From a virus, in IMG/VR virus record IMGVR_UViG_3300022074_000013, positions 30,776-94,775 of that record: a stretch of 64,000 nucleotides of DNA. One strand, 5' to 3'. The notes beneath the pieces were generated by a model. The model made no database searches. It worked only from the letters and a program-made list of their open reading frames with translations, and had not been told where the DNA came from. Both the position numbers and the translations under genes were made by a program. This document shows, in pieces, positions 1 through 64,000 of this stretch (its first letter is position 1; every line of letters starts with the position of its first letter).

Positions 1-1980
1 GAAACAAACGCTGGTGTCGCAACATTTGACGGAACAGACTTTACTGTATCAGCTGGTGATGTCACGGTAAACGCAGAAAGAATTCAAGATATCGTTGGTG
101 CAATGGTATCAGGAAATACTGAAAGTGGTATCACAGTTACATATGAAGACGGTGACGGTACTTTAGACTTCTCTACTACACTAGGTGGTCTTGCTGGTAC
201 TTCTGATAATATCACAGAAGGTTCAACAAATTTATTCCTTACCAACGAAAGAGTAGACGATAGAGTAAACGCACTATTGACTGCTGGTACAAACATGTCA
301 TTGACATATGACGATGCAGCTAATACTTTAACAATTGCGTCTTCGGGTAAAACAGAAGAAGAAATAGAAGACATTGTTGGTGCACAACTTGCTACAAACG
401 GTTCACACACAAATATCACTGCAACATATGACGATGCTGGTGACGGTGCGGTAGACCTTGCAATTACAGACGCAACAATCAGAGGAAAGGTTTCCGTAAC
501 AGATTCAGGTGGAGACGGTTCACTTGCATACAATAACTCTACAGGTGTTATCACATATACAGGCCCAAGTGCGTCAGAAGTAAGAGCACATATCTCAGGT
601 GGAACAGGTGTTACTGTATCAAGTGGTGAAATTGCAATTGGACAAGCAGTTGCAACAAGTTCAAATGTAACTTTCGCAGACGTAGCTGCAACAGGTAATT
701 TGACAGTTACAGGTAACTTAGATGTAAACGGAACAACCACAACTTTAGACACTACAAACTCAACAATTACAGATAGATTGATTGAGTTAGGAAATGGTAC
801 AACAGGAACACCTGCAAATGATATGGGTATTGTTCTTGAAAGAGGAGACTCAGACAACGCATTTATAGGTTGGGATGAAAGTGCAGACAAATTCTTAGTA
901 GGTACAGGTTCATTTACAGGTGCAAGTACAGGTGACTTAACAGTTACTACAGGAACACTTGTAGCAAACTTAGAAGGTAACGTAACTGGTAACGTAACTG
1001 GTGACTTGACTGGTAACGTAACTGGTAACGTTAGTGGAACTGCAGCTACAGTAACAGGTGCAGCTCAAACAAACATTACAAGTCTTGGAACTCTTACAGC
1101 ATTAACAGTAGACGATATTAGTATTGACGGTTCAAAGATATCTATAGCCGATAACTCAGCAACTGCTCTTACCATTTCAGAAGGTAGTAATGACTATTTA
1201 ACTTTTAATACTACAGACTCAGCAGAAACAATATTATTAGGAAAACCTCTTGATACAAATGGTAATGCAATTATTTTTGATGTAGATGGTGATACATCAA
1301 TTGCTGGTTCACCTATTGATGATATGTTGATATTTAAATCTGGTGGAGCTTCATGGTTATTAGCTTCTGCAAATGTTGGTTTATCACCAAATGTTGCATT
1401 CCCCCTTGGTAATTCAAGTTATCCGTTTACCCATTTATATGTGGACAATATTTTTGTTGATGGTAATACAATTAAATCAGAAAATTCAGATGGCGATTTA
1501 ATATTTAAAGGCAACGATGGCGGTTCAGAAATAACTGCTCTTACACTTGATATGTCTGAAGCAGGTGCAGCTACTTTTAATGCAGGAGTAACTGCTACTA
1601 CATTTACAGGTGCATTAACTGGTAACGTTACTGGTAACTTAACTGGTAATGTCACAGGTAATGTTAGTGGAACTTCAGGTTCAACAACAGGTAATGCCGC
1701 TACAGCAACTGCATTACAAAATGCAAGAACAATCAACGGAGTATCTTTTGACGGAACTGGAAACGTAACAACCTTGACTGCAGGAACAGGTGTTTCTGTA
1801 TCAGGAACCGAAGTTGCAATCGGACAAGCAGTTGCTACAAACAGTAACGTGACCTTTAATCAGATACACACCGACTACGCAAGTAATAGTGGACAAGTTG
1901 CAAGGAACATTTACCAATCAACTTCTGCTCCAAGTGGTGGAGACGGACAAGTCGGCGACTTATGGATTTTATACTCTTAA
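1..1980 (+). CDS. Tail fibre-like structural protein (5'-truncated; frame open from base 1)
   Basis: Frame 1 is open from position 1. Gly/Thr/Asn/Asp-rich, with GNVT repeats, a duplicated '[23 protein letters not shown]' block and a C-terminal '[14 protein letters not shown]' motif typical of fibre ends. Confidence 0.8.
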
Positions 1981-2003
1981 TAAGGGTAACAGGATAATAT
2001 AAT

Positions 2004-3377
2004 ATGGCATCAGGCTCACAGAAGGTTAAAACACCTACAGGCTGGAACGCAACTCAAGGTGCGTGGGTTAAAACGCCTGACGGTTGGCGTGCAGTAGAGC
2101 AAGTCTATATTAAAACGCCTGACGGGTGGAATAATGCTAGTGGTCAAGAAGATACACAACAACCTGCTCGAAGACCTGCAACTGGTAGACTTCAAGCACA
2201 AAGACCTGCAACTGGTCAATTACAGGCACAAAGACCTGCAATAGGAACAACACCTGCAAGAAGACCTGCGACTGGTAGACTTCAAGCACAAAGACCTGCA
2301 TCAGGACAGTCGCCAAGCACTTATCAGGCGCAAGGAAGATATCCATATCCTGCCAATGCACAGGCACCTTATCCTGCTAATGGACAACAGCCAGGCACAT
2401 ATCCTGCTAACGCTCAGACGCCTGGCACATATCCTGCAAATGCTAGAGGAAGATATCCTGCTAACGGACAATCGCCAGGCACATATCCTGCTAATGCGAG
2501 ACAGCCAGGAACTTATCAGGCAAGATATCCATTTACTTATCCTGCTAACTCACAAAGTCCATTTACGTATCAGGCAAGATATCCATTTACATACCCTGCT
2601 AACTCACAGTCACCATTTACGTATCAGGCAAGATATCCGTTTATTGCACCTACAACATATCAGGCACCTACAACGTATCAGGCAAGATATCCATTTATTA
2701 CACCTGCGAGACAACCTTTCACTTTCTCATTCATGAAAGACGGGATAGTTTATAACGGTCAGAATCCTTTTACTACAAGTGCAAGGGGTAGGTATCCTGC
2801 TAATACAACGTATCCTGCTAACACGAATACAAATGCACGTGGAAGATATCCTGCCAACGCAAGGCAGCCAGGAACTTATCAGAATAACGCAAGAGGAAGA
2901 TACCCTGCTAATGCAAGACAGCCAGGCACATATCAAAACAATGCACGTGGAAGATATCCTGCGAACTCACAGTCACCATTTACTTATCAGACGCCTTATA
3001 GAACTCCGTTTACATATCAGGCAAGATATCCATTTACATATCAAGCGTCTTATAGAATTCCGTCTACTTATCAGGCGTCTTATAGAACACCGTTTACGTA
3101 TCAGGCAAGACAACCTAGCACGTATCAAGCACAAGGAAGATATCCGTATCCTGCTAACGCACAGACATCATATAATTTCCAACAGAACTATCAGAACCCA
3201 TACCCGTTCCAACAGAATTATCAAAATCCGTATCCGTTCCAACAGAACTATCAGAACCCGTATCCGTTCCAACAGAACTATCAGAACCCGTACCCATACC
3301 AGCAGAACTATCAAAACCCTGTTCAACGTTGGGACGGTGTGTTACAACAACAATGGCCTGCAACACCTATTTCGTAA
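2004..3377 (+). CDS. Pro/Gln/Tyr/Thr/Arg-rich repeat protein; putative fibre-tip adhesin or beta-hairpin needle
   Basis: Three N-terminal KTPxGW repeats, then ~390 aa of mirror-registered repeats around FSFMKDGIVY. Lies directly after the fibre gene. Confidence 0.7.
   Translation: MASGSQKVKTPTGWNATQGAWVKTPDGWRAVEQVYIKTPDGWNNASGQEDTQQPARRPATGRLQAQRPATGQLQAQRPAIGTTPARRPATGRLQAQRPASGQSPSTYQAQGRYPYPANAQAPYPANGQQPGTYPANAQTPGTYPANARGRYPANGQSPGTYPANARQPGTYQARYPFTYPANSQSPFTYQARYPFTYPANSQSPFTYQARYPFIAPTTYQAPTTYQARYPFITPARQPFTFSFMKDGIVYNGQNPFTTSARGRYPANTTYPANTNTNARGRYPANARQPGTYQNNARGRYPANARQPGTYQNNARGRYPANSQSPFTYQTPYRTPFTYQARYPFTYQASYRIPSTYQASYRTPFTYQARQPSTYQAQGRYPYPANAQTSYNFQQNYQNPYPFQQNYQNPYPFQQNYQNPYPFQQNYQNPYPYQQNYQNPVQRWDGVLQQQWPATPIS
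2172..2303 (+). repeat. 30-bp (10-aa) tandem repeat RPATGxLQAQ, about 5 copies
   Basis: AGACCTGC recurs every 30 bp. Confidence 0.85.
3177..3323 (+). repeat. 30-bp (10-aa) tandem repeat FQQNYQNPYP, 5 copies
   Basis: ttccaacagaactatcagaacccgtatccg-like unit repeated five times. Confidence 0.95.
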
Positions 3378-3413
3378 CACACTAAATATACTCACATAAG
3401 TGAGATTTTTATT

Positions 3414-4940
3414 ATGACAGAAATTGACCATTTAATTGATTTTATTCCATTTCGCCTAGACTGGACGCAAGAAAGTGTTCGTAGACAACTCTTTTATAAG
3501 AGCGGTCACCATATTGGCAATATTCCTGTTAACGAAGACGGTTCTATTGATACTGAATGTGACACATATAAAGTTGTACAATACTTTGTAGATAATGTTT
3601 ATGTTCCTAATGTGAAATTAGTAACTTGGGGTGATATTAAAAAGTGCGGATTCATGCCTTTGGAATCATTTGGATTAGACTATCAAGCGTCTAATTATTT
3701 AAAGTATATTCCTAATTTCCATACTTACGGTGCTAGTATGAAAAAAATAACTACCGCAACGGGAGATATTACTGGTGGAAATGAAGATGGAAATGATATA
3801 ACTGGTTCGGGATTTTATCATGGGTGTAAAGGACATTGGTTATTACATGATATTCAGAAGAATGGTTTAAATCAACCGATAACTATTGTATTACAAAAAA
3901 GCGGAAGAAACGATAGAATTGAATACAACCCACATATACACCCTGGCTCAGTACGACAAGGTGTATTCGGTGCGACAGACGATGAAAGTATGACCTGTAT
4001 TGTTTGGGACGCATATAACGCCTTTGATTGGATAGAACCTTTAACTACTGATGAGTGGTTAAGAAGTTTTACTACACCACAGTTTGACGGCATGAGACCG
4101 ACACAATTACATGTATCTTACAATTATACTAGTATTGAAGTGCAAACTTCGGGTGAATGGAATAATGGAAGGTCAGAACCCGATAGACAATGGAGAGAAA
4201 AAGTAAAGGATTTTTCTAAAAAGGTATCAGAAAAATTCAATGGAAAACCTTTAAACATATATCTTGGGTATGATTCAAGACATGAAGATATAACAGACGT
4301 ACAAATAAATTCTATTAATCAAGCATGTCAAAGAGCAGTTAATGACTCACAGTGTAGATTTGAACCTGAAATAAAACTACTTGACGTATCAAAGATTCCC
4401 GAATATACTAGAGAGTACGCAAATCAATCGACAGAATTTACTTATAGCAGATTCTTAATTCCATACTTAGAAAATTATGAAGGGTTTAGTATATTCATAG
4501 ATAATGATTTTGTATGGAAACAACCTTGGTATGAAATGTTTTATTTTCTACACCCCGACAATGCAGTAGCATGTGTTCAATATGAATATGAACTAGAAAA
4601 AATGTCTAAGACTAAAATGGGTGGTGAAGAGAATGTTATGTATCCTAAAAAGTTGTGGTCTAGTTTCATGATATTTAATAATGCTCATGAAGACTGTAAA
4701 AAATTAACACCCGAAGTTGTAAATACTGCGAGTGGTCAATACTTACACCAGTTTGAATGGACTGATAGTATTGATAGAATCCCTGACAAATATGTCTTTA
4801 CAGAAGGCATGTCAGACGAAGATAAAAGATATCATGCGGTGCATTATACAAGAGGTGGCCCATGGATAAAAGATATGGACTGTAGTGACATATCGCAATT
4901 AAAGTTATACGAAAAGTATAAAAATATACTCAATAAATAA
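3414..4940 (+). CDS. Glycosyltransferase (GT-A fold, GT8/CDI-like C-terminal domain) with an N-terminal ParB-like or unknown domain
   Basis: IYLGYDSR, STEFTYSRFLIPYL, FIDND (DxD), YPKKLWSSFMIFN and HYTRGGPW. The N-half has 'DIQKNGLNQPI...HPGSVR', resembling ParB/Srx. Confidence 0.75.
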   Translation: MTEIDHLIDFIPFRLDWTQESVRRQLFYKSGHHIGNIPVNEDGSIDTECDTYKVVQYFVDNVYVPNVKLVTWGDIKKCGFMPLESFGLDYQASNYLKYIPNFHTYGASMKKITTATGDITGGNEDGNDITGSGFYHGCKGHWLLHDIQKNGLNQPITIVLQKSGRNDRIEYNPHIHPGSVRQGVFGATDDESMTCIVWDAYNAFDWIEPLTTDEWLRSFTTPQFDGMRPTQLHVSYNYTSIEVQTSGEWNNGRSEPDRQWREKVKDFSKKVSEKFNGKPLNIYLGYDSRHEDITDVQINSINQACQRAVNDSQCRFEPEIKLLDVSKIPEYTREYANQSTEFTYSRFLIPYLENYEGFSIFIDNDFVWKQPWYEMFYFLHPDNAVACVQYEYELEKMSKTKMGGEENVMYPKKLWSSFMIFNNAHEDCKKLTPEVVNTASGQYLHQFEWTDSIDRIPDKYVFTEGMSDEDKRYHAVHYTRGGPWIKDMDCSDISQLKLYEKYKNILNK

Positions 4941-4958
4941 GAATAGAGGTAATATATT

Positions 4959-5516
4959 ATGAATCAACTTGTTTTTACAGAAGATAACAATCTTCACATC
5001 ACCAAACCAAACGGTTTGAGATACCAATTTGACAATGTCGAAAAACCAAATTTAGGTTTTGATTTTGACGTTATTGTTTATGACGGAGACAGCGAATTTA
5101 AAATTGTCGGTTACAACGATGACATTCCTTTCGATGAACAGGATAAACATGCACTTGTAGACGAAGAAAGAGACGCTATCGAACAGTTTATTGAACAGTC
5201 AGAACCACCAAATGGTATGTCCTTAAACAATCAGTTTATGGCAGACTTAGAAAATTTAACTCACGACAAAATAGAAGACTGTGCAATAAGATATAATTTT
5301 AGAAATCTTAACGAATGTGTATATGCTGGACGAGAAGGTTCTAATCATACGTATAGGTCAGAAGCACGTAGAGTTTTAGAATATGCAGATGCAACTTGGT
5401 CAATATGTTTTCAAACGCAAGAAGAAATAATGGCAACAAGAGAAGACCATTTGAAACCTTTTGACGAATACGTAGTAGTGTTGCCTGAAACAGTATCACC
5501 AAATAATATTTGTTAA
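4959..5516 (+). CDS. Hypothetical protein, possibly tail fibre assembly-like
   Basis: ORF with SD (GAGG). The C-terminal 'YRSEARRVLEYADATWSIC' resembles fibre-associated phage proteins. Confidence 0.45.
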   Translation: MNQLVFTEDNNLHITKPNGLRYQFDNVEKPNLGFDFDVIVYDGDSEFKIVGYNDDIPFDEQDKHALVDEERDAIEQFIEQSEPPNGMSLNNQFMADLENLTHDKIEDCAIRYNFRNLNECVYAGREGSNHTYRSEARRVLEYADATWSICFQTQEEIMATREDHLKPFDEYVVVLPETVSPNNIC

Positions 5517-5517
5517 A

Positions 5518-6279
5518 GTGAACGTTGTCTACCACGACAAACCTTTCAGACTAACGAAAGATAATTATCCGTTAGGGGATACCTTTCATGTTATCGATAA
5601 TTATTTGGCGGACGAATTACACCACCATTGGGATAAGTCATTAGTCGCAAGTAACCTTTGGTCTAAAACTAATCAAGTTGCGTCCGATAGTAAAACAGGA
5701 TTACCACATCATTCCTTTTGGGGTGGAACATTTTTTAGAGATGTTCCTAATCATGAACACGTAGATTGGTGTCAAGGAAATCAGATAAATCGTTCAGATA
5801 CTTACTTTGCTTCATATTTTAATACTAGAGTAATGAATGACTTTGGTTTTCGTTGGGTTGAGTTTGATTACATGGGTTTGAATTCACAAACTCAAGGACT
5901 AGACGGTACATGTCATAATGATTGTGCGCCTGAATGTGAGTGGAACATATCTTTTTTGTATTACTTAAATACATTTTGGAATCCTAAATGGGGCGGTGAC
6001 TTAAGAGTGTATGATGAAAATATTGGTAGCGGTGTTGCAGAAGAAATGAACAAACACGAAATAGGAAGAATAGAATTTAAACCAAACAGATTACTTATGT
6101 TTGACGGAAGGATACCTCATGGTGCAGAAGCACCAAAACCTTCTGCAAGATATGTAGATAGACGTTCATGTGTATTGCGTGGTTCAGAAATAAGATTAGT
6201 ACCTCAAGAAGAACAAAGAAAAGAAGTTGCACCAAGACAACTAAGATATCAGAGATATATGAGATATGCCGACAATTGA
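5518..6279 (+). CDS. 2OG-Fe(II) oxygenase (prolyl hydroxylase-like)
   Basis: HxD (HND), 'LYYLNTFWNPKWGGDL', 'FKPNRLLMFDGRIPHG' and distal Arg. GTG start. Confidence 0.85.
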   Translation: MNVVYHDKPFRLTKDNYPLGDTFHVIDNYLADELHHHWDKSLVASNLWSKTNQVASDSKTGLPHHSFWGGTFFRDVPNHEHVDWCQGNQINRSDTYFASYFNTRVMNDFGFRWVEFDYMGLNSQTQGLDGTCHNDCAPECEWNISFLYYLNTFWNPKWGGDLRVYDENIGSGVAEEMNKHEIGRIEFKPNRLLMFDGRIPHGAEAPKPSARYVDRRSCVLRGSEIRLVPQEEQRKEVAPRQLRYQRYMRYADN

Positions 6280-7135
6280 GTTTAAAACATATAATGATAC
6301 CGCATTTGAATTAATGCGTCCTGTACCTGCAAGTAAAATGCAACCCGATTGGTGGAAAAAATCTAAAGTGCATATGATTGATAAAGGGGTGGTTGGGATA
6401 TCATTAAGAGCTTGTCCTGCAATGCATGATTGGTTATCAACAGGATATTATATCGCAACAAATAGAGATATACATTGTGAATTCAATCAAACTCTTGTAA
6501 GTGGTGGTGATTGGCATGCTACCGTTCCGCCTGACGGTGAAAATTTTGAAGCTTCATATGCTTCACCTACACATTCAAAACACCAACTAATGAATGATAA
6601 TTTCTCATTCTTAAAAGGAGATGGTTCTGATGAAAATCCTCATGACGCATTCAAATTTAGAGTACCTTGGTCTGTAGTAACACCGCCTGGCTATTCTTGT
6701 TTATATCTTGACCCCTTTTTACATCAGAATAAATATTTTAGAACATGGCAAGGAACAATGGATACTGATATGTTTAATACCTTAACAGATAATACGCAGA
6801 TTATTATGTATCCATTAAGTGACAAGTCTTTTGTTATACCTAAAGGAACACCCATAGTACAGATAGTTCCTTATAGGAGAGAACAGTGGACTGCGTCTTA
6901 TATTAACATGGACGGGAGTGCATATATAAATGAAGTAAGTCATTTAACAAGTGAATACGGCAAACCTTCAATATCTGAATTGTGTGAAGTTGAGGGTGAT
7001 GCAAGTTCGCCAGACGGACAGGTGCCTGGCGGATTTTACAGAAAATACATGTGGACGACTAAAGCAAAAAACTTTAAGGACGCTCCACCTAATGAATGCC
7101 CCTTTGACCCAAAAACAGGAGAAATGAAAAAGTGA
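6266..7135 (+). CDS. DUF6065-like protein (dUTPase-like beta fold)
   Basis: 'CPAMHDWLSTGY', 'PWSVVTPPGYSCLY', 'GTMDTD' and 'IPKGTPIVQIVPYRR'. Confidence 0.6.
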   Translation: MPTIEFKTYNDTAFELMRPVPASKMQPDWWKKSKVHMIDKGVVGISLRACPAMHDWLSTGYYIATNRDIHCEFNQTLVSGGDWHATVPPDGENFEASYASPTHSKHQLMNDNFSFLKGDGSDENPHDAFKFRVPWSVVTPPGYSCLYLDPFLHQNKYFRTWQGTMDTDMFNTLTDNTQIIMYPLSDKSFVIPKGTPIVQIVPYRREQWTASYINMDGSAYINEVSHLTSEYGKPSISELCEVEGDASSPDGQVPGGFYRKYMWTTKAKNFKDAPPNECPFDPKTGEMKK

Positions 7136-7770
7136 AATACGAAGGATATACAGAGTTCGAGGCTAATAAAACTAAAGGTGATAACAATGTTGGAGTTGAT
7201 ATCGATAGTTTATACGAAGGACAAACTAATGTTCAAATAGAAGGTTTTGATGTAGGTACAGACGCCAGTACACCTGCTTTTTATATTTGGAATTCTATGA
7301 ACTGGCACGAAGATACTTATTGTGGTTGGAAAACTTTTAAAGGTGAACAAGACCATAATACACTGTCAACAGTATGGGAAACGAGGTGGTGGCATTCAAT
7401 CCAACCAGCACCTTACAAGTATGTGGGTGGCCCTTATAGAGCTGCTGTTGCAGATTATACTTTTGGTGTGTTTGGATTATTCTTTTGTCAAAGGTTTGTT
7501 CCAATTACAGATTTGAGAGTCACTTATGACAAAGCAATTAAAGTAGGTGATACTATAGAATGTGTAATAACAAACACTGTAATTGAAAATGACATTTTGA
7601 AACAAGAGTTAATTCAAAGAATTTACGGTAGTGATGAAATTGTTGGTCGTGCTTGGGCAAGTCACTTCATGAAGAAGAAAGAAGACTATAAAGAAAAACA
7701 ACAAGACTTAACTGAATTAAATGGTGACGGTAATCGTGACCGAGGAAGGTACGGGGAAGATGTCAGTTAG
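7132..7770 (+). CDS. Hot-dog fold (thioesterase/dehydratase-like) protein
   Basis: 'YVGGPYRAAVADYTFG...TDLRVTYDKAIKVGDTI' resembles the PaaI-type hot-dog pattern. Confidence 0.5.
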   Translation: MKYEGYTEFEANKTKGDNNVGVDIDSLYEGQTNVQIEGFDVGTDASTPAFYIWNSMNWHEDTYCGWKTFKGEQDHNTLSTVWETRWWHSIQPAPYKYVGGPYRAAVADYTFGVFGLFFCQRFVPITDLRVTYDKAIKVGDTIECVITNTVIENDILKQELIQRIYGSDEIVGRAWASHFMKKKEDYKEKQQDLTELNGDGNRDRGRYGEDVS

Positions 7771-8521
7771 ATTACTGTTTCCACATTACGTATTTCAAAG
7801 AAATATGTTAGACCCAAATCTTGACGAAAGTCAAGGATATGATTTGGAGTATAACGAAATGTTAGTTGCAGAAGTTGACGCAATGCGTAAGCGTGACCCT
7901 AAAGGTAGACTTGTATCTAATTCACCTAACCCTGCTACAATGCATAGGTCGGGTTGGCAGTCTAATGACGGTTGTGAAAGTAGTCCAGTCTTTCAGAAAT
8001 GTATGAATCGTATCAGTAAGTTTTTTTCTGACGAGGTTTTACCTTTTCATGGTATTCAAAATTCTAATGGTCTTAAAATGAGGCCAGGCAATTCATGGGC
8101 AAACATAAATGAAACTATGTCTTGGAATAGACCTCATACTCATAATGGTTGTTGGTATTCAGGTGTTTTATATCTAAAAGCAGACGGAGATGAAGGTAAC
8201 TTTTCTGCAATTGATACAGACTCTAAAGTTCTGTCTATGTTTCCGCACCACCAAAGAGTTAGAACTAATTGGGACGTTCAACCTAGAACAGGAGATATTC
8301 ATATATTTTCTAGTGGTTTAATGCATATGGTTGAACCTAATATGACTGACAAAGAAAGATATAGCATATCGTTCAATATGGATTTACATGACGTGGTAGG
8401 CCCAACTGGATTCTTTCCTGATAATGGTGCTGGTTACTTTGGTCAAGACTTTACTGTTGATGAATGGAATCCTGATGAATTTTCATTTAATTTAGACGAA
8501 AGAGGAAATCCAATACGTTAA
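7721..8521 (+). CDS. Putative 2OG-Fe(II) oxygenase, TIGR02466 type (true start possibly 7760)
   Basis: 'WANINETMSWNRPHTH...YSGVLYL' and 'HMVEPNMTDKERYSISFN'. Confidence 0.85.
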   Translation: MVTVIVTEEGTGKMSVRLLFPHYVFQRNMLDPNLDESQGYDLEYNEMLVAEVDAMRKRDPKGRLVSNSPNPATMHRSGWQSNDGCESSPVFQKCMNRISKFFSDEVLPFHGIQNSNGLKMRPGNSWANINETMSWNRPHTHNGCWYSGVLYLKADGDEGNFSAIDTDSKVLSMFPHHQRVRTNWDVQPRTGDIHIFSSGLMHMVEPNMTDKERYSISFNMDLHDVVGPTGFFPDNGAGYFGQDFTVDEWNPDEFSFNLDERGNPIR

Positions 8522-8537
8522 TTCCATAAATAACCGT

Positions 8538-8807
8538 ATGGAAGAAAACCTAATAGCCTTTGACGCACACTTACTTTGGAATATAGTTCTAACCTTTATT
8601 CTCATGCCTTTAGGTTTCTTAATCCGTAACCTATTATCTGAACAAAAAAGAATTGATATTCTTATCAATAAAACACGTGAAGAAGTCGCCAAAGACTACG
8701 TAACACGTGAACAACTATCCAAAGAACTAGAAAGATTAATGGATACCTTAGACAGAATCGATACCAAAATCGATAGACTACAGAATAAAACTTACTTCCA
8801 AGAATAA
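8538..8807 (+). CDS. Small membrane-anchored coiled-coil protein
   Basis: One N-terminal TM segment plus a coiled coil. CATAAATA lies 5 nt upstream. Confidence 0.7.
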   Translation: MEENLIAFDAHLLWNIVLTFILMPLGFLIRNLLSEQKRIDILINKTREEVAKDYVTREQLSKELERLMDTLDRIDTKIDRLQNKTYFQE

Positions 8808-8811
8808 TTCT

Positions 8812-8819
8812 TATAAATA
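8812..8819 (+). promoter_or_regulatory. T4-type late promoter TATAAATA
   Basis: Exact consensus upstream of g13. Confidence 0.8.
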
Positions 8820-8843
8820 GTAGTATTAAAGGAAAATACTACT

Positions 8844-9659
8844 ATGGCCGCACCAAATTCTAAAGACACATTTAAACAGTACATCAAGCGTGCTCTTGGA
8901 GCTCCAGTAATAGAAATCAATATAGATGATGACCAACTGGACGACAGAGTAGACGAAGCATTACAATACTTTCGTGAATATCATTATGACGGTAGTATCA
9001 AAACATATTTAAAACACCAATTGAGTGCTAACGATATCGCTGGATTAAAAACAGACGAAACGTTTACAGAAAACGCAGCTGGTACTCACGCAAAAACAGA
9101 CCAACAATATAAACAACAACAAAACTATATTGTTTTACCTGAGTTTATATTATCAGTTATAAACATATTTCCATTTGCAGATAAACATAATCTTAATATG
9201 TTTGATATTAGATATCAATTAAGACTCAACGACATATACGATTTAACAAACACTAGTATTCTATACTATGAAATGGTTCAACAGCATATCAGTATGTTAG
9301 ACCAAATCTTAGTGGGTCAAACACCTATCAGATACAATACTCACATGAATAGACTATATCTTGACATGGACGCTGACCAAATCAACGCAGGTGAGTTTAT
9401 CATTATAGAGTGTTACAGAAAGATAGACCCAAATGATTTTACAGACATATACAATGACATGTGGTTGAAAAGATATGCAACTGCTTTGGTCAAGTATCAA
9501 TGGGGACAGAACTTATCTAAGTTTGGTGGTATCGCACTGCCAGGCGGAGTGGTGCTTGAACCCGATAACATAAAGACAGAAGCACTAGAAGAAAAAACAA
9601 GGTTAGAGGAAGAATCTAGATTGAACTACGAAATGCCTGTATTAGATATGATGGGGTAA
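8844..9659 (+). CDS. g13: Neck protein gp13
   Basis: 'RALGAPVIEINIDDDQLDDRVDEALQYF' and 'QWGQNLSKFGGIALPGG'; synteny. Confidence 0.95.
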   Translation: MAAPNSKDTFKQYIKRALGAPVIEINIDDDQLDDRVDEALQYFREYHYDGSIKTYLKHQLSANDIAGLKTDETFTENAAGTHAKTDQQYKQQQNYIVLPEFILSVINIFPFADKHNLNMFDIRYQLRLNDIYDLTNTSILYYEMVQQHISMLDQILVGQTPIRYNTHMNRLYLDMDADQINAGEFIIIECYRKIDPNDFTDIYNDMWLKRYATALVKYQWGQNLSKFGGIALPGGVVLEPDNIKTEALEEKTRLEEESRLNYEMPVLDMMG

Positions 9660-9662
9660 TAA

Positions 9663-10529
9663 ATGCCAACTAACGTATTCTTTAACCATGCAGTTCAGAG
9701 TGAACAACATCTATATGAAGATTTAGTTGTTGAATCTCTTAGAATGTATGGACAAGAGACATTCTACTTACCAAGACAGATAGTTGAAACAGATACTATT
9801 TTTGACGAAGACGTGCAGTCCAAATTTGGTGACGCATACTCAGTAGAAATGTACATTGAAAACGCCGAAGGATTTGAGGGCGAAGGCGACCTCATGTCTA
9901 AATTTGGTGTAGAGATACGTGACCAAGCAACATTTGTTTTATCGGTAAGAAGTTGGGAAAGGTTTGTCGCCACAGACCAAAATTTAGCAACTAGTCTTAG
10001 ACCTAACGAAGGAGATTTAATTTATCTTCCTTTATCAGGTTCATTATTTGAAATTAAATTTGTAGAACACGAACAGCCTTTCTATCAAGTAGGTAAACTA
10101 TTTGTATTTAAACTACAGGCAGAACTATTTGAATACGCAGGTGAAGATTTTGATACTGGTTCAGACGCAGACTTTGTTGAGGCAGAACAAGCATACAGAG
10201 TTGACTTGAGAATGACCGCTGATGCATCACCACCAAGTCCATATACTCTTGGTGAAAATGTAACATTAAATGGAACTGTTGTAGGTGAGGTTGTTGGATT
10301 TAGAGCTGACATAGCACCTGGCCAATTAGAAGTAATACACGTAACTACTACATTTAAAGTTGGTGATACTATTGTTGGTGCAAGTTCGGGTACTTCAAGA
10401 GTTATCAATAGTATAGAAGATGTGATATCTATGTCTCAGGACGGAAATGCTCAGAACTTAGACTTTGAAGGTAAAGCAGATAACTATCTAGACTTCTCAG
10501 AAACGAATCCATTTGGTGAGGTTACATAA
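9663..10529 (+). CDS. g14: Neck protein gp14
   Basis: 'EQHLYEDLVVESLRMYG' and 'RPNEGDLIYLP...FEIKFVEHEQPFYQ'. Confidence 0.95.
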   Translation: MPTNVFFNHAVQSEQHLYEDLVVESLRMYGQETFYLPRQIVETDTIFDEDVQSKFGDAYSVEMYIENAEGFEGEGDLMSKFGVEIRDQATFVLSVRSWERFVATDQNLATSLRPNEGDLIYLPLSGSLFEIKFVEHEQPFYQVGKLFVFKLQAELFEYAGEDFDTGSDADFVEAEQAYRVDLRMTADASPPSPYTLGENVTLNGTVVGEVVGFRADIAPGQLEVIHVTTTFKVGDTIVGASSGTSRVINSIEDVISMSQDGNAQNLDFEGKADNYLDFSETNPFGEVT

Positions 10530-11575
10530 TGTTTGGTACACGTTTTTATAACGAAACAATGAAACGAGCAGTTTCAATATTTGGAACTTTGTTCAATAAC
10601 ATTGACGTTGCTGATATTAAAACAGACGGAACTGTTTTGAATATAAGAAAGGTTCCCATAAGTTATGGCCCAAAAGCAAAGTTTCTTGCGAGACTTCAAA
10701 ACGAAACAAATCTGAATGACGGAAACAGAACTGCTATCTCATTACCTAGAATAGCATTTGAAATTTCAGGTATCGAATACGATACGTCTAGACAAAACAA
10801 TAAACTAATTAGAAATACTAAGAATACTCAAGAGACTGATAAAGTCAATCGTAGGTTTCAATATGCACCTGCACCATATAATATAAACTTTACATTGTCT
10901 GTAATGGCAAACAAGATGAATGACGCATTACAGATAGTAGAACAGATACTTCCATATTTTCAACCCGATTACACAGTCACCATGAAAATGATAGACGATA
11001 TGTCTGATAATAGAGACGTTCCTGTCATTTTAAATTCAGTATCGTTTGAAGATACTTATCAAGGTGGTTTCGAGGAAAGACGTACAATTACATATGACTT
11101 AGAATTTCAAATGCAGTTATACTTTTTTGGCCCTGTTTATCAAGGTAAGATTATTAAAAACGTTATCGAAAGAGATTACATTGGTGACGGTAATACAGGA
11201 TTTACATCTTCCGAAATAACTAGCGCAGGTCTTGTAAAAGAAGTTAAAAGTTATGAACCTGCATTTGAAAATAGAACTAACAATGCGGTTTCAAATTCTT
11301 CAACAGTTACATTTACAACAGCACTAGACGCTGATATAAGTGTAGGAGACGAAGTATTTGGAACTGGAAATACAACTAATCCAACTATAAGTAGTATTGC
11401 AACTGATAAACTAAGTATGGTTCTTAGTGCAAATATTACTCTTGACGCAAACAAGAGTTTGAAATTTGTTGGTTCAGTAAATACTAATGATACGTTTGTA
11501 GTAGCGGAAACAGTTTCATTCTATGACGATGGAACAAACAAAACCTACACAGACAACTTAACAGATGATGCATAA
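10529..11575 (+). CDS. g15: Tail sheath stabiliser/terminator gp15 with C-terminal extension
   Basis: 'FGTLFNNI', 'VPISYGPKAKFLARL' and 'QIVEQILPYFQP'. Confidence 0.95.
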   Translation: MFGTRFYNETMKRAVSIFGTLFNNIDVADIKTDGTVLNIRKVPISYGPKAKFLARLQNETNLNDGNRTAISLPRIAFEISGIEYDTSRQNNKLIRNTKNTQETDKVNRRFQYAPAPYNINFTLSVMANKMNDALQIVEQILPYFQPDYTVTMKMIDDMSDNRDVPVILNSVSFEDTYQGGFEERRTITYDLEFQMQLYFFGPVYQGKIIKNVIERDYIGDGNTGFTSSEITSAGLVKEVKSYEPAFENRTNNAVSNSSTVTFTTALDADISVGDEVFGTGNTTNPTISSIATDKLSMVLSANITLDANKSLKFVGSVNTNDTFVVAETVSFYDDGTNKTYTDNLTDDA

Positions 11576-11577
11576 TT

Positions 11578-11991
11578 ATGACAAAAAAAGTAGACGAAAA
11601 GTTAAACGACTTGCTCGATATTAACACCTCTTTAAAAAAAGAAACCAAAGCGGTTCCTGTGATTCGACCTGATAAAGAGCAGAACATAGAGACTGACTAC
11701 AGGTATGCGAGAGAACACCTCTACGACCTCATAGAACGAGGCCAAGACGCAATTGACGGTATCCTAGACCTATCTAAAGAGACAGAACACCCACGTGCCT
11801 ACGAGGTTGCAGGACAGTTAATTAAGACTGTAGGGGAAACTGCAGAGAAACTTATAGACCTTCAAAGTAAAATGAAGAAACTAGAACAAGACGATACTAA
11901 AATCAGAGACCAACATAATCATTTATACGTGGGGTCAACCAGTGAACTACAAAAGTTCCTAAAGAAAAATAATGGTACAAGCGAAGAATGA
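11578..11991 (+). CDS. g16: Terminase small subunit gp16
   Basis: 'DYRYARE', 'HPRAYEVAGQLIK' and 'LYVGSTSELQKFLK'. Confidence 0.95.
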   Translation: MTKKVDEKLNDLLDINTSLKKETKAVPVIRPDKEQNIETDYRYAREHLYDLIERGQDAIDGILDLSKETEHPRAYEVAGQLIKTVGETAEKLIDLQSKMKKLEQDDTKIRDQHNHLYVGSTSELQKFLKKNNGTSEE

Positions 11992-13573
11992 AGGTTATCT
12001 AGGCAACACGCAAATTAAACGTGTTGGTATAGAAACCAAATATACAGAAGAAGAGTTAGCGGAATACATGAAGTGTTCCAAAGACCCATGCCATTTTATT
12101 GAACAATACACACAGATTATCTCTCTTGACGAAGGTATGGTTCCATTCAAACTTCGTGGATATCAGGATAAACTAATTCAACATTACGACAGTAATAGAT
12201 TCAGTGTCGTACTTGCAAGTAGACAGAGTGGTAAATCAATCACCTCATGTGCATATCTATTGTGGTTCTTATTGTTCCACCCCGAAGTAACTGTAGCTGT
12301 ACTTGCAAACAAAGGTGCGATTGCGAGAGAAATGATAGCACGTATCGTAACTATGTTAGAGTCTGTTCCATTTTTCTTACAGCCAGGCGTAAAGATTTTA
12401 AACAAAGGTAATATAGAGTTTGGTAACGATAGTAAGGTTGTTGCAGCTGCAACTTCCAGTAGTAGTATCCGTGGACTCTCAATAAATATGTTGTACCTTG
12501 ATGAGTTTGCATTCGTAGACGATGCAGAGACATTCTATACTGCAACATATCCCGTTATTACATCAGGTAAAGATTCAAAGGTTATTATTACTTCCACTGC
12601 AAACGGTGTGGGTAATATGTTTCATAAAATATACGAGAGTGCAGTACATGGACAATCAGAATACAAAGACTTCACAATTAACTGGTATGACGTGCCAGGC
12701 AGAGACGAAGCATGGAAAGAACAAACAATTGCAAACACCTCAGAAGCACAGTTTGAACAAGAGTACGGAAACTCGTTTTTGGGAACTGGTAACACTCTCA
12801 TTAACTCGAATACTTTACTTGGGTTAAAAGCATATGACCCTGAATGGTCAAAAGAAGAATTCTACATGTATGAAAAACCCATAGAAGGTCACCAATATGT
12901 TATGTGTTGTGACGTTGCGAAAGGGAGAGGTATCGACTTCTCAACGTTTAGTATCTTTGACGTATCTTCTAAACCATTCAAACAAGTTGCGACATTTAGA
13001 AACTCTTTAATATCACCATTATTGTTTCCCGATTTGATTGCAAAGTATGGTAAAGCATATAATGACGCAACTGTTATCATAGAAAACAATAATGAAGGAA
13101 GTATTGTTGCGTCACAATTGCATTATGATTTAGAATATCCTAATGTTTTCGTACAAGGACAACTAAAAGCAGAAGATATTGGTGTAACAATGTCTAGAAA
13201 AATCAAAAGAATTGGTTGTTCTACATTAAAAGAACTATTAGAAGAAGATAGATTGCAATTATTAGACAGATGGACTATCACTGAGCTCATGACTTTTGTA
13301 AATAAGGGTAGAAGCTTTGAGGCTGATAGAGGTTATCATGACGATATGGTAATGACATGTGTACTATTTTCATGGTTTGTAACTACAGATTACTTCTATC
13401 ATTTAACAAATTATCAAGTCAAAGAGTTGTTATATTCTGAACAGCAGAAACTTATTGAAGAGGATATGTTACCTGCAGGGATTTTCGGGGACAGACCGAT
13501 AGAAGAAGAGTCTTTTGTAGATAGTTCAGGGGATAGGTGGTTTGCTGACCCGTTAGACAATATAAAGTTATAA
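11972..13573 (+). CDS. g17: Terminase large subunit gp17
   Basis: Walker A 'SRQSGKS', Walker B 'LYLDEFAF', nuclease motifs 'DVAKGRGIDFS' and 'HDDMVM'. Confidence 0.97.
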   Translation: MVQAKNEGYLGNTQIKRVGIETKYTEEELAEYMKCSKDPCHFIEQYTQIISLDEGMVPFKLRGYQDKLIQHYDSNRFSVVLASRQSGKSITSCAYLLWFLLFHPEVTVAVLANKGAIAREMIARIVTMLESVPFFLQPGVKILNKGNIEFGNDSKVVAAATSSSSIRGLSINMLYLDEFAFVDDAETFYTATYPVITSGKDSKVIITSTANGVGNMFHKIYESAVHGQSEYKDFTINWYDVPGRDEAWKEQTIANTSEAQFEQEYGNSFLGTGNTLINSNTLLGLKAYDPEWSKEEFYMYEKPIEGHQYVMCCDVAKGRGIDFSTFSIFDVSSKPFKQVATFRNSLISPLLFPDLIAKYGKAYNDATVIIENNNEGSIVASQLHYDLEYPNVFVQGQLKAEDIGVTMSRKIKRIGCSTLKELLEEDRLQLLDRWTITELMTFVNKGRSFEADRGYHDDMVMTCVLFSWFVTTDYFYHLTNYQVKELLYSEQQKLIEEDMLPAGIFGDRPIEEESFVDSSGDRWFADPLDNIKL

Positions 13574-13576
13574 ATA
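13569..13576 (+). promoter_or_regulatory. Late promoter TATAAATA
   Basis: Exact consensus upstream of g18. Confidence 0.8.
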
Positions 13577-13615
13577 AAACAGTAAACAACTTTTGACATT
13601 AACAGGAGAAAAAGT

Positions 13616-15646
13616 ATGGCATTTCAAGTATCACCAGGCGTACAGGTTAAAGAGATTGACCTTACAAATGTTGTGCCTGCAGTATCCAGTACAACTGGTG
13701 CTTTCGCAGGGACATTCCAATGGGGCCCTGTTGATGAAGTAGTAACAATTTCAGACCAAAAGGGACTAGTAGAGAATTTTCACGAACCTGCTAACACCAA
13801 CGGAGCTGCAGAGGACTACTATTCAGCTGAAGGATTTTTAAGATATGGTTCTTCTCTAAGAGTAGTTAGAATAAACTCTACAGGATTGTTTAGTGCGAAT
13901 TCAGCTGGACATGGTTCAACGCTAATAAAGAATAGTGACGAATATGTTCAATCTTACCAAAGTGGTGCCTTATCAGGTACAGCAGGAAGGTGGGTAGCCC
14001 GTCACGCAGGAGTTTTAGGAAACTCCTTAAAAGTATCTGTTTGTTCAACAGCAACTGCCTTCGAGACAGACAACGCTGGAACATCTACAGGAAATAACGC
14101 AGTTGGAGCGCTTTCAATAACAGGTGTTGCAAACGCAACTACATTGTTTAGAGTAAGAGATATTATCACATTTGATAATCACTTAGGACAAGAATACAGA
14201 ATTACCGCAAGTTCAGGTACAACTCTTACTATTGAAGCAATTAACCAACCTGCAAACACAGGATTAACAACAGCAGTTGACGGTTCAAGTACACCAGTCA
14301 ATATAAACAGGAAATGGGAGTTCCATTCTTTCTTTGATAAAGCTCCAGGCACTTCCGCATCTGCAGCTGCTGTCGGTGCATCATTAGACGAATGTCACGT
14401 AGTAGTAAGTGACGAAGACGGTGTGTGGAGTGGAACTCAAAACGAAGTTCTAGAAACATTCGGTTTCGTATCACTTGCAAGTGACGCTAAAGACGCTCAA
14501 GGTGCATCAAACTACTACAGAGACGTAATTGAAAGAAAATCAACATACGTATACTGGGCAGGTCACTCTACAGGAGATGACGGTTCACCAGTAACTGGTA
14601 CTCACGATAGTGGTAATGAACACAGAACATTAGCAGAATCTTTATCAGATGGTTTCGGTGTAATGACTCTTCCAGTAAATGACACACTTTCAGGTGGTTC
14701 AAATGGTAGAATGCCAACAGCCGCTGAGAAGTTCGGTGCATGGTCAACACACTTCGGTGACGCTGAAACAGTAGATATCTCATTCTTAATCGTAGGTTCT
14801 TCAAGAACTGATAACGGTTCGGGAACAGAACAAGATATCTTAACAGATTGGACAACTTTAACAAACCAAGCGATTCTTCTTTGTGAATCTAGAAAAGATT
14901 GTATGGCAATCGTATCACCAAGAAAGAATGACGTAGTTGGAGTTTCCTCAGAATCAACACAATCCGCAAATGTAATTGCCTCCGCTAATACTGCAACAAG
15001 TTCTTCTTATTCAGTTATGGATAGTGGTTGGTTATACATTTACGAAAGATATAACGACAAATACTGTTGGATTCCAGGCAATGGACATACTGCAGGTCTA
15101 ATGGCAAGAAGTGACTTATTAAGAGACCCATGGTTCTCACCTGCTGGTTTCTCAAGAGGTCAATACTTAGGTGTAACTAAACTTGCATTTAATCCTTCAC
15201 AATCGTCTAGAGACGACTTATACAGTGCAAGGGTTAACCCAATTGTTACATTCCCAGGCCAAGGAACAGTCCTATTTGGTGACAAAACTATGTTATCAAC
15301 ACCTTCTGCATTCGATAGAATCAATGTAAGAAGATTGTTCATAGTCCTAGAAAAGGCAATCGCAACTGCCGCTAAAGCACAACTCTTTGAATTCAATGAC
15401 GCATTCACAAGAGCACAGTTTAGAGCTGCTGTAGAACCTTTCTTAAGAGACGTGAAGAACAGACGTGGTCTTGTAGATTTCCAAGTATTATGTGACGAAA
15501 CAAACAACACTGATAGTGTTATCGATAGAAATGAATTTGTATGTTCTATCTTCGTTAAACCTAACAGGTCGATTAACTTCATTACATTGAACTTTGTTGC
15601 CGCTAGAAGTGGTGTAGAGTTTAGTGAATTATACGGTGCAGTCTAA
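13616..15646 (+). CDS. g18: Tail sheath protein gp18
   Basis: 'FQVSPGVQVKEIDLT', 'PWFSPAGFSRG' and 'FDRINVRRLF'. Confidence 0.97.
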   Translation: MAFQVSPGVQVKEIDLTNVVPAVSSTTGAFAGTFQWGPVDEVVTISDQKGLVENFHEPANTNGAAEDYYSAEGFLRYGSSLRVVRINSTGLFSANSAGHGSTLIKNSDEYVQSYQSGALSGTAGRWVARHAGVLGNSLKVSVCSTATAFETDNAGTSTGNNAVGALSITGVANATTLFRVRDIITFDNHLGQEYRITASSGTTLTIEAINQPANTGLTTAVDGSSTPVNINRKWEFHSFFDKAPGTSASAAAVGASLDECHVVVSDEDGVWSGTQNEVLETFGFVSLASDAKDAQGASNYYRDVIERKSTYVYWAGHSTGDDGSPVTGTHDSGNEHRTLAESLSDGFGVMTLPVNDTLSGGSNGRMPTAAEKFGAWSTHFGDAETVDISFLIVGSSRTDNGSGTEQDILTDWTTLTNQAILLCESRKDCMAIVSPRKNDVVGVSSESTQSANVIASANTATSSSYSVMDSGWLYIYERYNDKYCWIPGNGHTAGLMARSDLLRDPWFSPAGFSRGQYLGVTKLAFNPSQSSRDDLYSARVNPIVTFPGQGTVLFGDKTMLSTPSAFDRINVRRLFIVLEKAIATAAKAQLFEFNDAFTRAQFRAAVEPFLRDVKNRRGLVDFQVLCDETNNTDSVIDRNEFVCSIFVKPNRSINFITLNFVAARSGVEFSELYGAV

Positions 15647-15657
15647 GGGAGAAATAA

Positions 15658-16155
15658 ATGGCAACAATAGATGAATTTAAAGCGCAACTAATCGCTGGTG
15701 GCCCTAGAGCTAATAGGTTCCGAGTCTTCATACCTAGAACAGGTAATAAGATAGAGTTTCTATGTCAAGCTGCTCAGATTCCCGCTATGACTGTCGGTCA
15801 GGTCACAGTTCCATTCAGAGGAATGAACTTGAAACTTGCTGGAGACAGAACCTTTGAACCATGGGCAGTTACTGTAATCAACGATGTTGAATTCAGTGTA
15901 AGAAATGCCCTAGAATCATGGCAGTTGGATATCAGTCAGTTAGACTCAGGTATCGGTGCGATTAATAACGATTACTTGTTATCACGAGCATTCGTTGAAC
16001 AGTTAAACAAAGATGACTCAGTCCTTGCGAGATACGAATTCTTCAATATGTTCCCTCAAAATATCGGTGGTATTGAACTGAATATGGGAACTGCTGACGA
16101 AGTTGAAACTTTTGAAGTTTCATTTGACTATTCTCACTGGGAAAGAGTTATTTAA
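15658..16155 (+). CDS. g19: Tail tube protein gp19
   Basis: 'RANRFRV' and 'VPFRGMNLKLAGDRTFEPW'. Confidence 0.95.
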   Translation: MATIDEFKAQLIAGGPRANRFRVFIPRTGNKIEFLCQAAQIPAMTVGQVTVPFRGMNLKLAGDRTFEPWAVTVINDVEFSVRNALESWQLDISQLDSGIGAINNDYLLSRAFVEQLNKDDSVLARYEFFNMFPQNIGGIELNMGTADEVETFEVSFDYSHWERVI

Positions 16156-16184
16156 TTAAAGTGAAATACACCCTTTTAGGGGAG

Positions 16185-16192
16185 TATAAATA
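16185..16192 (+). promoter_or_regulatory. Late promoter TATAAATA (leaderless g20 transcript)
   Basis: 5 nt upstream of the g20 ATG. Confidence 0.8.
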
Positions 16193-16197
16193 TTAGT

Positions 16198-17733
16198 ATG
16201 GAAATTTTTGGGTTTGAAATATCCCGTAAAAAGGATGAACTACGAAGCATAGAGGTGTCTAAGGCACCTTCCTTCGTCCCCCCTGTTGAAGATGACGGTA
16301 CACCCGTCATTCAACAACAACCAGGCGGGTTCATATCAGGTGGAGCATATGGTTCCTACATTGATATGGAAGGTGGTATCAAGAATGAGGTTGGTCTCAT
16401 TACAAGATACCGTGAAATATCTCTAATCCCTGAGTGTGACTCAGCGATTGAAGATATTGTTAATGAGTGTATTACATCGGATTCTCAAGACAAGATTGTA
16501 TCACTCGACCTCAGAAACGTAAAACTTTCTGATAGTATCAAAAACAAGATACATGACGAGTTTAATCATATTCTTGCCTTAATGAAGTTCAATCAGAACT
16601 CTCACGAATTATTCCGAAAATGGTACATAGATGGAAGGATATACTTCCATAAGGTCGTTGACGGCAAACGTCCGAAAGCAGGTATTGTAGACCTAAGAAA
16701 CATTGACCCACTTAAAATTAAGAAGGTCAGAAATGTAATCAAAGGTAAATCGGACAAAGCAGGTGTTGACGTAATAAAACAAGTTGAAGAATTTTTTGTC
16801 TTCAACGATAAAGGTTTTGATAAATCTTCAGCGAATGACGGAACGTCCGTGAAGATTGCTCCCGAAGCAGTATCATATACTACATCGGGTTTATTAGACT
16901 ACACAAAGAACGTAGTCATTGGGTATCTTCATAAAGCATTGAAGACTGCAAACCAGTTATCAATGATGGAAGACGCACTAGTTATCTATAGGATATCACG
17001 TGCACCCGAAAGAAGGATTTTCTACATTGACGTAGGTAACCTTCCAAAGGCAAAAGCAGAACAGTATTTGTCTGAGGTTATGAACAAGTATAGAAATAAA
17101 CTTGTTTACAATGCAGACACAGGTGAAATCAAAGATGATAGAAAACATATGTCTATGTTGGAAGATTTTTGGTTACCTAGGAGAGAAGGTGGACGTGGGA
17201 CAGAGATAACAACTTTGCCAGGCGGACAAAATCTCTCGGAGATAGAAGACATTGAATACTTTAAGTCGAAGTTATACAAGAGTTTAAGTATTCCAGCTTC
17301 TAGAATGGAAGCAGACGCAGGATTCAATTTGGGACGTGCGTCCGAAATCCAAAGAGATGAACTTAAGTTTAATAAGTTCACGAATAGACTTCAAAAGAAG
17401 TTTAGTAGAGTATTTGTTGACGTTTTAAGAACTCAATTGATACTAAAAGAAATTGTAAGTGGCGAAGAATTTGACAAAATGGTCAAAGACTTCGTACAGT
17501 TTGATTATGCTAGCGATAACCACTTCGCAGAGTTGAAAGACGCTGAAATTATGCGTGAGAGACTTGAGACTTTATCAACCGTAGACGAGTATGTTGGTAA
17601 GTATTATTCTCAGGAGTTTGTACGTAAGAATATCTTAATGCAAACAGAAGAAGAAATGAAACTTATGGACAAACAAATGGAAGACGAGGGTGGAGACGAA
17701 GAAGGTGGTGACGATGAATTTGGGGGATTTTAA
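16198..17733 (+). CDS. g20: Portal vertex protein gp20
   Basis: 'YRISRAPERRIFYIDVGNLPK' and 'EDFWLPRREGGRGTEITTLPGG'. Confidence 0.98.
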   Translation: MEIFGFEISRKKDELRSIEVSKAPSFVPPVEDDGTPVIQQQPGGFISGGAYGSYIDMEGGIKNEVGLITRYREISLIPECDSAIEDIVNECITSDSQDKIVSLDLRNVKLSDSIKNKIHDEFNHILALMKFNQNSHELFRKWYIDGRIYFHKVVDGKRPKAGIVDLRNIDPLKIKKVRNVIKGKSDKAGVDVIKQVEEFFVFNDKGFDKSSANDGTSVKIAPEAVSYTTSGLLDYTKNVVIGYLHKALKTANQLSMMEDALVIYRISRAPERRIFYIDVGNLPKAKAEQYLSEVMNKYRNKLVYNADTGEIKDDRKHMSMLEDFWLPRREGGRGTEITTLPGGQNLSEIEDIEYFKSKLYKSLSIPASRMEADAGFNLGRASEIQRDELKFNKFTNRLQKKFSRVFVDVLRTQLILKEIVSGEEFDKMVKDFVQFDYASDNHFAELKDAEIMRERLETLSTVDEYVGKYYSQEFVRKNILMQTEEEMKLMDKQMEDEGGDEEGGDDEFGGF

Positions 17734-17736
17734 TAA

Positions 17737-17916
17737 ATGACTGAAATAGCAAAAAAGATAGTTGACGAAATAGAACAAGGTAAGTTGCAAGACGCTAAGG
17801 ATTCTATTTTTGACGGCATTAAAGAGAAAGCTGCCCAAGCAGTGGACATGAAGAGAGTGGAAGCAACGGTTGATTGGATGAAAAATGAACCTGAAGCTAC
17901 AGCAGAGGAAGAGTAA
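17737..17916 (+). CDS. Small acidic prohead core protein (gp67-like), 59 aa; absent from ORF track
   Basis: MTEIAKKIVDEIEQGKLQDAKDSIFDGIKEKAAQAVDMKRVE...; position between g20 and g21. Confidence 0.7.
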   Translation: MTEIAKKIVDEIEQGKLQDAKDSIFDGIKEKAAQAVDMKRVEATVDWMKNEPEATAEEE

Positions 17917-18213
17917 ATGAAATCTTTTGCATCTATATCAAGAGAACTTTATGAGGCGAAATTTAAGTTGCCTAAAAAACATAAAGAACTTAAAGTAGAT
18001 ACAATGAAAACTGGTGGAAAGACCTACAACATTACCTATAGTAAAATGGGTAAAGACATTTACGCATTCGTTAATAATAATGAAACAGGGCCTTACAAGG
18101 ACTTGAAGGACGCAGAAAAATCTGTGAAGGAATTATCCAAACTCTTTAAACAAATGAATTTTGAAGGGGTAACAGAAGAGGAAATTTTCAATGAAATTAA
18201 TTTCAGAGTATAA
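17917..18213 (+). CDS. Prohead core or internal head protein (gp68 position)
   Basis: N-terminus MKSFASISRELYE resembles a capsid-targeting sequence; synteny. Confidence 0.6.
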   Translation: MKSFASISRELYEAKFKLPKKHKELKVDTMKTGGKTYNITYSKMGKDIYAFVNNNETGPYKDLKDAEKSVKELSKLFKQMNFEGVTEEEIFNEINFRV

Positions 18214-18835
18214 CGAAGCAAAACCATTAATCGAATCAAAAGAAAATGGTAAAAAAGATTACTTTATCGAAGGTGTCTTTATGCAAGCAGACATAAAGAA
18301 TCGTAACGGAAGAATCTATCCCAAAGAAATCATGGCAAAAGAAGTCAATCGTTACGTAAAAGAATTCGTAAACGAACAAAGAGCATTCGGTGAGTTAGGA
18401 CACCCCGAAGGGCCAACAATCAATTTAGACAAAGTATCCCACATGATTACCGAACTTCACGAAGACGGTAGTAATTGGGTAGGTAAAGCAAAAATTTTGA
18501 GCACTCCAAATGGTGAGATTGTAAAAAATCTTATCAATGACGGTGCAAAACTAGGTGTCTCTTCAAGAGGACTTGGTTCATTAGAACAAAAATCAGACGC
18601 ACAGTATGTGAAGTCGGACTTTCAACTTGCAACTGCAGGTGATATTGTCGCAGACCCTTCAGCGCCAGATGCCTTCGTAGACGGTATCATGGAAGGTGTT
18701 GAGTGGATTATGGACAATGGAATCCTAAAAAGACAAGAAATGGAGTCTATGAGAGAAGTTTTAAAGAACGAAAAGCAGGTTAGACTTGAAGAAACAAAAA
18801 TTAATTTATGGAAAACGTTCGTTAAGAACTTATAA
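18191..18835 (+). CDS. g21: Prohead protease gp21
   Basis: 'NRNGRIYP', 'GELGHPEGP', 'LGVSSRGLGS' and 'DIVADPSAPDAFV'. Confidence 0.97.
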   Translation: MKLISEYNEAKPLIESKENGKKDYFIEGVFMQADIKNRNGRIYPKEIMAKEVNRYVKEFVNEQRAFGELGHPEGPTINLDKVSHMITELHEDGSNWVGKAKILSTPNGEIVKNLINDGAKLGVSSRGLGSLEQKSDAQYVKSDFQLATAGDIVADPSAPDAFVDGIMEGVEWIMDNGILKRQEMESMREVLKNEKQVRLEETKINLWKTFVKNL

Positions 18836-18837
18836 CA

Positions 18838-18845
18838 TATAAATA
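18838..18845 (+). promoter_or_regulatory. Late promoter TATAAATA
   Basis: Exact consensus upstream of g22. Confidence 0.8.
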
Positions 18846-18873
18846 AAAAAGTAAACTCAAACAGGAGAAAAAT

Positions 18874-20238
18874 ATGGCAGAGTTAGATACAAACCAAGAT
18901 GAGCTATTAGAGGCAGGACAACCTGACGCTAAAGCTGAGAAAGGTGACAAAAACCCGCCTAAGCAAGGTTCAAGTGATTCCGCTAAAATAGAAAGTGGAA
19001 AAGCTGAAGTCGTCAAACCCGAAGAAAATCCTGTTGACAAAGCTGTCGATTCTGTAGATAAAGCAGAAGATGGAGTCAAAGAGATTTCCGCAGACCCACA
19101 ACAAAAGGGTGAAGGGAAACCTGATAAGGCTGAAAAAATCAAAGAAGGCGAAGGCGCTGACGAAGAAGCAGAAGTTTCTGAAGCAGAAGAAAAAGTTCCT
19201 TCCAAGATGGAAACAATCAAAGCTATGGTCAACACAATGAAGGAAATGAATAAAGAAGACCTTCAAGGTATTTTCTCTTCTATTTCAGAAGATGAGGTTG
19301 ACGAGTCTTTGACTAAGGCAGAAATCGCAAGAAACATTGTCGAACTAGTTAAAAAACTAGATGACGAAAAGGTTCAAGAGATGTACGGCAAGATGAAAGG
19401 TGTCGAGGACGAAGAGGAAGAAGACGAAGACAAGAAGATGAAAAAAGAATCTGTTGACGAAGAAACTTCCGAAGAACTCGAATCTAAACTTGTAGAGATT
19501 GAAATTGAAGACGACCTAAATGCAATCTCAGAAGCATTAGACTTGTCAGAAGAGAACCGAGAAAAAGCTAAAACAATCTTTAAAGCTGCAGTATCAAGTA
19601 AAGTTGCAGAAGTTGAAAAAGGATTGAAAGAAGCTTACGAAACAGAATTACAAACCTCAGTAGATAAGGTCAAAGCCGACTTAAGTGAAGCAGTTGACAA
19701 ATACTTGTCTTACGTTGCTGACGAGTGGACGAAAGAAAACGAATTAGCTATCGAGAGAGGTTTGAAAGCTGAAATGACTGAAAACTTTATTTCAGGATTG
19801 AAAACATTGTTCGTAGAACATTATGTTGACGTTCCCGAAGATAAGTATGACGTGATTGATGAGCTTTCTAATCGTCTCGATGAGATGGAAGTTAAACTTG
19901 ACTCCGAAGTTCAAACAAATATGGACATCGCAGAAGAGTTGAACACTCTCAAGAGAGAAAATGTGGTAAGGGATGCGTCTTCGGACTTAACTGAATCACA
20001 GAAAGAGAAATTAGAATCACTTGCAAACGGTGTAGACTTCAATGACGAAGCTGACTTCCAAGAGAAGATTGGTGAAATCAAAGAAGCATACTTCGGTATT
20101 GAAGGTGAATCTATTTCTGAGGATACCGTAGTTGAAGAAGGAACTGGAACGCTTGAAGATGAAAACTCTTCACCTGTTATAGACCCTTCCCTTCAAAGGT
20201 ATTCTGACGCAATTAGTAAACTAAAACCATTAGGTTAA
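18874..20238 (+). CDS. g22: Prohead scaffold gp22
   Basis: Acidic coiled coil with 'YLSYVADEWTKENELAIERGLK' and 'FVEHYVDVPEDK'. Confidence 0.95.
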   Translation: MAELDTNQDELLEAGQPDAKAEKGDKNPPKQGSSDSAKIESGKAEVVKPEENPVDKAVDSVDKAEDGVKEISADPQQKGEGKPDKAEKIKEGEGADEEAEVSEAEEKVPSKMETIKAMVNTMKEMNKEDLQGIFSSISEDEVDESLTKAEIARNIVELVKKLDDEKVQEMYGKMKGVEDEEEEDEDKKMKKESVDEETSEELESKLVEIEIEDDLNAISEALDLSEENREKAKTIFKAAVSSKVAEVEKGLKEAYETELQTSVDKVKADLSEAVDKYLSYVADEWTKENELAIERGLKAEMTENFISGLKTLFVEHYVDVPEDKYDVIDELSNRLDEMEVKLDSEVQTNMDIAEELNTLKRENVVRDASSDLTESQKEKLESLANGVDFNDEADFQEKIGEIKEAYFGIEGESISEDTVVEEGTGTLEDENSSPVIDPSLQRYSDAISKLKPLG

Positions 20239-20258
20239 TTTAAAGGAGATTAAAAACA

Positions 20259-21572
20259 ATGTTTTTATCTGAAAACTTACAGGAAAAGTGGCAACCTATC
20301 CTAGAGCATTCTGATTTGCCAAAAATCGAAGACTCTTACAAGAAGGCTGTTACCGCAGTAATCCTAGAAAACCAAGAAAAAGCTCTTAACGAAGATAGAG
20401 TTTCTCTTGACGAAGCTGCACCTTTAAATGCTACTGGCAGTTCTGCTGTATCTAACTGGGATCCAATCCTAATTAGTCTAGTAAGACGAGCTATGCCTAA
20501 CTTGGTTGCTTACGACATTTGTGGTGTTCAACCAATGACTGGGCCAACAGGACTTATCTTTGCTATGAAAGCAAGGTATAACGACTATCCGACTCAAGGA
20601 CGTGAAGGTAAAACTGAAGCTTTAGGGCTTGACGAACCTCATACTCCTTATTCGGCTGCTGCTCAGACAACTTCAGCTGGTGCATTAACAGCTGCAATCA
20701 GTGACCCATTTGACACTAGTTCGCCTTCTTATGAAGACACAACTGGTTCAGGTATGTCTACTGCAACTGCAGAAGCATTAGGTGATGTCGAAGCTTCCAA
20801 CGGATTCGCTCAAATGGCTTTCACAATTGAGAAAGCTACAGTAACTGCTAAATCAAGAGCACTTAAAGCGGAATATACTTTAGAATTGGCACAAGACCTT
20901 AAAGCAATTCACGGTCTAGACGCTGAATCTGAACTCGCTAACATACTATCATCTGAAATCCTTGCGGAAATCAACAGAGAAGTAGTAAGAAACGTTAACA
21001 TACAAGCTAAAGTAGGTGCATCTGCAACTGCTTCTGCTGGTACTTTCAACTTAGATGTTGATGCTAACGGACGTTGGTCAGTTGAGAAATTCAAAGGTCT
21101 ATTATTCCAAATAGAAAGAGAATCAAATGTAATCGCAAAAGAAACAAGACGTGGTAAAGGTAACTTTATCCTTTGTTCTTCTGACGTTGCATCTGCTTTA
21201 TCAATGGCTGGTGTATTAGATTATACTCCTGCGCTTAACACTGACATTAACGTTGACGATACTGGTAATACTTTTGCTGGTGTTCTAAACGGTAGAGTTA
21301 AAGTTTATATCGACCCATATGCTGGTGTTGATTACTTGACTGTCGGTTACAGAGGGTCTAACCCTTATGACGCTGGACTTTTCTATTGCCCATACGTTCC
21401 ATTACAAATGGTTCGTGCCGTTGGTGAGAATACTTTCCAACCAAAAATTGGTTTCAAAACTAGATACGGAATGGTATCTAACCCATTCGTAGGTTCTACA
21501 CCTGCTAATGGTCTAGCTTCTGCTGGTACAAACCAATACTACAGAAAGTTCGCAGTATCTAACATTCTATAA
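20259..21572 (+). CDS. g23: Major capsid protein gp23
   Basis: 'LISLVRRAMPNLVAYDICGVQPMTGPTGLIFAM' and 'FQPKIGFKTRYG'. Confidence 0.99.
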   Translation: MFLSENLQEKWQPILEHSDLPKIEDSYKKAVTAVILENQEKALNEDRVSLDEAAPLNATGSSAVSNWDPILISLVRRAMPNLVAYDICGVQPMTGPTGLIFAMKARYNDYPTQGREGKTEALGLDEPHTPYSAAAQTTSAGALTAAISDPFDTSSPSYEDTTGSGMSTATAEALGDVEASNGFAQMAFTIEKATVTAKSRALKAEYTLELAQDLKAIHGLDAESELANILSSEILAEINREVVRNVNIQAKVGASATASAGTFNLDVDANGRWSVEKFKGLLFQIERESNVIAKETRRGKGNFILCSSDVASALSMAGVLDYTPALNTDINVDDTGNTFAGVLNGRVKVYIDPYAGVDYLTVGYRGSNPYDAGLFYCPYVPLQMVRAVGENTFQPKIGFKTRYGMVSNPFVGSTPANGLASAGTNQYYRKFAVSNIL

Positions 21573-21596
21573 AGAATAGTTACTCAACCGAAATTA

Positions 21597-21624
21597 AAAA
21601 CCCCAGTTCGCTGGGGTTTTTTTT
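21597..21624 (+). terminator. Rho-independent terminator after g23
   Basis: AAAACCCCAG-TTCG-CTGGGGTTTT followed by a T run. Confidence 0.9.
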
Positions 21625-21672
21625 GTTCTAAATAAAAGTGATACAAATCATTCGTGCAGGACGGTAGTATCT

Positions 21673-21704
21673 AAAACCCCACTTCGGTGGGGTTTTTCTT
21701 TTTT
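21673..21704 (+). terminator. Second rho-independent terminator
   Basis: AAAACCCCAC-TTCG-GTGGGGTTTT followed by a T-rich tail. Confidence 0.85.
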
Positions 21705-21743
21705 GTGTCTCAATTGTGACAGTTGTGTGACACTTTCGTGTCT
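21704..21743. promoter_or_regulatory. Four 7-bp direct repeats with 11-bp period (Pho-box/OmpR-family-like)
   Basis: TGTGTCT(21704), TGTGACA(21715), TGTGACA(21726), CGTGTCT(21737). The minus strand reads TGTCACA-CAAC-TGTCACA. Confidence 0.5.
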
Positions 21744-21752
21744 ATATACTAT

Positions 21753-21872
21753 ATGGCGTATATAAAACAAATAAACAAAAGATTTCATAAATTTATGAAG
21801 TGCGGTAGACTACCCAAGGTTATCAAACTAGCAGGACTCAGTGAGTTAAAGTTAGAATCAGAACAGTCTTAG
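21753..21872 (+). CDS. Small basic hypothetical protein, 39 aa; absent from ORF track
   Basis: MAYIKQINKRFHKFMKCGRLPKVIKLAGLSELKLESEQS fills the gap downstream of the repeat array. Confidence 0.5.
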   Translation: MAYIKQINKRFHKFMKCGRLPKVIKLAGLSELKLESEQS

Positions 21873-21891
21873 AAATTACCTAAATAGGTAT

Positions 21892-22428
21892 ATGACTACG
21901 ATTAACAAATCTATACTTCAAAAGAACAACTTTAGACTTCTCATCGATAAAGTTCCAACGGTGGAATACTTCGTGCGTACTGCAAATATTCCTGGCATAT
22001 CATTCAGTGAGACTGCTGTACCAGCAGGTATAGGACTGGACGCATATTTTCCAGGCGATAAAGTTGAATTTGAAAAGTTATCTGTATCGTTTTTGGTAGA
22101 CGAAGATTTACAGAACTTCAAAGAAGTATATGATTGGATGGATTCTATTGTACCTATACAAGACCCGTCTAAGTACAAAACACTTGTTGGTACAACTGCA
22201 ACAGCAACAAACCAGTTTTCAAGTGCAGGTAATGACCTAAGTCAATATAGCATGATTACACTCGTACTAAATACAAATAAGAATATACCAAACAGATTCT
22301 TTAAATTTTATGACGCATTTCCAACGTCACTAAGTGGATTGGAACTTGCATCAGGAGAGAGTGGTGAAGCTGTAATATGTACAGTAGACTTTAGATTTAC
22401 TTATTATGAGATAGGAACCACTAGTTAA
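21892..22428 (+). CDS. g3: Tail tube terminator/completion protein gp3
   Basis: 'FRLLIDKVPTVEYFVRTANIPGISF', 'FLVDEDLQNF' and 'DAFPTSLSGL'. Confidence 0.9.
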   Translation: MTTINKSILQKNNFRLLIDKVPTVEYFVRTANIPGISFSETAVPAGIGLDAYFPGDKVEFEKLSVSFLVDEDLQNFKEVYDWMDSIVPIQDPSKYKTLVGTTATATNQFSSAGNDLSQYSMITLVLNTNKNIPNRFFKFYDAFPTSLSGLELASGESGEAVICTVDFRFTYYEIGTTS

Positions 22429-22456
22429 AAACACATTTTCGTGATATAATTATAGT

Positions 22457-22900
22457 ATGAACTTAGAAGAGCTACGCAAAGAGTGGGCTAAGGATTGTGA
22501 AGTTGACGATATCGAACTAGATAAATCGTCTCTAGAAGTCCCCAAACTACACGCAAAATATCAAGAATTCTTGACCGATAATATATTGGTTCTCAAGAAC
22601 TTAGAATTCCAATACAATATCCTGCTTAAAAATAAGTGGTTATGGTATAACGGAAAGATGTCTGAGGAACAAATAAAAGAACTTGGTTGGGAAGACGACC
22701 CCTTTGACGGTCTCAAAGTCATGAAGAATGATATGCAGATATGGTATAACGCTGACCAAGACTTACAAAGAATGAATGGTAAAGTGGAGTATCAAAAAAT
22801 CGTTATCAACTTCTTGAAAGAGTGTATGCAAAATATCACTTGGAGACACCAAACGATTAAGAATACAATCGACTGGCGAAAGTTTATGGCGGGACAATGA
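22457..22900 (+). CDS. uvsY: Recombination mediator UvsY
   Basis: 'WAKDCEVDDIELDKSSLEVPKLHAKY' and 'IKNTIDWRKF'. Confidence 0.93.
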   Translation: MNLEELRKEWAKDCEVDDIELDKSSLEVPKLHAKYQEFLTDNILVLKNLEFQYNILLKNKWLWYNGKMSEEQIKELGWEDDPFDGLKVMKNDMQIWYNADQDLQRMNGKVEYQKIVINFLKECMQNITWRHQTIKNTIDWRKFMAGQ

Positions 22901-23601
22901 TACTCAATAATTATATGTTTACAGCACCTGAATTCTTTACTAGAGAAGAAGTTGCACAAATACATCAACATGCCAAAGGAATTCCATTAGATTTAGGACG
23001 TACAGGAAACGGACAAATGAATGACCCTGATAGGGCACCTGACTCAGTAGACATGTCCGTGGCAGCTGAAATAAGACAATCAAAGGTAAAATGGTTTCTT
23101 GGTCAAGACCCAAGGTATAGAATGCCTGACAATATCATGGAAAAGATTAATGAGATTGTTGCCCAAGGAATGGACGAGTGTGGTTGGAACTTCAATTTAT
23201 CTTGGATAGAAAACTTTCAATACACAATCTACGACTACGAACCTGATTTACCTACAGGTGATTTCTATACATGGCATACAGACCATGGTGGTGAGTCAAT
23301 CATGAGTATGGAAGGAATGCCAGAACACAGAAAGATTAGTATGACTATACAATTATCTGACCCTTTAGATTATGAAGGTGGTAAGTTTCAATGGTTAGAA
23401 CCAAATCCACAGTTTGATAAAATTAAGTTTGGTGATAAAAAACTTGATATCGATAAAGCAGTAAGAACTTTACCATTCAGTGCACAAGCAATCGGTTCAA
23501 TATGTTTATTTCCAAGTTGGTTATATCACCAAGTCACACCAGTAACGAGAGGAACTAGAGTATCAATAGTAGGTTGGTACAACGGCCCAGCATGGACTTA
23601 A
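22897..23601 (+). CDS. 2OG-Fe(II) oxygenase (PKHD-type)
   Basis: 'FYTWHTD', 'RKISMTIQLSDPLDYEGG' and 'FPSWLYHQVTPVTRGTRVSIVGW'. Confidence 0.9.
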   Translation: MILNNYMFTAPEFFTREEVAQIHQHAKGIPLDLGRTGNGQMNDPDRAPDSVDMSVAAEIRQSKVKWFLGQDPRYRMPDNIMEKINEIVAQGMDECGWNFNLSWIENFQYTIYDYEPDLPTGDFYTWHTDHGGESIMSMEGMPEHRKISMTIQLSDPLDYEGGKFQWLEPNPQFDKIKFGDKKLDIDKAVRTLPFSAQAIGSICLFPSWLYHQVTPVTRGTRVSIVGWYNGPAWT

Positions 23602-24995
23602 AAATTTCTAAAGTCAATGAAGTCTTTATGAAGATTTCGTGTGACGACTCAATCGCTAAAGACTTGCACGATTACTTTTCATTTAAAGTACCTAACGCAA
23701 AATTTATGCCTTCCTATAAAAATAGACGTTGGGACGGTAAAGTATATCTGTTCAGTATCAAGACACACAAAATCTATATTGGATTACTTCCATACATTGC
23801 TGAGTTCTGTGAAGAAAGACAATACAAGTATTCGGTAGAAGAAGACGTTATTACTAAGAATGAAATTACCGAAGACGAATACAATAAGTTTATAGACCAA
23901 TTAAACCTACCGTTTGAACCTAGAGATTATCAAAAGGAAGCATTTCTAAAGAGTATCGAATACGGAAGAAAGTTACTAGTATCACCGACTGCGAGTGGTA
24001 AGTCATTAATCATTTATTTACTTGCACGTTATTATAATAAAAAAACAATTGTCATTGTACCTACTACTTCTTTGGTAGAACAAATGACAAAAGATTTTCA
24101 GGAGTATGGATATGATAAAGAAATTTGCAAAATATACAGCGGGCAACCTGTATTCGATTCAGACATTACGATTACAACTTGGCAGTCTTTATCTAAAGCA
24201 CCTACTGACGTTCTTGCGAAGTTTGAAGTTGTTGTCGGAGACGAAGCCCACCTCTTCAAAGCAAACGTCCTCAAAGGAATCCTCGAAAAAATGAGAAGTA
24301 CCGCAGTACGTTTTGGTACTACAGGTACGTTAGACGGTACAGAAGTCCACAGGCTACAGTTAGAAGGACTCTTTGGGCCAGCGACTAAGGTTATATCAAC
24401 TTTCGACCTTATTGAGGAAGGTACAATTGCAAGTATAGACATTGACGTTATCATATTGGAACATGAGAAAACTGCTAAGTTAAAGTATCAGGACGAAATG
24501 GATTACTTAGTAGGGAATCAAAAGAGAAATGATTTCATATGTAATCTTGTTTACTCACTAAAAGGGAACACACTTTGTTTGTTTCAGTATGTAGAAAAAC
24601 ATGGATTTGTTTTATACACATTAATGAAAGAAAGAATAGATAATCTTCATTATGTTTATGGTGGAACTGATACAAAAGATAGAGAAGAGATTAGAGGATT
24701 GGTAGAGAAACAAGATGACGCCTGTATTCTTGCGTCATATGGCACCTTCAGCACTGGTGTTAATATAAAGAAGATAGATAACATAATTTTTGCTTCGCCT
24801 TCTAAATCTAGAATACGTAACTTACAATCCATTGGACGTGGATTGAGAAAGGGTAATGGTAAAGAAAATCTAAGACTATTTGATATCGCAGACGATTTGT
24901 GGGGAGACAACTACACATTACGTCACTTAAAAGACCGTATAAATATTTACAACGAGGAACAATTTCCTTATAACATTAAACAATTTAAATTATGA
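23592..24995 (+). CDS. uvsW: DNA helicase UvsW
   Basis: 'SPTASGKS', 'DEAH' and 'LQSIGRGLR'. Start placed at MDLKIS. Confidence 0.95.
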   Translation: MDLKISKVNEVFMKISCDDSIAKDLHDYFSFKVPNAKFMPSYKNRRWDGKVYLFSIKTHKIYIGLLPYIAEFCEERQYKYSVEEDVITKNEITEDEYNKFIDQLNLPFEPRDYQKEAFLKSIEYGRKLLVSPTASGKSLIIYLLARYYNKKTIVIVPTTSLVEQMTKDFQEYGYDKEICKIYSGQPVFDSDITITTWQSLSKAPTDVLAKFEVVVGDEAHLFKANVLKGILEKMRSTAVRFGTTGTLDGTEVHRLQLEGLFGPATKVISTFDLIEEGTIASIDIDVIILEHEKTAKLKYQDEMDYLVGNQKRNDFICNLVYSLKGNTLCLFQYVEKHGFVLYTLMKERIDNLHYVYGGTDTKDREEIRGLVEKQDDACILASYGTFSTGVNIKKIDNIIFASPSKSRIRNLQSIGRGLRKGNGKENLRLFDIADDLWGDNYTLRHLKDRINIYNEEQFPYNIKQFKL

Positions 24996-25012
24996 ACCAA
25001 CTAAATATAGAT

Positions 25013-25528
25013 ATGGATAACGTAACATCTTTAGCACCAAACAAGTATGAGGTAATCAAACTCAAGACTGGTTTAGATATAGTCGGAATGGTAAGAGATT
25101 CACAGGAAGGTATACACATTACACTTCCTATGATATGTCAATTACAATTGACTCAAACTAATGATACCCTATCAACGTTTATTCCTTATGCACCTCTCAG
25201 TGCAGAACCGACTTTATTCATTCCCGACAATCACATTGTACATAGGAATAAACTTAACGAGCAATTCGTTAAATACTATGACAATGCATCTGCTAGGTGG
25301 TTAGAAATGGTTGAGAACGGAACCATACCAGTTAAGTCAGGAAAAGAATATCAAGACGATATAAAAGCATATGTGGATAGAGCAATGCAGAGTATCATGG
25401 ACGCAACTGGAGGCCCAATCACACCCGAAGAACTCAGGAGATTGGAAATATTGGAAGATGAAGATTTTGATTTAGAAACAGAGTATGAACAACATCTGAT
25501 TACTAAAGGCAAAAAGATTCTTCACTAA
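25013..25528 (+). CDS. Conserved T4-like hypothetical protein (Sm-like N-terminus)
   Basis: 'VIKLKTGLDIVG'; usual position after uvsW. Start set 5 nt after ACTAAATA. Confidence 0.65.
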   Translation: MDNVTSLAPNKYEVIKLKTGLDIVGMVRDSQEGIHITLPMICQLQLTQTNDTLSTFIPYAPLSAEPTLFIPDNHIVHRNKLNEQFVKYYDNASARWLEMVENGTIPVKSGKEYQDDIKAYVDRAMQSIMDATGGPITPEELRRLEILEDEDFDLETEYEQHLITKGKKILH

Positions 25529-25776
25529 TGGCAATTTGGTATTTAAATATGTTACAAGAAGACGAACAAGGTATGAAACAGTTCGACCATTTGTTACACC
25601 AGTATTGGAGTGACGATAAGTTGAAAAAGGCAGAGGTATATGTAACTGACCAAGGGTATGGTTGCAGGTATTACGAAGACCATATGTGGAAGAAGGATAT
25701 CGTGTATAAGAATCATTCTGAATCATATGCAGAGTCAGCTGCTGAGAATTATGTCTTAGGAATTTTACAGTTATAA
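25528..25776 (+). CDS. Hypothetical protein
   Basis: Coupled ORF with 'HSESYAESAAENYVLG'. Confidence 0.7.
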   Translation: MAIWYLNMLQEDEQGMKQFDHLLHQYWSDDKLKKAEVYVTDQGYGCRYYEDHMWKKDIVYKNHSESYAESAAENYVLGILQL

Positions 25777-25840
25777 ATAAAACGGATTGATATAACATTC
25801 AGTTATATTGTTTCATTAACCCTGTTTATATGGAGAAACC

Positions 25841-26014
25841 ATGACCACAATTGCATACGCAATGAAGAGCATGGTGCGAAAGGTTGACGGACTAAGAGAA
25901 AATGGCATTTATTGCCGATTCTGCGATGCAGTGCAAATGGTCACACTAATGACTCTTCCAATAGCGATACCTTTTATAATAATGTATCTTACGATACTAC
26001 AGTATAGATTGTAA
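25841..26014 (+). CDS. Small membrane protein, 57 aa; absent from ORF track
   Basis: SD GGAGA, late promoter at 25772, CxxC and a C-terminal TM segment. Confidence 0.6.
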   Translation: MTTIAYAMKSMVRKVDGLRENGIYCRFCDAVQMVTLMTLPIAIPFIIMYLTILQYRL

Positions 26015-26050
26015 TCATTATATAAGCTAGCTTGTCGGGGCGACATAGTT

Positions 26051-26079
26051 AGGATATCAGATAGAAATGATTCTGTCTA
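26051..26079 (-). promoter_or_regulatory. Putative antisense sigma70 promoter (TAGACA-17-TATCCT)
   Basis: The minus strand reads aaaaagtatc TAGACA gaatcatttctatctga TATCCT. Confidence 0.4.
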
Positions 26080-26102
26080 GATACTTTTTACATTAAATTA
26101 TT

Positions 26103-26366
26103 ATGAGTAAACGAAAAATCTTAGATTCTTGGAAAAGACCAATAGAAGTAGAGGACTCCGATTCCGATATAATTCCTGAACAGTTAAAGTTCCAATTCCA
26201 ACCTAGAGACGCTACACCTGAACAGATTGCTAAATGGCAAGAGACGGAAGGTAAATGGTGGGCGGATAGAGCTTTATTGTTTGTTGCAATTGCGTCAGTG
26301 ATACAGTTTTCTGCAATGGGTATGATGTTGTTATCCTTTTATCTGATACAACTTTCAGTTGGATAA
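26103..26366 (+). CDS. Hypothetical membrane protein
   Basis: C-terminal hydrophobic segment. Confidence 0.65.
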   Translation: MSKRKILDSWKRPIEVEDSDSDIIPEQLKFQFQPRDATPEQIAKWQETEGKWWADRALLFVAIASVIQFSAMGMMLLSFYLIQLSVG

Positions 26367-26371
26367 ATACT

Positions 26372-26410
26372 AAAAACCCTCTTACATATTAGTAAGTATT
26401 AACATATAAT
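26372..26410 (+). promoter_or_regulatory. sigma70 'middle-type' promoter AAAAACCCT-CTTACA-18-TATAAT
   Basis: Motif shared with 38332, 47412, 49997, 50521 and 57417. Confidence 0.7.
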
Positions 26411-26416
26411 AGATAC

Positions 26417-26989
26417 ATGACTAAAAAAACCACTGATAAGAAACAAGCGGAACATTACGTAAATAACAAAGAGTTTACAGCTGCCGTTGCGGAGTACAAT
26501 GCGTCCGTTAAACTTGCAGAAGAAAAAGGTAAACAACCACCACGTATGACAGAATATATTGGTGAGTGTATTTACAAGATTGCAACCCGTTTGTCCACAC
26601 GTCCAAATTTCATTAACTATACCTATAGAGATGAAATGATTTGTGACGCTATAGAAAACTGTCTACAGTATATAAACAACTTCAACGTTGAAAAATCTAA
26701 CAATGCATTCGCATACGTTACACAAATTTGTTACTATGCATTCCTAAGACGTATTCAAAAAGAAAAGAAACAAGTCTTTATCAAGCAAAAACAGATAGAA
26801 GAAGCGGGTATTACAATGGACGCTTATACTACTATTGACGGTTCTCATGACCCTACATTTGTAAATACAAACGTAGAATGGATGCAGGAACACATGAACC
26901 ACGTGGAATATGAACCACGTAAAAGTAAAAAGAAGTCAGGTAAAGCAAAAGCAAATCTTGACCAAGACTTGAGCAAAAACAACACTTAA
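26417..26989 (+). CDS. g55: Late-transcription sigma factor gp55
   Basis: 'HYVNNKEF', 'RPNFINYTYRDEMICDAIENC' and 'YYAFLRRIQKEKKQ'. Confidence 0.97.
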   Translation: MTKKTTDKKQAEHYVNNKEFTAAVAEYNASVKLAEEKGKQPPRMTEYIGECIYKIATRLSTRPNFINYTYRDEMICDAIENCLQYINNFNVEKSNNAFAYVTQICYYAFLRRIQKEKKQVFIKQKQIEEAGITMDAYTTIDGSHDPTFVNTNVEWMQEHMNHVEYEPRKSKKKSGKAKANLDQDLSKNNT

Positions 26990-28056
26990 TGAAAATAGCT
27001 ATTTTGAATGACACACATTGCGGTGTCAGGAACGATATGGTTGAAATGTCTGATTATCAGGGACGTTTCTATAAAGAGATATTCTTTCCATATCTAGACC
27101 AACACGATATCAAACATATCATTCATATGGGTGATTATTTTGATAGACGAAAATTCATAAACTTTGCGTCCATGCAAAGAAACATTGAGCACTTTGTAAA
27201 ACCTATGATAGAAAGAGGTATTACAATGGACTTGATAATAGGTAACCATGATACCTATTATAAGAACACTAACGAAGTAAACTCACCTGCCTTATTACTA
27301 TACGGTCAACCTAATATCACTGTACATGAAGAACCTGTAGTTAAAGAATATGACGGTTTAGATGTTGCACTTGTTCCATGGATTAATAATGAAAACTATG
27401 CAGACAATATAGAGTTCTTTCAATCCGCACCAGCACCAATCTGTATGGGACACTTTGAAATAGAAGGTGCCATGATGAATCCTGCAATGGTATGTTCACA
27501 CGGATTAAACCCAAGTTACTTGAAGAGATTTGAAAAAGTTTACAGTGGTCACTTCCACCACAAAACAGACGTAGAGAATATACGCTACGTAGGTTCACAA
27601 ATGCAATTCACTTGGTCAGATTTTGGAGACGAAAAATATTTCCATATCTTTGATACTGATACAAGAGAAATGTTACCTGTGCATAATCCACTAACAATGT
27701 TTGAAAAGGCATTCTATAATGATACCGAAGAATCTTTTGAATCGATTGCTAATGACGATTATGAAAAGTACAGAGGAAAGTTTGTAAAGGTAATCGTAAT
27801 AGAAAAGGAGAACCCATATTGGTTTGATACATTCCTAGACAAACTTCATGGTGTCAATCCGTTACACGTATCAGTTGTAGACGATAACAAACACATGGAC
27901 TTCTTTGATGATGAAGAAATAGAAAATGTTGAAGACACATTGACTATCTTATCAAAGTACGTTGAAGGTCTAGAGATACAAGGTAAGAAAAAAGAACTAG
28001 ACAAAATAATGAAGTCACTGTACCATGAAGCATTGGAAGAACATAACTTTTTATGA
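26989..28056 (+). CDS. g47: Recombination endonuclease subunit gp47 (Mre11-like)
   Basis: 'DTHCGVR', 'GDYFDRR', 'GNHD' and 'SGHFHH'. Confidence 0.96.
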   Translation: MKIAILNDTHCGVRNDMVEMSDYQGRFYKEIFFPYLDQHDIKHIIHMGDYFDRRKFINFASMQRNIEHFVKPMIERGITMDLIIGNHDTYYKNTNEVNSPALLLYGQPNITVHEEPVVKEYDGLDVALVPWINNENYADNIEFFQSAPAPICMGHFEIEGAMMNPAMVCSHGLNPSYLKRFEKVYSGHFHHKTDVENIRYVGSQMQFTWSDFGDEKYFHIFDTDTREMLPVHNPLTMFEKAFYNDTEESFESIANDDYEKYRGKFVKVIVIEKENPYWFDTFLDKLHGVNPLHVSVVDDNKHMDFFDDEEIENVEDTLTILSKYVEGLEIQGKKKELDKIMKSLYHEALEEHNFL

Positions 28057-29768
28057 TAAATTTTAAAAAAGTAAGATACAAAAATCTATTATCAAGTGGT
28101 AACAAGTTTACCGAAATACGATTAGACAAACACCAAACGACTCTTATATTAGGTGAGAACGGCAGTGGTAAGTCTACACTTCTTGACGCTTTATGTTTTG
28201 GATTGTATGGACGTGGGTTTCGTAATCTAAAGAAAGATTTACTTATCAATAGTATCAACGAGAAAGGTCTAGAAGTAGAGATTGAATTCTCTATTGGTAC
28301 AAAACAATACAAGGTAATCCGTGGTGCAAAACCAAACAAGTTTGAATTATATCTTGATGACGTAATGCTTAATCAAGACGCAAACGTAAGAGACTACCAA
28401 GAACACTTAGAAAAACAAATTCTGAAAATGAGTTTCCGCTCATTTACACAGGTCGCAATATTAGGTTCTGCTAACTTTACTCCGTTCATGCAGTTGAAAG
28501 CAAAGGACAGAAGAAACTTAGTGGAAGACCTATTGGATATCTCTATATTCTCTACTATGCAAGACATACTAAGGAAAAGGATATCAACACATCAAAATGA
28601 AATCACTGAGACTAGTCATGAAATCAATATTATGGAAGAGAGGATTCATGGATTGAATGAGCAACTTAATGTACTACGTGAAAACCGAGAGAGTAAAATC
28701 TTAAAGTATGAATCCACAGTAGGGGAAACCCAAGATAACATTAATCAACTCATGGAGAACATAGATGAAAAGACGCAAGATGTGGTGGCGCAAGCACGAC
28801 TTATCGAGGATAAAGATACTAAAGAAAATAAACTCACAGAACTTATGGACTTGGAACGACAACTCGAAACGGCTCGTAAGAAAACAATTAGAGAAATCAA
28901 ATTCTACGAAGACAATGACGAATGTCCCACCTGCGAGCAGTCCTTAGATGAAACGCACAAGAAAGAACACATTGAACAGAAGGAGACTAAGAAGACGGAG
29001 TTGTCAACTGCTATCGAAGAAATTGAAAAACAAATCGGAGAGTGTTCAAGAAGACTTGAAGAAATAAGAGAAATTCAATCTAAGATAGAAGAGATACAGA
29101 AAAAAATAAGTCTCTTACAAACAGAAGTAGTATCCAATCAAAAGTATATTACTAAACTGCAAAAAGAAATCGAAGACCTAAAAGGTGAAGCAACTGCAGG
29201 TTCAGATGCAGAAGATAAAATTGTAGATTCAGAAGATAAACTCGAAGTTCTTTTACAGAAGAAAGAAACACAAACAGAAACTTCTCACTACTATGATATC
29301 GCTTCAACACTTCTTAGAGACCAAGGTGTAAAACAAAAGATTATCAAACAGTATGTTCCTATTATGAACAAACTAATCAACAAATATCTAGCACAACTAG
29401 AGTTCTATGTTGGTTTTGAGATTGACGAATCTTTTGAAGAAACAATCAAATCTAGATTCAGAGACGTATTCAAATACGATAATTTCTCTCAGGGTGAAAA
29501 GATGAGAATTGACTTATCATTACTATTCACTTGGAGAAGTATTGCAAGAATGAAAAATAGTGTTAACACTAATTTACTTATTCTTGACGAAGTATTTGAT
29601 AGTAGTTTAGATAGTGCTGGTACAGACGACTTCTTAAAACTATTGAATGGTATGCCTGAAAGAACAAACGCATTTATCATATCTCATAAAGGGGACGCAT
29701 TGTATGATAAGTTCAATGACGTACTACGTTTTGAGAAATATAAGAACTTTTCAAGGGTTATGGAGTGA
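28053..29768 (+). CDS. g46: Recombination ATPase gp46 (Rad50-like)
   Basis: 'GENGSGKS', CPTC hook, 'FSQGEKMRID' and 'LILDEVFD'. Confidence 0.97.
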   Translation: MINFKKVRYKNLLSSGNKFTEIRLDKHQTTLILGENGSGKSTLLDALCFGLYGRGFRNLKKDLLINSINEKGLEVEIEFSIGTKQYKVIRGAKPNKFELYLDDVMLNQDANVRDYQEHLEKQILKMSFRSFTQVAILGSANFTPFMQLKAKDRRNLVEDLLDISIFSTMQDILRKRISTHQNEITETSHEINIMEERIHGLNEQLNVLRENRESKILKYESTVGETQDNINQLMENIDEKTQDVVAQARLIEDKDTKENKLTELMDLERQLETARKKTIREIKFYEDNDECPTCEQSLDETHKKEHIEQKETKKTELSTAIEEIEKQIGECSRRLEEIREIQSKIEEIQKKISLLQTEVVSNQKYITKLQKEIEDLKGEATAGSDAEDKIVDSEDKLEVLLQKKETQTETSHYYDIASTLLRDQGVKQKIIKQYVPIMNKLINKYLAQLEFYVGFEIDESFEETIKSRFRDVFKYDNFSQGEKMRIDLSLLFTWRSIARMKNSVNTNLLILDEVFDSSLDSAGTDDFLKLLNGMPERTNAFIISHKGDALYDKFNDVLRFEKYKNFSRVME

Positions 29769-29778
29769 TAAATAAACG

Positions 29779-30843
29779 ATGCAAATATTAAAAACAGAAA
29801 CACCCAAAGAAGTACGAGACTTTCCAGCGAAAGAAGAACTAAACCCTACAGACGTTGTAGAGATATTCCAAACACCTTTAACAGGTTCTTACAATTGGGA
29901 CTACACAGTCCAAGATAATCGTATCAAAAAACTATACGAACTAGGTAAGAAGTTAAATTGGAATGTAGAAGTTGACGTTGATTGGTCACCGCCATTCAAA
30001 CCAATGACATCTGAGTTCTTTGAATTCCAAGACAATCAATGGAAGAATCACGAACAATACAAAACATTAACCCAAGAAGAAAAGGAAGAATTTCACCAAG
30101 ATTTAAATTCATGGTCAGTAAGTCAATTCCTTCATGGAGAACAAGGTGCATTATTAGTTGCGTCACAATTAGCCAGTTGTGCACCCACATTCAATGCAAA
30201 ACTCTATGCAGCTTCTCAGACATTTGACGAAGCACGACATGTCGAAGCTTTTAACAAATATCTACAGACAAGACTCAAACGTTCATGGCCAATTGGCAGA
30301 AGTCTAAAAGGATTACTTGATAAAATTTTAACTGACCCACGTTGGGATTTAAAATTTATAGGTATGCAAGTTGTCATTGAAGGTTTAGCATTAGCCGCTT
30401 TTCAAGCAAGTCGAGAAACAAGTACCGACCCTGTATACAAAGAAATGATAGGACTTATCATTAGGGACGAAGCAAGACATGTAACTTTTGGTATCAACTA
30501 TCTAACTGATTTTGTCCAAACACTTTCAGAAGAAGAACAAATAGACAGGGCAAACTTTGCCTTGGAAGCATGTACTGTAAGTAGAAATAGACTTAAACCA
30601 ACTGCTGTATGGGAAAAGTATGGATTTGACGTTGATTATACATTAGACTACGAAAAACATAATATCTTTACCTCACAATTCCAAGACATACTATTTACTA
30701 GAATCATGCCAAACCTTAAAAAGATTGGACTACTGCGTGAAGAACTTATACCTGAATACGAAAAGTTAGGTGTTATGGGATACGCAGAAGGTGACAGTGA
30801 TTATGAAACAAGTTGGGAAGAATTATCGAAACCACTTAAGTGA
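29779..30843 (+). CDS. Ferritin-like di-iron carboxylate protein (AurF/aldehyde decarbonylase-like family)
   Basis: Two E...DEARH pairs: 'HGEQGAL...DEARHVEAF' and 'IEGLALAAF...DEARHVTFG'. Confidence 0.85.
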   Translation: MQILKTETPKEVRDFPAKEELNPTDVVEIFQTPLTGSYNWDYTVQDNRIKKLYELGKKLNWNVEVDVDWSPPFKPMTSEFFEFQDNQWKNHEQYKTLTQEEKEEFHQDLNSWSVSQFLHGEQGALLVASQLASCAPTFNAKLYAASQTFDEARHVEAFNKYLQTRLKRSWPIGRSLKGLLDKILTDPRWDLKFIGMQVVIEGLALAAFQASRETSTDPVYKEMIGLIIRDEARHVTFGINYLTDFVQTLSEEEQIDRANFALEACTVSRNRLKPTAVWEKYGFDVDYTLDYEKHNIFTSQFQDILFTRIMPNLKKIGLLREELIPEYEKLGVMGYAEGDSDYETSWEELSKPLK

Positions 30844-30859
30844 AAATATAAATAGTATT

Positions 30860-32242
30860 ATGAAGTCTTTCTCACAATTCACAGACAAAATTACCGTAAC
30901 GAATCCTAAGCATGTGATTCGTGAGTTAACTGTGTCACCACACTACAAAAACAGAAACGGATTCAATCCTTATTATGTTCTAGACATAGACGATAAAGAT
31001 GTCAAAGCAACAGTAGGTGCAGGAAAGATACTTTATAAATCAGTAGAGAATCCTACAGGTGAACTTCTCAAAAAATTAGGTAATGGTAAATACTATTTTC
31101 AAGTAGAACTAGACGGTTCTGATACTCCGTATTACATTCAATCAACTAAAGCAAAAGTCAAAGCACACTTTGGAAGTAAGAGTAGAAAGGATTCAACTGC
31201 TTCTTCCAACGTGAATGAATTACTAACCGTACACTTCTTAATACACCCCGACCAAATTCAAAATCAATTTGACTTTGAGAAATGGGTTGCAGGACAAAGT
31301 GGCGGAACAGGAGTTCTTGCAGGTTCAGGAAAAGAAGTCACCTATGAAGACATAGTTATGTTATTAGATAAAGACGAAACTTCATTGAGAGATATTCTAA
31401 TCGGAATGAACAATGCAAAAGCAGTTGCAAAAGATTTAAAAGGAAGGTCAATCAAAAATGTATATTGGGTTCCAAGAGGTAAACCTGCAGGGATAGGTGG
31501 TAAGAATCCTTCGGACGTTATCGTTCAAACTGCAGACGGATATCAAGGATACTCTAACAAGATATCAGGTGGTGCAGACGCTACACCTAAAATCAATACA
31601 AACTTAGTTGCATTCTATTCTAAAGTAGGAGATAAGGGACAACTTGGTAGAATTAAATCTATGATTGATAACGCATGGGTCAAAGCGACTTCCATGATAG
31701 ACCCCAAATATAAGAATGCTCACAAAGCAATCAACTCATTTAATATCAAGAAAGAAAAGTATAGTGAGTCCTCTTCACAAAGAGCATTCGCTACAATAGC
31801 AAAAGAATTCCAAAAAGATAAATTAGATTTCTATTCAAAAGATTTCTATTGGCCTTTTAGGAATGCTTTACTAGACGACTTTTCAAAATATGTTTCTTCA
31901 CCAAGAAACCTACTATACTTTTTGAATACTATAGGTTACTATACATATGACGACCCTAATTCAACACCATGTCCATATAAACTATTGATAGGTAGTGAGA
32001 AGGGTTCAACAATTAAAGACGTTAGTGGAGACGACAGTTTTAGACAAATGTTAATGTCAGATAATGCTAGTGATTTTAGTAAAATAAAATCTTCGTATGA
32101 CGGTAAACAACAAACGTTTAAGTTGTCTTGGCATTATAAACCTTTAAAGATTGACGCAACCATGCCAGTTGTTTTAAGAACTAGACAAGCAGGGGGTTGG
32201 TCAGGTAAATCTTTATATGTAACCAGTAGTGGAATAAAATAA
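30860..32242 (+). CDS. Putative head-packaged protein with a possible PD-(D/E)xK nuclease motif
   Basis: Start set 5 nt after TATAAATA (30847). N-terminus MKSFSQF; motif 'VNE...PSDVIV...GYSNK'. Confidence 0.55.
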   Translation: MKSFSQFTDKITVTNPKHVIRELTVSPHYKNRNGFNPYYVLDIDDKDVKATVGAGKILYKSVENPTGELLKKLGNGKYYFQVELDGSDTPYYIQSTKAKVKAHFGSKSRKDSTASSNVNELLTVHFLIHPDQIQNQFDFEKWVAGQSGGTGVLAGSGKEVTYEDIVMLLDKDETSLRDILIGMNNAKAVAKDLKGRSIKNVYWVPRGKPAGIGGKNPSDVIVQTADGYQGYSNKISGGADATPKINTNLVAFYSKVGDKGQLGRIKSMIDNAWVKATSMIDPKYKNAHKAINSFNIKKEKYSESSSQRAFATIAKEFQKDKLDFYSKDFYWPFRNALLDDFSKYVSSPRNLLYFLNTIGYYTYDDPNSTPCPYKLLIGSEKGSTIKDVSGDDSFRQMLMSDNASDFSKIKSSYDGKQQTFKLSWHYKPLKIDATMPVVLRTRQAGGWSGKSLYVTSSGIK

Positions 32243-32243
32243 T

Positions 32244-32855
32244 ATGTATGAACTAGTTGAAGAGGCCGCAAAGGTCTTACGTAATCCTACTGAAAAGTTT
32301 GATTTCGATAATCCGCAAACAGACCCAAAAGAATTACAAGCAGGTCTCGTAGAAACCATGGGAAAATATGGTGGACTTGGTTTAAGTGCTAATCAAGTCG
32401 GTGTAGACCTGAGTGTTTTTGTTATGCAAACACAGGACGAAGGAATCGTTGCATTTTTCAATCCTGAGTTAGTTCAGATATCTCAAGAAACAGAAATGAT
32501 GAAGGAAGGTTGTCTTTCTTTTCCCGACATATATATTATGCTCAAGCGACCAAAAGTAGTTGTAATGGACTACCAAACAGTTGACGGTGAAAAACGTTCA
32601 ATAAAGTTAGAAGGATTGGGTGCAAGGTGTGTGCAACATGAAATAGACCACTTAAATGGTATTATATTTTTACAACGTGCATCACAATTAAAAATAGAAC
32701 GTGCTCTAAAATCAAGACCAAAAGAAAGAGCAAAGAGATTAGAATATGAACAACGCAGAGCAATCGCAGAAGCCCTACGAACCGCAAATGCTGAAAAATC
32801 TGTTGACTCCGAACGAGTGCCAACAGATAATACACTTTCACAAAACGCATCATAA
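32244..32855 (+). CDS. def: Peptide deformylase
   Basis: GLGLSANQVG, EGCLS and QHEIDHLNG. Confidence 0.96.
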   Translation: MYELVEEAAKVLRNPTEKFDFDNPQTDPKELQAGLVETMGKYGGLGLSANQVGVDLSVFVMQTQDEGIVAFFNPELVQISQETEMMKEGCLSFPDIYIMLKRPKVVVMDYQTVDGEKRSIKLEGLGARCVQHEIDHLNGIIFLQRASQLKIERALKSRPKERAKRLEYEQRRAIAEALRTANAEKSVDSERVPTDNTLSQNAS

Positions 32856-33369
32856 CTTAAGAACCGTAGGAAACGGTGCTGGTTACAAGGGTATAAGATT
32901 TTGTCATGTCCAAACACAATGGGTACGAACTCTAATAGATAGAGTTTGGATACGATTAGTTGCTCAAGTTTATAAAACCCAAGGTAAAATTGTTTATCCC
33001 GAAATGATTGGAATCAATGAATGGGTTATTGGTGGATATCAAGACCCACATTTAGATACTTACTCTACGCAGTCAGAACACTTACCAAACTTTGACCCCA
33101 ACGAAAAACAAAGAGAGTGGACTTGTATTTTATATTTAAATGATAATTTCTCAGGTGGTGAAACTTATGTACCTAACGGAGAAACTTTTGTTCCTGAAAC
33201 AGGTGCAGGATTATTGTTTCAAGGCATTTACATAGAACATGGTGTAAACAAGATACGAAGAAACCAACGACATACTCTTTCATTTTGGTTTTCCGATAAT
33301 CAAGATAGGTGTATGCCTTTTCACGCAATTACTGATTTAACACAGAATGAAGAAACATTGAGATTATGA
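32746..33369 (+). CDS. 2OG-Fe(II) oxygenase (prolyl 4-hydroxylase-like)
   Basis: 'PHLD', 'CILYLNDNFSGGET' and 'HGVNKIRRNQRHTLSFW'. Confidence 0.88.
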   Translation: MNNAEQSQKPYEPQMLKNLLTPNECQQIIHFHKTHHNLRTVGNGAGYKGIRFCHVQTQWVRTLIDRVWIRLVAQVYKTQGKIVYPEMIGINEWVIGGYQDPHLDTYSTQSEHLPNFDPNEKQREWTCILYLNDNFSGGETYVPNGETFVPETGAGLLFQGIYIEHGVNKIRRNQRHTLSFWFSDNQDRCMPFHAITDLTQNEETLRL

Positions 33370-33953
33370 TTGATTTTAATTTCATAACAATTCCCGAAGT
33401 AATAACATCAGAAGAAGCAAAAGAATTAATCCATTTTCATAAAACACATAAACACTTATGTTCAGAAGATAACAATTCTCAGTATGACGGCAGAAAAATA
33501 CAAATAGAAAATATCAAAACTCAATGGATTCGTGAAATCGTAAGAAGACTTGAGTACATGGTAATAAGTGAAGTAGGACAATATGGGTCTAAAGTCTTTC
33601 CTGAACAAGCAGAGATTATGTGTCAACCAATCGGTTCTGAGATTACACCTCATACAGACGTATACGATTCTCAAGAAACAGGAGAACAGGTTATTCCCAA
33701 ATCAGAATGGGCGGCTGTATTGTACCTTAATGATTCAGAAGACGATTATAAAGGGGGTAAACTAAGATTCACACCATGTGAATCGATACCTATGGGGTTA
33801 GAATACGAGCCCCACGCAAGAGAAATGGTCGTATTCCAAGGAATGAAATTTGAACATTCCGTCACCAAAGTGTACCGTGGAGACAGGTACACCCTACCTA
33901 TGTGGTTCACCACAGATTTTAGAGATATAAGACCCGAATTCCCAAACCCTTGA
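33366..33953 (+). CDS. 2OG-Fe(II) oxygenase (paralogue of the preceding gene)
   Basis: 'PHTD', 'AVLYLND...YKGGKL' and 'HSVTKVYRGDRYTLPMW'. Confidence 0.88.
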   Translation: MIDFNFITIPEVITSEEAKELIHFHKTHKHLCSEDNNSQYDGRKIQIENIKTQWIREIVRRLEYMVISEVGQYGSKVFPEQAEIMCQPIGSEITPHTDVYDSQETGEQVIPKSEWAAVLYLNDSEDDYKGGKLRFTPCESIPMGLEYEPHAREMVVFQGMKFEHSVTKVYRGDRYTLPMWFTTDFRDIRPEFPNP

Positions 33954-33964
33954 TTCTAAAGGGA

Positions 33965-34004
33965 AAATGAGCTGTTGACAATGACATGCCTTTTTTGGTA
34001 GCCT
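33965..34004 (+). promoter_or_regulatory. Early-type promoter 1 (TTGACA-18-TAGCCT)
   Basis: Near-identical to the copies at 34152 and 36997. Confidence 0.8.
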
Positions 34005-34033
34005 ATACCTGTAATGAGAAAAAGGAGTTCAAA

Positions 34034-34153
34034 ATGAGCTGTGGATACAGGGAGATGTTCCTTGAAAAATACTTTGAAGAAGGTATAGAGAAAGGAATGT
34101 CAGAAGAAGAGGCGGCCGCATACGCTTTGAAATGTGCGGAAGAAATGGAGTAA
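34034..34153 (+). CDS. Small acidic early protein, 39 aa; absent from ORF track
   Basis: SD AAGGAG; MSCGYREMFLEKYFEEGIEKGMSEEEAAAYALKCAEEME. Confidence 0.7.
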   Translation: MSCGYREMFLEKYFEEGIEKGMSEEEAAAYALKCAEEME

Positions 34154-34191
34154 ATGAGCTGTTGACAGTGACAGCACTTTTTTAGTAAGCT
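34152..34191 (+). promoter_or_regulatory. Early-type promoter 2 (TTGACA-18-TAAGCT)
   Basis: Repeat copy, 6 nt before the ATG at 34198. Confidence 0.8.
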
Positions 34192-34197
34192 AGCCGT

Positions 34198-36597
34198 ATG
34201 AATGAGAAACTAACCACACAAAAAGACAACCTTGCGAGACTAATGGCGGGTGAAAATCTGACCGTAGTCCATAAAAGGATACCTACTGCATATTTTGATG
34301 TAAAGAATAGGGTTCTTGCATGTCCTATATTTAAGAATGATATCAGTCCTGCTTTATATGACTTGTTTATGGGTCATGAAGTTGGACATGCATTGAACAC
34401 ACCTTATGAAGGTCTTCACAGTGCACTAGAAAAAAACAGAACATTAAAAGGATATCTTAACGTTATTGAGGACGTTAGGATTGAGAAAGCAATCAAGAAC
34501 AAATACCCTGGCTTGAGACCTCAGTTCTTCAAAGCATACAAAGAGTTGATTCAAAGAGACTTCTTTGGAATCAAGGGTAAAGACGTAAACAAACTTTCAC
34601 TAATTGATAGAATCAACCTACTTACTAAAGTGGGTTCTACTGCAGGTTGTGAGTTTACGCCAGAAGAATTCAAGTTTGTTGAAATGGCAGAAGCATGTGT
34701 AACTTGGGAAGACGTTGTTGTCTGTGCTCAGGCAATCTATGATTGGTCTAAAGAAAACGAACAAAGAACTCAAGAAGACCAAGCGGTCTCTACTCTTCCA
34801 CAAGATGACTTTGACTTCGATGATGAAGATGAAGAAGAAGGTGAAGAGGGTGAATCAGGTGGATTTGGAGACAATGAAGAAGATGAAGAGGGTGACGATG
34901 AGTCACAGGGTTCTTCAAGTGAAGAGGGTGACTCTCTTCCTGACGCTCCTGAAACAGAAGAAGGTGAAGGTGAAGAGAGTGATGAAGAGTCAGAAGAAGA
35001 AGAAGGTGGACAAGGTGATATCTCTGCTAAACAAGGTGGTACATCTGCAAACATTCCCGAAGGTTCTCATTCTGATGATGAAGACGGTGCAAGGGAATCA
35101 ATCACTGAATACAATGCACACAACAATGAAGGTGAGTTTCTAGAAGACGCTCCGATTGTTAGACAAACTATCAATCTCGGAGACTCTAAAATGTTCGGGA
35201 AAGATGGCGAAGCAGAACACATGGTTGTGTCTTCTGAGGAAATTGTCAAAGAATTCAAATCTTGGTATGAAGAAGAACATGCAGACATAGGTTTCACTAT
35301 TGAAGCTGCTAACTTCTCTTACAAGAAAATCGTAGACAAAAACAAATCTCTAATCTCTCACATGGCGAAAGAATTTGAGATGAAACAGAATGCAATGAGA
35401 AGCGTTAAAGCGTTTCAAGGTAAGACTGGAAAACTTGATATGAATGCTGTTGCTAAGTATCAAGTTATGGACGATATCTTCAAGAGGGTTACTTACCTTC
35501 CTGACGGTAAAAACCATGGTGTCGTAGTTCTTCTTGATTGGAGTGGTTCTATTCATTCTTCCGTCAAAAACTTACTGGAACAATCTTTCATTCTTGCTGA
35601 GTTCTGTAAAAAGGTAAACATTCCTTACAAAGTGTATGCTTTCTCTGACCAATGGAAAACTGCTGAAAAAGAATACGGAAGAAGAGATAGTGCTTTACTT
35701 GAACTGTTTTCTAATGGTAAAAGTAAAATGACTCAAAAAGAAATGCAAACAGTGTTTGGAATTATCTACAACCAGTACATTACTGCTGAGACTAGAAACT
35801 GGAACAAGTCAGAAGAGATTCTTCAAGAATGGTTTGGTAAGTTGTTTGAAGGTAAATCATTTTGGGGTTATGTAAATGGTTTGGACGCCCCATACAAAGT
35901 CAGACTTGGTGGAACACCACTTAACAATTCACTTCTTGCAATGAGAAAAATTCTTCCTGAGTTTAGAAATGACAATCAATTAGAGAAACTAATTCTTACA
36001 GTAATTACTGACGGGTTTTCTCATGAGAGTGACCACCTAAGAAGTGGTTACGGTATGGAAGGTTTGAAAGACCAATTGAAAGAAGGCGAAGACACTTGGG
36101 ATATAGAAAAACACACTTACATTGTTGACCCTTATTCAAGAAAAACTTATGAATACAATGTTCCTAGAAAAAATTCTAACTATAGTAGATACGAAAGAAA
36201 TGACTGGGACAAAACTGCTAACCTGCTTCACTGGTTGCATGAAGAAACTGGTGTCACGGTTACTGGATACTTTGCTCTTGACAGAAAACAAGATTTCTAC
36301 GGTCTTCACAATGCATGTAATGACTTGAAAAAAGAAATCGAAAACAAGTTCGGATACGATGACGGTTACAGAAAAACTTGGGGTCAAATCAGAAAAGAAG
36401 GTTTGGTATTCAAGACTCATGGTTACGGAAAACTTTTTGTTTGCTGTTCCTCGAACTTGAAAACTATCAATGACGAATTGTCAGATGACTTGATAGGTGC
36501 TAAGAAATCAACACTGCTATCTAACTTCAAGAAAAACAGAAGTGGCAAAGTTGGTTCAAGATTTTTAACTAATGAATTTATAAAGGAGATTGCATAA
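34198..36597 (+). CDS. CobT-like protein: N-terminal HExxH domain, acidic linker, VWA domain
   Basis: 'HEVGH...EDVRIE', a Glu/Asp-rich linker, MIDAS 'LDWSGS', 'GGTPL' and 'ITDG'. Confidence 0.85.
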   Translation: MNEKLTTQKDNLARLMAGENLTVVHKRIPTAYFDVKNRVLACPIFKNDISPALYDLFMGHEVGHALNTPYEGLHSALEKNRTLKGYLNVIEDVRIEKAIKNKYPGLRPQFFKAYKELIQRDFFGIKGKDVNKLSLIDRINLLTKVGSTAGCEFTPEEFKFVEMAEACVTWEDVVVCAQAIYDWSKENEQRTQEDQAVSTLPQDDFDFDDEDEEEGEEGESGGFGDNEEDEEGDDESQGSSSEEGDSLPDAPETEEGEGEESDEESEEEEGGQGDISAKQGGTSANIPEGSHSDDEDGARESITEYNAHNNEGEFLEDAPIVRQTINLGDSKMFGKDGEAEHMVVSSEEIVKEFKSWYEEEHADIGFTIEAANFSYKKIVDKNKSLISHMAKEFEMKQNAMRSVKAFQGKTGKLDMNAVAKYQVMDDIFKRVTYLPDGKNHGVVVLLDWSGSIHSSVKNLLEQSFILAEFCKKVNIPYKVYAFSDQWKTAEKEYGRRDSALLELFSNGKSKMTQKEMQTVFGIIYNQYITAETRNWNKSEEILQEWFGKLFEGKSFWGYVNGLDAPYKVRLGGTPLNNSLLAMRKILPEFRNDNQLEKLILTVITDGFSHESDHLRSGYGMEGLKDQLKEGEDTWDIEKHTYIVDPYSRKTYEYNVPRKNSNYSRYERNDWDKTANLLHWLHEETGVTVTGYFALDRKQDFYGLHNACNDLKKEIENKFGYDDGYRKTWGQIRKEGLVFKTHGYGKLFVCCSSNLKTINDELSDDLIGAKKSTLLSNFKKNRSGKVGSRFLTNEFIKEIA

Positions 36598-36752
36598 TGA
36601 CTTTTGAAGAATTTGTAAAACACATGTTCGTTGAGAACTGTATGGAAAGGAAAGCATGGGGTGAGAAACCTTTTGCTGACGTGAGTGAATATTATTCGTG
36701 GGGAACTAACTCAAGTTTCCTCGTAAAACTATGGAGTGAGAAATATGCTTAA
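36597..36752 (+). CDS. Small hypothetical protein, 51 aa; absent from ORF track
   Basis: SD AAGGAG and TAATG coupling; MTFEEFVKHMFVENCMERKAWGEKP... Confidence 0.65.
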   Translation: MTFEEFVKHMFVENCMERKAWGEKPFADVSEYYSWGTNSSFLVKLWSEKYA

Positions 36753-37002
36753 GACTAGAGACCCATTGAGGGTAGACCCAATTTACTATATCAACATTGA
36801 CGGTATGAATCATTCTGCTTTCGCAGACGCTGTTATGGACGTAGGAGACCCGCCCTGCGTAGCGAATGACTGCGATAGGGTATCCAAATGTGCTGAAGAG
36901 GGTGTAGAGTGCTTCGCATTCAGGATATGGGTCAATAATGGTGGTGATTTGAACGAAAAACAGGTCAAAAAAATGGGAAAATTACTTCAACCATGCAAAT
37001 AG
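36745..37002 (+). CDS. Small Cys-rich hypothetical protein
   Basis: 'PPCVANDCDRVSKCAEEGVECFAF'. Confidence 0.6.
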   Translation: MLKTRDPLRVDPIYYINIDGMNHSAFADAVMDVGDPPCVANDCDRVSKCAEEGVECFAFRIWVNNGGDLNEKQVKKMGKLLQPCK

Positions 37003-37035
37003 CTGTTGACAGTGACATGCATTTTTTGTTAGCCT
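36997..37035 (+). promoter_or_regulatory. Early-type promoter 3 (TTGACA-18-TAGCCT)
   Basis: Repeat copy upstream of the AAA ATPase. Confidence 0.8.
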
Positions 37036-37076
37036 ATACACATGATGAGAAATAAATTAATAACTAAGGAGACTAT

Positions 37077-38360
37077 ATGAGCGCATCTTATGATAAAAAT
37101 GAGTCGATTTCCGTTGACGGTAAATCGTTTCATTACACGCCTGACAGGAAAGAGTTCCTAGAAGGTCTAATAGGTAAGTATCCTAATCAGACTTCCTTTA
37201 CGAAGGAAGAGATTGAGACACTAGGACACGTACCTTACTGGTTGAACAATACCAAAAGGTATCCGTTCAAAACGTCCACCGACAACGGGACTATCTTCAA
37301 TCTTGAAGCAGTTGTGAGTGGTTACAATGGTGGTTATGAACCTGAGACAGTGGTTCCTATCGCACCAGTTAAATCTGCCCCGATTCCTGCGGTTGCAAAA
37401 CCCCAGCAGTCACCAGTCGCAATGAAGACTGAAATGGCAGATATCAACCTCTTGAATGATAATGTAAAAATCATTCCTGAGAAAATGTCTAACTATGTTC
37501 CTTTTGGTCACTTTTCTGACGTTAAGAACATAATCAAGTCTGATATTTTCTTTCCAGTATTTGTTACTGGATTGAGTGGTAACGGTAAAACCTTAATGGT
37601 TGAACAAGTTTGTGCTCAATTGAAGAAGGAACTTTACAGGGTCAACATTACGATTGAGACTGACGAAGATGATTTAATGGGTGGTCACACTCTTGTCAAT
37701 GGTAACATTGTCTACAGAGAAGGCCCTGTTATCAAGGCAATGAGAAAAGGCGCTGTCCTTCTTCTTGACGAAGTTGACTTGGGTTCAAACAAGTTGATGT
37801 GTCTTCAATCAGTTCTTGAGGGTAAAGGATACCTAATCAAGAAAACTGGTGAGTGGGTTACTCCTGCTAAAGGTTTCACTATTCTTGCTACTGCAAATAC
37901 CAAAGGACAAGGTTCTGATGACGGTAAGTTTGTAGGGACTCAAATCATGAACGAAGCAATGCTTGAAAGATTTGCGGTCACAATGCAACAGGAATATCCA
38001 CCTGTAGTGACTGAGAGAAAAATCCTTTCTAAGGAAATGGCTCTAAGTGGTGATGTTGATATGGACTTCTGTGAGAAGTTGGTTGACTGGGCGGACGTTA
38101 TCAGAAAAACTTTCTATGAAGGTGCGATTGATGATGTTGTGACTACTAGAAGGTTGGTTCACATTGTGAATGCTTTCAGAATGTTTGGTGACAAACTCAA
38201 GTCTATTGAGATGTGCATATCTAGGTTCGATGAAGAGACTAGAATGTCTATCCTTGACCTCTACACTAAGATTGACGCTGGTGTTAATCCTTTTGAAGAG
38301 GTTGTTGAAGAGGGTTCAGAAGAAAATTCTGAAAACCCTCTAGACGAAGTTGACTTCTAG
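37077..38360 (+). CDS. CobS/MoxR-like AAA+ ATPase
   Basis: 'GLSGNGKT', 'LLLDEVD', 'ATANTKGQG' and 'NEAMLERF'. Confidence 0.9.
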   Translation: MSASYDKNESISVDGKSFHYTPDRKEFLEGLIGKYPNQTSFTKEEIETLGHVPYWLNNTKRYPFKTSTDNGTIFNLEAVVSGYNGGYEPETVVPIAPVKSAPIPAVAKPQQSPVAMKTEMADINLLNDNVKIIPEKMSNYVPFGHFSDVKNIIKSDIFFPVFVTGLSGNGKTLMVEQVCAQLKKELYRVNITIETDEDDLMGGHTLVNGNIVYREGPVIKAMRKGAVLLLDEVDLGSNKLMCLQSVLEGKGYLIKKTGEWVTPAKGFTILATANTKGQGSDDGKFVGTQIMNEAMLERFAVTMQQEYPPVVTERKILSKEMALSGDVDMDFCEKLVDWADVIRKTFYEGAIDDVVTTRRLVHIVNAFRMFGDKLKSIEMCISRFDEETRMSILDLYTKIDAGVNPFEEVVEEGSEENSENPLDEVDF

Positions 38361-38375
38361 ACATATAATAATGGT

Positions 38376-38663
38376 ATGAGTATTAATTACAAATACAACG
38401 AGAGAGAACTCTTAAAGGAGTTCTCTTCGTATATAGACAAGACTTATGACCAACACTATAGTCATAATCAATTTCAGGCGACTGAATTTATTATGGACAG
38501 TGGTCATGGTGAGGGATTTTGTATCGGGAACATTATGAAATATGCACAACGATACGGAAAAAAAGATGGGTATAACAGAGCAGACCTTTTGAAAGTAATC
38601 CACTATGGATTCCTTGCTCTAAACAATCATGATAGGAGACTAAAAAGTGATGAAGATAAGTAA
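38376..38663 (+). CDS. DUF3310-like protein
   Basis: 'GFCIGNIMKYAQRYGKKDG...DLLKVIHY'. Confidence 0.8.
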   Translation: MSINYKYNERELLKEFSSYIDKTYDQHYSHNQFQATEFIMDSGHGEGFCIGNIMKYAQRYGKKDGYNRADLLKVIHYGFLALNNHDRRLKSDEDK

Positions 38664-39315
38664 TGAAACTAAGGAAGTTCTAAAGAACTTCTCAACTATA
38701 AACTCTGGCATCAAAGTAGGTGCTGGAAACAAATTGGAGACTATCTCTAATATGAAAAATATTCTTGCAGTGGCAACGGTAAATGAATCGTTCCCTCAAG
38801 GATTTTCTGTGTATAACCTGCCTGAATTTTTGGGTGCAACGTCTTTATTTGAAGACCCCGACTTTCAATTCAACGATGCAGCTATGACTATTACGGATAA
38901 CAATTCGTCAATGTCATATTTCTATGCTTCCGAAGGAATGGTAACTTCACCTGAGAAAATGATTACAATGCCAGAGGCAGAAATTGTATTCGATATCAGT
39001 AGCACACTATTGAGTGACTTGAACAAAGCGTCAAGTGTTTTGGGTGTTAGTGATTTGGTTCTTGAATCAGACGGTACAAATATATCATTGACCGTCAAGG
39101 ATAAAAAGAACACGACTACAAACACGTTCAGTAGAATCGTGGGCACTGGAAATGGTGCTTCGTTCTCTATGAACTTTAAGATTGAGAACCTAAAAGTTCT
39201 TGCAGGTAACTATACAGTATCTGTATCAAGTAAAGGTATATCCCATTTCAAGAATAAGGATATTGACCTAGAGTATTTTATTGCACTGGAACCTGATTCA
39301 AAATATAGTGCCTAA
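38650..39315 (+). CDS. g45: Sliding clamp gp45
   Basis: 'MKISNETKEVLKNFSTINSGI', 'FKIENLKVLAGNY' and 'YFIALEPDS'. Confidence 0.95.
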   Translation: MKISNETKEVLKNFSTINSGIKVGAGNKLETISNMKNILAVATVNESFPQGFSVYNLPEFLGATSLFEDPDFQFNDAAMTITDNNSSMSYFYASEGMVTSPEKMITMPEAEIVFDISSTLLSDLNKASSVLGVSDLVLESDGTNISLTVKDKKNTTTNTFSRIVGTGNGASFSMNFKIENLKVLAGNYTVSVSSKGISHFKNKDIDLEYFIALEPDSKYSA

Positions 39316-39337
39316 AGGCATATATAATAATGTGTTA

Positions 39338-39452
39338 GTGTTATGCCAGTCTCTGTAATACTTTCGGGAGTGACCCCTTCTCATCACACAACTAGGGTGG
39401 GTCACGCCGTAAAATCGGTGGGGATTTTACAACCTTTTAACGAGACTAAATT
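39338..39452 (+). ncRNA. Structured 5' leader of g44 (three hairpins plus a candidate pseudoknot)
   Basis: Stems AGTGTTAT/GTAATACT, GTGACCC/GGGTCAC and GTAAAATC/GATTTTAC. Loop AGTCTC is complementary to GAGACT next to the start codon. Confidence 0.55.
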
Positions 39453-40400
39453 ATGAACAATGAATTTTTATTTGTAGAGAAGTATCGTCCTCAAAAGATT
39501 GACGACTGTATACTTCCAAGTGACCTGTATGCCACATTCAAAGACATAGTAGAAACGGGTGAGATACCTAATCTTATGTTGAATGGTACTGCAGGTTGTG
39601 GTAAAACAACTGTAGCGAAGGCACTTTGTAATGAACTAGGTGCAGACTTTATAGTTGTCAACGGTTCTGATGAAGGTAGATTGATTGATACCTTGAGAAC
39701 CAAAATCAAAAACTTTGCGTCCACCACCAGTTTGTCTGGCGGCCCTAAAGTAGTTATTCTAGACGAAGCAGACTACATTAGTGCCGAATCTGTGCAACCT
39801 GCTCTGCGTGGATTCATTGAAGAGTTCAGTTCTAATTGCAGGTTCATTATGACTTGTAATTTCAAGAACAGAATTATCAATCCTTTGCATTCAAGATGTA
39901 CTGTGATTGACTTCAAGATTCCTAGTAGTGAAAAACCTAGACTTGCAAGTGTGTTCTTAGCAAGACTCATGGAGATATGTACGCTAGAAGAAATCAAGTT
40001 CAACAAGGACGTACTTGCTGAACTTATCATGAAATTCTTTCCCGACTTTAGACGTTGTCTAAATGAGGTTCAAAGATATGGTATCGGTGGTGAAATCGAT
40101 ACTGGATTACTTTCTACTCTTGCAGAAGAGAAGATTACGCCATTGATAAATACACTCAAAGAAAAGAAGTGGACTGAAATGCGTAAGTGGGTCGGTGAAA
40201 ATTCTGACAATGATTTATCTGTAATGTATAGAAAGATTTTTAACGCACTCGAACATAAACTCGAACCTGCCTCAATACCTGCATGTGTTTTAATCATAGC
40301 AGACTATCAGTACAAGACTGCATTTGCAGCTGATTCTGAAATTAATTTAGTTGCATGTTTGACCGAGATTATGTCGGAGTGTAAATTTAGGAGTAAGTAA
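39453..40400 (+). CDS. g44: Clamp loader large subunit gp44
   Basis: 'VEKYRP', 'GTAGCGKTT', 'ILDEAD', 'PLHSRC' and 'FPDFRR'. Confidence 0.97.
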   Translation: MNNEFLFVEKYRPQKIDDCILPSDLYATFKDIVETGEIPNLMLNGTAGCGKTTVAKALCNELGADFIVVNGSDEGRLIDTLRTKIKNFASTTSLSGGPKVVILDEADYISAESVQPALRGFIEEFSSNCRFIMTCNFKNRIINPLHSRCTVIDFKIPSSEKPRLASVFLARLMEICTLEEIKFNKDVLAELIMKFFPDFRRCLNEVQRYGIGGEIDTGLLSTLAEEKITPLINTLKEKKWTEMRKWVGENSDNDLSVMYRKIFNALEHKLEPASIPACVLIIADYQYKTAFAADSEINLVACLTEIMSECKFRSK

Positions 40401-40930
40401 TGTTAGGAATGCTAACTGTAGGTGACCAATTCCCGCCTGTAAAATTAAATGGAATTGACGCTAACAATGACTTCGTTGAAGTTCAAATCGCTGAGGGTTA
40501 TACGCCACTCAAACATGAGTGGACAGTAGTTTACTTTTATCCAAAAGACTTTACTTTTATCTGTCCAACTGAGATTGCTGGTATGGACATATTAGTTGAC
40601 CATGCAAACGTGATTGGTATTTCAGGTGATAATGAATTCTGTAAGTCTGCTTGGAAACAAGCGAATGGTGTTATTAGAGAAATCAAACACACACTTGCGG
40701 CTGATTGTGGACTCAAATTATCTTCTGAACTTGGCATTGTCAATGAAGAACAAGGTGTCTGTAATCGTGCAACATTTATCTTTGATAAAGATAGAGTCAT
40801 TCAACACGTATCAGTCAATGGATTATCTACTGGTAGAAATGCTCAAGAAGTTCTTAGAACTTTGAAAGCAATTCAAGCTGGTGGATTGACTGGTTGTGAA
40901 TGGAACGAAGGAGACGATTTCGTTGCATGA
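40400..40930 (+). CDS. ahpC: Peroxiredoxin (AhpC/Prx1)
   Basis: 'YFYPKDFTFICPTE' and 'GRNAQEVLR'. Confidence 0.9.
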   Translation: MLGMLTVGDQFPPVKLNGIDANNDFVEVQIAEGYTPLKHEWTVVYFYPKDFTFICPTEIAGMDILVDHANVIGISGDNEFCKSAWKQANGVIREIKHTLAADCGLKLSSELGIVNEEQGVCNRATFIFDKDRVIQHVSVNGLSTGRNAQEVLRTLKAIQAGGLTGCEWNEGDDFVA

Positions 40931-41202
40931 GTGAGTTTGATGAAATAGTACAACGTCAACGAGAACTTCTCGAAGCAGAAGAGTGGGCGAAAGGAGTACA
41001 TACCTTACAAATACATAGGTTGTATTCCATGTTCTATGAAACAGAAGAATCCGAAAAATTTCTCGATAACGGTTATGTTACTGATATTACATATAACAGT
41101 GGCGTAACCATAAGAGAACAAAATGGAAAAGAGGTATACAAATTTGGAGAAGAATTGAAAGGTGAAGACCTTGTAGATTCTTTTAGAAGTCACACTGCAT
41201 GA
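40927..41202 (+). CDS. Hypothetical protein
   Basis: ATGA-coupled ORF (MSEFDEIV...). Confidence 0.65.
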   Translation: MSEFDEIVQRQRELLEAEEWAKGVHTLQIHRLYSMFYETEESEKFLDNGYVTDITYNSGVTIREQNGKEVYKFGEELKGEDLVDSFRSHTA

Positions 41203-41597
41203 AGAAAACTAATCCGTTTGATTTTGTTAAATCTGTATCCCATACCAAAAAAGATATTATGGTGGACGATATTGCTGAGAAGCAGTATGCACCATTCATA
41301 ACTAATAAAGCATTATCCTATCACCAAGACGCAGTTTATTTTGCAAATGAAATGAACATACGTCATGGTGTAGATAACCGCCTTCAATACCTTTTTTATC
41401 TAAATATACTAAGGAAAAGACAAAGATTTTCAACTTGGTCTAAACCCTATATTAGTAAAAAGTTAGATACAATCAAGGACTACTATCAAGTAAGTAACTT
41501 AAAAGCAAAGGAATATTTGGAAGTTCTTACTGATAAGCAGGTTCGTGAATTGAAAAAAAGAATGACAAAAGGTGGCAAGGATAATGGAAAGTTATGA
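41199..41597 (+). CDS. g62: Clamp loader small subunit gp62
   Basis: 'YAPFITNKALSY...ANEMN' and 'LQYLFYLNILRKRQRF'. Confidence 0.93.
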   Translation: MKKTNPFDFVKSVSHTKKDIMVDDIAEKQYAPFITNKALSYHQDAVYFANEMNIRHGVDNRLQYLFYLNILRKRQRFSTWSKPYISKKLDTIKDYYQVSNLKAKEYLEVLTDKQVRELKKRMTKGGKDNGKL

Positions 41598-42000
41598 GAA
41601 TGAAGTCAAAGACTTAATTGAAGTTACATTCCCCGAAAAAGACGATTTTTTAAAGATACGTGAGACTCTCACTAGGATTGGTGTAGCGTCACGTAAAGAA
41701 CAAGAGTTATATCAGTCTTGCCATATCCTACACAAACGTGGGAAGTATTACATAACCCACTTCAAAGAACTATTCATACTGGACGGTAAACCTAGTAACC
41801 TAGACGAGAATGATATTGGTAGAAGGAATACCATTATCAACCTTCTACAACAATGGAGCCTACTTAAAGTATTGAATCCTGACAGTATCAAAGAACCTAC
41901 CGCACCTCTATCACAGATTAAAATCATTCCTTTTAAAGAGAAAAAGGAATGGATTCTCACACCTAAATACAATATCGGTAACAATAAAGCACCCGAATAG
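41584..42000 (+). CDS. regA: Translational repressor RegA
   Basis: 'DDFLKIRETLTRIGVAS' and 'LYQSCHILHKRGKYYITHFKELF'. Confidence 0.97.
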   Translation: MESYENEVKDLIEVTFPEKDDFLKIRETLTRIGVASRKEQELYQSCHILHKRGKYYITHFKELFILDGKPSNLDENDIGRRNTIINLLQQWSLLKVLNPDSIKEPTAPLSQIKIIPFKEKKEWILTPKYNIGNNKAPE

Positions 42001-42027
42001 ATAAATATCCCTACAAGGATACATTAC

Positions 42028-42258
42028 ATGTTTGGATTTATTTTAACGATTTTAAAGAATATCGTGCTTAAGTTAGCAACAACTGGAGCATTCAACTTTA
42101 TGATGCCGACTCTACTAAAAGTAGACAAGTGGTGTGAAGAGAAAATTGGATTAGATATTATTAAACAAGAGCAGAGGTGGTTTGAGAAGTATCCACTGCT
42201 CAAAAAAAGAATTGAGGTTTTAGAGTCTAAAGTAGAAGACCTTCAATCTCAAAAATAA
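42028..42258 (+). CDS. Hypothetical protein
   Basis: ORF after a TAAATA promoter. Confidence 0.65.
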   Translation: MFGFILTILKNIVLKLATTGAFNFMMPTLLKVDKWCEEKIGLDIIKQEQRWFEKYPLLKKRIEVLESKVEDLQSQK

Positions 42259-42267
42259 GGAGAATCT

Positions 42268-42462
42268 ATGTTAAAAGCAAAACTAGATTTAGTAATGAGT
42301 TGGGTAAAATCAAGAATCGGAGAACGTACCTCATGGGACGGTGCTACGATTATAGCAATATCAGTGTTAGTGCTCGTAGCTGCACCGATTGTTAAACTAT
42401 TGGCTTGGCCCGCTTTAGCTTATGGAATTTATACTCTTTGCAAAGAAGAGAATTTAGTGTAA
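42268..42462 (+). CDS. Small membrane protein
   Basis: SD AAGGAG; 'ERTSWDG' followed by a hydrophobic hairpin. Confidence 0.7.
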   Translation: MLKAKLDLVMSWVKSRIGERTSWDGATIIAISVLVLVAAPIVKLLAWPALAYGIYTLCKEENLV

Positions 42463-42478
42463 TAAATATAATTAAATA

Positions 42479-42751
42479 ATGGAGAATATCATGGAACTAT
42501 CTACGTGGGTGATACTTTTGATTATCGCAGTACCTGTACTATTCGTTTTAAACGATAAGTATGGTTGGATTGATAGTGCAGTGGGTAAACCACCAGCACC
42601 TGCAGAAGAACCAACTTTTAAAGCGCCTTCTGCTAACAAACTTATGAAGTTTACTAAAAAAGAACTTATTGAGTTTGCGGAAAACAACAACATTGTTGTT
42701 ACACCTTCCAAAACCAAGTCTGAGATTATCAAACAAATCAGAAAAAAATAA
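42479..42751 (+). CDS. Membrane-anchored protein with a C-terminal Rho-N/HeH-like motif
   Basis: N-terminal TM, Pro linker and 'LMKFTKKELIEFAENNNI...KTKSEII'. Confidence 0.65.
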   Translation: MENIMELSTWVILLIIAVPVLFVLNDKYGWIDSAVGKPPAPAEEPTFKAPSANKLMKFTKKELIEFAENNNIVVTPSKTKSEIIKQIRKK

Positions 42752-42805
42752 GTATTAAGGGTGGAAATTATTCTGCCCTAAATACAACTTCCAACCGTCC
42801 ATATC

Positions 42806-42813
42806 TATAAATA
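42806..42813 (+). promoter_or_regulatory. Late promoter TATAAATA driving the curli-like cassette
   Basis: 5 nt before the ATG at 42819. Confidence 0.75.
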
Positions 42814-42818
42814 GTCGT

Positions 42819-43112
42819 ATGGACATATTTCAATTTTTAAGTGAAGTCGGAATCCCTATCGGGACTGCGGTAGTGATGGCTTTCTTTATCTATCTGACCT
42901 TAAAATATATTTTTGAGTCTGTACTGGGTCAGATTTCGTCCACCGAAAACATTATAAGCATGCTCGAAACACGAGCACGTGTTATGAATAATGATATTAT
43001 TAAAATAGATTTATTAGTAAGTAGTGCATTAGAACTAGCACCACCAATTGACCGTGTTGCTAGAGCAGAAAACTTTGTTGAGGATGGAAGTATAGACGCC
43101 AGACGAGACTAA
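42819..43112 (+). CDS. Small membrane/coiled-coil protein
   Basis: 'SEVGIPI' TM segment; paralogous to the next gene. Confidence 0.7.
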   Translation: MDIFQFLSEVGIPIGTAVVMAFFIYLTLKYIFESVLGQISSTENIISMLETRARVMNNDIIKIDLLVSSALELAPPIDRVARAENFVEDGSIDARRD

Positions 43113-43116
43113 GACC

Positions 43117-43413
43117 ATGGAAAATCTTGCTCAATTAATCGCAGAGTTTGGGTTTCCAGTTGTAATGTCTATGGGTATGGGATACTTCATATGGTATGTT
43201 TGGAAATTCATTACCATTGAAGTTAAACCAGCACTCGGACGCATGTTTACAGCAAGTATAAAATTGACTGACCAGCTAAGAATGCTAGACCAAGACATGC
43301 TTCGTCTTCAAGAAAAGGTGAACACTGTTTTGGAATATCGTGAGCGCCAAGAACTTTTGCAGGACGCAAAAGAAAAGCAGGCACTCGAAGAGGTAACAAA
43401 TGAAAAGAAGTAA
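43117..43413 (+). CDS. Small membrane/coiled-coil protein (paralogue)
   Basis: 'AEFGFPV' TM segment and 'RMLDQDMLRL'. Confidence 0.7.
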   Translation: MENLAQLIAEFGFPVVMSMGMGYFIWYVWKFITIEVKPALGRMFTASIKLTDQLRMLDQDMLRLQEKVNTVLEYRERQELLQDAKEKQALEEVTNEKK

Positions 43414-43891
43414 AATTTTTGGTATAACATTTGCAATGATAACACTATGTGTCATTTCTCCGACAGTACAATCAGACGAACTGGTACATAAATTTAAAAA
43501 CCCCAGCTTTAGTGGCGTGGGAACTTCTGCCCATTACTTGACAATTGAGAATCAGGAGAAGTCTAGGACAGACAAGATTGCTGAGGACATTAGGGCAGCT
43601 CTTTTGAAACAGCAAAGAGAAGCAGAAAATACAGTTTTAGCCAAATTCATAAGGAATTTGGAATCGAGAATCTATGCTCAGCTATCAAAACAGTTAGTTG
43701 AAAACATGTTCTCAAACGAAGAAGGTGCAAACTACGGAACGTTTACACTGGAAGGAAATACAATTACTTACGAAAGGAAGAACATATGTACTGATGACGG
43801 ACTATGTGACGATTGGATTGTAATGACAATTGTCGGTAGTGACGGAACTACAACAACTATTGAAATTCCAATTGGTACTGGGGGTTTTTAG
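43400..43891 (+). CDS. csgF: Curli assembly protein CsgF-like
   Basis: Signal peptide, then 'ELVHKFKNPSFSG' (CsgF FxNPxFGG motif) and C-terminal 'GTTTTIEIP'. Confidence 0.85.
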   Translation: MKRSKIFGITFAMITLCVISPTVQSDELVHKFKNPSFSGVGTSAHYLTIENQEKSRTDKIAEDIRAALLKQQREAENTVLAKFIRNLESRIYAQLSKQLVENMFSNEEGANYGTFTLEGNTITYERKNICTDDGLCDDWIVMTIVGSDGTTTTIEIPIGTGGF

Positions 43892-44799
43892 TGAAGAATC
43901 TTTTATTAGTTGGAGTGCTCGGACTCTTGCTATCTAGTTGTGCAGGGATACCGCACATGAAAGATTCCTGTACATCTCTGATAATGAATGAGTACGGAGA
44001 ATGTATTGAAGAGCCTGAAGCAATCAAACTTCCAGCATATGCATTATTATTAGATTTACCAGCCGCTGAGGTTATGCCAGTGGTTGCTGTTTATGGGTTT
44101 AAAGACCTAACAGGACAAAGAAAAAGACAAGACGGTGTCGCAACATTTAGTACAGCAGTCAGTCAAGGAGTGACTGCAATGTTGATAGACGCACTCAAAA
44201 CTGCAGGGGGTGGAAGTTGGTTCCGTGTAGTTGAAAGAGAAGGATTAGATAATCTTGTACGTGAAAGACAAATAGTCAGAAGTACAAGAGAACAATTTCA
44301 AGAAGAGGGTGAAAGTAAAGAAACTATTCAACCTCTTTTATTTGCTGGCATCATACTCGAAGGTGGAATTATAGGGTATGATACCAATATGGAAACTGGT
44401 GGCCGAGGTGCAAGAACATTAGGGATTGGACACTCGACTGCTTATCGTAGAGATACGATTGTCGTTTCTTTAAGAGCAGTTAGTACACTTACTGGTGAAG
44501 TTCTTATGAACGTTCAGACCAAGAAGACTGTACTAAGTGTATCGCAAGGATTCGATGTATTTAAATTTGTAGATATGGATACCCAACTCATTGAAATTGA
44601 GGACGGTGTGACAGAGAATGAGTCGGTGACTTTTGCAACGAGGGCTGCTATAGAAGCTGCTGTTCTAGAAATGATTTATCAAGGACACGATAGAAAATAC
44701 TGGACAATTGACGGCCGACATAGACACCCTCATAAAATAGATGGCGGTAATGAAAGACATGCCATCGAGGAGAATAAAGACGAATATGAAAATGAATAA
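43891..44799 (+). CDS. csgG: Curli secretion channel lipoprotein CsgG
   Basis: Lipobox LLLSS-C; 'VAVYGFKDLTGQRK', 'FSTAVSQG', 'WFRVVEREGLDNLVRERQIVR' and 'EGGIIGYDTN'. Confidence 0.93.
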   Translation: MKNLLLVGVLGLLLSSCAGIPHMKDSCTSLIMNEYGECIEEPEAIKLPAYALLLDLPAAEVMPVVAVYGFKDLTGQRKRQDGVATFSTAVSQGVTAMLIDALKTAGGGSWFRVVEREGLDNLVRERQIVRSTREQFQEEGESKETIQPLLFAGIILEGGIIGYDTNMETGGRGARTLGIGHSTAYRRDTIVVSLRAVSTLTGEVLMNVQTKKTVLSVSQGFDVFKFVDMDTQLIEIEDGVTENESVTFATRAAIEAAVLEMIYQGHDRKYWTIDGRHRHPHKIDGGNERHAIEENKDEYENE

Positions 44800-45511
44800 A
44801 CTAAAATTATGTTTAGGTTTATTGTTTGCAATGTCTGTAATGCCTCTTTTAGCTGATGACGACAACGAAATATTTTTGCAACAATCAGGTGATACGTTAA
44901 CATTAACGATTGACCAAGTTGGTTACGGAAATAAATTCGGTGGAACTATAGTAAACGGTCAGGTTGCTACTGATATGATTTTGACAGGTACAACGAATAC
45001 GTTCAACCTTGACCAAATCGGTAACAGCAACCAACTATTCGGGCCTGTTGTGTTAGATAGTTCTACCATTAATATGGTATTCACTGGTGACAGTAATATC
45101 TTTGATTGGAATATAGGCGATACTGGTGATTCTGATAACTCAAACATCAATGTCGCAGTTACAGGTAGCAGTAACACTTGGGATTATGACCAAGGTTATG
45201 CCGCTAGTGCTAACTATTTGGATTTTGATTTAACGCTAATAGGAGATTCAAACGATTTCTTTATAGACATAGATTCAGACCAAGCTAAATGGGAAATGGA
45301 AATTACTGGTGACAGTAATAACGTTGACACAAAACAACTTGACGCATCTGACCATGAATTAAAAGTGGTTCATACGGGTGATAGTATCAATATGGATATT
45401 ATTCAACAGTCAGGTACATGTGGAAATAAAACATGCCCAGGCAAGATTGACTTACAGTTGAGTTCTGATAATGCTACAGTTACAATTAACCAAAAAGATA
45501 CTAACGATTAG
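44786..45511 (+). CDS. Secreted curlin-like beta-solenoid repeat protein
   Basis: Signal peptide; repeats of the form 'N-x-x-x-I-x-Q-x-G-x-x-N' and 'TGDSN'. Confidence 0.75.
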   Translation: MKMNKLKLCLGLLFAMSVMPLLADDDNEIFLQQSGDTLTLTIDQVGYGNKFGGTIVNGQVATDMILTGTTNTFNLDQIGNSNQLFGPVVLDSSTINMVFTGDSNIFDWNIGDTGDSDNSNINVAVTGSSNTWDYDQGYAASANYLDFDLTLIGDSNDFFIDIDSDQAKWEMEITGDSNNVDTKQLDASDHELKVVHTGDSINMDIIQQSGTCGNKTCPGKIDLQLSSDNATVTINQKDTND

Positions 45512-46604
45512 TGCTATACTTCTGTCGTATCCCTCTTATGCGGATACGATAGGAGACATAGTCGAACAAACTGGTATTGGAAACATTATCAGAGAAGGTA
45601 ATAAAATACCCTCTACTGATTTTCCTAGTATAAACCTCTATGACGAGGCGGAAACTGGGAATGGGAGAATGCTAATTGAGTTCTTAGACGAAGAAGAACT
45701 TGCATTAACAGAACATACACTGGTCTACATAGACGAAGTATATTATGACCCTAATCCCGACTTATCGAAAATGTCGATGAGAATGGTAATGGGTACAGCT
45801 CGTTTTGCCTCAGGTAAACTAGGTAAAATGAATAAATCGAACATTGCGATTTCTACGCCAACTGCTAACATAGCGATTAATGGCACAGATTTTACGACAA
45901 CCATCGATGAACTCGGGCGAAGTCTTATTATACTTTTGCCTGACGCAAATGGTGACGCATCAGGTTCGATTACAGTTAGTAATGAATCGGGTACAGACGT
46001 AGTATTAGAAGAAGCATATCAAGCCACAATGGTATCTACTTTAAATTCATACCCAACTGCACCTGTAGTAATAAACAATATTACATCAAGTTTGATTAAT
46101 AATATGTTTATTGTGAGTCAACCCAAAGATATTTCTAGGGTGATAGAGGAGTCTGCTACAGAATCAAATGACGGTGGTATCTTGGACGTAGACTTTTTAG
46201 AGTTTGACGGTCTTGATGCAGACGCATTGAAAGACTCAGAAGGTGAATTAGAATTTACTGAATTAGATATAGACCTATTAGATGTTGACTTTTTACAGGA
46301 CTTACTTGATATTGTAGAAGAGTTAGATAGGAAAGTAGGGATAAACAGAACTGCAGACAGTGGTGGAAATACATTTGGAATAGAAGGTACTGCTATAGGT
46401 TTTGATAAAGACACGCAGTACAATACAATAGTTGATACAGGAAGTGGATTGGTTACGTTCTATCGTGAAGTAAACGGAACCATAAGTATTAAATTACCAG
46501 TAGACGCAATGGCACAAATAGTGACCGTAACTAACGAAAAGGAGAGTGTAATTAATATGGGTGGCGACCAAGCAATCAATATTATTATTACACAACAAAA
46601 TTAA
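45471..46604 (+). CDS. FecR-domain periplasmic protein
   Basis: Signal peptide; 'ETGNGRMLIEFLD', 'GTARFASG' and 'TPTANIAINGTDF'; acidic linker. Confidence 0.82.
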   Translation: MLQLQLTKKILTISAILLSYPSYADTIGDIVEQTGIGNIIREGNKIPSTDFPSINLYDEAETGNGRMLIEFLDEEELALTEHTLVYIDEVYYDPNPDLSKMSMRMVMGTARFASGKLGKMNKSNIAISTPTANIAINGTDFTTTIDELGRSLIILLPDANGDASGSITVSNESGTDVVLEEAYQATMVSTLNSYPTAPVVINNITSSLINNMFIVSQPKDISRVIEESATESNDGGILDVDFLEFDGLDADALKDSEGELEFTELDIDLLDVDFLQDLLDIVEELDRKVGINRTADSGGNTFGIEGTAIGFDKDTQYNTIVDTGSGLVTFYREVNGTISIKLPVDAMAQIVTVTNEKESVINMGGDQAINIIITQQN

Positions 46605-46744
46605 TGAGCCAAAAACAACAACAGCAAAGACTTAGATTTCAAGAAAAGAAAATTAAAGACCAAGCAGAAACAATTGCAGAACAACAAAAAAGAATAGAAG
46701 AGTGGATAAAACAACAACAAGACCCACGTCACAATCAAGAATGA
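46604..46744 (+). CDS. Small Gln-rich coiled-coil protein, 46 aa; absent from ORF track
   Basis: TAATG/ATGA coupling at both ends; MSQKQQQQRLRFQEKKIKDQAETIAEQQKRIEEWIKQQQDPRHNQE. Confidence 0.55.
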   Translation: MSQKQQQQRLRFQEKKIKDQAETIAEQQKRIEEWIKQQQDPRHNQE

Positions 46745-47409
46745 AAATAACTGGAACTCATTTAGGGATTGCAGTAATTTTATTGTTCTTTGTAGGACAG
46801 TGCTTTGCTGGTGACGAACATAATCATGTGCACATAGACCAAGTTGCTGACGGTGATAATGCAAATGTTAACATTACGCAGATAGGATATGATAACCATA
46901 TCGATTTTACTTTTGCACATGCTAACAACACTTTTACTCTATCCCAATCAGGGAATGGTAACTCAATCTCTTGGGTATCATACTGGGGTTCAGGAAGAAC
47001 TTGGGGTGGTGATGTTGACGGTACTGGTAACACAGAAACAGTAACACAGATTGACGGTGCTACATACGGTAGACACATATGGGGTAACAATAACGAAGTT
47101 GACGTTTACCAAAATGGAACTCACGAATTCAATTTAGACATTCACGTTAATGGTGTAGAACACGAAAACTGGCAAGAAGGTTCAGGAAGTCATTACGCAC
47201 ACATATACTATTATCAAAATTCACATGATTCAATCACAGATATTGAACAAAAAGGAAGTGGTAGTCATCAAGCAAGAATAACACTACAAGGTTCAGAACA
47301 TACTAATTTAAATCTATTACAACAAGGTTCGACTAATCAGTCATACAATATAACAAATACCTGCCATACAGTAGGTGGTTGCAGTATAAACGTTTCTCAG
47401 GGCAACTAA
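46741..47409 (+). CDS. Second secreted curlin-like repeat protein (His-rich)
   Basis: Signal peptide MKITG...CFA; repeats 'NITQIGYDN', 'LSQSGNGN', 'IEQKGSGSH' and 'LLQQGSTN'. Confidence 0.78.
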   Translation: MKITGTHLGIAVILLFFVGQCFAGDEHNHVHIDQVADGDNANVNITQIGYDNHIDFTFAHANNTFTLSQSGNGNSISWVSYWGSGRTWGGDVDGTGNTETVTQIDGATYGRHIWGNNNEVDVYQNGTHEFNLDIHVNGVEHENWQEGSGSHYAHIYYYQNSHDSITDIEQKGSGSHQARITLQGSEHTNLNLLQQGSTNQSYNITNTCHTVGGCSINVSQGN

Positions 47410-47411
47410 AT

Positions 47412-47451
47412 AAAAAACCCTCTTATAATTACTCAAACATTGAGGTATAAT
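47412..47451 (+). promoter_or_regulatory. sigma70 'middle-type' promoter
   Basis: AAAAAACCCT-CTTATA-18-TATAAT. Confidence 0.65.
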
Positions 47452-47458
47452 AGTGTAT

Positions 47459-47947
47459 ATGAAACTAATAAATATCTTAGTATTTTGTGCGCTTCTTTTA
47501 GGAGCTACAAAAGTGGAAGGTTTAGAACTAGAGATGGACACTCATTGTCTTGCTCAAAACATATATTTTGAAGCAGGTAATCAACCTCTTGCAGGACAGA
47601 TTGCAGTTGCTAACGTAGTTTTAAATCGTGTAGAACATGATAAATTTCCCGATTCAATTTGTGGAGTAGTTTATCAAACAAAAGAATGGCGAACCTCTTG
47701 GACAGGTAAGACCATTCCTAAATTAGGAATGTGTCAGTTCTCTTGGTTTTGTGATGGCAAATCAGACAAACCAAAAGACAGTAAAACTTGGGCGGAGAGT
47801 TTAAAACTTGCAGACGAAATACTGGACGGTCAGTATTTTGATTTGACAGAAGGTGCAATGTGGTATCATGCGTATTATATACAACCATATTGGAGTCAAC
47901 ATTTAAACGAGACAGTACAAATATCCGCACATATATTCTATAGGTAA
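47459..47947 (+). CDS. Cell wall hydrolase, SleB/Hydrolase_2 family
   Basis: 'CLAQNIYFEA', 'AVANVVLNRV', 'CQFSWFCDG', 'GAMWYHA' and 'HIFY'. Confidence 0.92.
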   Translation: MKLINILVFCALLLGATKVEGLELEMDTHCLAQNIYFEAGNQPLAGQIAVANVVLNRVEHDKFPDSICGVVYQTKEWRTSWTGKTIPKLGMCQFSWFCDGKSDKPKDSKTWAESLKLADEILDGQYFDLTEGAMWYHAYYIQPYWSQHLNETVQISAHIFYR

Positions 47948-47952
47948 AATCT

Positions 47953-57416: not shown

Positions 57417-57477
57417 AAAACCCCTTACAGAAATTTATTATACATAGTATAATAGGTATACATTATGGAGAAGTGTT

Positions 57478-58533
57478 ATGTCATTTATTAAAGACTTAGT
57501 AAAGTCCACTGGGAACGAATACGCTAGTGTTGTTTCCGATGGCGTGGCTGCTGGAGACGTTGACTCGTTTATTGATACGGGTTCTTATATCTTCAACGCC
57601 TTATTGAGTGGTTCACTAAAAGGTGGATTACCTAAAAACAAAATCACTGCACTTGCAGGTGAGTCTGCCACTGGTAAGACTTTCTTTGCATTGGGTATGG
57701 TCAAACAATTCTTGGAAGACCACCCTGAAGCTGCTGTGATTTACTTTGAATCAGAATCTGCACTAACGAAAGATATGATTGAGGAAAGAGGAATCGATTC
57801 CAATCGTATAGTTATCGTGCCTGTAGTGACGGTTCAAGAATTCAGAAACCAATCGCTGAATATACTTGATAAGTATCTTGAGACAGAAGAGTCAGAACGT
57901 CCACCTATGATGTTTGTACTTGATTCTCTTGGTATGCTATCAACTACTAAAGAGATTGAAGATACTGCAGAAGGAAAAGAGACAAGAGATATGACTCGAG
58001 CACAAATTACTAAGGGTGCATTCAGAGTTCTAACTCTTAAACTTGGACGTGCAAAAGTGCCAATGATTGTAACCAATCACACTTATGACGTTATAGGTTC
58101 CATGTTCCCACAAAAAGAAATGGGTGGTGGTTCAGGTCTTAAGTATGCGGCCTCTTCAATTATATTCTTGTCAAAAAGGAAAGAGAAGGACGGTACAGAA
58201 ATCATTGGTAATATCATTCATTGTAAGAATGCTAAATCAAGATTGACTGTGGAAAACAGAATGGTAGATGTCAGACTTACATATGATAAAGGTCTTGATA
58301 GATACTATGGGTTACTTGACCTTGCACTTGCCTTTGACGTATTCAAAAAACAAGGAACGAGAGTTCTTTTACCAACAGGTAAAACAGAATACGGTAAGAC
58401 AATCAATAACAATCCTGAAAAGTATTTTACAGAAGACGTTATGGATAAATTAGAAGAAGTAGTTAATGAGTATTTTAAGTATGGAAAATCAAGCGAGACT
58501 GGAACAGACGATTCTCAAGAATCTAGTTCTTAA
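57478..58533 (+). CDS. uvsX: RecA-like recombinase UvsX
   Basis: '[10 protein letters not shown]', 'DSLGML' and '[11 protein letters not shown]'. Confidence 0.96.
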
Positions 58534-59869
58534 CGAAACATTTAGTAGAAAAGTATTACCCTACATTAAGGGTTCGTATTTCACTGAGATGGACGAAAGG
58601 ACTGTCTTCTCAGAGATATCTGATTACTTTTTAAAGTTCAACCAGCCCCCTACAACTGAGGCACTTCTCATAAATCTAGATAGTAATGAAGAGTTATCTG
58701 ATAACATTCTAGGTTCAGCAAAATCAGTTGTAGCGGGGTTCGGTTCTTTTGAGGAAGATACTCCTGTAGAATGGTTGACGGAAGAAACTGAGAAGTGGTG
58801 CCAAGACAGAGCAATCTATCTTGCACTTATGGACAGTATTGAAGTCGTAGACAAAAAGTCTCAAAGGTCTACAGGTGAGATTCCTGAATTATTGAAAGAC
58901 GCCTTATCAGTTACATTTGACGCAAACGTAGGTCATAATGTATTAGAAGACTCGGAGAAAAGATTTGAGTTTTATACTACAGAAGAAGAGAAGATACCAT
59001 TTGATTTGGAATACTTCAACAAAGTGACTAAGGGTGGATTACCAAACAAAACTTTGAACATTTGTCTCGCAGGAACAGGTGTTGGTAAATCACTATTCAT
59101 GTGTCACTGTGCTTCTGCTCACTTACTTATGGGTAAGAATGTATTGTACATTACCATGGAAATGGCAGAAGAAAGAATCGCAGAAAGAATCGATTCAAAC
59201 ATTATGAATGTACCAATCAAAGAACTGCCTGATATGTCTAAGTCAATGTATGGTAAGAAGATTGAAAAACTAAAAGACAAAACAAAAGGTAGAGTATTCA
59301 TTAAAGAATATCCTACAGCAGCTGCTCATGTTGGACACTTTAGACACTTACTACAAGAACTAGAACTCAAGAAAGATTTTAAACCCGATATAATCTATAT
59401 CGATTATCTAAACATATGTGGGTCATTACGTATCAGACCTGGCGCTGGTGCAAACTCTTACACATTGGTCAAGAGTATTGCTGAAGAAATGCGTGGTCTT
59501 GCGGTTGAATATGACGTGCCCATTATGAGTGCAACACAAACTACAAGAAGTGGTTTTGGTTCTACCGATATTGGTTTAGAAGATACCTCAGAATCATTTG
59601 GATTACCTGCAACAGCAGACTTTATGTTTGCTTTGATTACGTCTGAGGAACTAGAAGAGTTAGACCAAATGGTGGTCAAACAATTGAAAAACAGATACAA
59701 CGACCCTACAGTATTCAAAAGATTTGTTTTGGGTGTTGATAGAAGTCGTATGAAATTCTATGACTGTGAACAAGAAGCACAGGAAGAACTCGTTGATAGT
59801 GCAATTGCACAGGAAGACGACACGCCTGTAATGGACAGAAATGAGAAATTCAAGGACTTTAAAATATAA
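58481..59869 (+). CDS. g41: Replicative helicase gp41
   Basis: 'AGTGVGKS', 'IDYLNI', 'SATQTTRSG' and 'KQLKNRY'. Confidence 0.96.
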
Positions 59870-59903
59870 AAATACCTAAATAGTAAGACAGTATGGTATT
59901 ATT

Positions 59904-60080
59904 ATGGCAAAGAATTTGAAATCGCAAGAAGTTCTAGACTTACTACAACAGAAAGTTAGTTTGAAAAAGGAATTAAGACTTGCAAGAAAACAAAAAGACT
60001 CTAATGAGGTGCAACGCCTCAATGGTGCCATATCTTCTATTGACAAACACCTTAGTTCGACACCATTACAGAAATCATAA
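59904..60080 (+). CDS. Small basic protein, 58 aa; absent from ORF track
   Basis: MAKNLKSQEVLDLLQQKVSLKKELRLARKQ... after a TAAATA promoter. Confidence 0.55.
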   Translation: MAKNLKSQEVLDLLQQKVSLKKELRLARKQKDSNEVQRLNGAISSIDKHLSSTPLQKS

Positions 60081-60119
60081 ATAGTAGACAAACACTTCAA
60101 AAGGTGGTAGCCTACTATT

Positions 60120-61325
60120 ATGGCAGTTAAAAATTTACATTTAGAACATTTAGAAGACGAGATTATCAATAATGGTATTGATGGTGGACGTTCTGCTATC
60201 TATTTCCTTATGGAACTACGCAAAATGCTCAAGGGTAATAGTAGTTCACGTGTTAACATGACTGTCAAATGGGACGGTGCACCTGCTATATGGGCAGGGC
60301 CTCACCCCGAATCAGGTGAGTTCTTTGTTGCAAAGAAATCTTTATTCACCCAAAAACAATTACACTATAAATCAGAACAAGAAATCAAAGACGCACCTGA
60401 ACTTACAGGTGACCTAGAAGAAAAATTCCTTACTTCATTTAGATATCTTTCAAAAGTAGGCATGAAAGAAATCCTACAAGGTGATTTAATGTATACTAAT
60501 GATAAAGGTTCTACTAAATTTGATGACGGTAAGTACATTACATTCCAACCTAATACAATTCTATACGCAGTCAAAGAAGATTCAGACTTAGGTAAAAGGA
60601 TTAAGAAATCAAAAATGGGTATCGTATTTCATACCACATACAGTGGTTCTACCATAGAAGGATTAGGTGCTAAATTTGGTGCAAATATAAGTGGACTAAA
60701 ACAAGGTGACGTTTGGATAGATGACGCAACATATAAAGACGTTAGTGGTACAGGTTCAATGACTGCTAAAGAAGCAATGCATTTATCTAAGATACTAACC
60801 GCAACAGGTAAAGCATTCCATGGAATCAAGAAAAATGATTTAACTAAGTTCCAAAAAGTTATGGCAACTATGGAATCAAAAGGTGCTTCGGGGGCAACAT
60901 ATAAAACATATGCTAACTCACTTATACGTACAGGTGGTAAATTCAAACCAAACTCTCAAGACTACATAAACTATGTTGGTAAATATTGGGAAGAAAAAAT
61001 AGTTGCAAAAGTAAAACAAGAAAAGACTAAGAATATCAAAAGAGAGATTGGACAAGATTTAATTAAAGAATTAAATGGATTAAGAAAAATGATTGATAAT
61101 CTTACTGCTTTCCAATCATATTTGGTAGAAGGTAAAATGTTAATTATCAATTGTCTTAACAGAGTTAAGGGTATAGGAACATTCAAGAAAACAAACAAGG
61201 GATTTGAAGTAGTAAATCCCGAAGGTTACGTAGCAATCGATAAAGAAGGTGGTGCTGTTAAACTGGTAGACCGTATGGAATTTGCCTATAATAACTTCAC
61301 TGCACAAAAGAATTGGGATAAATAG
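60120..61325 (+). CDS. Conserved T4-like protein (DUF6267-like) with ligase-type nucleotidyltransferase motifs
   Basis: 'HLEHLED', motif I 'KWDG', 'QGDLM', motif IV 'EGYV' and motif V 'KLV'. Confidence 0.7.
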   Translation: MAVKNLHLEHLEDEIINNGIDGGRSAIYFLMELRKMLKGNSSSRVNMTVKWDGAPAIWAGPHPESGEFFVAKKSLFTQKQLHYKSEQEIKDAPELTGDLEEKFLTSFRYLSKVGMKEILQGDLMYTNDKGSTKFDDGKYITFQPNTILYAVKEDSDLGKRIKKSKMGIVFHTTYSGSTIEGLGAKFGANISGLKQGDVWIDDATYKDVSGTGSMTAKEAMHLSKILTATGKAFHGIKKNDLTKFQKVMATMESKGASGATYKTYANSLIRTGGKFKPNSQDYINYVGKYWEEKIVAKVKQEKTKNIKREIGQDLIKELNGLRKMIDNLTAFQSYLVEGKMLIINCLNRVKGIGTFKKTNKGFEVVNPEGYVAIDKEGGAVKLVDRMEFAYNNFTAQKNWDK

Positions 61326-61329
61326 AAGT

Positions 61330-62166
61330 ATGTATGACGATTTAATAATAGAAGACGCAGAATACCAAGGTAAGAAGGTCAAACTGAATGACCCTATCAG
61401 AAACCCTAGTGGTAGTAAAAAGAAGTTCAAGGTCTACGTTAAGAACGATAAAGATAATGTCGTTAAGGTTGAGTTTGGTGACCCTAATATGGAAATCAAA
61501 CGTGACGACCCCAAGAGATTAAAAGCATATCGTGCTAGAATGAACTGTGATACAGACCCAGGCCCAAAATGGAAAGCAAACTATTGGTCTTGTTGGCAAT
61601 GGAGAGCAAACGCACCAGTAGATGACGATGTCAAATATGACTTTGAATATTTCTTAGGTGAAGTAGTATCAATGAAAACTAGACTGAAAATGAAACAGGC
61701 ATTCAAGAAGAACAAAGCAAAGATACTAAGAGCAAGAAAGAAAGCTGCTAAGAAACCACAACTACAGAAAGGTCAGATAGAAAAGAAAGCAGAATTACAG
61801 GCACGTAAAGCAATAGAAAAGAAAATTCTTAAAGGTAAATCCAAGAAAGATTTAGGTGTTGGTGCAAAAGCAGCCCTTGAAAAACAAATGGCGAAGAAAC
61901 AAAAAGCAATCAAGAAGATTGCTATGAAGATACGTAAAGACGTAATCGCAAAAGAGAAAGCAAAAATCAAAAAGAAACTTGGGGGTGTGAATGAAGAGTT
62001 TGCATTACCAAAATATCCAGCACAAACTGATATCAAATTTAAAGAGGATGATTGGGTAATTGGTGACCCTGAAAAGGGATATGAGTATGACACCTCTAAG
62101 ACTGGTGACCAAAACATGGAAATCATGAATGACTTGGTGGATAAAGAAAGGGAGACAATGAAGTGA
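61330..62166 (+). CDS. Basic multidomain protein, probably head-packaged
   Basis: 'KKFKVYVKN...VEFGD...RARMNC...YWSC' domain plus a Lys-rich helix. Start set 5 nt after GATAAATA. Confidence 0.65.
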   Translation: MYDDLIIEDAEYQGKKVKLNDPIRNPSGSKKKFKVYVKNDKDNVVKVEFGDPNMEIKRDDPKRLKAYRARMNCDTDPGPKWKANYWSCWQWRANAPVDDDVKYDFEYFLGEVVSMKTRLKMKQAFKKNKAKILRARKKAAKKPQLQKGQIEKKAELQARKAIEKKILKGKSKKDLGVGAKAALEKQMAKKQKAIKKIAMKIRKDVIAKEKAKIKKKLGGVNEEFALPKYPAQTDIKFKEDDWVIGDPEKGYEYDTSKTGDQNMEIMNDLVDKERETMK

Positions 62167-63449
62167 AATCTTTTAGGTCATTTAACGAGGCAAAAGAAAA
62201 GGGTGCTACATTTACATTTGGTAGATTCAATCCACCCACCACTGGTCACGCAAAACTAGTCAAGAAGTTGGAACAATCTTCCAAAGGTGGTTATGTGCCT
62301 TTAATTTACACTTCACATTCAAGTGACCCTAAAAAGAATCCTCTTAGTTACAAACAAAAAATTACATACCTCAAGAAGTTCTTTCCTAAGATTGGTGTTA
62401 TCAATACACCTGCACGAACTATCTTTGAAATTGTAGTAGACCTACACAACAAAGGATATACGAATGTACGTATGGTTGTAGGTTCAGATAGAGTCAAAGA
62501 GTTTGATATGCTTGTTAAGAAGTATAACGGAAAAAAAGGAAGACACGGTTTCTACAAATTCAATTCAATCGACATTATATCTGCTGGTGAACGTGACCCT
62601 GACGCAGATGACGTATCAGGAATGAGTGCAAGTAAAATGAGAGCACTTGCTGGTGAAGGAGACTTTGACGCATTCCAAGAAGGTGTTCCAAGTAAAAACA
62701 AAAGATTGGCACAGTCATTATATAAAGACGTTAGAACTGGTATGGGTATCAAAGAAGAAACTATACCTTGGTATATCAGAGAAGATTTGATTATGGAAGG
62801 TGTTTATGACCAAGGAATATTCAAAGCAGTATTTCTTATGGGTGGGCCAGGCAGTGGTAAATCCACAGTTGTAGATAGACTTGCACTAAAACCACTAGGT
62901 TTAAAACTTGTAAACACGGACAAAGCATTTGAAGTGGGACTAAAGAAAGCAGGTTTGGGACTTGACTTAAGAGGTGCAGACTTCTCTAAAGTTGACCCTG
63001 TACGTGCGAAAGCAAAGAAGATTACAGGTATGAATCTAGATAATTATATTGAAGGAAGACTAGGACTTATATTTGATACCACAGCTGCTAAGTCAAGCAA
63101 GATTGCAAACTATAAAAAGATGTTAGACAAACTAGGATACGATTATAAAATGGTATTCGTAAATACTTCTTTAGATAACGCACAAGCAAGAAACGATATG
63201 AGAGCAAGAAAACTACCACCTGAAATAGTAAAGGGTGATTGGGACGCCTCACAAAAAAATGCAAGTAAATTTAGAGCAATGTTCAAGAAAGATTTTGTAG
63301 AGATAACAAATAATGATGATGTTAAATCATTAGAAAAGAAAGCAGACCAGTTGTATAGTAAACTACTGACATGGACAAGTAAGTTCCCTAGTAACAAAAT
63401 GGCAATGGCATGGAGAGAACAAGAACTTCTTAAAAAGAAGTCTAAATAA
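62163..63449 (+). CDS. Cytidylyltransferase-like (HxGH) domain fused to a P-loop kinase (zeta toxin/AAA_33-like)
   Basis: 'FGRFNPPTTGH', 'VVGSDR' and 'MSASKMR'; then 'GGPGSGKS' and 'LIFDTT'. Confidence 0.85.
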   Translation: MKSFRSFNEAKEKGATFTFGRFNPPTTGHAKLVKKLEQSSKGGYVPLIYTSHSSDPKKNPLSYKQKITYLKKFFPKIGVINTPARTIFEIVVDLHNKGYTNVRMVVGSDRVKEFDMLVKKYNGKKGRHGFYKFNSIDIISAGERDPDADDVSGMSASKMRALAGEGDFDAFQEGVPSKNKRLAQSLYKDVRTGMGIKEETIPWYIREDLIMEGVYDQGIFKAVFLMGGPGSGKSTVVDRLALKPLGLKLVNTDKAFEVGLKKAGLGLDLRGADFSKVDPVRAKAKKITGMNLDNYIEGRLGLIFDTTAAKSSKIANYKKMLDKLGYDYKMVFVNTSLDNAQARNDMRARKLPPEIVKGDWDASQKNASKFRAMFKKDFVEITNNDDVKSLEKKADQLYSKLLTWTSKFPSNKMAMAWREQELLKKKSK

Positions 63450-63453
63450 ACAT

Positions 63454-64000
63454 ATGAGAGTAACAAAAACTTACAAACAATCTGAATGGTTAGTAGAAGG
63501 CCCCGAAGAAGCAGCCTCTCTTAAAGCAGACCAAGCACGTGAAGTTGAAGATTTAAAACGAAGACACGAAGACGAAGTTGAAAATTTAAAACTGAAACAC
63601 GAAAGAGAGTCGGAAAGACAATCAAAAAAAGACGAAGCAGAAGCTGAAAGAGAATCACAACAAGAAGATACTTTACCTGATATCGAAGATTCAAAATATT
63701 TACAAGACGCTGTTGACGAAGGTAAGTTAGTTAGTAGTGTAGACAATGTACTTGATATTATTGTTAAAAAACTTAAATCTGAAATGGGTAAAAGATATAA
63801 GAAAGATGCAAAAGACGGAATAACATTTATTAGTTCTATAGCAAAAATGGTAGGAATTGTAGTATCTGATAAGAAACAAGGGAAAAACAGATTGTTCTTA
63901 AAACAAGGTGATGAATTAGAAGAAGGACTTTGGGACAATATCAGAAAGAAAAGAGCTCGTGGTGAAAAGATGAGAAAGAAGGGTGAAAAAGGAGCTCCAA
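63454..64000 (+). CDS. Charged multidomain protein, probably head-packaged (3'-truncated)
   Basis: Frame open from ATG 63454 (5 nt after TCTAAATA) to the window end; 'LVEG', 'VDEG' and 'LEEGLWDNIRKKR'. Confidence 0.7.
   Translation, partial: MRVTKTYKQSEWLVEGPEEAASLKADQAREVEDLKRRHEDEVENLKLKHERESERQSKKDEAEAERESQQEDTLPDIEDSKYLQDAVDEGKLVSSVDNVLDIIVKKLKSEMGKRYKKDAKDGITFISSIAKMVGIVVSDKKQGKNRLFLKQGDELEEGLWDNIRKKRARGEKMRKKGEKGAP

What the first reader, a model, noticed from the sequence alone, without database searches (positions are those of the whole stretch)
2154..3323. Mirror-registered repeat protein: a ~190+190-residue hairpin with a residue-pairing code
Seen in sequence (ORF 2004-3377): the two halves hold an exact antiparallel register i+j=491 around the only non-repetitive segment, FSFMKDGIVY (K245/D246, nt 2736-2741). 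All 14 PAN triplets (aa 116,124,134,144,152,162,180,198,265,271,283,301,319,383) sit opposite a TYQ, and all 14 TYQ sit opposite a PAN. ARYPF faces ARGRY five times, once with the arms swapped (147/340). SQSPFTY faces ANARQPG three times, in both orientations. AQGRYPY faces itself. Five RPAxG decamers face five FQQNYQNPY decamers. Inference: an extended two-stranded beta-ribbon (about 60-65 nm if fully extended, possibly trimerising into a needle), attached to the upstream fibre through the N-terminal KTPxGW repeats, with the tip loop as receptor contact. Length changes would need matched repeat gain or loss in both arms. I know of no description of this pairing code.
Basis: partly seen in the sequence, partly recalled or inferred. 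Interest (0 to 1): 0.93.

Follow-up and report, generated by a model that had tools for sequence, protein, structure and literature searches.

The report
Mirror-coded giant beta-hairpin phage protein
A protein of an uncultured marine T4-like phage has two ~190-residue halves that mirror each other residue by residue, and its relatives always gain or lose repeats in matched pairs on both halves, as RNA stems do, which points to an unusually long two-stranded beta-hairpin filament.

Summary

I found 11 more orthologue sequences in viral and marine metagenome contigs, giving 10 lengths from 434 to 561 aa. In all 12 sequences the best mirror axis is exactly length+34. The same axis is found from the inner arms alone.

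Between close orthologues, nearly every arm-1 indel of 2 aa or more has a partner of the same size and sign, in mirrored order, in arm 2.

Over 2382 facing pairs, an aromatic faces Ala/Gly/Ser 775 times and another aromatic twice. Pro faces Gln/Arg/Thr/Asn 709 of 721 times and Pro once. Shifted axes give 84-206 aromatic-aromatic clashes.

Both arms show a strict two-residue periodicity, and the axis falls on a conserved Lys-Gly turn.

Best reading: an intramolecular amphipathic two-stranded beta-ribbon, about 60-80 nm long and strongly cationic. It is encoded right after a conserved fibre gene.

Oligomeric state, docking to the fibre and receptor role are untested. AlphaFold2 gave no confident model. 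No Pfam, PHROGs, PDB or GenBank-phage relative was found.

The scan had also noted this stretch, and a paralogue, in another window.

The parts
1..1980 (+). 3' part of the upstream fibre-like gene (runs off the window start). It ends in the tail ...[20 protein letters not shown].
   Evidence: ORF. It has a weak PHROG 'structural protein' hit. The C-terminal tail is conserved, and a gene of this family follows 18-60 nt downstream, in about 50 loci.
1981..2003 (+). 23-nt intergenic spacer with an AGGA ribosome-binding site before the ATG.
   Evidence: Sequence read. The gap is 18-26 nt in the orthologue loci.
2004..3377 (+). The repeat protein ('B'), 457 aa plus stop. It has no Cys or His and a net charge of +34.
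   Evidence: Full-length orthologues share the same N- and C-termini.
2004..2150 (+). N-terminal head, residues 1-49: three 14-residue repeats with KTPxGW at residues 9, 23 and 37. Proposed docking module.
   Evidence: The head is conserved at 71-98% identity across 30 loci. It holds almost all of the few residues AlphaFold2 placed above pLDDT 70, as short beta-hairpins. Its docking function is inferred only.
2151..2738 (+). Arm 1, residues 50-245: RPAxG decamers (57-106), flank STYQAQGRYPYPANAQ, two 28-mers, three 18-mers and 6/12-mers. From 104 to 240, Tyr/Phe, Ala and Gly are only at odd positions and Pro, Arg and Asn only at even positions; the RPAxG decamers keep the same Pro and Ala/Gly phase but have no aromatics.
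   Evidence: TRF periods of 30, 54 and 84 nt. Parity counts: 26/0 aromatic, 0/25 Pro, 21/0 Ala.
2733..2744 (+). Turn M244-K245-D246-G247 at the mirror axis (245.5).
   Evidence: In orthologues the computed axis falls on K-G in 9 of 12, and on K-D, K-Q or K alone in the rest. Both AlphaFold2 runs place strands at 240-245 and 248-252/253.
2739..3326 (+). Arm 2, residues 246-441: mirror image of arm 1 in unit lengths, with complementary unit types. It ends in five QQNYQNPY decamers (392-441). Phase is reversed: aromatics, Ala and Gly at even positions, Pro and Arg at odd positions.
3327..3374 (+). C-terminal tail RWDGVLQQQWPATPIS, residues 442-457. Under the register it returns opposite residues 34-49 of the head.
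   Evidence: The tail is invariant in the 7 aligned orthologues. It also occurs on proteins with another head type (P0077, P0248).
3414..6279 (+). Conserved downstream neighbours: a glycosyltransferase-like gene (3414-4940), a 185-aa ORF (4959-5516) and a 2OG-Fe(II) oxygenase (5518-6279). These are context and possibly modifying enzymes.
   Evidence: tblastn hits to annotated glycosyltransferases. Pfam PF13640. The same order is seen in 6 of 6 orthologue loci.

Best explanation
The gene encodes a single chain that folds back on itself. Residues 50-245 run out and residues 246-441 run back, so that residue i lies opposite residue L+34-i along the whole length. The result would be an amphipathic two-stranded antiparallel beta-ribbon of about 190 rungs, roughly 65 nm here and 61-82 nm in orthologues.

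Proposed anatomy:
- One face carries exactly one aromatic ring per rung (Tyr or Phe on one strand, Ala/Gly/Ser on the other).
- The other face carries Pro, Gln, Arg, Thr and Asn, with at most one Pro per rung. These positions are presumably the non-hydrogen-bonded ones, where Pro costs nothing and blocks edge-to-edge aggregation.
- A Lys-Gly type turn closes the tip.
- The conserved N-terminal head (three 14-residue hairpin repeats) and the conserved C-terminal tail meet at the base.

Evolution: because each repeat unit must lie opposite a unit of equal length and complementary type, the protein changes length only by matched gain or loss in both arms.

Function: the ribbon is strongly cationic (+34) and Tyr-rich. 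I infer that it is a thin virion filament carried on the end of the fibre encoded just upstream, making first, reversible contact with anionic host surface polymers.

What is shown: the mirror register, the pairing rule, the compensated indels, the periodicity, the turn motif and the gene linkage.
What is inferred: the beta-ribbon geometry, that pairing is within one chain, virion location, docking and adhesive role.
For: 1. Register. The best mirror axis equals L+34 in all 12 orthologue sequences of 10 different lengths, 434-561 aa, with z 5.7-7.1. The same axis is found from the inner arms alone in 7 of 7. A leave-one-out pair code finds it in 32 of 33 separate 40-residue zones.

2. Compensated indels between close orthologues. 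In the five clean pairs below, each arm-1 indel has a partner of the same size and sign in arm 2, in mirrored order and near the mirrored position.
- L084/L083: +18, -6 against -6, +18.
- L012/L085: +10, +2, -6 against -6, +2, +10.
- L085/L083: +8, -2 against -2, +8.
- L010/L083: +8, -4 against -4, +8.
- L012/L010: +10, -2 against -2, +10.
- L008/window: +20, +6, -2, -6, -6 against -6, -6, -2, +6, +20, plus a further -2 and a 1-aa insertion at the turn.
- In L008/L007 (+10 and +6 against a single +16) and L085/L010 the alignment splits indels, but the net change per arm still agrees to within one residue.

3. Pairing rule over 2382 facing pairs.
- Aromatic-aromatic 2; aromatic-A/G/S 775.
- P-P 1; P with Q/R/T/N 709 of 721.
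- At axes shifted by 2-12 residues, aromatic-aromatic is 84-206 and P-P is 55-239.

4. Residue-level swaps that keep the rule. Aromatic|small to small|aromatic occurred 69 times and P|x to x|P 58 times across 55 non-independent comparisons. No change created an aromatic|aromatic or P|P pair.

5. Strict two-residue periodicity in each arm, with a phase flip at the centre.

6. The axis lands on K-G in 9 of 12 orthologues, and on K-D, K-Q or K alone in the other three. Both AlphaFold2 runs put a small hairpin there.

7. Independent paralogue A (L006:10995-12407).
- Its axis is s=450, z 5.2, with the same ARYPF/ARGRY facing.
- Eight YP pairs are separated by irregular mirrored gaps; gap-shuffle p<1/3000.
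- Compared with its orthologue P0046, a 10-aa deletion at 99-108 is matched by one at 341-350; the mirrored position is 342-351.
- The code derived from B picks one consistent axis in most of the A-type proteins tested.

8. There is no DNA inverted repeat.

9. Gene linkage to the fibre is seen in about 50 loci.
Against: - There is no structural evidence. AlphaFold2 gave mean pLDDT 41 (single sequence) and 38 (11-sequence alignment) with no folded arms.
- One relative, P0096, is 96% identical to P0066 and carries an uncompensated 36-aa deletion in arm 2, leaving arm-1 residues 32-67 without a partner. It may be a short-read assembly collapse, or it may show that imbalance is tolerated.
- Indels near the large central region of A-type proteins are not always size-matched. 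In P0126/P0128 the arm-1 indels are +6, +2, +2 and +1 against +10 and +6 in arm 2.
- Avoiding side-by-side aromatic pairs is not a general requirement of beta-hairpins. The one-ring-per-rung rule may therefore reflect packing against something else, and the ribbon may not be free-standing.
- Sequence alone cannot separate pairing within a chain from pairing between chains.
- Virion location and function are inferred from gene order only.
Confidence: 0.75

Rival explanations
1. The pairing runs between chains. Two or three copies lie antiparallel or domain-swapped, so that residue i of one chain faces residue L+34-i of another. This gives the same sequence constraint without a monomeric hairpin.
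For: The mirror rule and the compensated indels would be produced equally by an antiparallel homo-oligomer. Phage fibres are usually oligomeric, which I take from general knowledge.
Against: A conserved Lys-Gly turn sits exactly at the axis in all orthologues, and AlphaFold2 places a hairpin there. In paralogue A one docking repeat is N-terminal and two are C-terminal, which fits a chain that returns to its start. A fully extended antiparallel dimer would put heads about 130 nm apart at opposite ends.
Confidence: 0.1
2. The arms do not touch each other. Both run out and back along a common scaffold, for example the shaft of the upstream fibre, and must match that scaffold's repeats. Equal lengths would then follow from the shared path.
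For: Very tight gene linkage with the fibre. Head and tail are both conserved, which suggests both chain ends are anchored at one place.
Against: Compensation is local and exact, with unit types complementary rather than identical, and with aromatic|small and Pro|x swaps between arms. This is what direct contact predicts. The upstream fibre varies in length (519-741 aa as called) without relation to arm length.
Confidence: 0.08
3. Coincidence in a low-complexity tandem-repeat protein. Blocks of equal period happen to be arranged symmetrically, and the protein is an unstructured linker or a substrate for modification.
For: Within the single window protein, much of the pattern follows from block structure: [5x10][2x28][3x18] | [3x18][2x28][5x10]. 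About 60 Hint-bearing homologues with the same head show no mirror signal.
Against: 12 of 12 orthologues of 10 lengths keep the axis at L+34 to the residue. Nearly every indel between close orthologues is paired. The paralogue has irregular mirrored spacings. The clean pairing rule exists only at the exact axis.
Confidence: 0.01

Closest known systems
Needle (D10-D11) of the phage T4 long tail fibre protein gp37
   Same: It belongs to a T4-like phage fibre. The chain runs out to a tip and back, so one domain (D10, residues 811-881 and 1010-1026) is built from two distant segments (PMC6957217). It is a thin elongated beta structure at the distal end of a fibre.
   Different: The gp37 needle is a trimer held by seven iron ions bound to His (PMC6957217). 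This protein has no His at all and no detectable sequence similarity to any solved structure. Its arms are about three times longer and obey a residue-pairing rule with compensated indels, which has not been described for gp37.
Hint / bacterial intein-like (BIL) autoprocessing proteins: the Hint-bearing homologues of this family
   Same: They share the conserved N-terminal head and the same kind of Y/P/Q/A/N/R repeats with strict two-residue periodicity. They occupy the same gene position after the same fibre tail.
   Different: Those homologues end in GGGGC plus a Hint domain (PF14890, PF01079, PF14623) that finishes with VHN. They have a single-phase repeat region with no return arm and no mirror axis. 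The window protein has no Cys and no Hint domain.
PAAR-repeat tip proteins on trimeric spikes (T4 gp5.4, T6SS)
   Same: The analogy is to the head only. One chain with three similar short repeats could cap the blunt end of a trimeric fibre with pseudo-threefold symmetry. This comparison rests on my own knowledge of PAAR proteins.
   Different: There is no PAAR motif or Pfam hit.
Alternating-copolymer beta proteins and thin single-layer beta rods (silk fibroin GAGAGS; SasG/Aap G5-E rods; OspA)
   Same: They share a strict two-residue alternation giving two chemically different faces. SasG and OspA are precedents for long, thin beta-sheet rods without a globular core. This comparison rests on my own knowledge.
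   Different: They are not homologous. None is a single hairpin of about 190 rungs, and none has a described complementarity rule between distant halves of the sequence.
Compensatory evolution of RNA stems
   Same: The evolutionary signature is the same: paired positions co-vary through swaps that keep the pair, and insertions or deletions occur on both strands of the stem.
   Different: This is a protein. The 'pairs' are aromatic/small and Pro/polar side-chain combinations, and there is no complementarity at the DNA level.

Membership tests
T4 gp37-type needle domain | The chain goes to the tip and returns, so both ends lie at the base. | tested here: met
   Met at sequence level only. The mirror register at L+34 holds in 12 of 12 orthologues, with a K-G turn at the axis. 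No structure is available.
T4 gp37-type needle domain | HxH motifs that bind iron along the needle. | tested here: not met
   The window protein has 0 His and orthologues have at most 1.
T4 gp37-type needle domain | Sequence similarity to gp37 or other solved fibre tips. | tested here: not met
   A profile of 11 orthologues against all PDB sequences gave no hit at E<=1. Pfam and PHROGs gave 0 families.
T4 gp37-type needle domain | Homotrimer. | not testable with these tools
Hint / intein-like autoprocessing proteins | A Hint domain with an N-terminal Cys nucleophile and a C-terminal HN. | tested here: not met
   There is no Pfam Hint hit and no Cys. About 60 homologues with the same head do carry the domain.
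Marine myovirus 'KTPxGW-head' repeat protein family (unnamed; defined here) | A conserved ~50-residue N-terminal head of three 14-residue repeats. | tested here: met
   The head is 71-98% identical across 30 loci. 58 of the 120 listed database hits carry the head.
Marine myovirus 'KTPxGW-head' repeat protein family (unnamed; defined here) | The gene lies 18-60 nt after a fibre gene ending ...STSAP...GAVGD(L/M)W(I/V)LYS. | tested here: met
   The window fibre ends ...[11 protein letters not shown] with a 23-nt gap. The same holds in about 50 loci.
Marine myovirus 'KTPxGW-head' repeat protein family (unnamed; defined here) | A repeat region with strict two-residue periodicity, Pro and aromatics in opposite phases. 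| tested here: met
   for the window protein and for the Hint-type homologues.
Collagen-like or extensin-like hydroxyproline-rich rods | Gly-X-Y triplets, or Ser-Pro(n) / X-Pro runs with three-residue (PPII) periodicity. | tested here: not met
   The periodicity is 2, not 3, and there are no Pro-Pro runs or G-X-Y triplets. Hydroxylation or glycosylation by the neighbouring enzymes was not testable.

The most novel reading that the evidence does not exclude
This is a natural protein 'duplex', by far the longest beta-hairpin known at 185-248 rungs. It would be held in register by a simple complementarity rule: one aromatic per rung opposite Ala/Gly/Ser, Pro opposite Gln/Arg/Thr/Asn, and Asn opposite Thr. 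It would evolve like an RNA stem, through compensatory swaps and paired repeat gain or loss. A single chain would cap a trimeric phage fibre through a pseudo-threefold head and serve as a length-tunable, cationic, Tyr-lined adhesive whisker.
Probability: 0.45. Interest if true: 0.92.

Novelty: categorically new. Interest (0 to 1): 0.88.

Why it matters
If the arms pair as the comparative data indicate, four things follow.
- This is a new kind of protein architecture with a readable pairing rule. Such a rule is rare outside coiled coils and collagen.
- It gives protein designers a natural template for very long, register-specific beta-ribbons. Negative design is built in: Pro on the edges and one aromatic ring per rung.
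- It gives evolutionary biologists a protein case of stem-like compensatory indels, with an implied fitness valley between balanced states.
- For marine virology it defines a widespread, modular family of fibre-tip proteins in uncultured T4-like phages. The heads are conserved and the distal parts are swapped: hairpin, Hint domain or globular domain. Length tuning from 61 to 82 nm may matter for finding hosts in dilute seawater.

The rule is directly testable with recombinant protein.

Tried and rejected
- **DNA-level palindrome.** The repeat finder found 0 inverted repeats, and opposite-strand frames encode unrelated Cys/Ser/Ile-rich peptides. Rejected.
- **Chance.** This was my first reading. 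The 120 database homologues showed no comparable peak, and block structure explains part of the pattern. I abandoned it after the paralogue and the orthologues.
- **AlphaFold2.** The single-sequence run and the run with an 11-orthologue alignment both gave mean pLDDT of about 40, with arms unfolded. I therefore ran no fold search, because low-confidence models give meaningless matches.
- **Complex prediction.** I sent three copies of the fibre C-terminus plus the head.
- **GenBank phages.** The whole protein and the head alone gave no match. megablast of window 1-8000 also gave no match.
- **Pfam, PHROGs and PDB.** Sequence searches gave nothing. The head profile's best PDB hit is a de novo designed beta-barrel at E=0.003. 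I read this as shared hairpin-like 'DG-turn' periodicity, not homology.
- **ESM Atlas.** It returned only unnamed viral clusters below score 0.9 and holds no structure.
- **Literature.** Searches for a prior description found none.
- **Whole-protein mirror scan of A-type relatives.** It gave weak, scattered axes. Only the zone test with the B-derived code recovered consistent axes.
- **Cross-beta meander (neighbouring units pairing) and beta-solenoid models.** Rejected, because compensation is between mirror units, not adjacent ones, and unit lengths are irregular.
Full report
**The object.** The window is part of a 94.8-kb IMG/VR record of a T4-like marine myovirus. It carries large terminase, sheath, portal and DNA polymerase genes. 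Its portal is only about 55% identical to those of pelagimyophage Mosig, the Methylophilales Melnitz phages and cyanomyoviruses. ORF 2004-3377 (+) encodes 457 aa. It starts 23 nt after a large fibre-like ORF and has an AGGA ribosome-binding site. Gln, Pro, Ala, Tyr, Thr, Asn and Arg make up 77% of it. It has no Cys or His and a net charge of +34.

**Checking the observation.**
- Mutual information between residue i and residue s-i peaks at s=491. The value is 1.75 bits, against 1.42 for the next axis and at most 1.0 for any direct offset.
- The DNA has tandem periods of 30, 54 and 84 nt but no inverted repeat. The symmetry therefore exists only in the protein.
- The 'code' can be restated more simply. 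The arms are chains of 6/8/10/12-residue units that begin with P or Q and end in TY. The order of unit lengths is a palindrome: 8,8,10,10,8,10,10,8,10,8,10,12,6 and then the reverse.
- Because blocks of equal period always have some mirror axis, this one protein on its own is only moderately surprising.
- Among 120 database homologues none showed a comparable peak. At that point I leaned towards coincidence.

**What changed my reading.** I fetched it (L006:10995-12407, 470 aa).
- It also follows a fibre-like gene.
- It has its own mirror axis at s=450, z 5.2, with the same ARYPF/ARGRY facing.
- Eight YP dipeptides are mirrored across irregular gaps of 12, 18, 20, 8, 12, 8 and 30 residues. No gap shuffle out of 3000 reached this.
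- Its 65%-identical orthologue P0046 is 27 residues shorter. A 10-residue deletion at 99-108 is matched by a 10-residue deletion at 341-350, and the mirrored position is 342-351. Most of the other length differences lie in or near the centre.

**Decisive comparative test.** The search for related loci returned full-length orthologues of the window protein from IMG/VR and marine metagenomes. With the window protein they make 12 sequences of 10 lengths: 434, 457, 469, 475, 519, 531, 543, 547, 555 and 561 aa. All have the same head and the same C-terminal tail.
- In every one the best mirror axis is exactly L+34, with z 5.7-7.1.
- The same axis is recovered from the inner arms alone in 7 of 7.
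- A pair code learnt from the other orthologues recovers it in 32 of 33 separate 40-residue zones.
- Between close orthologues, arm-1 indels have partners of the same size and sign in arm 2, in mirrored order:
  - +18, -6 against -6, +18
  - +10, +2, -6 against -6, +2, +10
  - +8, -2 against -2, +8
  - +8, -4 against -4, +8
  - +10, -2 against -2, +10
  - +20, +6, -2, -6, -6 against -6, -6, -2, +6, +20
- In two further close pairs the alignment splits indels (for example +10 and +6 against +16), but the net change per arm still agrees to within one residue.
- Unit types even change sides. L013 has ARGRY and PANTTY units in arm 1 where the window protein has them in arm 2.

**The pairing rule.** Pooled over 2382 facing pairs in 11 distinct orthologues:
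- An aromatic residue faces Ala, Gly or Ser 775 times and another aromatic twice.
- Pro faces Gln, Arg, Thr or Asn 709 of 721 times and Pro once.
- Asn faces Thr 232 times.
- At axes shifted by 2-12 residues in the same phase there are 84-206 aromatic-aromatic pairs and 55-239 Pro-Pro pairs.
- In aligned pairs that still face each other there are 69 aromatic|small to small|aromatic swaps and 58 Pro|x to x|Pro swaps. No change creates an aromatic|aromatic or Pro|Pro pair. The 55 comparisons are not independent.

**Structural inference.**
- Within residues 104-240, all 26 aromatic, 21 Ala and 8 Gly residues are at odd positions, and all 25 Pro, 9 Arg and 8 Asn are at even positions.
- Within residues 251-391 the phases are exchanged. 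The flanking decamer blocks keep the phase of their arm.
- Such strict two-residue periodicity over about 190 residues per arm indicates extended beta conformation with two different faces.
- Placing all Pro in one phase fits the non-hydrogen-bonded positions of a two-stranded antiparallel ribbon.
- The computed axis falls on K-G in 9 of 12 orthologues, and on K-D, K-Q or K alone in the others. This is a typical tight-turn motif.
- Both AlphaFold2 runs place strands at 240-245 and 248-252/253 around it, but are otherwise unconfident, with mean pLDDT 41 and 38.
- With about 0.33 nm per residue the ribbon would be about 65 nm long here and 61-82 nm in orthologues.
- I therefore judge an intramolecular hairpin the best explanation (0.75).
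- Pairing between chains (0.10) and co-alignment on a common scaffold (0.08) are not excluded by sequence alone.

**Family context.**
- The protein belongs to a large, unnamed family of marine virus proteins: 311 hits in the first search and 128 in the exhaustive one.
- None is in 50,697 GenBank phage records. None has a Pfam, PHROGs or PDB relative for the repeat part.
- The family is modular. There are two head types: KTPxGW x3, or IYINT at the N-terminus with two VYxN repeats at the C-terminus. All share a Y/P/Q/A/N/R repeat region. C-termini vary.
- About 60 of the listed homologues end in GGGGC plus a Hint/intein-like domain (PF14890, PF01079, PF14623). Those I tested keep the two-residue periodicity in a single phase and show no mirror axis. 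The return arm is thus a sub-family feature.
- In the A-type proteins the code derived from B orthologues finds one consistent axis in the outer ~120 residues of most proteins tested.
- One variant, P0096, lacks 36 residues of arm 2 without compensation. It may be a real unbalanced allele or a collapsed assembly.

**Gene neighbourhood.**
- In about 50 loci the family gene lies 18-60 nt after a fibre gene whose last residues are nearly invariant...ARNxYQSTSAP...GAVGD(L/M)W(I/V)LYS.
- In 6 of 6 orthologue loci it is followed by the same glycosyltransferase-like gene, a 185-aa ORF and a 2OG-Fe(II) oxygenase.
- This supports a virion-fibre role and possibly post-translational modification, but does not prove either.

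**Comparison with known systems.**
- The nearest functional analogue is the T4 gp37 needle, whose chain also runs to the tip and back (PMC6957217). That needle is an iron- and His-dependent trimer with much shorter arms and no described pairing rule. This protein fails its defining sequence features.
- Literature searches found no description of a mirror-coded repeat hairpin.

**Verdict.**
- The central inference (antiparallel register, with matched length changes) is strongly supported by orthologue comparison.
- Trimerisation, docking and receptor contact remain open.
- I rate it as categorically new in architecture and evolutionary behaviour, within the familiar setting of phage fibre appendages.

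Noticed in passing
L006:9388-12407 (G000:C1:23387-26406, upstream of the window): A second fibre-plus-hairpin gene pair. The fibre-like gene (529 aa) ends ...GHLWFVI. It is followed by paralogue A (470 aa), which has one docking repeat at the N-terminus (EIYINT) and two at the C-terminus (VYLNDAGTL..., VYVNNQGTL...). The long repeat region thus looks like an insertion inside a three-repeat head. A central F.FSF..KD-like motif is shared with the window protein.
   Followed up: partly
Homologues P0001-P0058 and loci L016-L074: Most proteins with the same head carry ~200 residues of single-phase alternating repeats and then GGGGC plus a Hint/intein-like domain ending VHN a few residues before the stop. 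This suggests self-cleavage or ligation of a one-armed version of the ribbon. What pairs with the single arm is unknown.
   Followed up: partly
window 1897-1977 and about 50 loci: The fibre C-terminal tail ARNxYQSTSAP(5)GAVGD(L/M)W(I/V)LYS is almost invariant although the fibre bodies vary. It is always followed by a gene of this family, making it a candidate docking peptide.
   Followed up: partly
P0066 versus P0096: These proteins are 96% identical and differ by a single uncompensated 36-residue indel in arm 2. This is the only unbalanced variant seen. It comes from a 2.5-kb contig, so it could be a repeat collapse in assembly.
   Followed up: partly
window 3381-3392: ACTAAATATACT lies between the repeat gene and the glycosyltransferase-like gene. 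It contains a TAAATA element resembling T4-type late promoters.
   Followed up: no
window 3414-8521: A run of a glycosyltransferase-like gene, small ORFs and two 2OG-Fe(II) oxygenases (PF13640, PF13759). The first three genes are syntenic in 6 of 6 orthologue loci. The run could hydroxylate or glycosylate the Pro/Thr/Tyr-rich ribbon.
   Followed up: partly
window 2016-3399, other frames and minus strand: Many long ORFs overlap the gene in other frames, for example 2779-3399(+) at 206 aa. They are by-products of stop-poor repetitive DNA. Some database 'proteins' (P0196, P0224) are frame-shifted readings of relatives.
   Followed up: partly
L016-L021, L051: Shorter family members of 251-299 aa stop right where the Hint domain would start (...PYPFGGFLKFS...EP). 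These are Hint-less truncated forms whose tblastn match continues beyond the stop.
   Followed up: no
P0077, P0248, P0272: The C-terminal tail RWDGVLQQQWPATPI(S/T) also occurs on proteins with the other head type (MADDIYINT...). The tail is therefore a separately exchangeable module.
   Followed up: no
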